From the NCBI GenBank assembly GCA_951406725.2, contig OX597815.1, positions 143,096,001-143,160,000 of the forward strand: a stretch of DNA of 64,000 nucleotides, given 5' to 3'. The position numbers were made by a program, and so were the translations under genes. Below the pieces are notes generated by a model. That model was not told where the DNA came from. It did not search any database and saw only the letters and a program-made list of their open reading frames with translations. Of this stretch, positions 1 to 64,000 are shown piece after piece. Position 1 is the stretch's first letter; the number at the start of each line of letters is the position of its first letter. Source of the DNA: Octopus vulgaris. Lineage: Eukaryota.

Positions 1-599
1 TGACGAAAATGTAATTTCAAATCGCTTTTCATGAAAACATAAAGGCACCGGATGCCTTGTGCCTTCGGTAAGGTGAGAAAGAAATAATTACGTTATACCA
101 ATTCTAAATGGACAATTCAATGCTTGTCTTATAATGAACAGATCTAGCTGGCTATTTTACCGTTACTAATTCGTGCTGCCCTATCATATCATAATCAATA
201 AACATATTATATAAGGCTTGAGTTAATGCTAAAGTATAGACGCCGGTTCATAACCGAGTAAAGCCGATGGATATTAATAAAAATCTGCTATCACGGTAAA
301 TCTTAGGAAATAATTTCAGATGAGAGAAATGCATTTTTATTCATTAGTTCGAGTATCAAGGTCAGATGCTACTACCACAAGAAGACTGTTTGAGCGAGAA
401 TGTCGTGTGAGAAGTATGGCTGTGTAAGATTGTGAAAGGATAATAGCTATCGAAGTCTGTGTGAGTGAGGAAAATCGTTTGTGAAATGTTTAGTTTCAGT
501 CGCTGTCAATCACTATTTCTTAGATGTGAATTTCTGACAAATGTGTATAAATTAATGAGGAATAAGGTGGCAGGTCAGTTTAATGAAGTTTGTGTCCTA

Positions 600-900
600 T
601 TTAATAAGCTAATGTTGGCACTTTTAGAAAAGAAAAACGTGAACAGTGATAGAATTATGGAAGATGGAACAAGGCGGTAGGGTAGGGTTTAGAAAAGTGT
701 TTAGTATCTGAGGTAAACAGGACAATAAAGATGATGAATTGAAGAAAAGCTCAGTGGCAGGTGGGCCGAAGTGAAGGTAATGTGTGAAGTGAGAATTAAG
801 AAAAACGGAAACCAGAGACGGCAGAAGGGCTGGGGAGAGGATAATGAGAAACACGTGAAAGAGTAGTTGCAATTTGTTACAGACCATGTCTCTGCCAATC
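600..900 (-). mobile_element. possible very old CR1/L2-group LINE 3' fragment
   Basis: Pyrimidine-rich minus strand; broken translation (..SSIHHLYCPVYL..HNSITVHVF) loosely resembles LINE ORF2 C-termini ending WNxLPxHVF. Weak. Confidence 0.25.
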
Positions 901-1049
901 AACTAAATTCTCTTTTACATATGTGTGAACTGTAATCTAATTCGGGCCATGCTTGAGTGATTGGGTTCACAAATGAAGTTGAATGGAAGGACGTGAGACA
1001 AGAGGGAGGAATATTTACAGAAAATAACTTTACTGAAAATAAATCAGAT

Positions 1050-1180
1050 ACGTGCGCACACACACATACACATACGCGCGCGCACACACATACACATACG
1101 CGCGCACACACATACACATACGCGCGCACACACACACACACACACTCATAAACACACACGCACGCCCACACACACACACA
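1050..1180. repeat. compound (CA)n/(CG)n microsatellite
   Basis: Seen directly. Confidence 0.95.
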
Positions 1181-1370
1181 TTATTCTTAAACAAGAACAT
1201 CATTGACAGCAACTGCGAAGTTTCGGCCAGCTAAGTGATCGTCGGACTATGGCTTAGCTGTCTCGAACTTCAAAGTCACTGTTGATAATATTCTTGTTTT
1301 TAGAATAATAAATTTTGTCTCTAAAAGAGTATAGAGTAATCCTTCAAAATGTTTTGATTATAAATAAACT

Positions 1371-1410
<40 letters not shown>

Positions 1411-3314
1411 ACACACATATATAGGGAGAGAGAGAGTGAGTGAGCGAGAGAAAGAGTGACAGAGAGATATCATAGAAAGAGGAACCTGCTAGTAGATTGA
1501 CACAATTGTAACAACATAGATAATATAAACTACAACAAGTATTTAAAATAGAAGCCACAATATAATTCCAAAAAAAAAAATGTTATCTCATAGCAACAGC
1601 ACTAATGGCATTAAGAAGAAAATTAGAGACAAATAAAATAGTAATAACACGAATCACGATAAAACTTACAAACATGCTGACAATAACGGTAGTAATAACA
1701 AAGAAAACGGTAACGACTGTAAATGGTGTCAGGTCAAAAACAATAACAACTTCGCCAACCATATGTCACTACATATAGGAAAAAAGGCAACTGATCATAT
1801 AGTTTTTGGAAAACTGTGCCTTAATAGCACATCGGTTTGTAACAGTTTGCAGATCTGAGACGAAATATGCTGGAACAAAATGGTCGCCCTAACGCTAACA
1901 AGTTTTACTACAAACCACAAACCACGCCCTCTTCCATTAAACGCTTCTGTTCATGTTTCACTGCCATAGATTTTCTCTGATTATATCGAATCTTCAACGT
2001 TAGTTTTAGCATAAGACAAAGATATTTATTACATTTCTACATTTATGTTTAAAGCTTTCCAATTAGATACTCAACTTTTCCCTTCCCCTACACGCACATG
2101 CACACTTGGGATTGTTGTCTTATCATGTCATGAAACACTAGTGTCACAACTGCTGCCGCTGCAGCTGCAGAACTGTTGCTGATAATTTTGCATCTTGTTG
2201 TTTTACTGTTGTTGCTATTGATGCTGCTATGTTGTTTTCTGCTGCTACTATGCTGGTACTGCTTTCTTATTGTATTATAGCACCGCTGTTGCACAAAGCA
2301 CAGCTTCTCTATACCAAATTCCACTTACAAGTGTGTAGGAAATATGGAACCGCTGATAAAATGATAAATTATGAAACCACTGATAAAATAATAATGTTAT
2401 TACCACCATAAGTGTAGACGTCTTCAGGTCTAGTTGTGCTATAATTCAAAGTAGTTAAATAACACGTACTCTTTAATAGGTTGTGATATATATTTTTGGA
2501 ACAAAAATCCATACAAACGAAAATGATAGATTCCATTTACTAAATTTAGTAAAACGTGTTACAGAAACATGCATTATATATAATTATCTGTGTTTGTAAA
2601 GTGAACACAGCGGTGCATGTGCTGTAAAAATAGCTTTATAGAATGTCCTTGAATTAACGTTTCTCTCAGAGTATCATACAGGATGAGCCTGAATAAGGTT
2701 ACTTAAGTTAGAAGGAAGTGGAAAATAAGTATATCTGGAATGGAGAAAATAGCAAAAAAATAGAATACTGCAAATTGATTTCTCTTTTAGTTTAAATTTA
2801 AACGTGTCTTGTAGTTCAAGATAATTGAAATGCGAATGGACGGTTAGTTCAGCTATGTGGTGCCACCTCTATTAAGTTCTACTTGGAAAAAATAGCCACA
2901 GGCTAGTAGCGTCCATTCAAAGAGAAGCAAAAACCAAAAAAAAGAAAGAACTAAGACATGGATGTTTTAAAATTACTCTCAACATAACCAACATTGCCGC
3001 CTTCACAAATGAAACCATTCAAAAGGCTGAGCAACTAAAATGTCACTCGTTACATGAAAATCTGAACAAGAAATTAAGCAACTAAATGTATCCATAGTGC
3101 CGCACCCAGAACCATTTGGCTGTGCTATGAACATTTTAACAAACACAACCATAAGCGTCACTCAGATTTATGAGCATGATTGTGTGTATATATGTGTAGA
3201 GTATATAAAAGCATGTGGACCTACCTATGTCCCTCTATAGCCGCTATGTGAAAATGTTCTGATAAACAACTGTGCGATTGAGAGATACATACACACACAT
3301 ACAGATACATATAC

Positions 3315-3380
<66 letters not shown>
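3315..3380. repeat. (AGT)n microsatellite
   Basis: Seen directly. Confidence 0.97.
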
Positions 3381-4079
3381 TTTCATAAATAGTTTTTCGG
3401 AGACTAGCATGTGTGGGAACCGGTATGTCAAAGAATAGATCCACCTTTGCGTGTCGTAAAAGGTGGCTAAAATTAGTCGAGATAGGATTTATCCCCTAAC
3501 CTCTTAAAACCCTCATCAACAACGACAATCCAAACAGAACCATGGGTTGGAGGGTTGTTGCCTGAGTGGTGTAAAGATGTCATCTACCAGGAGGAGTAGG
3601 AAATCACTAGCAAACGGTGGATGCGGTGGCACGCTGTTGCAGCGCGTGCCTCCCATTTTACTAATACATCTGCTGATGTGGAGATAGAAGTGCAAGTAGA
3701 GTGGTTTAGGGTTTAAATTCTGCTATAACGATAAACTTATCAATCGTTGTATGTTACCACAGTTTCTAGTGAACTGAGCGGCTTGAGAGCAATATCGCTC
3801 TTACCCATCACTAAACCTGAATAGAACGCTAAGCTAGAAATTCCACCGGCCGCATTACTCGACTGTCACAGAGCTATGAGTGCCTGATGATGCCAAGCAC
3901 CGGGCCTCGGTTTACGCTTTATCCATGACTGCAGCTCCGGCAAAGAGATGAGATGCAGAAAATGGATCGGACAAACGGCGATCATACCTACTTACCAAAA
4001 AGAAAACGCTGAGGATGTCGCAGCTTCTGTGTATTATCAGTCATGACATGCCCGGTCCTCCACTCGGCAGCTGTTGATA

Positions 4080-5030
4080 ACAAATGGAGCGTCTGGTCAG
4101 TTTAACACATTCTTTCCACAGTCTGGTGAGACGTGAAATGGGGCAAAACACGAAGGTCAAGCAATGCGATCTGATGAAGGTAATTTAAGTATTCGCTACT
4201 ACTGCCCAAAATTTCAGGAATGGCTTTACTTCAGCCCATTTTTGGGTTAGATGAGCCACCCTATTCACCAGCTCTTCCCAAGCCTTCTCTGCTCAGGGGT
4301 TTGGTCCAAACCAGACCTCGAACAATTTAACCGGCTCATCAATCTAGTTCTTACAATTCTGTTGGACGCCAGGTACCCAGCTCACTAGGTACCGAACTGT
4401 AGGCTCGCTGATTTTCCTTGGTTAATTGTTTGCTCCTGTCACTGCATCTTAGTCCTTTAGAGCAGTGCCGATCACCTCAATGTGCCTGGTGCCCGACACT
4501 ACGATGGTTATGATGTCTGCATATACCACACACTTCTTCCAGATCCTAAACAGTGCTGGGTGCCCTTCAACGACTGCACTTTTTGCAACAGTAACTGAAG
4601 AACCCATGCATGCAGAAGAGATGAGAGTAGAAGGTCTTGGCGAATGATTCGGAGAGGTCATCAATCGAATGGCTCCGAAAGGTCATCAATCATCCTAATC
4701 ACCGAACGGATGTCGTTGTATGGTGCGGCAATCTAATTATGTTAGACGGAACTGAAACCGGTCGTCATGACAACGCCCGCCAAGTATTGGTAATCGACCT
4801 TATCGAAAACTTTTGATCGAACAAAATGGATCGGAGCACCGGCCATATCGGGTATTCTACTTAATCTCTCTGATGCATCGCCTGAGGTGGCGGTTTTCAT
4901 CGATTGATCTGTTAGGGAGAGCGCATGGTTTACGCATTGCTAGTTAGCCCACTCCACGACAAGTGCTAATATCATTGCTAACGTCTTGGCCAAAGTTTTG
5001 AATTCTGTGTTTAACAATGTTATGGGCCAA
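4080..5030 (-). pseudogene. degenerate L1/Tx1-like LINE reverse transcriptase
   Basis: Minus-strand motifs in RT order: WPITLLNTEFKTLAK (~5030-4985), DQK-FDKVDYQYL (~4820-4780), YADIITIVVS (~4525-4495); many frameshifts. Confidence 0.75.
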
Positions 5031-5434
5031 CTCAGAGAACTGGAAATTTTTTCTGCTATGCTCTGAGTTACGTTAGATATCTGCCAAGTGATCTCCAAAC
5101 AAGCCTGGCATATAAAAGTAAACTTTGTAGGGCAGAGAAGCCAAACCAAGCTATTTGCCAATGCAACTTCACTCTACCCACCGACCAGGCAGTCAATCAT
5201 CGCTTCTCCTATTCCTGCAGCTATTCTTATCGCAACACTCCACGTCTCTTATCGATATCTGTGCAGGCCGGCAAGGTAGGCACTGAAATGTACCCTGCGT
5301 TCCGGCTTGCGTTTTCTCCCGAAGAATCGACCTAAGAACTATTGAAAGGCCATGCGCATCTACTTGCAATCGAGTGTCATGCATCAGTTATGGTCCACCA
5401 CTGAATTAAGGTTCTGTTGCTGGAGCTGAGAATT

Positions 5435-5730
5435 TTGCCGCACTCTCTATATCCACCTTCAGATTTCCACCTGTTTTGGTCTCTTCAAAATTCATTGAAT
5501 GGACAAAACTTCAATTTTGAAAGGGATTTTAAAATTTAGTTGGAAGAGTTTTTCGCCATTAAGGAAAGGAAATTCTTTGAGTAGGAAATAATGTTTTTGC
5601 CTGAAAGATGGAAAAAATTACTGGAACGATATGGTAATTATATCATTCATTGAATAAATTGATTTGCGTTTATAACCTATGTCTTATTTTCGCTTTAAAA
5701 ACCGTACGGACTTTGTGATCAACTCAAACA
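5435..5730 (+). mobile_element. mariner transposase 3' end with degenerate TIR
   Basis: Translates PSDFHLFWSLQNSLNGQNF..EEFFA..FLPERWKKLLERYGNYIIH*; TIR-like aaaaccgtacggactttgtgatcaactc at ~5697-5726. Confidence 0.75.
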
Positions 5731-5879
5731 AAAGAATTATTAGACAAATGAATTAAGAATGGCATTCTTCGCATGGCGAAAAAGAAAACGTATTCTGGAG
5801 TTTTTAATTATGAAACAAATAAATCCATGAAAAATTCGTAATTGATTTAATGTTATTGATTGTTATGCAGAATAAAGCG

Positions 5880-6040
5880 ACCAGCTAGCAGAACACTAAT
5901 TTCAAGTTTCACCGGGGTTGACTTTACCTTTCACCTTATAAGAGTTCATAAATAAGTTTTAACTGAACACTGGGATCGGTTTAATCGGCTAACCCTCTCC
6001 AACGAATTTAAGGCCTTGTACCTATAGTAGAAAGGATTAA
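5880..6040 (+). mobile_element. degenerate tRNA-derived SINE (central-domain family of 6670-7085)
   Basis: gttgactttacctttcacc..ataaataag..ctgggatcggtttaatcggcta..ccttgtacctatagtagaaagg matches copies at 30690 and 49755. Confidence 0.6.
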
Positions 6041-6669
6041 TTATCATGCAAGAGAAACGTAGGGGCAAACCTGTAATTGGGATTTAAACGTCTATGGTTT
6101 TGTATCGCCTAGCTTTAAACGGGAAAAGTTTTATAATACAAATTTAGATGATGGTACTTTCCTCAGTTAAATATTACGTGATAAACCATTAATTTCTAAA
6201 AACCTTCAAAATGTAAATACGAATTGCAACATGTTCCTCGTTTAATTATTTGCTTTTATCAATCATTAACGTGAGGAAATTATCCATAGTTTAATTCTAT
6301 TATGATAATTTGTTTATTTTCTCAGTAAATTATTTGTTAATTAATTTTCATTTCAATTATTAAAAGTCCTTCATGAATGAAGTTTTCACAAGATACATAT
6401 CTTCAAATTAATTGGCTTATTATCTACAGAAAATTATATTTTCTCGGTATAATAATACACACTCGTTTATCTAGAGAGCTGATTGTAGTAGTAGTAGTAG
6501 TAGTAGTAGCGGCGGTGGTGATGGTGCTGCTGCTGCTGCTACTGCAACTATTAGTGCCACCACCATTAAAAGCTATCCTCTCTCCCTTACAACTTACTAT
6601 CTGTCCTCTCATTACATAAACAGTTCAATTTAGCCCAGGAAAAGACTGCCTTTTTTTTTATTTTATATA

Positions 6670-7085
6670 TTTCTTTATTGCCCACAAGGAGTTAAACATA
6701 GAGGGGACAAACAAGAAGAGACAAAGGGATTAAGTCCGATTATATCGACTCCAGTGCATAACTGGTACTTAATTTATCGACCCCGAAAGGATGAAATGCA
6801 AAGTCGACCTCGGCGGAATTTTACCTCAGAACGTAACGGTAGACGAAATGCCTATTTCTTTACTACCCACAAGGGGCTAAACACAGAGAGGACGAACAAG
6901 GACAGACAAACGAATTAAGTCGATTATATCGACCCCAGTGCGTAACTGGTACTTATTTAATTGACCCCGAAAGGATAAAAGGCAAAGTCGACCGCGGTGG
7001 AATTTGAACTCAGAACGTAACGGCAGACGAAATACCGCTACACATTTCGCCCAGCGTGCTAACGTTTCTGCCAGCTCACCGCCTT
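6670..7085 (-). mobile_element. dimeric tRNA-derived SINE (full unit 6853-7085 plus 5'-truncated unit 6670-6852)
   Basis: Minus head ggcggtgagctggcagaaacgttagc..gagttcaaattcc (A/B boxes); body gtcgactttgcctttcatcctttcggggtcgataaattaagtaccag (recalls conserved Meta/Nin-type SINE domains, from memory); tail ending gcaataaagaaat, repeated twice. Confidence 0.85.
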
Positions 7086-7429
7086 TCCTCATTATATAGT
7101 CACAACACTTGAATCAAAAATTCAAACGTCCATTTTTTTTTTTTTTCATTAATTCCCCAACCCATTACTCATCACGTTACGACCAACCACCTATTCTATC
7201 TCATATAAAAACCTATACTGTACCATTTCTGGTATTCGGAGGAATTTTATAGAAAAGGAAACTGCATTAAGTTTACTAAAAGTCATGGATTTCTTTTCTT
7301 AATAGATACAACTACACTTCTTTACGCATTCGGTAATTACATTACTGTATAGACTCGTTTTATAAACAGGAACAGAGGCATGTGTCTGTAGTCCCTCGTA
7401 CATCCACTAATCGGCTCATTTTCGATTAT

Positions 7430-7851
7430 ATTTATTCCACATTCCTATATTAACTGTTTGTATTGCATTCTTGTCTGTTTGTACATTTTTTTTGTCTCGT
7501 TTCTTGCTTTTTAACTCGTCAATTCCCGGCACTGATTGCCGTCGGCGCGACCAGTATGGGATTCAGTATTATCGGTTAGGCGCGAAATCGTGATTGACCC
7601 GCTGGGCGATAACTGATGAGGAGTTGGCGACCAGCGATGTCTTTTACCTTGTTTATATATATCTGTATACTTAAAGGGCTAAAAAACCACTAGGGGGTCA
7701 GCCGTATGCTAGAAGTAGATCACCTATACACATGTATTAAAATTTTCTCTGATTTTTCAGATTTTTGTATGCTAGGCTACTGGTTTTAAATTGATATCAA
7801 TTAAATTAATATTCAATTTATCTCCCTCATTATTTAAATGTTTTAATTGTT

Positions 7852-7855
<4 letters not shown>
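7430..7855 (+). mobile_element. Penelope-like terminal-repeat relic with deleted hammerhead
   Basis: ctgatgag at 7613-7620 bracketed by complementary cgctgggcgataa / ttggcgaccagcg; ends in (TA)n. Confidence 0.4.
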
Positions 7856-7903
<48 letters not shown>

Positions 7904-7916
7904 TAGATAGATAGAG

Positions 7917-7953
<37 letters not shown>

Positions 7954-8018
7954 TTGTATACGTTCACATTTATGTGTGTGTGTGTCTGTGCGTGTGTGTC
8001 TGCGTGTGTGTCTATGTG

Positions 8019-8052
<34 letters not shown>

Positions 8053-8065
8053 TGTATGTATATGT
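7855..8065. repeat. (TA)n(GATA)n(TG)n(TATG)n compound microsatellite
   Basis: Seen directly. Confidence 0.95.
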
Positions 8066-8483
8066 ATCTGTTTTTGCCTCCTTCTTTCTCACTTAATGTA
8101 GAAACCTACATAGGAATGGTCATTCTTGGATAAGTAGATAAACAGATTACACATGAGAAGAGATGTAGAAAAGCTTCCAGTAGGCTTAACATTTTTCCGT
8201 TCAGTGCTATCCATAATTTTCCAAAGATTCAAAAATAGTATTACCTTTGAATCATTGTCTCAAGAAATACAGAGAGAAGATCCTCTACATGTATATACCT
8301 TGTGACTTCTACCTGTAATGAAACACATATAACATTGAATATATCTATATGTATGTGTATGTGTGTGGTTTTGAGTGTGTGTGTGTGTGCGTGTGGTTGT
8401 AAGTGTATGTGTATTAAAACAAAGGTAGCAAATATTTATATATTTCTAATTCAGCGTTACATGTATGTGTGTGGGTGTGTTTG

Positions 8484-8553
<70 letters not shown>

Positions 8554-8582
8554 CAAACACACACACACACATACATATATAT

Positions 8583-8613
<31 letters not shown>

Positions 8614-8715
8614 ATTAATCAATATAGGGTGCCAAAAAAAATTTTGTAGAATTTTTTTGCCACCAGCGGCCTAGTGGGAAAAAATTAAATAGTCTTAGAC
8701 CATTTATAAGTTCAA

Positions 8716-8804
8716 CATCACAATCAAGGAACGGCCATAATAGGCCATTCACCCACTAGAAAAGTGGGTGAATGGCCTATTATGGCCGTTCCTTGATTGT
8801 GATG
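8716..8804. repeat. perfect 42-bp-arm hairpin, 5-nt loop
   Basis: catcacaatcaaggaacggccataataggccattcacccact-agaaa-exact reverse complement. Confidence 0.97.
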
Positions 8805-8813
8805 ATATATATA

Positions 8814-9186
8814 TCTCTCTCTATATATAAACGGCAGTTTGTCTGTGTGTGTTTCTGTGTGTCTGTTAGCTTGTACCCTCACCCTGACCACGGCTTTCAA
8901 CCGATTCTGATGAAACTTGACACACACATAGCCCAACGTCATAATTCAAAACTAACGCAGCGAAAATTTTGAAAAGTTCCCCCAGTTCTGAAAAAAATCG
9001 ATAAATTCGACATGGGGTCGAGAATCAGAAACACAAACCACAGACTGTCTAGGGGACGCAACTCAACCTTTTTAACTAAAAAAAAAATTTACTATCATTT
9101 TTTTTCCATTTTTTGGCTATAACTCTTTAAAAATGCTTTATAGTTATTTCCCTTACAAACCCGAGCAACGCCGGGCCACACTGCTA

Positions 9187-9187
<1 letters not shown>
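8814..9187 (+). mobile_element. non-autonomous Helitron
   Basis: 5' TC(tctc)tatatataaa start, 3' hairpin cccgagcaacgccggg (9160-9175) then CTAG (9184-9187), inserted between A and T with no TSD. Confidence 0.85.
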
Positions 9188-9224
<37 letters not shown>

Positions 9225-9225
9225 G

Positions 9226-9673
<448 letters not shown>

Positions 9674-9675
9674 TG

Positions 9676-10172
9676 CATGACAGGCCTCGACTATTGGGGT
9701 CGACTAGAAAAGCTAAAACTTTATTCTCTCCAACGTCGTCGTGGGCGCTACATCATCTGCATGATGTGGAAAATATTCCATCAGCATTGCCCAAATGATG
9801 TTGGCATCACCTTTAAGGTACATCCAAGGCTTGGGCCCCGTGCCATCCGCCCAAAACAAAAATCGCACTCTCATCTCATAACAACAATACGGCACAATTA
9901 TTTCACCTCAATTGGCCCCGCTCTCTTTAACATTACACCAAAACACATTAAAACAGAAACTGACCCTATAGGGTTCAAGAAGTCTCTGGACAGATTCCTT
10001 CAAGAAATCCCGGATAAACCCCCTACACCCGGATATGTCTCTGTAAACAATAACTCTCTACTTGAGTGGGCCATAGTGCCCAAATTCTGACTTGAAAGAC
10101 TTCACCAGGTGGTGCTAGTAAGTTAGACATGGCCTGGGCCAAGAATGGCCGAAACCTATCAAAGTATCAAAG
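9676..10172 (+). mobile_element. 5'-truncated CR1-group LINE 3' end (ORF remnant 9677-10090)
   Basis: LDYWGRLEKLKLYSLQRRRGRY..ALFNITP..FKKSLDRFL..IPDKP is the typical CR1-group ORF2 C-terminus; short 3'UTR with tandem tatcaaag tail; flanked by (GATA)n and (TA)n. Confidence 0.85.
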
Positions 10173-10181
10173 TATATATAC

Positions 10182-10286
<105 letters not shown>

Positions 10287-11554
10287 CATATACATATATA
10301 TATAGTTAGGCAGGTAGTTAGGGTAAATCCCACCTGTTTCCTCTTGAAGTACATCTGCTTATTCTATTATTATTATTACAATCCAATGTGTAGTTTCAGT
10401 TGCTGCTGGATGTTAATCAAAATACATATCAAAATTGAGAATTATGGAAATATTATTTGCAGTTAAATACCCCCCAAAAAAATTTCAATTTCCTATTTTA
10501 TATACATACATACATACGTACGTACGTACGTACGTACATATGTATGTGTAGTGAAAGAGATGGGGAGACGAGTAGGAAAAAAGAGGTGAGAAACTGAAAG
10601 ATATTCATGCGCCGCTCGTTATTTATTTTTTTAACAATTGCTCCTCTGTTGTTCGACTCCGTTGCTAAACAGTTTATTTCCCAGTAGATCACTAAATCAT
10701 GTAAAAGACGTTTTGCCAACTCAGTCTGCAGAAGGCAAAATGAAAAGAAAGATTAATGGAAGGTTTTAGAAAAATTCATTCGCTTCGTTCACACATGATG
10801 TAAATTCGCCATGGTTTTCCCTGCCGAACAAAGGTATAAGAGAATACAAGAGCTGATACAAAAGGGACAGGAAAAAAAAAACATTAAATGTATTTCTATA
10901 ACTTCGTCTCACTTTGAATATTTCCCGCAACAGTGTTACCAATAATGAAGTAATTACACGCTTTTTCACTTCGGTTCATAAAATTATAGGAGAAAATATA
11001 ATAAACTAAAATACGATAACGTGAATATAAAACACAGTAATAATAACAGATAGCAATATATGGATTTTGTAAGAATGCGCATGCTCTGTGGAGCTAAATA
11101 GCTGCAGCTGTTATATGAAATGGGAAACAAAACAGCATGCATTAATTTCCATGTTGTGGTTAGTTTAGGAAAACATGTCATCTTTATCTGGGAATGATTG
11201 AGTTTAGAACTTTCGAATGAGAAAGCGTGTAAAGATGGCGTGTTTGGATGAATATACACGATTTTACGCCGATTCATTTGCACTAATCCATCGTGCAGTG
11301 ATGGAAATATGCATCTCTTCTAATTGTTCTAATATATGTGTGTATGTGTGTGTGCATTTGCGCGCGCGTGTGTGTGCTTTCCTGTGTGTAATAGAGTGTT
11401 TATAGCCTATACTCTCCATGCCATCTATTGAGTACACTTACCTACGTTTCTTAAACAAGATACAAACACACACTGTTACATGCATACCTATTTATAAACA
11501 GAGATATGCATACAAGCATATCTTTCTCTTTCTCTCTCACTCTTTATATATATA

Positions 11555-12906
<1,352 letters not shown>

Positions 12907-12976
12907 TAGAGACATATATTCTCTGTATAGAATGCTCTTCGTAGTGCTCAAGGATTTGAACTTGACCATGTAGAGA

Positions 12977-13316
12977 AAGTTAGGCAAGTCGATATACAAT
13001 AAACATTAAATTAATTTAATACAAAAAATGTAAAGATTCCATCTTTAAACACTATTCTGTCAACACCTCAAGTGTAAAATTCTTCCATGAAGATGGAGGC
13101 TGGTGTTACCCGATGAAGGAATCAAGTTACGATCATTATTTTGGACCACCAAGCCCCCAGAAACAGCTGTTGGACTCACAAATCTCTTATTCAACCCCTT
13201 TAATTCCTGATACCATTTCTATTCTGTGTAACTCGGACATTTTTATATGTATACATATGTACATTTTTTTGTGTTCAATGTATTTAATATTTTTTGTATA
13301 CCGACTTACCTAACTT
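12977..13316 (+). mobile_element. Penelope-like relic: diverged inverted arms around a degenerate hammerhead
   Basis: Arms 12977-13032 and 13260-13316 are reverse-complement similar; ccgatgaagg (13110) .. gaaacagctgtt (13160-13171). Confidence 0.55.
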
Positions 13317-14019
13317 ACTTGTCCTTTCATTTACTGTTATATATATATATATATATATATATCAGAAATACTAAATTTCTAAATCTCTCGTAGAGACATG
13401 TACGGTGGCGGGGCGATAGAATGGTTGTATACTGTGAATCTAACACGAACGTGACAGTAGGGGGTACACCACCGCTGTTTAGCCCTTGGAAGCATCGACG
13501 CCTCCTGATGGCTTTGACACATTTTCCACATTACATTTACGAAGGGGAGACAAATACCCCCAGCGGCCTTATGAAAGAGTACGAAATTTCATCAGCACCG
13601 GTAGATTCTCTGATGTGTCGCGTGATCTCTGCGTAATTTGCGTTTCCTCAGCATCAGACATCCTACCAACGAATACCTTATGGAAATTTCGTCAAACCGA
13701 TATAGCTTAACACTGAGTAAACAAACACAGCCCGCTAGTTTTCTGCGATATCACTGACTGTTTAGTCAGTGTTAACCTACGAGCGTGGGTTGAAAACCTA
13801 CATACATACATACATAATATATATATCATGTATGTATGGTGTTTATAACACGTAAAAATTGAAAATTAGTGTTGCAACGTATAATTATATCTACTATCAT
13901 TCGGGGGTATAGTGCGTAGTGTTGCTTTAAGGCTTCTGATAGTTCATTCAATAAGGTGTTATAACGTTCAGTAACGAAAAATATTCTTTTAACCAAAATA
14001 AGGTCATGACGTCACGACC

Positions 14020-14235
14020 TTATGTTGTTCCGATCCATGGCTCACTTCCTGCGCTCGTGACGCTTCATCAACCAAGAGGAGGTGGAAGCTAAAGTGAAAG
14101 AGTTCTTCACACCGAAGAACAAGAACTGGTGTCACCGTGAGGTCAAAGAACGGGCAGAAAATTGGCTTCAGACGGTACAGCACGATGGCTTCTACTTTGA
14201 ATGCGAGGTTGCTTTTATTGTAACTTGTTGTCAGA
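14020..14235 (+). mobile_element. mariner transposase 3' fragment
   Basis: LFRSMAHFL..FINQEEVEAKVKEFF..ENWLQTVQHDGFYFE; same family at 62040-62240. Confidence 0.75.
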
Positions 14236-14392
14236 TAAATCACATAAGCTAGGACAGTGTCTATAGCACTCTAGTGTTAAGAAAATATGCAAATGGGGAA
14301 ACATTCTCTACCCACAAAACCATACAACTGTAATCCTAAAAATATCCAGCTGTAAATAAATGTAGCTGTGTAACACATTGGATTTTTACCCA

Positions 14393-14765
14393 AGCGTTGG
14401 TGTGGATGTGTGGTAAGAAGCTTGCTTCCCAATCACATGGTTCCGGGTTCAGTTCCACGGCGTAGCACCTTCAGCAAATGTCTCCTTGGGCCGACCAAAG
14501 ACTTGTGAGTGAATTTGATAGACGAAGACTGAAAGAAGCCCGTCGTATATATGTGTGTGTTTATGTGTGTGTGAGAGTTTGGCGCTTGGCTATCGCTTGA
14601 CAACCGATGCTGGTGTGTTTATGTCCCCGTAACTTAGCGGTTCGACAAAACATACAGAATAGGTAGAAGGCTTACAAAGAATAAGTCCTGGGGTCGATAA
14701 GGTGGTGCTCCAGCATGGCCGCAGTCAAATAACTGAAACAAGAGAAAGAATAAAAGAATAAAAGT
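14393..14765 (+). mobile_element. abundant tRNA-derived SINE with internal (TA)/(TG) tract
   Basis: Head gtggatgtgtggtaagaagc..gggttcagttcc; tail ggtgctccagcatggccgcagtcaaa..aaagaata; about ten further full or partial copies in the window. Confidence 0.9.
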
Positions 14766-15352
14766 ATATAATCAACAGAGTTGAAATAGAAGTGTCAACT
14801 AGGATTACAAGAAATGAGAGAGATTGCAGCTAAGTCCCCCGCAAAACACATGATGTTATCTTTTGTATGTATATACGTTTGTATGAAGCAACGAGGCAGA
14901 CATTTGAAATGTCATTAGATTTGGTTGAAATAGCAGCCAAATTTCAAATCGCATCCATATGTGAATATACATGTATGAACCAACGGGTGAGGCCGTACAT
15001 GACTGCTCGTTGTGCTAAAAAAGTTGTTAAATTTCCTTTGCAACAAACATTACCGTCTTCTAAAAACTGAGCGCATTAGATAATACAGTTCCTGAAACCT
15101 TAATGATGCTTGACACACAAGACCGAAGCGCCTTTAATCATAAATTTGTTAGATCAAAATCAAACTGGGATTAAGCAACAGTAACTGAATTTTTAAGGAT
15201 TCCATAATTAGTCTGAGTAAACCCCGAGAGATTATTTTCTGATCGCATACCGGTGGGAAGCTGGTTCACGAGTAGGTGTTTTGAAATTATCTACTTATAA
15301 AATCTAAGTATAAAGTGCAGCGTAATAAAATCTGTAATAAATTACAAGAATT

Positions 15353-15603
15353 TTAGTGGTTAGGCTGTTGCACTCACGACCGCAAGATTGTAGGTTCGAT
15401 TCCCAGACCAGGCGGCGCGTTATGTTCTTGGGCGAAGCACTTCGTTTCCCGTTGTACCAGTATCCCCCTTTCGGTTAGAGAGGAATGTTGGCCTGCTCGC
15501 TTCGCTAGCGCGGTAGTGTGAATCGAAAGCTAAAACGGTACAAACGCATTGTAACAAACTATATGTAACATCTGACAATCTTGTCGGTCACGTGATCACA
15601 TGA
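15353..15603 (+). mobile_element. CORE-like SINE with tail shared with the 9226 SINE
   Basis: B box ggttcgattcc; ttatgttcttgggcgaagcactt CORE-like segment; tail tgttggcctgctcgctt..ggtcacgtgatcac. Confidence 0.8.
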
Positions 15604-16049
15604 AATTTTTTGTGTAAGCTTTCTGTTGGGAGGAATGTTTGACTCTGAATAAATTACAAATGCTTTTCAATTGAGTAAATACACGAGTAAATACTTAATG
15701 ATTTAATTATTTGAAAACCGAGTTACCAGTCTACAAGTCAAAGAATTACTGGTGGGGAGTAATTTAATTCGTGTATAGTGTACGTGCATATTATATATTT
15801 ATGTGTGTGCATGCACACATGCGCGCGCGTGTTTGTGTGTGCGTGTGTGAGTGTAAAAGCAGGAATAGGGATTCAAAAGAGCCAGAGTTCATGGTAAGGC
15901 CTCTGCTACGTGACCGAGAAATCGGATTCTTACGTTACAGCACTATTATATATGTGAATCTACATGTATATATGCATTTGTATCAATGTAGAGAGAGAGG
16001 GGGATAGGCAGGGAAGGACAAAAGGAGAGAGGTAGAAATAAATATATAT

Positions 16050-16094
<45 letters not shown>

Positions 16095-16095
16095 C

Positions 16096-16186
<91 letters not shown>

Positions 16187-17273
16187 AAAGACAGGAAAAG
16201 TGTGAAAGCGACTATATAAATGAACTTGTGTGTGAGTCCAAATACACACGCATAGACACGTGCATACATACATACATACATACATACATACATGCCTTGT
16301 ATAGTTTATATTCTTAGAGAGTTGTTGCTATGGAAATTTTATTTTAATGTTATGTCGAAGGATTCGCAGAAAGAAATGACGTTTGGCAACGGTAAAATCC
16401 AGGGAGTTTAAAGACTTAAATAATTAGATTAAGTAAAGAGTAATTTAATGAAGAGAGGGTGAGGTATTGGGGCTGATTACCTGTCTGAGAATATTTGATT
16501 TTATATGACAATGAATGGATGTATTACTTATATATTTATGCGTGTATTTTTAACATTTTTCAAGCGGTGTACAATTCAATCAAAAGAGTTCTTGATTTAA
16601 CACTATTTCAAGACTACGTTATCTAACACGTGTATTTTTAAGGTGTTAGTATGTTGACTGAGTGAAAATCTTCTGCTTATTCTGGTTGGTTGAATGACAA
16701 AATATTGGCTCCCTCGATGGCATGTGTGTATAGATGTTGTAGTGAAGTAGTTTCTGGGGGTGTTTTGTGCTGATTTAGTACTTGATTCATTCAGTGATAT
16801 TTAATTCCCATTCTTTCAAACATTAGTTGGCTCGTATTGAATACATCAGTGGGTGCTCGGAGAAAATTGGCAGTTAGTGAATTTTGCTGAGATTAGGAAG
16901 GTCAATGGCAGTTTTAAAGTTAATTACATTTCTTAAATCTGTTCACTGTCTTCTGAAAACCTGGAGCTGATGTATTTAATTATTTTGCAATGCATACAAT
17001 CACAAACACGCACATACACGCACGCACTCATACACACACGTACACACACACACACACACACATGTATATTTATGTATGCTTGAGCGTAGTGCATATATAT
17101 GCATGTATGTATGCATGTACGTATGTAAGCATTATGTGCATGTATGTGTACATGTAAGTAAGCATGCATGTATTTATATATGTTTGTATGTATGTATGTA
17201 TGCATGTATGTATGTATGTATGCATGTATGTATGTATGTATGTATGTATGTATGTATGCATTCATGTGTGAGT

Positions 17274-17450
17274 GAGGGCATGCCTTCGTGGTTAGATCCT
17301 TTTGTTCCTGAACAAAACACTATTTCACGTTGCTCTGCGATCACTTGGTCAACTAATATGTACTATTCCGTGCAGCTATATGGGCAATTTCAATTTGACA
17401 GAGGGTGGGCGCTTATGTACAACACAAAAATGTTGGCCATTTTGCAGGTT
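17274..17450 (+). mobile_element. degenerate CORE-like SINE
   Basis: ttgttcctgaacaaaacactatttcacgttgctc matches the CORE-like segment at 26300 and 49570. Confidence 0.55.
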
Positions 17451-18022
17451 GTTCAGCAAGAAGTTGCAAAATCCATTATTAATATGTATGTATACGGGAA
17501 AAGGTAGATATATCCGCATACGAGGATCCAACTGAATGTAATGCACAATTACGAATAACTGTTTCATCCGTAAACATAGATCATAACATTTTTATTGACA
17601 TAGAACAGAGGTGATCTGCCAAAAGTGTACAGTAACTCTTCCTCTAAACAACAGTACTACTTAAAATAATCTACATCATAAACGATGCATTTGTGCCTGG
17701 GTTATAAGCTGCAACGTACCTTTATATAATGTTACAGGAGATTACAGAGCGTTTGTACATACAAACAGAAAAAAGATTATTGAATAGGTAGAAAAACGAT
17801 ATATATATTTTTAGTTGAAAATTACGCTCCTTAAGTTTCAACACTGATTTACGCGAGAATATATAAAGATATTGAAATAAGATCAGACAACAGTACAACT
17901 ATAATTAAATATCCTTGTACTGCTGGCAAATCATATTTTGATGTGTATATGAGTATTTATATTTATACATTGCGCTTCCTCGAGCTTACTTGGTGTAATT
18001 CAATTTCATCTTTGAATACACG

Positions 18023-18132
<110 letters not shown>

Positions 18133-18702
18133 ATGTATGTATGTATGTATGAAGAGACAGAGAGAGAGAGAAAAACACTCGCACAGAAAATCGAGAAAGC
18201 GTTACAGCATTAACTCCATACCAAAAACATTCTCCAAACTGCATTATTTGCCACGTCAATGGCTACTGAAGAATGATGTCTAGCTATATCCAAATATATG
18301 CAATGTAAAACAAAAATTTCCCCCATTCGTTAGTCTGTAAAATTTGCTTTACTTCGTGTTTTTATTTCCCTTGCTCTCCAGTTTATTTTTTTACTCGTAA
18401 TCAAATTTTATTCATAGACGGTCGTACATGACCAACTGACATCAATACTTGCTTTTTACAAGAATATTACAAGAAGCGAGCTCTGAGGCGAGTATGTAAT
18501 GAACCGTTTTGACTACATATATATGGAATACAAGAATATCGCGCGTTACAGACGTAGTGCTTTTTGCTGAAAATCTTGACGTAACCTGAAATATATTTTC
18601 ACATTTTGTGTTATAAATTTTTTCGAATAAAAAAGAAAAAAACATGAACAACAAATACAAGCCCCATGGATTGGAATAGCATTTTCTAAACATAAACAGT
18701 AC

Positions 18703-18750
<48 letters not shown>

Positions 18751-18960
18751 CATACATACATACATACATACATACATACATACATACATACATACATACA
18801 TACATACGTACGTACGTACATACATACACACACACATACATACATACATACATACATACATACATACGTACGTACATACATACATACATGATGGCCGTCC
18901 ACTCGTGACTGAGGAAGACCATTGCCGACCTTCAGGAACATTGTGCGCTCTAGGACTAAC

Positions 18961-19665
18961 TTATATTTTGCATTTGCGGCTCCGTTGGTGGCTAATGAGC
19001 CCTGCTCTTGACAAGCACACACGACTGCAAACATTGCAGACCAAGCTTTCCCCATTCACTATACGAGCCGTGCGCTTTCGCACAGCTCGCCTAAGTTCTT
19101 CATGCTGGATACGTGCTCTCTCAAAAGTGTCGATCCCCTCCTTAACCTGCTTCCTCCATCTGTGGTGATGACAGGCATTGTTCTCCCAGTCAGTGTCCTG
19201 CATATCAAAGGCCTTTAACGAGGACTTAACACAGTCCTTAAATCGCAGCCTTGGTTTCTGCCGGAGTCTCCTTCCATTCACAAGTTCTCCATAGAGCATC
19301 TGCTTAGGAATCCTTCTATCCTCCATTCTAATAAGGTGTCCAGTCCAACGCAACCGGTGCTTGTGTACCATCGCCTCAATACTCAAGATATCAGCTGTCC
19401 TCAGCATCTGTGTGTCTGGAATTTTTGAGGTCCAGTCAACATTGAGAATGTGTCTGAGACATCTCTGATGAAAACGTTCAAGGACCCTTACCTGACGTTT
19501 GTACAGAGTCCATGTCTTACATGAGTAGAGAAGCACTGTCAGTACACAAGCACGGTACACAGCAACTTTTGTTCTCCTTGAGATGCCATGTTGGGACCAG
19601 ACACGAGACTGAAAAGACCAGAAGGAATTTGTTGCTCTCTGCAACCTGAAAGATATTTCCCTCAT
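18961..19665 (-). CDS. RTE LINE ORF, C-terminal part
   Basis: TKVAVYRACVLTVLLY..RLRWTGHLIRM..RIPKQMLYGEL..CNVCSRVCLSRAGLISHQR (RTE/BovB-type C-terminus). Confidence 0.88.
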   Translation of the reverse strand: MREISFRLQRATNSFWSFQSRVWSQHGISRRTKVAVYRACVLTVLLYSCKTWTLYKRQVRVLERFHQRCLRHILNVDWTSKIPDTQMLRTADILSIEAMVHKHRLRWTGHLIRMEDRRIPKQMLYGELVNGRRLRQKPRLRFKDCVKSSLKAFDMQDTDWENNACHHHRWRKQVKEGIDTFERARIQHEELRRAVRKRTARIVNGESLVCNVCSRVCLSRAGLISHQRSRKCKI

Positions 19666-21046
19666 CCAGGGAGCAAGAACGGCTGAGTGTGCTGCCTAGG
19701 TAGACAAACTTGTCTACTACCTTCATAATTGTTCCTTCAACCAAGATAGCTGGTTCTATATATGGATTTCCTGGTGCAGGCTGGAACATTACATCAGTCT
19801 TGTCCAGGCTAATGCTGAGTCCAAATGCCCTGCAAGAAGCAGAAATGCAATTCATGAGTATTTGCATGTCATCCACTGTATGAGTGACTAAGTCATAGTC
19901 ATCTGCATAAAGGAGGTCACGAATAAGAGACTGGGAAACCTTTGAATTGGCAGCAAATCGGCGAAGATTAAAGAGGCGGCCAGAAGATCGATATCTGACA
20001 TATATTCCCAGAGAGCTAACCTTAGCAAAAGCATGAGTAAAAGTGGCAGCAAAGTACAAAGAAAAGAGAGTTGGGGCAAGGATGTCACCCTGCTTAACAC
20101 CATTCTCTACAGGAATAGGTCCCGCCATGGCACCACCAACATTGACCCAAGCCTCCATCCCATCATGAAATGATTTAATTATAGATACAAAGTGATCCGG
20201 ACATCCAAGTTTGCCAAGTATTTTCCATAGAAAGGCCCTATTTTCAGTATCAAAGGCCTTAGTTAAATCAATGAATACCTGGACAAGATCCATATTCTGC
20301 TCATAGCACTTCTCCTGCATCTGTCTTGCTGTGAAAATCATATCCATTGTCCCCCTACCAGATCGGAAGCCACATTGAGATTCAGATAGGACATCATTTA
20401 CGAGACACCCATTCAGACGGGTAAGAAGAATATTTGCCAGAACCTTGCCAGCAGCTGATAGTAGAGCAATACCTCTGTAGTTACCACACATTGTTCTGGC
20501 TCCTTTTCCTTTATATAGAGGAAGAATAATTGCATCCTTCCAGTCCTTAGGGATTGCACCATCCCTCCAGACTGCACTAATAAGTTCATGAAGGGACTGT
20601 GTGATGCAATTACCACCAAATCGCAAGACCTCAACACAAATTCCATCCTTTCCAGGTGCCATACCAAGATTCAATTTACTTATTGATGTCATTACTTCAT
20701 GTATTGATGGCGATGAGTCTAAGGAGTCAATGATAGGTCTTTGTTTCATAGTATCAATCACTGTTTCATCCACAACTGACTCATGGTTTAGGAGTTCAGA
20801 GAAGTGTTCGATCCAGCGACCTGTGATTTCTGTTGATTTGGTAAACAGAGTGGAAGACTCCTTGGAAAGCAAAGGAGCTGATGTGGAGCTCTTAGGTCCA
20901 TAAGCTCGCTTCATAAGATGGTAAAGCTTCTTGTTGTCATTTGCATCAGCAGCAGCCTGAACATCACGAGCAAGATCCTCCCACCAAGTGTTCTGCATCT
21001 TCCTGAGAGATCGCTGTAGTAGTGATTTTACAGTTATAGTGGGCAA
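19517..21046 (-). CDS. RTE LINE ORF, reverse transcriptase part (frameshift near 19660)
   Basis: APGKDGI, NYRGIALLS, QCGFRSGRGTMDMIF, FIDLTKAFD, GVKQGDILAPTLF, LYADD, FVYLGS. Confidence 0.9.
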   Translation of the reverse strand: MPTITVKSLLQRSLRKMQNTWWEDLARDVQAAADANDNKKLYHLMKRAYGPKSSTSAPLLSKESSTLFTKSTEITGRWIEHFSELLNHESVVDETVIDTMKQRPIIDSLDSSPSIHEVMTSISKLNLGMAPGKDGICVEVLRFGGNCITQSLHELISAVWRDGAIPKDWKDAIILPLYKGKGARTMCGNYRGIALLSAAGKVLANILLTRLNGCLVNDVLSESQCGFRSGRGTMDMIFTARQMQEKCYEQNMDLVQVFIDLTKAFDTENRAFLWKILGKLGCPDHFVSIIKSFHDGMEAWVNVGGAMAGPIPVENGVKQGDILAPTLFSLYFAATFTHAFAKVSSLGIYVRYRSSGRLFNLRRFAANSKVSQSLIRDLLYADDYDLVTHTVDDMQILMNCISASCRAFGLSISLDKTDVMFQPAPGNPYIEPAILVEGTIMKVVDKFVYLGSTLSRSCSLDEGNIFQVAESNKFLLVFSVSCLVPTWHLKENKSCCVPCLCTDSASLLM

Positions 21047-21242
21047 GTGCTAGACTTCGCTGCACAGTAGACAGTTCTCTGTGCAGCAACACACTATGGG
21101 CATGGCGCTTCACCACTAATACATACATACATACAGACAGACAGACGTACGTACGTACATACATACATACATACATACATACATACATACATACATACAT
21201 ACATACATACATACATACATACATACATACATAAAGCTTTTG

Positions 21243-23106
21243 AAGAAACGTAGGTTACGAGATAAATAAGAATCGTTATAATGTAATTGAGTATACTGTT
21301 ACCACCAAAGACGTTGACTACAGAATGAAAGAATGGAATGCGAGTTAAAGAGAGGATGAGCGGATGGGAGGATCTTATATCTTATAGTTCATCATCATCA
21401 ACATCTGATTCAGAGTTGAAAAATTTAACTAAAGTCATTTTATGGCTAAGGAGCATCATCGCTTTGTCCAACTCAGCGTAGGAGCTGAGCTCATTGTAAA
21501 TTTCTCTTGTAATTGTTATGCTATATTCACTATGATGGTTGTTATCGGCTAAAACTTGCAGACTCTCCTTTATAAGTACCCTTAGCAATATTTCTTGCTC
21601 TCAATTTAAGTGGGAAAAGTGGAATGTCCATATTTTCGTCTATGTTCTCTGGTTCATCTTGATCCAACAGCAACTCAGCGTAAGATAAATTTTCACTATA
21701 GAACACAAGCAACTCAATAACATCATCTTCTATGCCTCCTCCAAGTCCCACACTATTTGCAATTGTCACGTTATCTTTTTGAATTTTATACAGATTTTTA
21801 TGCTTTTGAAAATATTTAAAAGGTCATGGATTCAATCTGGTTATATATTTTTCAAGCACCATTCAAATTTGAGTGTTTCATTTTATTCCATGACTCAGTT
21901 ATGTTATCTTTTAAAAAGGACCTTGGCCATTTGTTCCTTCTTATTTGAATGCCAAATCGGAATTCGGTTAAACTTCTAGTAACCCTTGAAAGCATTTGGA
22001 TTTTGTGACTGATACACGATAAAACGCTTAAATTCCATATCGTCAACGGCATGTTCTTCCAGAAGAAACGTCATACGAGTTTTGCAGGCGTTAAATCTCC
22101 TGGTGTTTTTTTTTTTTTTTTCTTGTCGAGCGATATAAGTTCTAGCAAACTCGCGCTTCTAGAAAAGTGCAGTTTTATCAATATTGTATATTTGATTTGT
22201 TGTGTATCTTGCTTCAGCAATCGTTTTTCTTTTCAGTTGGTCATGGTAACTGGCAGCGTCCTTTGTATCAACGCTGGCAGCTTCTCCACTCATTTTTATG
22301 CTGTACGGATTCAAGTACTTTTTTTTAATTTTCAAACCTCCTTTGCTAGCCCAAAAAAGGCTTTCTTAAGAAGTTTCGACTTTTTTTCTGCAAATTATCA
22401 TACAAAATCTTGGCTTTTATCTTTTTAAGGAGTTTTTCGCTTTTAGGCATTGCATTAGATTTATGAAAAAATAAAGTCTTGGTACTTAACATAGTAACTT
22501 CTTTAGCTCTTAACTTAATTTTCTTTCTATTGTCATGAAGTATTCCCACAGTAGGTGTGACAAGCTTTAATGTTTTAGCAATTTAGCTTATTTCTTTTCT
22601 CCTGATCAAGCCTTCATAAATTTAATATCCAGTGGTGAAAATTGGCTTATATACATACATATGGCGTGGTGGGGAGCGTCTGTATGTGTGCGTGTGTGTG
22701 CATGAGCGTGAGTGGATATGGGTATCTACATCTGTGTGTCTATGTATGCCTATATAAGTGTGTGTTTTTTCTGTGTGTGTGTGTGTGTAAAGAGATAGAT
22801 AGGTAGATAGATAGTTATTCCTTCTGACTCATGAAAATATCCCAAAATACATACACACACATACGCATGTATAAGTATATATCGTGATTATAGTTTTTCA
22901 AATTAACTACGCTTTAATATTAGCTAAAACGCCAAGAAGAAACCTTTTACCTAAGAATAAATTGCAGATTTTAAATTATTAAATTTATCTGAGTTACGGT
23001 GAGGAAGAAATGATTAACCGTATACCGAAATTTGTAGTCATACTTTACAACTTACGTAAGAGGGAAATTCCGTAACCTGCGGGTGCCGTAACACGACGGA
23101 TGTCTG
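21243..23106 (-). mobile_element. degenerate Tigger/pogo DNA transposon
   Basis: TA-cagacatccgtcgtgttacg TIR at 23106; broken ASKG-FE..SGEAASVD..QIYNIDKTALF motifs at ~22350-22160. Confidence 0.75.
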
Positions 23107-24639
23107 TATCTTCAAAATCTTCAAGAATGCATTTCTTCTACGATTGGATTTTTTTAATTTTCATTCATATATTTTAAAATAACAATGTAGCTGTGAAAAA
23201 TGTGTCCTCATGAAGAGTTTCGTTAGAGCTGGAAACTACACTGATTAAATGAATGAAACTACACAGATTTTTTTTCCCCATGATTTTGATATGGCAATTA
23301 GATATGAAGTATTGATACTATAGTCTGTGAAAGATTAACGACAGATTTGTGCACATGATACCTCCTTTCAATTTCCAAGAGTTTAATAAATAGACTCGTA
23401 AGAACCAGGAAGTTTCAATACAGAACACCTTTTCAAACTCATGCTGTAATAAAAGACTAATTGTTATTTCTAATATTGCCGTATTGTCTCTTCATCCGAA
23501 ATTTTCAAAAGCTTCCAATGAAATTCTCCAGCGTTCTGGTATTAAAAAAAATTTCAAGATATTTCTGGAGCTAATTAAATTTCTATCATAAGTAGGATTT
23601 AAAAACAAAACACAAGAAGTGAAGAAGAAACAAAAACTATCCTTGCTGCAATCAATTCTGTAGAGGTTTGGAATTACAATGAAGGAGAAAAAATATACTG
23701 CTTTTCGATTGTTCTAGATTCTATACAAACGCATCTCGATGTTGTCGTAAATTGATTGAAATCATCAGGAAAAGACAAGAAAAGTAAGTGGGTGTCGTCC
23801 TGCTAGGCAAATATCAACAGGGTTGAGATAACAACACGTGAGTAGAATAAGGGAAGAAGAGTAAAGATTAATTAAAAGAAGACGAAGAATCTGATATGAA
23901 ATAGCTAACGACAAAAAAAAATACGAAACTGCTGGAGTAGTTAGGTTAGCTCCGCTTAGAGATTTAGTATTTTTTAGATTTGATAGATTTAGTTTTTGTT
24001 AGTTTTTCTTTAGAAAAAAATTATTTGATCACTGCCGACATTTTCTGAATGAATTGAAACATCAAATGTCAAGAGATTAAAACCAACAACAGCAAAATGA
24101 TGAAAATCATTCTCTTGCTTTCTTTCTCATTCCTTTCATTTCATGTATTCCATGTTCGTGAATGTGCATTAGCGAATATGTATGTTTGTGATTTCGTGTG
24201 TGTGAGTGCATATGTGTGCGAATGTGTGTGTGTGTGTCTGTGTCATCAATTGGCTGACATCATATCAAGCTTTTGTTTTACTCTATGTTGTAATTTTATC
24301 TTCTTTGATTGCAGTAATATACGCATATATACACATAGGCATACACACACACACACGTATATATATATTTACATATAATTATACATACATATATATACAT
24401 ATATAAATATATGTGTATATATAATTATAAGTACATATGTGAGTATCTATATGTGTGCGTATAAATATATATACATATATTTGCACTCACACATACGTGC
24501 ATGTGTATGCATATATATTCATGCAAAAGTACATTGATTGGAATGCATGTGTGCGCACGTATAATTACGCATGCGTATATGCACGTTTGTATACGCTTGC
24601 ATGCGAGTGTAATACATGGAGGAAAGCCGGAACCATTGT

Positions 24640-25560
24640 TAATATAGGAGAAGACAGAGGAGAATGAAGAAAAGGAGTAGGAGAAGGACAGTTCTGAAAC
24701 TATAATGGTAAAGGTGGAGTGATGAATATAGGGAGGTAAAGTGTGAGAAGAGAGAGTAAATGGCAAGGCTATAATACGTGACAGTAATGAGAGAGAAGCT
24801 GCTATATAAAGAGAGGAAGAAAGAACGAGAATGCATGAAGGAATGATTGAATGAATTAACGAAGGAATGAATGAATGAAAAGGAAATGGAAAAAATGCTA
24901 ATAAAAGTTGTTTATAAGAAAGGTGAGATAGTATTTGAAGACAGAGACAGGATAGAAGAGAGAAACAGGGAGAAACAAAGGGAGTGTGAAAGAGAGAGAG
25001 AGTCTGGCATAAGAAGAAATTAAGAGAGGATAACAAAGTAACAGCATGGCACTGTGGTAGAGGATATTGGAGAGAGAGAGAGAGACAGACAGAGATAGAG
25101 ATAGACAGAGAGAGAGAGAGGAGAGGACATAATGACGGATTAAATGAGAGGCGGGAAGTAATGATATGTTAAAGCGTCAAAGAAAGGAAAGATAGAAAGT
25201 GAGTAGTGTAATGACAGAGGAAAGAAGGAAGATTGGCAGAAAGTGGATAATGTGATGGAAGGGAAGAGAGAGGAGATAGATATTAATATTTAAGAGAGAC
25301 GAAAACAATAATAGAAACGTTTAAAAGGAAGGGAGAGACAAGTGACAGAGTAAGAGTATCGAGGTGAGAACTTGTTAATACTGACACTGATGAGAAAGTA
25401 GTTTGATAAAGGTGAGTACTATATAGAGAATATGGGAATTGCAGAGATAAAATATTGCGTATAAAAATTATAGAGACAGAAGAAGTAAGATATAAAGAGA
25501 CTGATACTGGAAAAAAAGAGAGAGAGATACAGAAGAGAAATGATTTATTTAGTTGCAAGA
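24640..25560. repeat. long purine-rich (GA) low-complexity tract
   Basis: Strong A/G bias on + strand with (GA)n core at 25070-25125. Confidence 0.8.
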
Positions 25561-26216
25561 ATAGGTAATTTCAAAAATCTACAAGCAATTTGAAACTTGT
25601 TTTATCTTTCGGAATTTTTTTAATAGTTTTCCTTATTTTTCTACTTAAAGATCAGCTCTGTCACTTCAGCAGTTCTGTGTACTTCTCTGTATTTCTATTC
25701 TATGGTCATAATCTATAAATATCTCCTATTATTCACCCCTATATTTTCCTTCTACAATTTTACCCGTATAAATACTTCATGGTTTCATTTGCCCTGTAAT
25801 TCTACCTAAAATTCCATTCTTTAATTCTGCTCTATAGTTATAAAACATGGTTTACACTATAGTTCTACACTGTAGTTCTACACTATAGTTCTACTCTATA
25901 GACCTATCATTCTACCTTGAAGTTTATCATTAAAGTTATACTATATATCTATCTGTCCTACATAAATCTATTCCACATTTGTATGTTATTGCTGTATACT
26001 GCATTCTAATCTGTTTATTATTGTCTACAGTCCTGCCTGCACTAAGTTCTATTCTATAATTCTGTAGTCCTCTGCTGTATACTTCTACCCAGTAGGTCTG
26101 TATATTCACAACAGGATATATCTATATTATTGTTTTATCATAAGTTCTACTGTATACTTTTACCCTATTGTTCAATAATCATATCATATTTCTCGACTCT
26201 TCAGTTCTCTGCTGTA

Positions 26217-26550
26217 AGGCGCATGGATCAGTAGTTAGAGCCTCGGACCCGCAATCATGAGGTAGTGAGTTCGATTCCAGGACCAGGTTGTGTGTTGTGC
26301 TCACGAGTGAGATACTTTATTTCACGTTGCTCCAGTTTACTCAGTTGTTGAAATGAGCTGCAACGTTACTGGTGCCAAGCTGTACTGACTTTTGCTTTTC
26401 CCTTGGATAACATTGGTGGGATAAAGAGGGGAGGCTGCTATACGTGAGCGTCTGCTGGTCTTCTATGAACAGCTTTGCCCGATCTTGTTCTTCGGAGGGT
26501 AATTTTTTAGGCGCAATCCCACGATCATTTATGACCAAAGGGTGTCTTTT
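26217..26550 (+). mobile_element. CORE-like tRNA SINE
   Basis: ggcgcatggatcagtagttag..gagttcgattcc; CORE-like gatactttatttcacgttgctccagtttactcagttgttgaaatgag. Confidence 0.8.
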
Positions 26551-27163
26551 AGTCCCTCGCTATACTTTGAATTTACACTTCAACCACATAGTTTTAGCAT
26601 ATAGTTATACTCCACATATCTACACAGTTATTCATCCTTGGAATCTATATTACTACCATATACTCATATACTATATTTCTACCTATCCTACAATCCTACT
26701 CTATCGCTCTATTCTACTGATTTACTCCCTAGTTCTACGATATTGCACTACTCTATAGTTCTTTTCTATAATACTACTCCATACTACGGTTCTGTTCTAT
26801 ATTTCTACTCTGTAGATCTACTTTATAAATCATTACTTGTAGTTCTATTTTCTTGGATGTTTCCTATACTTTTGTCCAATAAGTTTACTTTATAGTATAA
26901 TTACTATATAGTATAATTAATATATAGTAGCGCTCTATAATTCTATTCTATAGTTCTATGTTTATTATTGTTCTGCGTTTTAGCTTATATTTTCTATATA
27001 GCTCCATTCAATGTATCTTCTCAATTGTTCCACTCTATTCTACAATGCTGTCTTCTTCTGCTACTTCTTAACTCCTCCTCTTCCCTTTTTCTTCTCCTCC
27101 TCCTCCTTTTCTTCTCTTTCCCCTCCTTTTCCTTCTCTTCTTCTTCTTCTTCTCATTATTATT

Positions 27164-27205
<42 letters not shown>

Positions 27206-27249
27206 GCTGCTGCTGCTGCTGCTGCTGTTGTTGTTGTTATTGCTTAAGC

Positions 27250-27906
27250 GACCAAACTTGATATGCGTCTCACAGTGCTGCGCCAGGAATCTCTGCACCA
27301 ACCACCATTAACTTTGGCAGATGTGTGTCGTATTATGTATTTCCACCAATAACATCATTGTAATAGAATTATATGTGCCTTTTATAAGAGTGCAAAAGTT
27401 TCCAACATATGGCCCTTAGTCCAGCACTAAAGCAATGGTGAGCAAAGCCTAATCTGCGTTGAGCAATAACTGTAGAAATAAGTGGAATATCCTCCTTGAT
27501 CTTCTGCCTACGCCATGAGATGTTTTGAGCCTTCTTCAAAGTCTGGTGTAAGCATAATCAGGGTGATCGTGAAGCGTTTTCTTCATAGTCCAGGTTTCGG
27601 TTCCACGGAGAAAAAAAGGCTTTCTACAATAGCCCCAAAGAAACTTTAGTTGACTTTGTAATACTTGGCAGCTGCCAGCTGTCCTCAGGCTTGTTGAAAG
27701 GCACTCCCGTCTATTCACTCCCGTATAAAGGAATTTTTCTTATTGTCAGCAACGTAGGGCCCAAAATATGATATTTGAAGTTGACCCATCGTAGGAAAAA
27801 TATAATAGCTTTCATCTTCATTGATGCTCATGAATGCAGTCCTTTCATCTTCATTGATGATCATGAATGCAGCCCTTTTTGCATTGAGAAACAAGTCGAC
27901 TCCTGC

Positions 27907-27961
<55 letters not shown>

Positions 27962-29100
27962 GAAAACTCGTTAAATGGACCGTCTGCGCTAAGCGCAAAT
28001 CTTCATAAATTTTCTTACATCTAGAATACTATAGCTAAACAGGTTATCTTACATAGCTTTTCTCTGGACACTATGAAATGAATCCATAAGCATTATCTAC
28101 AAATATGATTAATGACTTCTTCAATATTTCTTTAAAGGTCAAGGATCAGTAATAGTGTCATATATCTTTGCGGAAGCCGTTATGGTTCTATCTTATAAGT
28201 GATGAATGTGAAAGAAAATTGTATTAAGGAGCACAGAGTTGTGAAGTTTTGTGGATAGGGAAGAACATGTAATCCCTCGATAATTCTGAAGTAGGTGAAG
28301 TTTTTTTTTTTAAGTGGAATAACTGAAGACTTCGAGAAAGCTGTTGGTTTGTTTCCACAATAGGTTTTATTACAGAAGTCCAAAAGATGTTTGTGGAAGA
28401 GTGTACTTCCCTAAATGATGGCAATAATTCTATATAGATCTGATGTCTTGTTGTTTCATTATCTTTTTTAGGACAGATTTTAAACTGTTTTATGGTAAAT
28501 GGGCCGGTCTTACCTCGCAATCTATCGGCTATTTTATAGCCGAAGAGTAGGATCGTTACCCAGTTTGATATTATCAAGTACAAATCTAAAGTACAGAAAC
28601 TAGGCATCTAGATGTCTGCCAGTACTTTTCTCATTGAAGAAATTTTCTTCTTGGTAAGTTTTCTTATAACTGCCCAGGTAGCAGCATGATTGTTCTCATA
28701 GAGGAAGTCTTCGATTTCTTCAATTATGGATTTAATATGTTTCTAGTGCCGCCCTGTACTCTTCCTCAAGAGCAACTTTAGCCGAATCAAGCTTCATTTC
28801 AGTATTCCTGGTGAACTGAGACTGGTGTTTCTGACCGCCTTCTTCAAATCCCTTCTGAGCCTGGTTACCTTTTCATTGGAAGCGAAGATTAGTTTCTCTT
28901 CTCAGTGTTATATATTTGCCGAGTGGCATGTGCATCCCTGCAATTCTTGTAATCTCAATTTTATCACAAAGTTTGATGAACCCATTGTGTTCAGCAACTG
29001 TAAACTCCTTGAATAGTTTACCATCACCTGCTACTTTTCTCCACTTAAATTGTTTCATCGGATCTCTAATTTGTACGTTGCTCTTACGGTAATTTTGCTA
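27250..29100 (-). pseudogene. degenerate RTE-X/RTE-like LINE
   Basis: Broken motifs SSVIPLKKK..NYRGIT (~28330-28270) and GTETWTMKK..YAYTRL..NISW..RRLGFAHHC (~27610-27430); internal (GTT)n at 27908-27962. Confidence 0.7.
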
Positions 29101-30689
29101 GAATTTTCATGAACAAATTCAGAAGTCAGATTAACACCCTCAAAGCAGTTGAATTCACGTAACACTTTGATATTTATTCACTATTTTGTAGTAAACTGTT
29201 TCAGGTTTAAAAATAACTTCAGATCATACATATATAGTTCTGAAATTGTGTATATAGATCCAGTCTTTAGTTTTACAATATAAATTCACTCTATAGTTCT
29301 GTTTAATAATTTTTACCTATAGTCATATTCTATAGTTATACCTACCTTATAATTTTACTCTATTGTTTTACTCTGTATATCTACTTCACACACCTACTCT
29401 ATTAAATTATTATGTTGTTCTATAGTGTAGTTCTACTTTATAGTTTTGCCTTATAATTCCAATGTAGAGTTCTACAATATTGTTCAAATCATAGTTTTAT
29501 ATTTATTCTCCTTACACTTCAATGCCATAATTCTATTCTGTAGGTGTACTTTAATAGAAAAAGTAACTGTCAATTTTGGCGACATGTTCTTCATACAGAG
29601 CCATATTCAACACAAGTTTTAATTTAGGAGGGGACCATCTTCAATAATGATTCAGTATTAAAATCAAACTTATATCAGAATTGTTTTAACGCTCTGTACC
29701 TCATGTCAGAAATAATATTGAGGAGAATCAATATATATGAGTGATAATATTTCATCTTAATAAAATCCACCGATAAGAATTTTAAACTTCACAATATACA
29801 CAATATATAAACTATATGCAAAAATAACAGTTTCTTTCATTACTATGGAAATTTCGTCATAAATTCTCGTATTACAAATGTAAAGGAGACAATTCGAAAT
29901 AACGAAATGAATAAAAATATAACAGACAAGAAAAATATATCTCACTCGCAGCTTGAGTAGCCAGATGAGTAGATTGACCCAAACTCTGAAGATATGTTCA
30001 AGTACATATTAATAGAAGTGTGAGTCCTTCCACAGTGGTGATCAGTTACTCATCAGATGCACGCATTGGAATATGCATGCATGAATATACGCATCTGTGC
30101 GTTTGTGTGTGTACACACGTGCGTGTGTTTGTGTGTATGTTTGTGCGCGTGTGTGAGTTTGTATATGTCTATTGTCTTTAAATTTCCTGGGAAATAGAAG
30201 TCATTTTGCTATAAAACGTAGCAAAATCGCTCTGAACTTCAGTCACCAGGTTGTTTGAATGGTTCTCTGTGGTTAACTTTTCCTTACACACACACACACA
30301 TACATAAATATGTGTGCTTGTGTGCGTACGTTTGTATATGTGTGTGTGTGTGTGTTTGTGTGTATGTTTGTGCTTGTGTGTGTGTGAATTATTTTAGACC
30401 CTTTATGTTAGGATGACTGCTACTAACTAAAATAACGCAAGTGTGTATGCTAAAGAAAAAACAGCAGAAAAGAGAAACTTAGTGGGAGAGAAGAAATTAA
30501 AGGGAAAACATGGAGGCGGAGAAACTGGATGAAACTGAGGCTTAGAGAAAATTAGAGCCAGAAAGAGCTAAATTTTTTTTAAATGCATTAAGAAGATCTC
30601 TTAAGAGTAGTAAATGCTTATTTAAGCTCATCGGTGCCATAATCCCAAGCTTTAGTATCATAAGTTGTTTGTTACGCCTCCTCAAGTAG

Positions 30690-30890
30690 AGAAACGTTAG
30701 CACACCGGGCGAAATACTTAGTGGTATTTCATCTGTCTTTACGTTCTGGGTTCAAATTCCGCCGTGGTCGACTTTGCCTTTCGTCCTTACGGGGTCGATA
30801 AATTAAGTGCCAGTTGCGTACTGGGGTCGATCTAATCGACTGGCCCTCCTCCCCCAAAATTCCGAGCCTTGTGCCTAGAGTAGAAAAGAA
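30690..30890 (+). mobile_element. tRNA-derived SINE (same head and body as 6853-7085, different tail)
   Basis: gaaacgttagcacaccgggcgaaat..gggttcaaattcc..gtcgactttgcctttcgtccttacggggtcgataaattaag..ccttgtgcctagagtagaaaag. Confidence 0.85.
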
Positions 30891-33571
30891 ACTCCGGACA
30901 ATAAGTATGTAAAAGTGTGATCCACTATACTAAAGGCGATTGGTGACTTGTTCTGGCATACGTAATACAATACTAAGAAATGCGTTTGCAAAAGCAGTCT
31001 GTGTTGGTAAATTTGCATAAGTAAATTTGTATGATGTGCTATTCTGATTTACATCCAGTGATAATTGTAGTGTGATTAGTGTAGCGATAGCTGCTGCATC
31101 TACGATGGACGCATTTCATAATGTCCAGTTCTTTGTGACTGAACGCTATCGAGCTCCTTGAAGGCTGTAAAGAAGTGATTTTTAAACAGCTGATTATCTG
31201 GTGGGAGGGTAGGATTTGGTGGTGGTAGATGAATGAAGAAAGAGTACAACATTGTAGACTATTCGTGGGTGTATAATGGCTTTATTTTGATGGCTTTTGT
31301 TGTTATTTTATGTAGAAACAACACCATGACATATTATACGGACTCTAATGTGCGTTTTATGTCAGATTTGTAGTGCTTTCAGAATAGTTTATCATGAATA
31401 CAGGATTTGTACTGTCATTTCTGAAGACTTTCTCACATCAACATTGTTTTCTTATATAAAAGTATGGTGTATTTGGTAAGAGAAGCTTTTATAAAGGATT
31501 AATTGGAAACCGAATTATTCCTTTTCTTTTTACTGATCCGGGTTAATGAAAGTTAAAAGTTAACCAATTAGCATAAATCCTTTGGCTGAGTCTCTAGCAT
31601 CCCTATGAATATATTCTTTTGTACCCACTCTTTCTTGTAACATTGATATCTCAGAAATGCAAAGCTTGAGTTTCAAGATAACGAGAAATTCTTCATGTCT
31701 TTCTTAACTATGTTACCAACGTAATTCAAATGAATTAGTTACGACCAGTACTTGAAATATGATATCATACGCGGCTTGCTACTTAGTGTACCACCTCCGT
31801 ATAGCACTTGTCACTACAATAATTAATTATCCAGAAAGCATAAAATTGATTCGAAAACCTTTAGCTTCATTAAATCTCTCAAATATTAAACAAAAAAGAA
31901 AGAATAAACTGTCTGCGCCATATTTCATGTTCCGTAAAATATGGCAAACATTGTGTAGTTGAACGTTGAACAGTTAGGGTGTTTTATATTGGCGGATAAG
32001 ATCAAAAGAAATAAAATTTTGCCCCAGAATACAATGGAAATATTCTGATTAAATTTGCGAGAAATTTAATTAGAAATTTATTATAATTAATTTTTGGAAA
32101 AGACTGACATTAGCAAAGAATTATTCAATATACAGAAAGAAACGTATAGTCAAAATCAACCAGCATATTTCATTTGTTTGTAAAGAGAAAATCCAGTGTT
32201 AAAAGGAATAGAGTAATAAAGGAAACTTAATAAATAAAACCTGCAATATTCTTGAACATACTTTTGTGAGAAAATAATTTTATTTATGAATGTACATAGA
32301 AATGAATTAATTGGAATGAATTTCAACAGAAAATGTCAAAATATCTTTAAAGCTAAGTGTAAAAAATATATATTTCAGTAGTTGCATCATGGAATCAGCA
32401 GCTGCTTGCGAAAGTGGAGAATCTATTGCATATAAAAACTGAATAAATATTTTACCATCTCTATTTAGATATTAAAATCTGTTTTATTTAATTTTTATGA
32501 AGCAATGAAATATAGTTCGAATAAAGAATCATAACGACATAGATAAAATGCCCATTATACTCCAGCGACATTGTGGCAACGTCAGAAATTAAATTTGATT
32601 GCTGAAAGAAAGTTTTTAAGTGATATGTGGATGTGCATGTGTTTGTATGTGTATAAGTGTGTGTTTATGTGTGTGTGCGTGTGTGTGGATGTGTGCAAGA
32701 AAGATATGAAATTTTATTCAATACGTCCTGAGGCATACTTGCTGTATTTTGTACGTACCAGAATAAATTTAAAAGCTAAAGAAGGGAAATGTATTGGTTC
32801 GACAGCAATCTTTGACTGCTACGTCTTTCATCAATTCTAGCTGGATTAAAACCTGCGATATATTTCACTGAAGTAGAATTTTAATAAGACTAATAGATAA
32901 GCGTTTACCAGAAGGCCATAAGTATGAAAAACATTTTAACATGTGGTCCTAACATGTGGAACATAGTATCAAAAATCCGACAAACCAGACTACAATACAA
33001 ATTTAATGGAAGAAAGTACTCAATAATTTTGATCGGGTGGATTAACATATTCAAAGCTATGTGCAAGTCGTTATTCGGCGCTTCTTGTAACTGATTTTCA
33101 TGTGAATGAACTTGGCGTCATTGAATCTTTCTTATATAGAGATCGATTAAATCAGATCGAGTCACACAAACCAGCATGGTGATAATTAGTGATATTATAT
33201 AGGGGGTATAATAATAATGCGTAAACAAGAATGAAAATCTATAGAAAATAATCTAATAAAATTTTTTTTAAATAATCCATAGAACAGTGCTACTGAATAA
33301 AGAGATCCACACAAAAGTTTTTTTATTAAAATTCGGATACAGAATTCTAAGGAATATTGTATTTTCAAAAAATCTTTAGAAATGTGAGCAAATGAGATAT
33401 TGTTGAATGAGAAAATTCCTGAAGAATACAGCATGAAATAGTTTTTGTGTGTGCTTTTCACTTGAGTTAGGTCATCTCTAGGTCATCGCCAGGGCTGTAA
33501 TGTATGTGTCCAAATTATACCGGTATGTACGCTGTATCCCGCACATATGAGCAAACGCTCACACATGCACG

Positions 33572-33628
<57 letters not shown>

Positions 33629-34043
33629 ATACACATATACATACGTACATACATATTTACAAACACCGGGAACTCTCTTAACTCAAATGGTCCTGTCGCT
33701 TTGTTTGCAACCAGCTTGAACTCTCTCACGAAGTTAAATTATATTCAATGCAAAATCATATACTCATATGTATGTATGTATCTGTGTGTGCATGTATGCA
33801 TAAATAAAAAAAATCTGGCATATTGTCTGTTAAAACGACAAGGATTCTAGTTGACCCGATCAATGGAACAGCCTGCTCGCAAAATTAATGATGCTAGTCT
33901 TTGAGAACCCCACAGTTGGAAAAAGTGATAGTACCTGTATTTCAAAGAGCCATTCCGTTGCATTTTGTGTCACGTTGAATCTCCTTGAGAACAAAGATAA
34001 GGGTATGTACGTATGTACAGATATATACATGAATATACATATA

Positions 34044-34885
34044 CAGGGTGCGATCGCTAAATTGTCACAATTTTATACTTTTTAATTTTGCGCATGCGCA
34101 TTGTTTGTTTTTTATTTTGTCGACTACACAATATAGTAGAATCAGTTGAGCACCGTCTATGAGAAAAATAGCATGATGACCCAGTTCACTCTGCCAGAAA
34201 TTTGGAAGTGACATGCTTTACTGCTTGGCATTCGGGCCGGAAGCTCCAATATGAACATTTCTGAGTGTTTGCCGTGTCCCCAAAACATGTACCGAGAGTG
34301 ATAAAAATCAAACATCCAGTCAACATCATGGTGTGTAGAGTGATCACTAGTGATTGCGGCGTTATGCCTCCGTTCATTTTCCCACACGGCCTTAGACTTA
34401 ACACAGAGGTCTACATCAGTGCCTGAAAGAGGTAGCGTTTCTCTGGATCAAGAGGGTAGCTGCCGGAGGACGCTATATCTGGCAACAGGTCTCTGCATTA
34501 TGTCACACAAGTAGGAGAACCCAATCATGACAGTCGGACAGTTTCTGCGACCGCATTACTCCTAACTTCTGGCCACCTAACTCCTCGGATTGCAACCCCC
34601 TTGATTATTACGTGTTGGGTGGGTTGCGCGAGAGACCAGCAAAACTCCTAACACCAAAGATGACGTGAAGGCAAGGATTATAACAGCATTCACCATCTTA
34701 AACAAGGAGACCGTCCAGAAAAGTTTCAGGAGATTGGAACCAATGGTGACTTTATTGAATACATTTACTCTTTAGTATTTCAAGATATTCTTATGTAATT
34801 TTGGTAAATATATCTGTTAAAATGAGATGTCAGTGTTATTGTCATTTTTGCGTAATTTAGACGACCGTTTAGTCACTGCATCCTG
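34044..34885 (+). mobile_element. internally deleted Tc1/mariner-superfamily (maT/DD37D-like) transposon
   Basis: TA-cagggtgc..gcatcctg-TA ends; KHPVNIMV..MPPFIFPHGLRLNTEVY..YIWQQ..FWPPNSSDCNPLDYYV. Confidence 0.85.
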
Positions 34886-35489
34886 TATACTGTTATAGCA
34901 GCTACACTTTTAAAACACAATAGCTTAAAGTAACATAGATTCATGAGTGTATATTACGCATATATACTCACGAATATATAGCAATATATCACTGTATAAA
35001 TGAGCATTTAAATATGGGTGTATAAGATTTCATGAACATACATATTTGAACGCTGCAAAACACCCATACAGAAATACGATCGTGTTTAAACTTCCATGTG
35101 TAGATATGTATGTATTATGAATGTATGTATGTATGTATGTATGTATGTATGTATGTATGTATGTATGTATGTGTGTGTGTGTGTATCCATCTGTGTGTAC
35201 TTGAGTACTTGAGTACAAGTGACGTTTATGTTTATATAAGTGTATTTATCCTCACTTCAATACGAGTTTCTGGCTGGCTGACAAATATACACTCACGGTT
35301 CAAAATTAGCGCTAAAGAATTTGGCAGATGTTCAGGAGAATGTCTCTTGGAAAGATAAAGATAACTGATTAAAACAGAAGGATGATCTTAAAAGTTTTGT
35401 GAAAATTAACGTTCAGACGTAACTGTGTGACGAGAAATTTAACTGGGACTGCATGTATATACTCATACACCTATACACGTAGGTCGATC

Positions 35490-36030
<541 letters not shown>

Positions 36031-36446
36031 TTGTGTTACTGAGTTTGATTATTTTAAACCACTGTATGTCGAACAAACACAAATGTTTTCTGTGTGGTCC
36101 TTTCTTTTTATATATGTTTATGTTGATATTTTCATGGATGTTATTTTAGCTAACTCATTTCTTTCATCTCTTTTCGGAATGTTCTATTGTTGATATGTAT
36201 GTCAGTCAGCAGGAAGAGTAGAACGACGATCTCGATGATCTATGGTTTTTAACTTCAAATTCTGTTTAGATTAATTTCGCATTGCTTCTGTCCAGAGTCG
36301 ATCGTATAAATAACAGTAACATACAAGAATAAAACCAAATTGTTCTCTGTTTAAATATTTGTTTCGCAAGAGTCTTGATGTGAAATGGTCTGTTGAAACA
36401 GATATTGTTATTTCGGGATGACGATTTTTTTTTTTTTGCCAAATGG

Positions 36447-36690
36447 TGCAGGAGTGGGTGTATGGTTAGAAGCTTGCTTTCCGACCACATGGTTTCGGGT
36501 TCAGTTCTACTGTGTGGCTCCTTGGGCAAGTGTGTTTACGCCCCCGTAACTTAGCGGTTTGGCAACAGAGACCGATAGAATAAGTACTAGACTTATAAAG
36601 ATTAAGTCCTGGGGTCGATTTGCTTGACCAAAGGCGGTGCTCCAGCATGGCCACAGTCACATGACTGAAACAAATAAAAGAGTAAACAAT
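36447..36690 (+). mobile_element. internally deleted copy of the abundant SINE
   Basis: Head joined directly to the 3' half at ggcaagtgt/gtttacg. Confidence 0.85.
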
Positions 36691-36695
36691 ATATA

Positions 36696-36728
<33 letters not shown>

Positions 36729-37189
36729 TTAAAAATCAGAAAATATAGAATACTTTTGATCAATAATCAAACAAATTGAACCACATCGGCTGATTATTTT
36801 TTAATATAAAAACGTGACATAACATTTCTTACGGCCGTTTCTGCAAACAGTGTTAGTCGGTGCTTACGAAATAAATTTCGAAAATAACATTCATCATCTT
36901 CATAGCAGATTCGATCTAGTGCATGGAGTTTCATCAGTGTGACTACAAAAGCGTAAAATGAAATAAACGAAAAGAGGGAATAGGGAACAACAGGGCATCG
37001 GGAAGAGGACAGAAGGCTCAATATATTAAAATCATACCATCTTGCAGCATGGAAATTGAAGTCGATAGGCAAAAGAGTGAACTATCAATGGCCTAGGGAA
37101 ATATTTACCGGTTATTTCTATATAAAGGGGGAACCAGGATATTTGAACCATACTGAGATGAAGTAAGTACTAAAATAATACATGCATGT

Positions 37190-37412
37190 ATGTGTGTGCG
37201 TATGTGTGCATTTGTGTCTGCGTTTGTCACCCCTCCATCGCTTGACAATCGATGTTACTGTGCTTACGTCCCCGTAACTTAGCGGTTCGCCAATAGGGTC
37301 CGATAGAATAAGTACTAGGCTTACAAAGAATAAATCCTGGTGTCGATTTGTTCGACTAAAAGCGGCGCTCCAGATGGCCGCAGTCAAATGTCTGAAACAA
37401 GTAAAAGAATAC
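37190..37412 (+). mobile_element. 3' half of the abundant SINE
   Basis: catcgcttgacaatcgatg..ccccgtaacttagcggttcg..aaacaagtaaaagaata. Confidence 0.85.
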
Positions 37413-37449
37413 ATAAACACACGCACTATACACTTCACTTCAACTTCAT

Positions 37450-38000
37450 TATTTCGTGTCAATAACTTGGGTGGTTTTTATTTGGTTGTCTGTATTTATG
37501 CAGTGCCGTCGAACATGAAAGAGCTTTATTGTCAATTTCGCCTGGTCTTTGTGGAGGGTTAGTAGTTACTGATAGGGGAACACTGTGTTTTTCTTTTGTT
37601 TTGTTTTTTTTGCAACTCTGAACTTGACCGGTCTTTGTGAGACATCCTTATCAATGTTCAAGCTAATGTTTCACCAAGAAAGATCCTTAGAGATAGTGTG
37701 AGCTGGCGTTTGAAGTGATTTTGAAGATTCTAATTGTCTTCTTTTAGAGATGACTGCAATAATCTTGTCTTAATATAAATAGTGTTTAAGCCTATTAAGG
37801 ATACGAAATTAGAATGAGTTTAGTGGAAGATGTTTTCGAGCTCTTATCAATGAATGAGTGCAGATTTGGCATGAGAGTATAAGTTTTACGTGGTTGTCAA
37901 TTGTGTAAGAAATATTAAAGAGGAAGGAAAGTTTTTATCGTTTAATAAACGTTGGTGTAGTTGGGAGTGATGTTTTGGAGAAGAGTGATTCAGAGAAAGC
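37450..38000 (-). pseudogene. possible very degenerate Penelope-type RT fragment
   Basis: Broken KLY..K-H, SL-I, TVFP and FMFDG..IQ-like motifs in the expected order; weak. Confidence 0.3.
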
Positions 38001-38199
38001 GAACTAGATAGTCGGTAGAGTATTGGTCAAAGAGATTTCCATTAGCACACGCTGTAATGGTAAGTGAGATTTGATAGGAAAGCCATCGAAGCAAGAGATG
38101 TGAGACAGATCGAGCCTATAAGGCCAGTAGTTTTGCTGGTAGGTTTGCGTGTCAGCTTTGCTGATGTCGATAACAACAATTGCTTTCAGAAAATCTATC

Positions 38200-38200
<1 letters not shown>

Positions 38201-38257
<57 letters not shown>

Positions 38258-38267
38258 GGTGGTGGTG

Positions 38268-38330
<63 letters not shown>
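38201..38330. repeat. (AGT)n(GGT)n(AGT)n microsatellite
   Basis: Seen directly. Confidence 0.97.
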
Positions 38331-38640
38331 TGAACAGCTGTCCATATGTCACTGTTGTAGCTTTCTATCTCACCGGTCAATTCTGTTTAATATTTCTGTA
38401 CAATTAGCAATGATCAAAAACTAGAGAGAAACGCAAACGATACTCAGCCAGTTTAATGGTCCTCTCATAAAATCTCAGACCATTTACTGTCTAACACAAT
38501 ACACAATACACACGATCTACATTCCTTATATTCTGTCTACTGTATACAATATAACACACATTACTTTACTCTTTGAAGTCAGACTACTCTCTCAAGTTTA
38601 TATTAACGCCAGCAATTCAAAGTCTGCGTCCGTACGTACA

Positions 38641-38708
<68 letters not shown>

Positions 38709-39109
38709 ACACATACTCTCGCTCATACACACACATTTACACTTGTACGCACTCACACATACACCCGATCTTGCACATAAACGCATTTCCAGCCGCACAT
38801 GAATACGTGCACATACATACGAACCTATGATTAAGATGTAATATGTGGAATTATGAAAGTGATTAATACTCACTTGTGAGGCTATTATATAAATATATGT
38901 ATATATGTACGAGCTTACATATATAGGTATAGATGTGTGGGTGCGCGCGCGCGTGTGTGGGTGCGCGCGTGCGTGTGTGTGTGCATTGTAGATGTACAGA
39001 TGGATGCTACTTTCTTTTTTAATTATTTGAACACTTGCTATAGAAAAGAGCTGCTTTCTGACAGAGAAACAAAGCTTCACACATATTGACTGAACGTCGA
39101 TGGGTGAGA

Positions 39110-39271
39110 ACTGTGAGGTAAGAGGCTTGCTTCCTAACCATACAGTTCCGGGATCAGTCCCACAGCGTAGCACCGTGGGCAAGTGTTTTCTACTATTGCC
39201 TTCTTCTATAGCCTCGGGCCGATCAAAGCCTTGTGAGTGGATTTGGTAGATGGAAACTGAAAGTAGCTCCG

Positions 39272-39320
<49 letters not shown>

Positions 39321-39618
39321 ATATTGGCAGGGCTTACTGCTAGGGAGTCGGCCATATATATATATATATATATATAACATAAGGGACATTAGCCATTTGA
39401 ATGTGGCTAGGGACAGGGCAGGGCGGTGGGGGTGCTACTGATGCATTTAGCCCCAGGCGATCATCAACGTCACCAGATAGACTGACACCATCACGGTGTC
39501 CTCTATCCTGCAAAGGGAGATCACCGCCCTGCCCTGTCCCTAGCCACATTCAAATGGCTAATGTCCCTTATGTTATGGAGCAGTTACTGTCTATATCTCG
39601 TTTAGAGAATTATTATTG

Positions 39619-39680
<62 letters not shown>

Positions 39681-40042
39681 TACTATTGCCGAACAAAGCC
39701 TTGTGAGTTGAATTGGCTGATGGAAACTGAAATAAGCTTGTTGTATCCATACATGTGTGTATGTATGTATGTATGTATGTATGTATGTATGTATGTATGT
39801 ATGTATGTGTGTGTGTGTGTGTATGTATGTATGTGTGTGTGTGCGTTTCTATCTGTGTTCGTCCTCAACCACCGCCTGATAACTGGTGTTGGTTGGTTTA
39901 CGTTCCCGTAACTTAACGCTTCGACAAAAGGTTCTGATACAATAAATATGTACTGAGGTCGATTCATTAGACTTAAGCTCTTCAAGGTGGTGCTCCAGCA
40001 TGGCTACAATCTAATTACTGATGCAAGTAAAAGATAAAAGAT
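39110..40042 (+). mobile_element. abundant SINE split at its internal (TA)n by a fold-back insertion
   Basis: Head and 5' half 39110-39272; repeated middle piece and 3' half 39678-40042. Confidence 0.7.
39374..39576. repeat. perfect 55-bp inverted repeat around a 93-bp spacer
   Basis: Arms 39374-39428 and 39522-39576 are exact reverse complements. Confidence 0.97.
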
Positions 40043-40049
40043 ATTGATT

Positions 40050-40267
40050 TCAAAATTTGATACAAAGCCAGCAACTGCGGGTAAGGGGGTTAGTCGATTA
40101 CATTGACCCCCAATTCTCGCTCCACTGCTACTTATTTCATCGAACAAGAAAGGAGGAAACTCCAAGTCGACCCGGGCGGAATTTGAACTCAGAAAGTAAA
40201 AAAACCAGACGCAATGCTGCTAAGCATTTTGCCTGATGTGCTAACGATTCTACCAGCTCCTTGCCTT
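40050..40267 (-). mobile_element. tRNA-derived SINE (family of 6853-7085)
   Basis: aagtcgacccgggcggaatttgaactcagaa..gctaacgattctaccagctc. Confidence 0.8.
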
Positions 40268-40292
40268 TAAAAGATAAAAGACATTATACAGA

Positions 40293-40450
<158 letters not shown>

Positions 40451-40963
40451 CCTCTGTGCTTCTGTGTCCGTATGTGTGTAGCTGAATTGATGTTACTGTT
40501 TTCGTATCATTTGACACTTGCTACAGAAAAGTGTCGGTTTCTAATAAAGAAGCAAAGTTCCATCGTTGAAATTCGGTGAACATCGAGAATGTATTGTTAG
40601 ACTTTCATATATTAAGTTTTGAGCTTACATATATTTAAGTATTCCCCTTACAGATTGTATTCCTAAAATACGTTTTAGCATTATCGATGCGCTTAACTTT
40701 GCCTCGATCGACAACAAAAAATATGCGAATACAATAGCATAATATTCCAGTGGCTATGGGTAAAATTGGGATGATGTTAATAACGATGAAGATGATGACG
40801 ATGATTACGATGGGGGGGGTTCTAATTCAGGTACAAGCCCTGAAAGCTTGAAGGGAGGGATTCGTTGATATCATCGACTCCAGTACTTGATTTGCACTCT
40901 ATCGTCCAGAGAGGGATAAACGGCAAAACGAACCTATAATAATAATAATTCTATACAATGCAG

Positions 40964-41068
<105 letters not shown>

Positions 41069-41093
41069 TGTGCGTGTGTGTGTGTGTATAAAA

Positions 41094-41300
41094 AGTAATC
41101 CCTTGATTATCGCGGGTGTTATGGTCCAAAACCTTCCGTAATAGGTGAAAATCGGCGAAGTAGAAACAGTACTGTATTGCATATATTTTATAATTTCTTT
41201 ATATTTATTTTATTGTAAAGGCAAAACACCAAGGAAGAATCGACGTAAGCTTAAAGGATAAACCGCGATAAGTAAGCTGCGATATGGCAAGGGATTACTG
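41094..41300. mobile_element. Tigger-type MITE
   Basis: TIRs agtaatcccttgattatcgcgg and ctgcgatatggcaagggattactg-TA. Confidence 0.75.
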
Positions 41301-42267
41301 TATATGTATATAAAGATTATCAGCACATACTTAACGTGTATGCTTTGTGCATTTACCAGTAGGCTGTTATTGAGGTGGTGGATGCTAAAACACCGGATGG
41401 TAAAGCGCCGAGTGATAAAGCACCTTAGAGCAATGGACAGGCGAGATAACTCACCTACAATCCCATCTAGGAAATACACAAAGCATATACGTTAAGTATA
41501 TGTGGTTGTTAATGTTTATTACGTGTGTGTTGTTTCTATTTCATGTTTGAATTTGTTCTTACATATGCATTGTCCGGGCATACCTGCACGTTGTTTTGCT
41601 TGCACGCTATGAGCATATAAATTATGGACTGGTGAAACTATTTATCTCCAATCCTGATCGGGTACATGACGTCGACAAGCCACAAAAATGGTGAAACATC
41701 GATGTCCATCACACCTACTTGAATGGGCCTCGATACGCCGAAACTTGAGCTACAAAATGCCCCAAAAGATCTTTTTTGGTGTTGCTGCTAACTTGAACAT
41801 GGTCTGCGACAATTTTTGGCCGAAACGTATCTGAGTTTATCTAAGTCAAGTTATAAATGCATGCATACATGCTCGCGCGCGTATTCAGAAAAATAGCTTC
41901 TCTATCCTCAGGTTTCCGACGGACAAATCACTTCTGACAGTAAAATCAATATGAATTGCCATTGCCGGTTATTTGCACTGTCATACTATATCCGTTACCG
42001 TTAAACTCATCGTCATACTTTTCATATGCAGAGTAAATAATTCTCACTAAACATTAGTTAAAGTTTTTATTTGCACATTAAATACAACGCATTTCATCAG
42101 CAATGAAAAACGAAATTGAAATACAAAAAAAAAATTATGAATATCAGGTTTACTCAATATGTACACGCTAAAAAAATGAACAGATCCAAGTTATTTTTAA
42201 ACATAGAATCACAAAATAACATGCAGCTTGAAGATAGCACGGCTTAAATTGAAGGAAGAAAAGAAAC

Positions 42268-42670
42268 ATTCTAAAAAGACAAATTACGAGCAATGCCTCT
42301 TAAATAATGCAGTGTTTTACGATTTTGTTATGCATTGACGATGCATTGAATCCACGCTACCCGATGTATTTTCTTTTTACGGAGTGGAATTTCTGCACCG
42401 TCGATATAATGTTTGATTATTGCTTCGTTTCTAGATTGTACCTTTTGTATTTTTTTTTCTTCAAGATGTTTATCAATTTCCAGATGATGGAATGGAGTTT
42501 TTTGGCTTTGAATTTCTTTGTCATTGTTCATAAAATGCGACATATTTACACTGCGAACAGAACATTTAAACAATGTTTAGCGATGTATGTACTCTTCGGA
42601 TAAAAAGTATAATGAAGAATTTTCTGACAATGTATTGGCAATATGTTCTTGGAACCTGACGCGAGTTTTA
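42268..42670 (-). pseudogene. degenerate MULE (Mutator-like) transposase C-terminus
   Basis: ..PSIWKLINILKK..HYIDGAEIPLRKKK..IQCIVNA..HYLRGIARNLSF*, resembling MULE termini (YLRAIAHN). Confidence 0.6.
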
Positions 42671-42766
42671 TGCGTTATAGATAGATAGATTGATAAATAG
42701 ATATGTGCGTATACATATATATACACTCGTTTTTATGTGTATATACACACACATATACACATGTGC

Positions 42767-42797
<31 letters not shown>

Positions 42798-42885
42798 CAT
42801 ACATGCATACATGCATGCATACATACATACATACATACATACATACATACATACATACATACATACATACATACATACATACATA

Positions 42886-43200
42886 CATGGTGGCTACCCA
42901 CTCGTTATCGAGTATGGCCATTGCGCGAAGCTTAATCAATGTTGCTATCGTGCAATGCCTGTGCAAGAAGATTTTTTTTTAAGTGAGGAAAGGCTATGTA
43001 CTGAGTCAATCCCACTCACTAAGCAACAGCAACCATAATCCGAAAAGAAGAACAAATCAACATCATCGGTAACCACTGAGCCGCAGGTTTTATGTCGGAG
43101 TTATCCCAGTCACCTGAGTTACCTTCTCCTAGAAGGATGCCCTAACAAAGGCTAGGAGTCCTTCACTCCCAATGGTTTAACCGCGCGATCGGGTATTCAG
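42886..43200 (-). mobile_element. non-autonomous RTE-dependent element (bipartite type)
   Basis: 3' end 29/39 identical to the RTE tail at 18887-18925 followed by (TATG)n; ttgttagggcatccttctaggagaaggtaactc recalls the RTE 5'UTR motif. Confidence 0.65.
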
Positions 43201-43340
43201 TCCGATTATTTCTATGTCCCCGCGCATGATACAGCCTTAAGACATTTATTGGATGAGATGAGATTCCGTTTTTCAAATAGAAGAAAGAAAATTTTCAAGC
43301 TAATGTGTGTTTTGATGTTGAGGGTGTGTGTGTGTGTGCG

Positions 43341-43429
<89 letters not shown>

Positions 43430-43636
43430 AACATCAACGTTGAAGTTGATTTTAATCTTCCATTATTTAATACTGAGTCTTCGTACCACCAAACTCGGAG
43501 TTTTTCTGAGCCACCGACTTTGTATAAAAGTTGTCTCTAATTAAAACCAAAACTCGTGATCAATATATTTCTTTAGATCAGAAACACTGACCATTACTGC
43601 AAAACATGTGAGATGACATGGTTTTACGATGTTTCT

Positions 43637-44833
43637 ATTATTTACATTATTTACATTTGACAGATATTTGTCCTCATTTTACTTGTTGTTCACACGATGT
43701 TTTGGTTGATGAACTCTCCAGCCTTCATCAGGTATCCTGGGAGAATTTCGAACCTGGATTCTCATTCCTAAGGTATTTTTTCGATGTTATTATTATTACT
43801 TTTCAGGTCACTGCTTGAAATCGAAATCTTGGGGTTAGTAGCCCGCGCTCTTAACCACTACGCCATATGCCCGTGGGCTATTTTGGAGTGAATTTTAGGG
43901 CTTATAGATCTAATATTTTCCTATCCTTGCTTAATACAGGTTCCCATATGTTATTCATATATGCACTTGATCTGCTTAGGAGGTTATTATGTCCTAGTAT
44001 ATGTGCTGCCTCTTTTAGTTTTCGTATTTTCCCGTGGTGTTCACTGTCTATTATTTTAACTTCATCCCACAAGGGTGGGGTGTCTCCATTTTCCATACAT
44101 GATCAGCTATACCCGATTTATCAATATCTCCTCGTGTCACAGCTTTGCGTTGTTCCTCTGCCTTTATTTTGAGTGGGCGGCATATTTCGCCTTTGTATAA
44201 ACTACCACAGCGGCATGGGATGGAGTACACGCAGTCTTTGTTCATATTATCTTCTGTTGGTGGCTTTACTCGAAGGAGATATTTGCGAAGTGTTGTATTA
44301 CTCTTGAATACTTTCCTAATGTCGTATGGGCAGCATTATTTTTTAAGATTGTTACTTAGATTGATCATTTCTTTGTGGTATGTATCAGGATGGCTACTTT
44401 TATTTTTTGCTCGATGGTTTAGGCATTGAACAATCCCTCTCTTTACGCTATTATTCTATGACATAATAACCTCCTAAGCAGACCTAGTGCAGATATGAGT
44501 AGCCTATGGGAACCGATATTAAGGAAGGATAGGAAAATATTAGATTTATAAGCCCTAAAATTCACTCCAAAACACCCACGGGCATATGGCGTAAGATTCC
44601 GAGTTCAATTCCAAGCAGTGACCTGAAAAACAACAATAATAATAACATCGGGAAAATACCTTAAGAATGAGAACCCAGGTTCGAAATTCTCTCGGGACAC
44701 CTGATGACGGCTGGGGAGTACATCGGCCGAAATGTCGTGTTAACAACAAACAAGATGAGGAGGACAAATATCCGTCAAATGTAAATAATGCAAATAAAGT
44801 ACATAATTCCTCATCTCTCAAATATAGAACTGT
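43637..44833 (-). mobile_element. Penelope-like element: GIY-YIG ORF remnant (43902-44455) with inverted terminal repeats
   Basis: VKRGIVQCLNHRA, CVYSIPCRCGSLYKGE..SGIADHVW..WDEVKIID..RKLKEAAHI; 43637-43993 is the reverse complement of 44460-44800. Confidence 0.9.
44696..44741 (+). ncRNA. minimal type I hammerhead ribozyme motif
   Basis: gacac-CTGATGA-cggctg..cggcc-GAAAtGTC-gtgtt; more degenerate copies at 43691-43736 (-) and 52252-52297 (+). Confidence 0.75.
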
Positions 44834-44844
44834 GTTTCTATTAT

Positions 44845-45380
44845 TGTTTGTTATTTAGGCTAAGTTCAGCTTTGACCTTTGACCTATAGTGATGTGTATT
44901 CCAGCATGATCCTGCTATCTTATATATAACTACATATTCCTATACCGTCTTTATTGTTTGAAAACGACACGTTAAAGTTTACTAGAAATTTGGTTGTTAT
45001 TTAAAGCAGGTCGATAAACCCCAAACAACGCTCGCTAAATCAAAGAATAACTACATGAAAATAAAGTTGTGATGAGGCGGTATTTCTCAATGATATTCGC
45101 GACGCAAGTGAAGTTGATGACAATCACAAATAACTATTACAGCTCTATCACGGTTTTGTTTGTTGTTAGTTTGACTTTTCTTCACACCTCTATACGTTTG
45201 TTCAACCTGCTAGAAATAACTGCTAAATCTCTCTTAACTAACATCCTACCGTTTTAAAGAAGAGAGCTGGATAATGTACTTATAGATAATCTAGCTCAGT
45301 TAAAGACATGACTGTTAAAACTAGAACCTCTTCATTATCGCTCTGCTAGACCAGAATTGGCCTGGGGCTATCAAGAACAA
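44845..45380. repeat. two oppositely oriented copies of an old dispersed repeat
   Basis: gaaatttggttgttatttaaagcaggtcga (~44985-45015) vs tcaacctgctagaaataactgctaaatctc (~45202-45231); related pieces near 14930, 50115 and 50330. Confidence 0.5.
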
Positions 45381-45769
45381 AGTGTAGTAGTGTAAACTGA
45401 CGCTACTAAATCTTATTGATGAAGCATAAGCTTTACAACACCTTCACTTTGTAATGTTCTCTGCATCAGTAGACATATGTTCACGTAAGCAATCAATATT
45501 TAAATAAATCACCTATAAAACAGCAATGAGATTTTTGGCCAGCCACTTATTCTCACAGCTGTCTGTTCTCATTACTGGCCAAAAAATCAGTAATTTGTAC
45601 AAAACCATTCTAGAAGTTCAGGACTTAGAAATGGAGTAGAATAGTTTCATTTAACCATTTATTCCTAATACCATTGTTATTTGTTTTAATTTAACTTTTT
45701 AATAGTAATTTATTATCACGTTGCTACACTGTCCTCTGCTTACTTTGCTACGCTGAAATACTTGACTTC

Positions 45770-46250
45770 ATACACTTAGCTTTTTCTGTATTTCCCCTTT
45801 TATGCGCTGCTCAAAACATTTTGCCCAGTTCTGAAACACATATTTCCAGACCTCTGGAAATCCTCCCGTGATCACGCATTTCCCACAAATATTAATTTGC
45901 AAATGACCTGAACTGAACACTAATTGCATGAGCCTCAACAGTGCTGGAGACGCTATGAATATCATTGCCAAATTCTCTTTCCCACTGGTAGATATTTTTG
46001 GCGACCAGGGTTAATTTCGCTCCTTCACGCGGAACATATACAGAGATCATAACGAATTCCTCTCCTCCAGTAGATGGGTAAAACAGAAGTCGGGTTTATT
46101 TCTATTCTCCGTTCTATAAGCAAAAGATGACCATCAATAACATTGCAGAGACTTTTGCCAATTTTGTCTTGCCGGCCTTATAGTAATATCTCTGTGTGAC
46201 TATTTACTGGTTGCATACCCAAGACTTTTTGCACAATCCATCTGCAAATT
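45770..46250 (-). pseudogene. very degenerate mariner-like transposase
   Basis: Broken ARQ..SKVSAMLLMVIFC and EDFQR..FQNWAKCFEQRIKGE segments. Confidence 0.35.
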
Positions 46251-46360
46251 ATGAATATTGTGGGGATTACGTAATTCCGAGCTCCCGGAAACAGTTGTCA
46301 AGTTAAGAAACTTTCTGTGCTTTTATTAGTATTCTCTATCTGTTATGCTCTATGTGTGTC

Positions 46361-46408
<48 letters not shown>

Positions 46409-46709
46409 CATACATTATATATACATACATATATATAAATATATATATGTGTGTGTGTATGTATGTATGTATATGTATGTATATATATATATATAGATGT
46501 GTATATAAGTGTTTGACTTTATAAATATAGGTAGTTATATGTATCTACGTATATCTATTTGTGTATATATATGTGTAAGTATTTTATCATTAATTAAAAT
46601 CTTAGAGTAGCAAGAATATTCATAGAAAAATATTGATAGAAAAGTTCTTAGTTACTAGTGGTCCAGCGAGAAAGAAAAAATTAGTCAATAGACTATATAT
46701 TATTCAAAG

Positions 46710-47122
46710 AAGAATACAGTGTACGTTTAAACACAAAAGAGATACCCAAAGAATTGGATATCTGACTCGCTAGAAAGAGCAGTTGAATCTCCAAGCCACC
46801 AATTGTTGTAATTCCGAAAGTGATTGGAAAATAAAAACTTTTACCTTAATCCTAGACCCTGCAAGGTTTCTGTAGACTTAAATACAGACTGAAATAAAAT
46901 GATTTCAGCCTATATCTGGCGCTGCTTCTTCAGTAGGTTGCCAGGACTGAACACATAGGCACGGAGCGATAAATAACCCGCCTCGTGTCTGTAGGTTCTA
47001 AAAATTTCCAATCACTTTCGGAATTACAATTGGTGGCTTGGAGATTCAACTGCTCTTTCTAGCGAGTCAGATATCCTATTCGTCGGGTATCTCTTTTGTG
47101 TTTGAACGTACACTGTATTCTT
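46710..47122 (-). mobile_element. Penelope-like fold-back relic: ~120-bp inverted arms enclosing a hammerhead motif
   Basis: Arms 46710-46830 and 47005-47122; minus strand ccta-CTGAAGA..GAAAcct-tgca-gggTC-tagg at 46939-46848. Confidence 0.7.
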
Positions 47123-47414
47123 ATATGTAAGTATATATATGCATGCATGTTTGTATTTATGTAAGTATATGTATGTATGTATTATGAATATGTGGTATAT
47201 GTGCATATGTGTGAAGCTTAATTGTGTCTATCTGCATCACATTCTCCATATCAGCTCGCTTGCACTACTCTTATACCCACTCTTGACGGCGTGGACCTAG
47301 TCCTGGACGAAGGATTTGGAGTTTAAGTTCAATTCATTGGAACACTATTACGTGTTCTCTGTACTGTGCATATCTAGCTATCACCTATGCTATATACTGT
47401 AGACACACACATGC

Positions 47415-47474
<60 letters not shown>

Positions 47475-47534
47475 GAAATATTAAAATAACTAAGTCTCTC
47501 TAAAAGAGAACAGCGGCAGCGTTCCCGGAAAATA

Positions 47535-48097
47535 CATACATACACATACATACATAGCATAAAACACTTCTCCAAGATGCCACCCGGAAATGTGATTGAC
47601 AAGCAAACGTCTTACCACACTGCCGCACACACGTGTGTGTGTGTTTGTGCTATGTGTGTGTGTGTTTGTGGTATGTGTGTGTTTGCCCCCCCTCTACACA
47701 CACACACACACACCATCACTGCTTGGCAATTGATATTTAATTGTTCACACCTTAACTCAGCAGTTAGGCAAAAGAGACCCAATAAGTACTGGGATCGATT
47801 TCTATTATTGAAAACAAGTGGATGTATTCCACCGAAACTAGGTAAATAAAACCATCGAACAGAGATTGTCGGAAGCGACACCTACTGGCTGGCTACGCTG
47901 CATTGAAAAGGGGCAATACCCTGAAACGCGTCTGTAGCTGCCGGTCAAGTAGTGTGGAGCGACTGACCTCCCTTGTTCGAAGGTTATATGGATACAGTTT
48001 GTGTATCAAATAGCTAACTTAAGGCGATGGCCTCATGGAGCTAATAAGCGGACAGCTTTTTTCTTATTTTTATAAGAATGCCATATTAGTATGGCGA

Positions 48098-48161
<64 letters not shown>

Positions 48162-48359
48162 CATATACATATATATATATATACATATACACACGTATAT
48201 ACATGTGTGTATGTGTATATATATAAACATATATGTAATATACTTATATATATATATATATATACATATATATATACATATACATATATATATATATATA
48301 CATATACACACGTATATACATGTGTGTATGTGTATATATATAAACATATATGTAATATA

Positions 48360-48398
<39 letters not shown>

Positions 48399-48671
48399 GC
48401 ATGCATACATACACATACATACATAGCATAAAACACTTCTCCAAGATGCCACCCGGAAATGTGATTGACAAGCAAACGTCTTACCACACTGCCGCACACA
48501 CGTGTGTGTGTTTGTGCTATGTGTGTGTGTGTTTGTGGTATGTGTGTGTTTGCCCCCCCCCCTCTACACACACACACACACACCATCACTGCTTGGCAAT
48601 TGATATTTAATTGTTCACACCTTAACTCAGCAGTTAGGCAAAAGAGACCTAATAAGTACTGGGATCGATTT
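47535..48671 (+). repeat. ~267-bp near-identical direct repeat (47535-47801, 48404-48671) flanking a hammerhead-like insert
   Basis: Copies differ only by slippage and one substitution that I could see; insert has ggggcaataccct-GAAACGCGTC-tgtagc. Confidence 0.9.
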
Positions 48672-49489
48672 GTTCGACTAGAAGATGTTTAAGCATGGCT
48701 GCAGTCCAATGAGTGGATCAAGTAAAAGATAAAAGATATACGACACACACATGCGCGCTTTAGAGTACACATGCCAACACATCTAAGAATAGATTTTCAA
48801 TTGAAAGAGCCCAATAAGCGACTTAAACTAAATCTAATTATAAATTCAATTATAAATATAAATTAATTAAAGCCATGACAATAATGTGTTTGTGGATAGC
48901 CTAGAAATGATGAAATCTAGAACGTATACAATGAAATGTAAATATTATCTTTAAGCCGAGGAGTAATATATACTGCTTCGATATACAGGGGAAAATATCT
49001 TATCAGAAGATAGAAGAAAGACGATATACATATGCACATGTATGTGTGTATTTGTGTGTATGTGTATTTGTGTGTGTGTGTTTGTATGTCCTCATGTACA
49101 AAGGAACAGGAGTAGTCTTGTGATGTTTAAAATTTTGGTTGACAAGCTTTTGGCTGGCTTCTGTCTCACTTCGAGTCGTGTTTTGTTCTTTAGTCTCAAG
49201 TTATCATACAACTTCTGAATCGAACTTGGTTCTTAAAACCGTGTGGAAGCCCATGGCTTTATGTATGTGTCTGTTGCTTGTGCGTGTGTGTGTGTGTGTG
49301 TGAAATGGCATGTGTGTATGCTTTGTCGATTTGTACTTGCTAAGAAACATTATGTATTGTGAAGATATGCTAATATATCGTTGCAGTATATTGTCTTACA
49401 CTATAAACATGTAATCTTATGTGAAGAAGATCTTGAAATATTTCCAACAGCTGTAAATCACGATTAGATCCTGCTTTATATTTTAAAGT

Positions 49490-49735
49490 GGAGACGCGTG
49501 ACTTAGTGGTTAGTGTGTTGAACTCATGATCGTAAGGTTGTGGTTTCGATTCACGGACCGAGCGATGCGTTGTGTTCTTGAGCAAAGACTTCATTTCACG
49601 TTGCTCCAGTCCACTCAGCTGGCAAAAATGAGTAATCCTGCGACGGAACGGCGTCCAGTCCAGGTGGGTAATTTCTACGCCACTGAAACCTGGAAACCGG
49701 CCCTTATGAGCCTGGCATGGCTCAAGAAGAAACAT
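49490..49735 (+). mobile_element. CORE-like tRNA SINE
   Basis: gtgacttagtggttag..ggtttcgattca; ttgtgttcttgagcaaagacttcatttcacgttgctccagtccactcagctgg; tail gaaaccggcccttatgagcc..ggctcaagaag. Confidence 0.85.
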
Positions 49736-49754
49736 TTATATCTTAAAGTCAAAA

Positions 49755-49975
49755 TGTGGTGAACTAGCAGAATTGTTAGCACGCCGGGCGAAATGCTTAG
49801 CGATAATTCGTCTGTCTTCCCAATCTGAGTTCAAATGTCGCCGGAGTCGACTTTATCTTTCATCCTTTCGAGATCGATAAAATAATCGCTGGTGAGTAGA
49901 GAACTGCGATCGGTGTTATCGACTTGCCATCTCCCAGAAATTGCTGGCCTTGAACCAAAATTTGAAACCAATATC
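49755..49975 (+). mobile_element. tRNA-derived SINE (family of 30690)
   Basis: gaactagcagaattgttagcacgccgggcgaaatg..gagttcaaatg..gtcgactttatctttcatcctttcgagatcgataaa. Confidence 0.85.
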
Positions 49976-50909
49976 TCCCTATTTACTGTTGATGTGATAA
50001 TATTATTATTTAACTTCGGTAGACCTGTGATAAAACACGTAACTATTTCGGCTTACCGTTTTCCCAGACTTAGCACAATCTTCCTTTATTCAAAACGGTA
50101 AAGTGTAATCTAGGAAAATTTAGCTGCTATTTTTAACAGCTCAAGCAACTTTATGACTGTTGTTATTCTTTAGTCCCAGATTATATTTGATCGTGAAAAC
50201 CTATGACCAACCGCGTGCAGTCATAACAATATGTCATTATATTAAGTTGTACATTTTTCAATACAGCATTTATAACGATGATAGCATGTTTTTAAGATAG
50301 ATATGCTTCTTATGAAGTTTCCATGATGGCTGCTATTTCTAGTAAGTACAGTAGCTATGCAGTGATACTCTGTTTGATGTCTCCATTTCAAAGAAGATTA
50401 AACATGATTGTTGCTATACTATTGCACAACTATAGCTGTACTATTTGCATGACACCAGGTATACTATACCATGATTCTTGCCGCACAATTTACATTGGTA
50501 TGCTCCTTTCCATACTATATTGCATGCTTCTTGCTATAATATAGAATGGTAATGTTTTCGCACGGTTCCTGTATGATTCATTCACCGAGAGACAATGTTG
50601 AAACGCTTTAATATCAAAGCTAGATGTACGCTATTGAGATTGATGAGAAATGCATAATGAAGATTGATGACTATCACGAAATATTACACACATGTAATAC
50701 TGACTATAATATCACAGAAACATCACACACACACACACACACACATGTACTGGTGGCAATATTACCACAGAAATATCATACACTTATATATAATGTACTT
50801 AAAGTAAGTTAGCTTAGCAGTGGGATCCATCTCTCTGCTGCATAGCTGGAAGGATTTGATTTCAGAAATAAAAACTACCGAAATATTAATTATTTATACA
50901 GCCAATGTG

Positions 50910-51050
50910 AAGGCGAGTAAACTCGTGCTTAGAGTTTTGGTCTCATAATCTTAAGGTCATGAGTTCGAACATTTAGCTAGGTGGCGCGTTGTTTCCTTGA
51001 ATAACGCACATCATTTCAAGTTCAGTCTACTCAGCTGAAATAAGTACTGA
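50910..51050 (+). mobile_element. degenerate CORE-like SINE head
   Basis: gagttcgaac..gcgttgtttccttgaataacgcacatcatttcaag..ctactcagctgaaataagt. Confidence 0.6.
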
Positions 51051-51482
51051 ACCAAATGTCAGTAGATGCAGAAGGTGTGTATGTCTGCTCGTGAGGACAT
51101 GGGCAATTAAAACAACTAGGGAAAGTATGCTACAAGCTGCCAAGTCGTGGTCGCTTTCGAGTGACGGCTGTGGGCTGCTTCTTCTTCTTCTTCCTATCAG
51201 AACTCACGCCATTAGCCACAAAGAATAATCTCTAATTCGAGCCTACTCTAAGCTACTAAGAATGCGTGTAGCAACTTGAAGATCCACCCACCACATGCGA
51301 TAGACTGGCGGTTGCACAGGCTCGAAAACTACGTTGTTATCCTCATTCCGTAAACGGTGGCTTTTAACGGGTGGAGATCTGAACCATCCTGGGGTACAGA
51401 GGATTCGCAATCTAGACTAGGGTCTGGAAGTTTACTACACCATCGTGGGTTACACCAAGGTTCCTCTGCTTTGTGGCAGAAT

Positions 51483-51660
51483 TAGGAAGAAAGAGTGAGA
51501 GAAAGTTGTGGTGAAAGAGTACAGTGGGCTTCACCACCATCCCCCGCCGGAGCTTAGGTGTTTTTGCTCAATAAACACTCACAATGCCCGGTCTGGGAAT
51601 CGAAACCGCGTTCTTATGACCGCGAGTCCGCTGCCCTAACCACTGGGCCATTGCGCCTCT
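51483..51660 (-). mobile_element. SINE head and body (family of 9226)
   Basis: Reverse complement of 9226-9412. Confidence 0.85.
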
Positions 51661-52027
51661 ACACCGCTATGGTTACATGATATTACCTTGCTTAGTTCTC
51701 AAAGCAAAACTATTTTATTTCAGCTCCAAGTTGAATCTATTTCATTGCACATACATTATTAATTCCTGCTTATAGGGTGCATGGAAATACACACTTTCTT
51801 ATTTTAACTGATTACAAAGGTTTCTTATATAATTTTTGTCAAAATCAGGAAATTCCACCTCTCGGTGGGTTTATGAATTGGAGACACTTATAGCCTTTAT
51901 TGAGCCGTTGGTTCACCAAAGAAACCGTTGTTGTTGTTTTTTATCGTATTTCAGTAAAACTTGGTAGAGTACATGCTTATAATTATTTCCTTGACTTGTT
52001 GTTCCGTATGGAATCGAACTAGTATAA

Positions 52028-52095
52028 CATATGGAGTAGTGGTTAAGAGCGCGGGCTACTAACGCCAAGATTCCGAGTTCGATTCCAAGCAGTGA

Positions 52096-52185
<90 letters not shown>

Positions 52186-52378
52186 CAACAACAACAACAA
52201 CAACATCGAAAAATACCTTAGGAATGAGAACCCAGGTCGGAATTTCCCCAAAACACCTGATGAAGGCTGGCGGGTATATCAGCCGCAAAGTTGTGTTAAC
52301 AACAAACAAGATGAGGACAAATATCCGTCAAATGTATATAATGTACATAATTCGTTATCTCTTAAATATGGAACTGTA
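52028..52378 (+). mobile_element. stand-alone tRNA-head + (TAA)n + hammerhead module of the Penelope repeat
   Basis: Matches 44583-44833; A box tggagtagtgg 52032-52042, B box gagttcgattcc 52075-52086, ctgatga 52257-52263. Confidence 0.85.
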
Positions 52379-53015
52379 GTATTGTAACTTGTGATGAAAA
52401 GTGGATTCTGTACAATAATAAAAAAACCTTTTTCGCGGTGGTTGGATCAAAATGAAGCACAGAAAAAAATTTCCTAAACCCGAGCGCTTCAAAAAGAAGG
52501 TTATGGTGAGTGTTTTGTAGTTTACTGCTGGGCTCATCCACTATTACTTCTTAAAACACTGAAAAACCATTACTGCAGAAATATATTGCCATGAAATTGC
52601 CAAAATGAATGAAAAACTGCTACTCCTCCGTCCCAGACTGGTCAACTGAAGGGGGCCAATCATTCTTCATGACAATGCTAAACCACACGTTTCACTAACG
52701 ACACTTAAGAAGTTGAAGGAACTTGGCTACGAAGTTCCTCCCCACCCATCTTATTCCCCAGACCTTTCTCGTACCGTCTACCATTTTTCAAGCACCTTGA
52801 GGGTTTCCTGTGTGAGAAGACTTTCAAAAATCAAACCGATACTGAAAGTGTGTTCAAAGAGTTCATCAGCTCCCGAACTTCAGATTTTTATGTTACCAGA
52901 ATAAGCCAACTTGGAACTCGTTGGCAAAAATGTGTTGATTGTAATGGTACTTTGATGAATACAATTTCCGCATTGTTTAAATATATTGTGATGAATTTCA
53001 TGTTCCAAAACGTTT
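52379..53015 (+). pseudogene. mariner transposase, DDD catalytic region
   Basis: IVTCDEKWILYNN..KKKVMVSV..TITAEIYC..ILHDNAKPH..PHPSYSPDL..RWQKCVDCNG. Confidence 0.9.
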
Positions 53016-53442
53016 TACTGACCCAGAAATTCGCAAGGATGAAAGCTAAGTTGACCTCAGGTTCATTTGAACTCAGAATGTAAAAGACTAACCGAACACC
53101 TTCAGTCTGGATATTCTGCTAATTCAATGCCCAAATGATTTCTAAGATAAGCACAGGGCGAGAATGGTAAGCGATTTCATCAATGCTAGAAACTGGTTGG
53201 TATTCATTTTATCGACCCCAAGGAAAGAAAAGAAGAACTGAACCCTAGTGTAAGATTCGAACATAGGACATAAAAAGACTTAACTATATATTAAAATTAT
53301 TCTTTCCGAATCTCCGCAGCCTCTGCGCCAATCCAGCACCTATTTTAAGGATAGAATAATATTATAAAGCATAGCCTTGCAATTGTTTATAGTTAGATAA
53401 TAAGATAAGATTTATTCTTACATTGCTACAGATTCAAAACTA

Positions 53443-53528
<86 letters not shown>

Positions 53529-53536
53529 TAATAATG

Positions 53537-53621
<85 letters not shown>

Positions 53622-53649
53622 TAATAACAATAACAACAACAACAACAGC

Positions 53650-53747
<98 letters not shown>

Positions 53748-53780
53748 TAACAATAACAACAACAACAACAGCAGCAGCAG

Positions 53781-53843
<63 letters not shown>
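53443..53843. repeat. (AAT)n/(AAC)n/(AGC)n compound array with higher-order duplication
   Basis: Seen directly. Confidence 0.95.
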
Positions 53844-53844
<1 letters not shown>

Positions 53845-54589
53845 TTGCGATTCAGGCTACATGAAACCAATGAATCAATTACCTTCTAGATTCAATTTAT
53901 TCATTCGAAGATGTTGTAAAACAATATATGAAATCTTTCCCTACAAATATTATTATTGTATCACTTCAGTTTATTAATGCGACATCTTGCCGCCTGTTAT
54001 CTCACTCAAACTATGTTCAATGTTCAACAACATTTGCAAATATTTTCATAGAATTTTCTAGCGTTTACATTTCCATCTCTTTACCAGTTCTACACACTCA
54101 TGTATACGTATACATATTCGTACATTCATCTATAAACACATAACTTTACGTAATTTTCCAAATGTATACACGATTCTGCGTAGGTTTTATACGTAGAAAT
54201 ATATACATAGATATTTCAAGCCAATATCTCTATGCAAACTCCTTTACGTTGTTATTTGACTTATATATGGGTATGTATGTATGTGCATGTGCGTGTATTT
54301 ATATCTACGTATATTATATATGTTAATAATTCCCACATGTTCATATGAGCATATATTCATACATAATACATACATACATACATACTTACAAACGTAAGCA
54401 CATATTCATAAGTATAAGTGTATATATGTAAGTATTTGTGAGAGAGTATATGTAAGAATTCCCGACTACATACATATAGGGCGCGCATAAATACATTCAA
54501 TATTCTTATGCAATTTCACATCGTCTCACAAAGGATAGAGAGAACAAGGCATTTAATAAACACACACGAGCACACACGAATTTTTATTA

Positions 54590-55814
54590 TATTAGGTCAT
54601 AAAATAATGTGGTTTTTCAATTGAATGGACCAAAAGTCGGAGAAGGACCGGATAAACTACCTGCATCAAATTGCTGTAAAATCAGGTAGTAATGTTACAT
54701 TGTACTTATTCTTAAGTGCAAGTTTTGAAGAGTGCAGTTCGATTTTAACACTTTTTCAAAGCTATAACAGAAGTGGAAAAGGAGCATATTCTGTATATTT
54801 TGCCTTATGAGTTCAATAAATGCAGCAACGCAACGGAAAGTGCGAGGAATATTAATGTAGTATATGGGGATTGGACAACAAGCGTAAGCCAGTGTCAGTG
54901 GTGATTCTAGAAATTCCGAGACGAAAACTACAGCCTAGAAGACGATCCTCGTCCTAGAAGTTCAGTAGAGATCGACGAGAACGTCCTGCAAACTACAGTG
55001 GAACAAAATCCCAACATAACTGATGAGGAACTAGCAGATAAGCTTGGAGTTGACCCGCGTGCCATCGGAAAAGTCAGAAAATTTTTGTCAATGGGTTCCT
55101 CACAAATTTTCCGAGTCTAATTGCGCGCAGAGGGTGAATGTGTGCTCTCCTTTGAAACTCTCTCGAATGAAACTTTTTTGAACAGAATAGTGACTGGTGA
55201 CGAGATATGGATTCTCTGTAAAAATGTCAAGCGCTGAAGACAGTGGGTAGGGAAAAGAGAAACACCAGCACCCCAGGCTAAAGAAAGTTTTCGCATGAGT
55301 AAGGTGTTGTTATCTGTTTGGTGAGATATGAAATGTTTAGTCCACTTTGAACTTTTAAACCCAAACCAAGCGATAACAAAGGAGATCTACTGCGAACAGC
55401 TTGAGCGGCTTAAGTCAGCGCTAGAAGAAAAACGACCATCTTCGGTTTCAATACGATAATGCTCTGCACTTACAGCGAGGCTGACATTCCAAAAGCTGGA
55501 GCAGTTTGAATGGGAGACGCTGCCTCACCCACCATATTCACCGGACATTGACCCCATCTGCTTATCATTTATTCCGCAGTCTTCAAAATCATTTGGACAG
55601 AAAATATGAACTAGAACAGTACTAGAAGAGTATTTTTCGTCACGAACAAGTGAAATTTAGAAAAGTGGCTTTCCAGGTCTACCAGATAGATGAAAGAGCA
55701 TAGTAGAAAATGAAGGAGAGTGTATTCTAGATTTAAAAAAGAACTTTGTTTATCTTAATTTTGAAAAATAAAAGAAGTATTTAAAAGCCGCATTATTTAT
55801 GGGATGACCCATTA
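54590..55814 (+). mobile_element. full-length degenerate mariner element (~1.2 kb)
   Basis: TIRs tattaggtcat..aaataatgtggttttt and aaaagccgcattatttatgggatgacccatta; WVPHK, RIVTGDEIWI, PHPPYSPDIDPSAYHLFRSLQNHL. Confidence 0.9.
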
Positions 55815-55984
55815 GTTTCGTTCTTCATTCTCTTTTTATGTCCTTCACGTTGTATCTCTTTTTATCACCAGTTCACACATATCCTTTTTCTCTTCCTCCT
55901 GTTTCTACTAATCTTCTTTTCCTTTTCTTCGTGACCTTTTTGTCTTCCAATATATACCCGTGTATATATATATATATATATATA

Positions 55985-56215
55985 TTCTTTTATTCTTTTA
56001 TTTGTTTCAGTCATCTGACTGCGACTATGCTGGAGCACCGCCTTCAAGATATTTGTCAAAGAAAATGGAACCCAGGACTTATACTTTGTAAGACTAGTGC
56101 TTATTCTGTTGGTCTCTTTCGCTGAACCGCTTTGTTATAGGAGACATAAACACAGCAGCATCGGTTGTCAAGTGGTGACTGGGGTTGGGGGGGGGCAAAC
56201 ATAGACACACACAAA
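55985..56215 (-). mobile_element. 3' half of the abundant SINE
   Basis: tgtttcagtcatctgactgcgactatgctggagcaccgcc..gcatcggttgtcaag. Confidence 0.8.
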
Positions 56216-56423
56216 CACACACATATATACATATATATATATATGGTACGTTTGTTCCCAATCAACACTCATTTTAGTGCTGTTGACACCACCAGATTGA
56301 AAGGTACTACCCAGGTGTCGAAACTATAATGATAACTGTGGTGTAGCTGATGATGGAAGTATGTTGGATTGCTGGTATGGCTGTTTTGTATATGTGGGAT
56401 AGTATTATAACACATTATTTTGA

Positions 56424-56476
<53 letters not shown>

Positions 56477-56575
56477 ATAATAAATATTAGGGAATAAATC
56501 CAAATTTACAGGGAAAAATCAGATTTAGGATTAAATCAAATTTTATAGTAAAATATTATATAATATTAATTAGAG

Positions 56576-56779
56576 ACAAAACCACTATTTTGTAAAACAA
56601 ACAAGGAAAGACTTAATCAATACATAAAATTTTAATAAAAAGTAAAAAATAAAAAATAAAAAATAAAAAATAAAAAAAAGTAAAAATAAAAAATAAAAAA
56701 TAAAAAGTAAAAAATAAAAAATAAAAAATATGTATTGATTAAGTCTTTCCTTGTTTGTTTTACAAAATAGTGGTTTTGT
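56576..56779. repeat. perfect 51-bp inverted repeat around an (A6T)n spacer
   Basis: Arms 56576-56626 and 56729-56779 are exact reverse complements. Confidence 0.97.
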
Positions 56780-57564
56780 GGTAAGTAGCTGCTAACCAAC
56801 CACATGGTTCGGGGTTCAGTCCACTGCGTGGCATCTTGGGCAAGTGTCTTCTGCTATAGCCCCGGGCTGACCAATGCCTTGTGGGATTTGGTAGACGGAA
56901 ACTGAAAGAAGCCTGTCGTATATATGTATATATATATATGCATGTGTGTGTTTGTGTGTCCTTGTTTGTCCCCCTAGCATTGCTTGACAACCGATGCTGG
57001 TGTGTTTACGTCCCCGTCACTTAGCGGTTCGGCAAAAGAGACCGATAGAATAAGTACTGGGCTTACAAAGAATAAGTCCCGGGGTCGATTTGCTCGACTA
57101 AAAGGTGGTGAGGCCACAGTCAAATGACTGAAACAAATAAAAGAGTAAAAGGTAAAGAGTATATATAGGCGCAGGAGTGGCTGTGTGGTAAGTAGCTTGC
57201 TTACCAACCACATGGTTCCGGGTTCAGTCCCACCGCGTGGCACCTTGGGCAAGTGTCTTTTACTATAGCCTCGGGCCGACCAAAACCTTGTGAGTGAATT
57301 TGGTAGACGGAAACTGAAAGAAACCCGTCTTATATATGTATATATATATGTGTGTGTACGTGTGTTTGTGTGTCTGTGTTTGCCCCCCCCCCACATCGCT
57401 TGACAACCGATGCTGGTGTGTTTACGTCCCTGAAAAAGATACTGACAAAATAAGTACTAGGCTTACAAAGAATAAGTCCTGGGGTCGATTTGCTCGACTA
57501 AAAGCGGTGCTCCAGTATGGCCGCAGTCAAATGACTGAAACAAGTAAAAGAGTAAAAGAGAGAG

Positions 57565-57621
<57 letters not shown>

Positions 57622-57955
57622 ATGTGTGTGTGTGCGTCTGTGTGTGTGTGTGTGTGTGTGAATATATATATATAGTCCCACTCGTGAGCGCCTTCTACTA
57701 TAGCCACGAGCCGACCAAAGCCTTGTGAATGGATTTAGTAGACGGAAGCTGGAAGAAGCCCGTTGTATATATATGTGTGTGTGTGTTTGTGTCTGTGTTT
57801 ATGTCCCCGTTATCTAGATGTTCGGCAAAACATCAAATATAATAAGTACCAGGCTTACAAAGAATAAGTTCTGGCGTCGATTTGTTCGACTAAAAGGCGG
57901 TGCTCCAGCATGACCGCAGTCAAATGACTGAAACAAGTAAAAGAGTAAAAGAATA
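56778..57955 (+). mobile_element. head-to-tail array of three copies of the abundant SINE
   Basis: Units ~56778-57160, 57168-57560, 57675-57955. Confidence 0.9.
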
Positions 57956-59419
57956 TGAGTGTGTGTGTGGTGCAGACATCTGTTAGTCGAAATCAAGAAT
58001 GACTTAGTAGCCTGTACCACGCTTTCGTTAGTTGTATTAGGTAGCTATGTAATCTCGAGAAAATTTAGATGCCCCTCTCCTAAAGAAATATCTTAATACG
58101 CGCCCCACACTCACGTAGACAGATAGATTTTAAGACAATCTCTGTGTCGTATGGTAGAAGTTCTGATCCAGTTTTGTTTGTTATAGCTTTTATGATAGCA
58201 GTGAGAATAATCACGTCTATGGATTCAGTGTTTTGTTAGTTCTTTCATCGATCCACTATAGAGAATACTGATCTTGGTAGGATTCGATCTCAGATGACAA
58301 AATTATATTATTAGATACCACAAAAAGAAGTGTTCCCCCACCGCCTGATGCACTACGAAACTCGTCACTTGATGCTATTTATACTTTATGCCAATATTCT
58401 CAAGTTTTAACAGAAGACCAGAGATAGTTCGAAATTGACAATTAAATTGAAACCAGGATTGTACGGTCATTTTATTCTACCAGACTTGGAAAGATATGAT
58501 TCAAAATACATTCTGGGCTGGATTTTAACGGAAAACGTAAATTGACGTGACAAAACACTACTATATATTTAATCCGTCGCTTCACTAATTCTATGAATCC
58601 ATGCTAACCAATAGACAAATAAAAGCAAAAATATTTTTTTAAAAACACAAAAAAAACACAAAATAAAATGTTTTAAAAAGCCAACTTGTTGATATTTCTG
58701 TCATCTTTTCGAAATAAACGAGAAAATATTCATGTTTTGTTTTCACCACCTCAAAGAAATTGCTTCTTTATTTACTTTTTAGATTTGTCTTCATTTAAGC
58801 AACTACGTAGAAGTCTTTGAATCACTTCTGTTTGGAATGGTGCCAACAGTTCTCTCATTATTTTATAGACTTATTTTCATCTAATTACCTGCAATTTACT
58901 TCCATAATTCTTTTACTTTACTCTTCTCTATTGTTTAGGGATTTTATTTTTTTTTCAACTGTTGTTATAGTTTTTGTTCTTTTATTTGATTATCGTTTCA
59001 TCTTTGAATTGTGATAAAAAAAATGTAGAAATTAGTAATTAGCAAAAATAAAATCATCTTTTAACTATTTTCAGTTATCTATTTTTATTACAAGACTTGA
59101 ATTTTTTCATTATTTTATATATTTATTTTATAGTTACTTTTATATCTAGAAATTATCTGAGGTTTTTAAAATAAGTTTGATGTAGGTTTCTTTAAATTTT
59201 GCCTTCTGAGAATAGATAAGAAAAAATTTATCTTTATTCTTATTTCTTGTTTGTTTTTTTAATAATAATGTTGCTTCTGTTGTTCTTGTCTTACCGCTTT
59301 TTTTTTTTTTTTTAGATATATTACAAACTTATTTTTATAAAACTGTGATATGTCATGTATAATGTGTTGTCATGCATTATCGAGTATAACAACCGAAGCC
59401 GGAAATTTCTCTCACTGAT

Positions 59420-59514
59420 TCCCTCTCTTTCTCTTTCCCTCTCTTTCTCTTTCCCTCTCTTTCTCTTTCCCTCTCTTTCTCTTTCCCTCTCTTTCTCTCT
59501 CTTTCTTTCTCTTA

Positions 59515-59586
<72 letters not shown>

Positions 59587-59587
59587 T
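59420..59587. repeat. polypyrimidine tract: ~18-bp tandem units then (CT)n
   Basis: ccctctctttctcttt(c) repeated about four times, then pure (CT)n. Confidence 0.95.
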
Positions 59588-60349
59588 CATGCACTTTTTT
59601 TTTCCTTTCTCACATTCCTCTTTTTTCTCATCCTCATTTCAGATGCCTTTGCTGTATTTTAAGCCACGTTCTTATTGTACTATATATTTTTAATTTCCTG
59701 GCAACAGTAACGAGGGCTGAGTTTGGGAGCTGCATTTGATTCCCTGTAACCATTTGATTCCCCTTAACCGACGTGGTTGAAATGGTTCCATAAAGAAGCT
59801 GTAGTGCCAATTTCCAGTAACTAATTAATTCCATAAAACGGCATCGTAGATAAAAACAACAGTAGGTGAATCCTTAGATAACACATACATGAGGAAGAGA
59901 GATAGGGGGAAAGCCAGAGATAGGGGGGAAGACAGTGAGGATGGATAGAGTGTTTGTAAACAAAAGTCGCACACAACTGAAAAGACAATCACGTGAGTTG
60001 AGTAGATGAAAGATAACGTAATTGGAAACGAACGTATCGGAATACATGCAGAAGAGTTAGCTTATGTGAAAACGAACGAAACACTCAGGAAAGGATAATA
60101 ATCTGAAAACACAAGTGTAAAACAAATATAACTGTTAACCGTGTAGAGCCAATATGACATACAGGCGGGTTAGATTAAAGATTTCTTCAATGTACTGCTA
60201 ATATTCGTTTAACCATCCAAGAAAGATAACATAAGATGTGTCTTAGACAATCTTAGATATTCGGAAAGAGAATTTTTAGCGTTACACGTTAAAAACTTCA
60301 TTCATACTTTCAGTCCATTAACTTACTTGTGGTATGATATTTGTCATGT

Positions 60350-60463
60350 GATTTCACTGCGTGGCACCTTGGGCAAGTATCCTCAACTATAGCCCGGGTT
60401 CACCAAAGCTTTGTGAGTGGAACTGGTAGATAAACGGAAATTGAAAGAAGCCCGATGTATGAT

Positions 60464-60502
<39 letters not shown>

Positions 60503-60750
60503 CGTGTGTGTGTGTGCGTGCGTGTGTGTGTGTACATGTCTTTGTGCCTGTGCTTGTCCCTACCACCGCTTGACAACCAGTGTTGGTGTGTTTATGCCTC
60601 TGTAACTTAGCGGTTCGACAAAATAACTAATACAATAAGTACTACGTTTTTAAAAATGTTGGTACTGGGGTCGATTTGTTCGACTAAAACCTTTCGAGGC
60701 GGTGCTCCAGTATTGCTGCAGTGAAATAGCTGAAACTATGTAAAAGATAG
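60350..60750 (+). mobile_element. diverged copy of the abundant SINE
   Basis: cactgcgtggcaccttgggcaagt..ggcggtgctccagtattgctgcagtg. Confidence 0.85.
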
Positions 60751-60934
60751 ACTATGGTTTTGGACGCGAATATGTCTTCAAAACATTTAGTTGATCATAT
60801 CGACACCGATACACACTTTATTCTGCTAATATTTATACCTAATTATCAAACAGCTAAGTTCGCAGTTTCACACAGGAAAATACAACACAGGGGAAGACTA
60901 AATACGGACTTGTATACTAATATTATAATCACAA

Positions 60935-61005
<71 letters not shown>

Positions 61006-61065
61006 CGGCAACGGGAAACTCAGAGTAACTGGTTTTGTTGAATTTTCTGCTGCTTAATAAATAAA

Positions 61066-61115
<50 letters not shown>

Positions 61116-61263
61116 ATATATATATGTGTGTGTATATATGCGTATGCATACAACCATTCATCCGTATATATATATATACATATATGCATATATGAGTGAG
61201 TATGTGTGTATGTATATTCATGGATGTGTGTATACACATTTGATATATATTTGTAAACGTATA

Positions 61264-61735
61264 CCGTAAATCCTCAAGTATAGTCCGTCCTTGAGTATAA
61301 TACGCAGGGGATTTTTATGGGGTTGTACCCTTCTCTAACTTGAGTCGTGCGTAATTAAGCCATCAGAACCTAGTCGAACAAACACTTCCACGCATGCGTA
61401 TTACAATAATGGTGATGTTCTTAACTGTTATATGGGGATGTAAATATGTTTGCAAATTGTTTTTGTTACATGTTATTCTGTATTCTAAATACTTTTATTT
61501 TAATAAATGTTGTTTACTGTAAGTTACACATGATTCTTCATTGTTTTCAGGCTTAGCTTAAGGTATTTTCGCGCTCGGCAAAATGCGTCTGAATAAACAT
61601 TGTCGGACAGCAAATAGAGACTCGGACATTGCTTAGAAAACATTTTTCATTTTTAACCTCGTATATAGTACGCATTATGGATTTTGACCTTTAAGTTTTG
61701 GGGAAATAATGCGGATTATACTCGAGGATTTACGG
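61264..61735. mobile_element. Tc1/mariner-superfamily MITE (CCGTA ends, Tc2/pogo-like)
   Basis: TA-ccgtaaatcctcaagtatagtccg .. gcggattatactcgaggatttacgg-TA. Confidence 0.9.
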
Positions 61736-61753
61736 TATACAGATATATATGCA

Positions 61754-61809
<56 letters not shown>

Positions 61810-62039
61810 CATGCATACATACATGCATACACACATGCATGCATACATACATACATACATACATACATACATACATACATACATACATACATACATACAT
61901 ACATACATACATACACATGAACTTGTCAGAAAGTATTTCCTGACTGATGAACAAGCATATACACCCAGAGAAAAAGCGCTACATTCTACCAAAAGTTTAT
62001 GCATGCCTATATTCGCAGAGTACTTTAGTGTGATGGCGA

Positions 62040-62240
62040 TATTATTCCGATCCATGTCTCACTTTCTGCACTCGCGACCTGTCATCAACGAAGAAGAGAT
62101 GGAAACTTCAGTGAACGAATTTCTCACCTCAAAGGATAAGAACTGGTATCAACATGGGATCAAAGAACTGGCAGAAAGGTGACTCAGGCGGTGCAACACA
62201 ATGGTCTCTTCTTCGAATGCTAGGCTACTTATGTTGTAAC
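62040..62240 (+). mobile_element. mariner transposase 3' fragment
   Basis: LFRSMSHFLHSR..NEEEMETSVNEFLTSKDKNWYQHGIKELAER; same family as 14020. Confidence 0.75.
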
Positions 62241-63179
62241 TTGACGAATGAAGCAAATATGTTACCAAAATATTGCGAAAATGTTGACTCAACACAATAC
62301 ATACATATTACAGACGTAATTTCCATCTACAAATTCCACTCTCAAGGTGTTGATGAAGTCGAGGCTGAAGTTGATGACACTTACCTGAAATGCTGTACAG
62401 CGAGATCGAATCCAGAACCATGTGATTGCGAAGGGAGCGTCCAAACTACAGGGCTATGCATTCTTAAAAGCAATTTCCTTTTAGATGTAACTGACCACTT
62501 GAGACTGTTCCACTTCATGCTTAAGCCATGGGCATAGCATGTACACATTACCCCACTCTTTTAAAGATCTGTGAGATTCTGCTTCATAAACAATCGATAA
62601 ATCTCATCTATAGAGCATGTGATTAGTTTTGCTGGCCTCAAAATGTAGCCGATTCAGTCAGTGCGTGTCATATCATTGGTATTATTTTTATCGATTCTCA
62701 GATGGGATGACGCTTAAAATTGATCCCCAGAGAAATTTTAACATAGAAAATTGAAAGAAGTAGATATGTACACCATCAAGATTGCTCCTGTAGATCTTCT
62801 GTCAGTTACTGTCAGCAATAAACACCATTAGATTTGAAACTTACTCACTTAGTATGATTCTGAAGGTGACAAGTTTAGAATAAATATTTATAAATCAGCC
62901 CTGAATCACGAGTGTTTGCTTTAATCTATACAGGCTCTTAAAGATCGATAACTCATTAGCACCCATACCAACCGACTGTCTATAGGAGGAAGTATATAAC
63001 ATAATTTTCGGTGTTCATTCTGATCAGACTCAATAAAAAATGAAGTGAGATGCAAAGTCCATCTCTGGGTGTTACAAAGTAAATGTAGTTTAAAGTATAA
63101 ACTTGAATCGGTGCCCAAATAACTTTGATTTCTGCTGAACTTAAACCTAGTGTACTACAATCAACTTCGTGGCTTCCAT

Positions 63180-63265
<86 letters not shown>

Positions 63266-63324
63266 AATACATTTCACCAAAAGTGAAATGTATTGGTTAA
63301 CATAGAGATGTTTTCCCAATGTGA

Positions 63325-63460
63325 AAGCATGTGTCCTAGTTTTGAATGTTGGCCTCGCGATCATAAGGTTACATTTTCGATTCCTTAACCGGGCAGTCTG
63401 TTGTGTCTTTGAGAAAGGAACTTCAAGTTTCTTCAGTTCACTCAATGCAAAATGAGAACC
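63325..63460 (+). mobile_element. degenerate CORE-like SINE head
   Basis: tttcgattcc..gttgtgtctttgagaaaggaacttcaag..cagttcactca. Confidence 0.6.
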
Positions 63461-63493
63461 AGCACTACTGACACATCTCTCTCTCTCTCTCTC

Positions 63494-63527
<34 letters not shown>

Positions 63528-64000
63528 TCAATGTAGCTTGTCAAATCATTGATAACACCTTGTTCAAGGGTTGGCAGTCCCAGAGAGGGACTATGATAGC
63601 TCACGTCTACATCTGCACCTAAAAAACATCGAAAGCGTTGTACAACATATCAGACTATACTCACTTGGAACATACAATACAAATAGGCATGGTTGTGAGG
63701 ATAAGAAGCTCGTTTGGGAACTGCATGGCTTCATATTTAAACACTGTATGTAACACCTTGGACGTGTATCTCCTATCATAGCCTTGGGTCAAACAAATTT
63801 CTATGAGTAAAACTTTGAAGACGATAAGTATTCAGAAGTTTATTGAAGAGATCGTTCCGAACGAACGACCAGGTCAACGCTGCTTTTCATATTTACAGGG
63901 TCGGACTATAAGATACCAACCAAAAGGCAGATTCGAAAGACAGCTACTAATGCCTTGAAGACTATAGCCGAGAACCACCCAGTGACTATAGCTGAGGACC

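What the first reader, a model, noticed from the sequence alone, without database searches (positions are those of the whole stretch)
52028..52378. tRNA-headed hammerhead module: a candidate Penelope-driven SINE / Pol III retrozyme
Seen: the Penelope element's 3' repeat carries, ~30 bp after the GIY-YIG ORF stop, a tRNA-like unit (43806-43872, minus: A box TGGCGTAGTGG, anticodon-like arm gcggg-ctactaa-ccc, B-box region), then (TAA)n, a second B-box-like ggttcgaaattc, and a minimal hammerhead. A third copy 7 kb away has no Penelope ORF and its homology starts at catatgg, four bases before the A box, with an intact B box. Established: Penelope-like elements carry minimal type I hammerheads in their terminal repeats; SINEs use tRNA-derived Pol III heads but normally borrow LINE tails. 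Inference: the repeat captured a Pol III promoter, giving a short self-cleaving RNA that may be mobilised by the Penelope RT independently of the ORF.
Basis: partly seen in the sequence, partly recalled or inferred. Interest (0 to 1): 0.78.

Follow-up and report, generated by a model that had tools for sequence, protein, structure and literature searches.

The report
Penelope retroelement with captured tRNA promoter
This repeat is the terminal piece of an abundant Penelope-type jumping gene, in what is likely an octopus genome, that carries a tRNA-like head just before its hammerhead-type RNA motif; most of its short copies begin right at that head, so the head likely serves as the element's promoter for RNA polymerase III, a pairing I could not find in print.

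Summary
The anatomy is real, but it is the pseudo-LTR of an autonomous Penelope-like element (PLE), not a separate SINE. The unit is a tRNA-like head 29 nt after the RT/GIY-YIG stop, then (TAA)n, a minimal hammerhead and a 27-nt tail. One near-full-length copy starts at the same head, upstream of the ORF. Genome-wide, exact 20-mers number 1,081 at the ORF end, 5,148 in the head and 8,646 beyond it. Of 58 unbiased insertions reaching the head, 46 end within ±17 nt of it, with a sharp edge at −6/−7, where a Pol III start would be expected. Short and ORF-linked copies share haplotypes, and no free head+(TAA)n family appeared. A tRNA-less PLE in the same genome also piles up at one point in its pseudo-LTR (16 of 64 arms), so a pile-up marks a likely start site, not Pol III as such. 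All three window hammerheads are damaged; the family consensus is intact. The family's sense strand has no T4 terminator over 2.5 kb (P about 0.02–0.05), hinting that Pol III may transcribe the whole element. Transcription and cleavage are untested.

The parts
52028..52378 (+). Copy C: ORF-less copy of the pseudo-LTR (head from +4, microsatellite, hammerhead region, tail)
52028..52099 (+). tRNA-like head of copy C; A box 52032-52042 (one change), B box 52075-52086 intact
52100..52203 (+). (TAA)n/(CAA)n spacer, expanded in this copy
52235..52246 (+). second B-box-like motif (degenerate here, no A box; function doubtful)
52252..52297 (+). minimal type I hammerhead, core and helix III mutated in this copy
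52352..52378 (+). 27-nt PLE tail, identical to the start of the element body in full-length copies
43902..44448 (-). Copy A: 5'-truncated, broken 3' end of the RT/GIY-YIG ORF
43804..43872 (-). Copy A head; A box 43855-43865, B box damaged by a 6-nt deletion; palindrome at -7..+5
43637..43803 (-). Copy A short (TAA)n, second B-box-like motif 43743-43754, hammerhead 43691-43736 (core mutated), tail-less 3' end
44452..44833 (+). Copy B: inverted arm of the same insertion (ORF end, head with 29-nt deletion, hammerhead 44696-44741, tail)
43630..43642 (+). left copy of a 13-bp direct repeat (likely target-site duplication, overlaps end of A)
44833..44845 (+). right copy of the 13-bp direct repeat

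Best explanation
This is the pseudo-LTR of a Penelope-like retrotransposon family that carries a tRNA-like (likely SINE-derived) A/B-box head where other PLEs keep their internal promoter, and that head likely starts RNA polymerase III transcripts 6-7 nt upstream of itself. The family's own RT/GIY-YIG protein likely copied these RNAs from the fixed pseudo-LTR 3' end (with or without the 27-nt tail), often twice per insertion to give head-to-head arms; the cDNA end likely snaps back on a short palindrome at the start. Most genomic copies are therefore ORF-less, SINE-like pseudo-LTRs made from the same masters as the ORF-bearing copies. The hammerhead is the ordinary minimal PLE type, predicted to cut only as a dimer. 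Shown: anatomy, copy counts, end distributions, shared haplotypes, linkage to the ORF on both sides. Inferred: Pol III, the start site, the enzyme, cleavage.
For: Head follows the ORF stop in 17 of 21 visible EN-anchored loci (output cut for the rest). L238 reads head(-2)-(TAA)n-hammerhead-tail-ORF-head; L226, L243 and L248 show that the tail is the start of the body. Exact 20-mers: 1,081 at -40..-21, 5,148 at +30..+49, 8,646 just past the microsatellite. Unbiased sample of 92 insertions: 65 have the head's 3' part; 46 of the 58 reaching +17 end in -17..+17 (0.037 per nt, against 0.003 downstream and 0.0009 upstream). Second sample: 25 of 30 end in -20..+8. Of 48 ORF-less arms keeping -6..-3, 38 continue as a palindromic copy of the head and only 1 matches native upstream sequence for 2 nt or more. 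Yeast tRNA genes start 10-12 nt before mature +1 (PMC5356446 passages). None of 22 related PLEs has A+B boxes between ORF and hammerhead. The control PLE has a T-rich tract ending in AG before its hammerhead, intron-like; this family has no such tract and no T4. Inverted arms share derived variants (8% against 1.9% shuffled); 95 of 103 pairs have exactly one tailed arm. The only frequent core variant outside CpG sites falls on the free N7 position.
Against: No direct RNA evidence: all listed runs were contigs, none on record as RNA, no starts seen. The control PLE without a tRNA head also piles up, 16 of 64 arms in a 35-nt window, so a pile-up does not identify the polymerase. A and B boxes are not better conserved than the rest of the head among copies (weak test on neutral copies). 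The start is nearer to +1 than the yeast norm. An initiator-like word (recalled consensus) lies at about -18 and a few copies end at -19 to -26. Eight of 38 palindromic arms have the flipped loop, against 0 of 47 ORF-linked arms, which may mean some short copies were sources themselves.
Confidence: 0.6

Rival explanations
1. One reading: the head-to-tail unit is an independent non-autonomous element (PLE-driven SINE or retrozyme) with its own source copies, transcribed by Pol III and mobilised in trans.
For: ORF-less copies outnumber ORF-linked ones about 5:1. Each intact short copy would carry its own internal promoter. Flipped palindrome loops in 8 of 38 short arms and 0 of 47 ORF-linked arms fit progeny of earlier palindromic short copies.
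Against: The same variants at four sites occur at similar frequency in both classes (e.g. head 64 A: 13 of 33 against 48 of 115; N7 A: 5 of 26 against 21 of 88). Flipped loops can also arise by template switching (L093). No tandem retrozyme arrays in the samples.
Confidence: 0.17
2. The captured head works as, or merely sits at, a Pol II promoter; the pile-up is the ordinary pseudo-LTR start site and the short copies are RT products of the 5' part of the normal mRNA.
For: Penelope of D. virilis starts inside its pseudo-LTR from an internal TATA-less promoter (PMC2377424 passages). The control PLE piles up likewise. The ORF needs a translatable RNA, and Pol III RNAs lack the cap (PMC2666806 passages). 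SINE-borne Pol II promoters are known (recalled).
Against: The edge lies 13-14 nt before the A box; the pile-up is far stronger than in the control (58 of 71 arms against 16 of 64, Fisher P 2e-11); no T4 on the sense strand and no intron-like tract.
Confidence: 0.15
3. No transcription start is involved: the palindrome at -7..+5 makes the growing cDNA fold back on a long template, or a nuclease cuts the tRNA-like segment.
For: Junctions sit on the palindrome and 38 of 48 arms show palindromic extension; a minor group starts at +1.
Against: The stem is only 4-5 bp; ends spread from -7 to +17, as from a template end; the head does not fold as a tRNA; the +1 junctions show microhomology.
Confidence: 0.06
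4. A SINE inserted once into the PLE 3' UTR and rides passively; copies are randomly truncated.
For: The head is 51/76 identical to another SINE head in this genome, so a SINE origin is likely.
Against: End distribution is far from random (binomial P about 2e-35 at the flanking rate); only the head, not a SINE body, is present.
Confidence: 0.02

Closest known systems
Canonical EN+ Penelope-like elements with pseudo-LTRs and minimal hammerheads (PMC4209133, parts 1-2 of 4 read; PMC8557442 and PMC2377424, passages)
   Same: RT then C-terminal GIY-YIG; partial-tandem pseudo-LTR; inverted truncated arm; short tail on one end; hammerhead with an extra base before helix II and palindromic helix III; transcript proposed to start inside the pseudo-LTR.
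   Different: Start region is a tRNA-like A/B-box head, not a TATA-less Pol II-type promoter with intron; sense strand lacks T4; about four in five copies reaching the head stop there.
Schistosome Sm-alpha/Sj-alpha SINE-like hammerhead repeats (review passages, PMC6765202; primary paper not held)
   Same: Apparent Pol III promoter followed by a hammerhead in a short retroposed unit.
   Different: Those are non-coding, often tandem, with canonical hammerheads and no shown autonomous parent; here the same module is the terminal repeat of the coding element.
TRIMp3: Cassandra, Helenus, Ajax (PMC10886601, passages)
   Same: Small-RNA-derived Pol III promoter inside a terminal repeat, proposed to come from a SINE; Cassandra is transcribed from it through the element.
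   Different: They are non-autonomous LTR elements under about 1.3 kb; this is a PLE with a 2.3-kb ORF and a hammerhead.
Animal non-LTR retrozymes (PMC7229834, passages; bioRxiv 10.64898/2026.07.22.740005, parts 1-3 of 5)
   Same: Short hammerhead-bearing units related to PLE pseudo-LTRs and proposed to use PLE enzymes.
   Different: Defined as head-to-tail tandem repeats yielding circular RNA; here copies are solo or inverted, and no tRNA head is mentioned in the parts read.
tRNA-derived SINEs (SINE2)
   Same: tRNA-like head with A and B boxes at the 5' end of a roughly 270-350-nt retroposed unit ending in the partner's 3' end.
   Different: Partner is a PLE and the whole unit is a native part of it; no independent lineage found; no simple-repeat 3' tail.

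Membership tests
EN+ Penelope-like element | RT domain followed by C-terminal GIY-YIG endonuclease in one ORF | tested here: met
   RVT_1 on L249; window and L097 peptides align to the Pfam GIY-YIG region of P0079, though Pfam alone did not hit them; one 790-codon frame in the family majority sequence
EN+ Penelope-like element | Partial-tandem pseudo-LTRs, inverted truncated arm, short tail at one end | tested here: met
   61 of 92 insertions have an inverted arm; 95 of 103 pairs have one tailed arm
EN+ Penelope-like element | Minimal type I hammerhead in the pseudo-LTR | tested here: met
   consensus core and helices; same architecture in related PLEs; matches PMC4209133 description; no Rfam hit
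Penelope/Poseidon clade | RT phylogeny with named references; no Neptune-type linker finger | tested here: inconclusive
   quick tree had no named PLE references; the clade label is recalled from motifs
Hammerhead ribozyme | Self-cleavage (dimer) | not testable with these tools
   cofold of two consensus motifs gives an intermolecular structure, which is not activity; window copies are mutated
tRNA-derived SINE | 5' head with A and B boxes of tRNA origin | tested here: met
   both boxes found by motif scan; best of 30 genomic tRNAs are Arg isotypes, 44-46 of 73 identical, only slightly above others
tRNA-derived SINE | Transcribed by Pol III | not testable with these tools
   indirect only: 5' edge and absence of T4
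tRNA-derived SINE | Non-autonomous family evolving apart from its partner | tested here: not met
   shared haplotypes; head present in the autonomous element at both ends; small samples, secondary sources not excluded
Non-LTR retrozyme | Head-to-tail tandem units each with a hammerhead | tested here: not met
   solo or inverted copies dominate the 92 and 30 sampled insertions; only isolated two-unit cases
Non-LTR retrozyme | Circular RNA product | not testable with these tools
   no raw RNA reads listed
tRNA gene | Cloverleaf fold | tested here: not met

The most novel reading that the evidence does not exclude
A protein-coding retrotransposon transcribed end to end by RNA polymerase III: the captured head starts the full 2.9-kb RNA, the ORF was kept free of T4 terminators, and the hammerhead about 130-190 nt before the ORF start enables cap-independent translation, while the same promoter spawns a SINE-like swarm of pseudo-LTR copies, some acting as sources themselves.
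Probability: 0.2. Interest if true: 0.85.

Novelty: new variant of a known kind. Interest (0 to 1): 0.62.

Why it matters
It would be a PLE counterpart of the Cassandra/Helenus promoter capture, but in an autonomous element, and it shows how a PLE pseudo-LTR can turn into a SINE-like, hammerhead-bearing unit, a plausible route to schistosome-type Pol III hammerhead repeats. It offers a compact test of two open questions: what drives PLE transcription and what the PLE hammerhead is for. The 5'-end mapping also locates a likely start site in a second PLE family, so the method may map PLE promoters from genomes alone. For annotation, many thousands of these copies could be misfiled as SINEs.

Tried and rejected
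Rfam and ARAGORN: no tRNA or hammerhead call. Fold z-scores of six single pieces were unremarkable. Excess of 5' ends at the predicted hammerhead cut: 9 ends in 11 nt (0.0059 per nt against 0.001-0.004 nearby), junctions show microhomology at a nearby palindrome; not accepted. Better conservation of A/B boxes or hammerhead core among copies: no clear signal. Free head+(TAA)n SINE: 6 of 30 unbiased heads lacked the downstream part; three are interrupted or rearranged and three loci (two of them duplicates) are unexplained; in the similarity-ranked set 5 of 30 lacked it, 4 with an inverted family arm. No RNA holder listed; contigs of four guessed-RNA runs hold the family but cannot show starts. 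First metagenome scan and the viral scan found no relative. DNA of the nearest protein relatives (60-75% identity) could not be fetched. The careful tree did not finish. Papers PMC108972 and PMC5785218 were not held. Eight literature searches listed no tRNA-headed PLE; I saw listings only for most hits, and Repbase, Dfam, subscription papers and supplements were not seen, so the family may already be catalogued there.

Full report
Setting. The window lies in a 2.8-Gb genome in 227 contigs. I take it for an octopus from its size and SINE types (recalled, not shown by a call). Positions below count from the head's first base (+1 = window 43872 in copy A); D1-D176 is the part after the microsatellite.

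Observation. The three copies align as described. A and B are two arms of one insertion with a 13-bp flanking repeat; C is an ORF-less copy starting at +4. The window peptide matches the GIY-YIG region of a Pfam-confirmed relative at 46%. The head has A and B boxes but no cloverleaf. Among 30 genomic tRNAs it scores best, weakly, with two Arg isotypes, and it is 51/76 identical to another SINE head here, so a SINE origin is likely. The family consensus hammerhead has a 5-bp helix I, an intact core, an extra base before helix II and a palindromic helix III, the minimal PLE form of PMC4209133 (parts 1-2 of 4 read). All three window copies are damaged, copy C in the core. Apart from CpG sites, the only frequent core variant is at the unconstrained position 7.

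The head belongs to the autonomous element. It follows the stop in 17 of the 21 EN-anchored loci I could see. Among 30 RT-anchored loci, L238 reads head (from -2), microsatellite, hammerhead, tail, ORF, head; L226, L243 and L248 show that the 27-nt tail is the start of the body. This is the partial-tandem layout of Penelope, whose transcript starts inside the pseudo-LTR (PMC2377424 passages). The majority ORF of 22 copies is open for 790 codons; the longest open frame among the hits was 569 aa and arms average 92% identity to consensus, so the family looks inactive. Contigs of four further coded organisms bridge ORF end and head and show loose ends near the head start. None of 22 related PLEs with a hammerhead after the ORF has both boxes there.

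5' ends. I fetched the first 100 of 5,057 exact hits of a 3' motif; removing 8 second anchors left 92 insertions. Sixty-five carry the head's 3' part. By longest arm, 7 of 65 end in +18..+55, 46 of 58 in -17..+17 and 1 of 12 in -117..-18. A head-anchored sample agrees: 25 of 30 end in -20..+8 and 1 runs into the ORF. Genome-wide counts fall 4.8-fold over 50 nt (1,081 against 5,148) and only 1.7-fold across the microsatellite (8,646); these are exact-match lower bounds. The edge is sharp: of 48 ORF-less arms keeping -6..-3, 38 continue as a palindromic copy of the head and one shows 2 native bases (47 arms with 12 or more native bases were classed apart and two long palindromes listed separately). 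I infer a template ending at -6/-7 followed by cDNA snap-back. That is 13-14 nt before the A box, a little closer than the yeast norm of 10-12 nt before +1 (PMC5356446 passages).

Control. A young, tRNA-less PLE family in the same genome was treated alike with 70 of 2,031 hits (arms, not merged into insertions; 13 cut off by locus ends). It also piles up, about 150 nt before its hammerhead: 16 of 64 arms in 35 nt, against 58 of 71 arms here. A pile-up is thus a general mark of a pseudo-LTR start site. What is special here is its strength and its position at the A-box head.

Enzyme. Sixty-one of 92 insertions have an inverted arm. In 112 pairs the arms share derived variants (62 of 778 variant sites, 8%, against 1.9% shuffled), and 95 of 103 scorable pairs have exactly one tailed arm. 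These are the PLE marks described in PMC8557442 (passages) and suggest one RNA source copied twice. Mobilisation by the family's RT/EN is inferred.

Separate SINE? Head-start and ORF-linked arms carry the same variants at similar frequency (pooled loci, partly similarity-ranked). Heads lacking the downstream part are few and mostly interrupted. Against my reading: flipped palindrome loops in 8 of 38 short arms and 0 of 47 ORF-linked arms may mark short copies that served as sources, though template switching can give the same.

Whole-element Pol III? Four T suffice to stop human Pol III. The majority sequence has no T4 in 2,499 nt of body, nor in head or D. Synonymous shuffles give P 0.045-0.05, or 0.019 with freer Phe codons. 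Seventy-four related ORFs average 1.08 of expectation, and 0 of 39 segments of 1.5 kb or more are T4-free, but 3 have only one. The control family has 6-7. G4 runs are also absent here (P 0.27). This is suggestive only. Pol III RNAs lack the cap (PMC2666806 passages); viral hammerheads can drive cap-independent translation (PMC13725137 passages), which makes the bold case testable, not likely.

RNA. No run on record as RNA was listed; contigs gave no start information.

Known systems. Pol III plus hammerhead is known in schistosome SINE-like repeats (review PMC6765202, passages); Pol III promoters in terminal repeats are known in TRIMp3 (PMC10886601, passages); retrozymes are proposed PLE derivatives (PMC7229834 passages; bioRxiv 10.64898/2026.07.22.740005 parts 1-3 of 5). 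An octopus repeat annotation lists many unclassified SINEs and Penelope families without this detail in the part read (PMC13282606 part 1 of 3). Eight searches listed no tRNA-headed PLE; Repbase, Dfam and supplements were not seen. Three unchecked earlier scan notes report tRNA-bearing, ribozyme-free PLE-type repeats in other genomes; they are leads that such capture recurs, not support.

Verdict. Observation confirmed; interpretation partly supported. New variant of a known kind; interest 0.62. Pol III-headed pseudo-LTR with short by-product copies 0.6; independent SINE 0.17; Pol II start 0.15; structural stop 0.06; passive insert 0.02.

Noticed in passing
L251-L280, L391-L468 (e.g. L259:526-2880; L395): A second, young PLE family with many intact 784-codon RT/GIY-YIG frames, 4.4-kb tandem units, an upstream ORF, a variant hammerhead core (U3-A8 type) preceded by an intron-like acceptor, and 5' ends clustering about 150 nt before the hammerhead, a likely start site.
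   Followed up: partly
window 51590-51660 (-) and near 9225-9310 (+): Copies of an ordinary tRNA-headed SINE whose head resembles the captured head (51/76 for that family's majority sequence).
   Followed up: partly
L032, L047, L070, L133, L185, L008, L014: The (TAA)n spacer is often interrupted by, or the 3' part is joined to, LINE-like elements, probably (TAA)n-targeting R4/Dong types (label recalled).
   Followed up: no
window 19517-21049 (-): 510-codon RVT_1 frame of an unrelated LINE.
   Followed up: no
L282:2432-2506; L331:2441-2520: tRNA-like sequences about 500 nt upstream of PLE RT matches in two metagenome contigs; may be chance neighbours.
   Followed up: no
L238:480-580: The body start after the tail is repeated three to four times as a unit of about 25 nt in this near-full-length copy; 9-nt repeats also occur at tail-less 3' ends, suggesting RT slippage.
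   Followed up: no
window 47532-47801 and 48401-48671: Local duplication of about 870-nt spacing among microsatellites.
   Followed up: no
L281, L286, L289, L297, L306, L310, L351: Several related PLE ORFs also have zero or one T4 run per 1-2 kb; whether any carries a Pol III-type head is unknown for most.
   Followed up: partly
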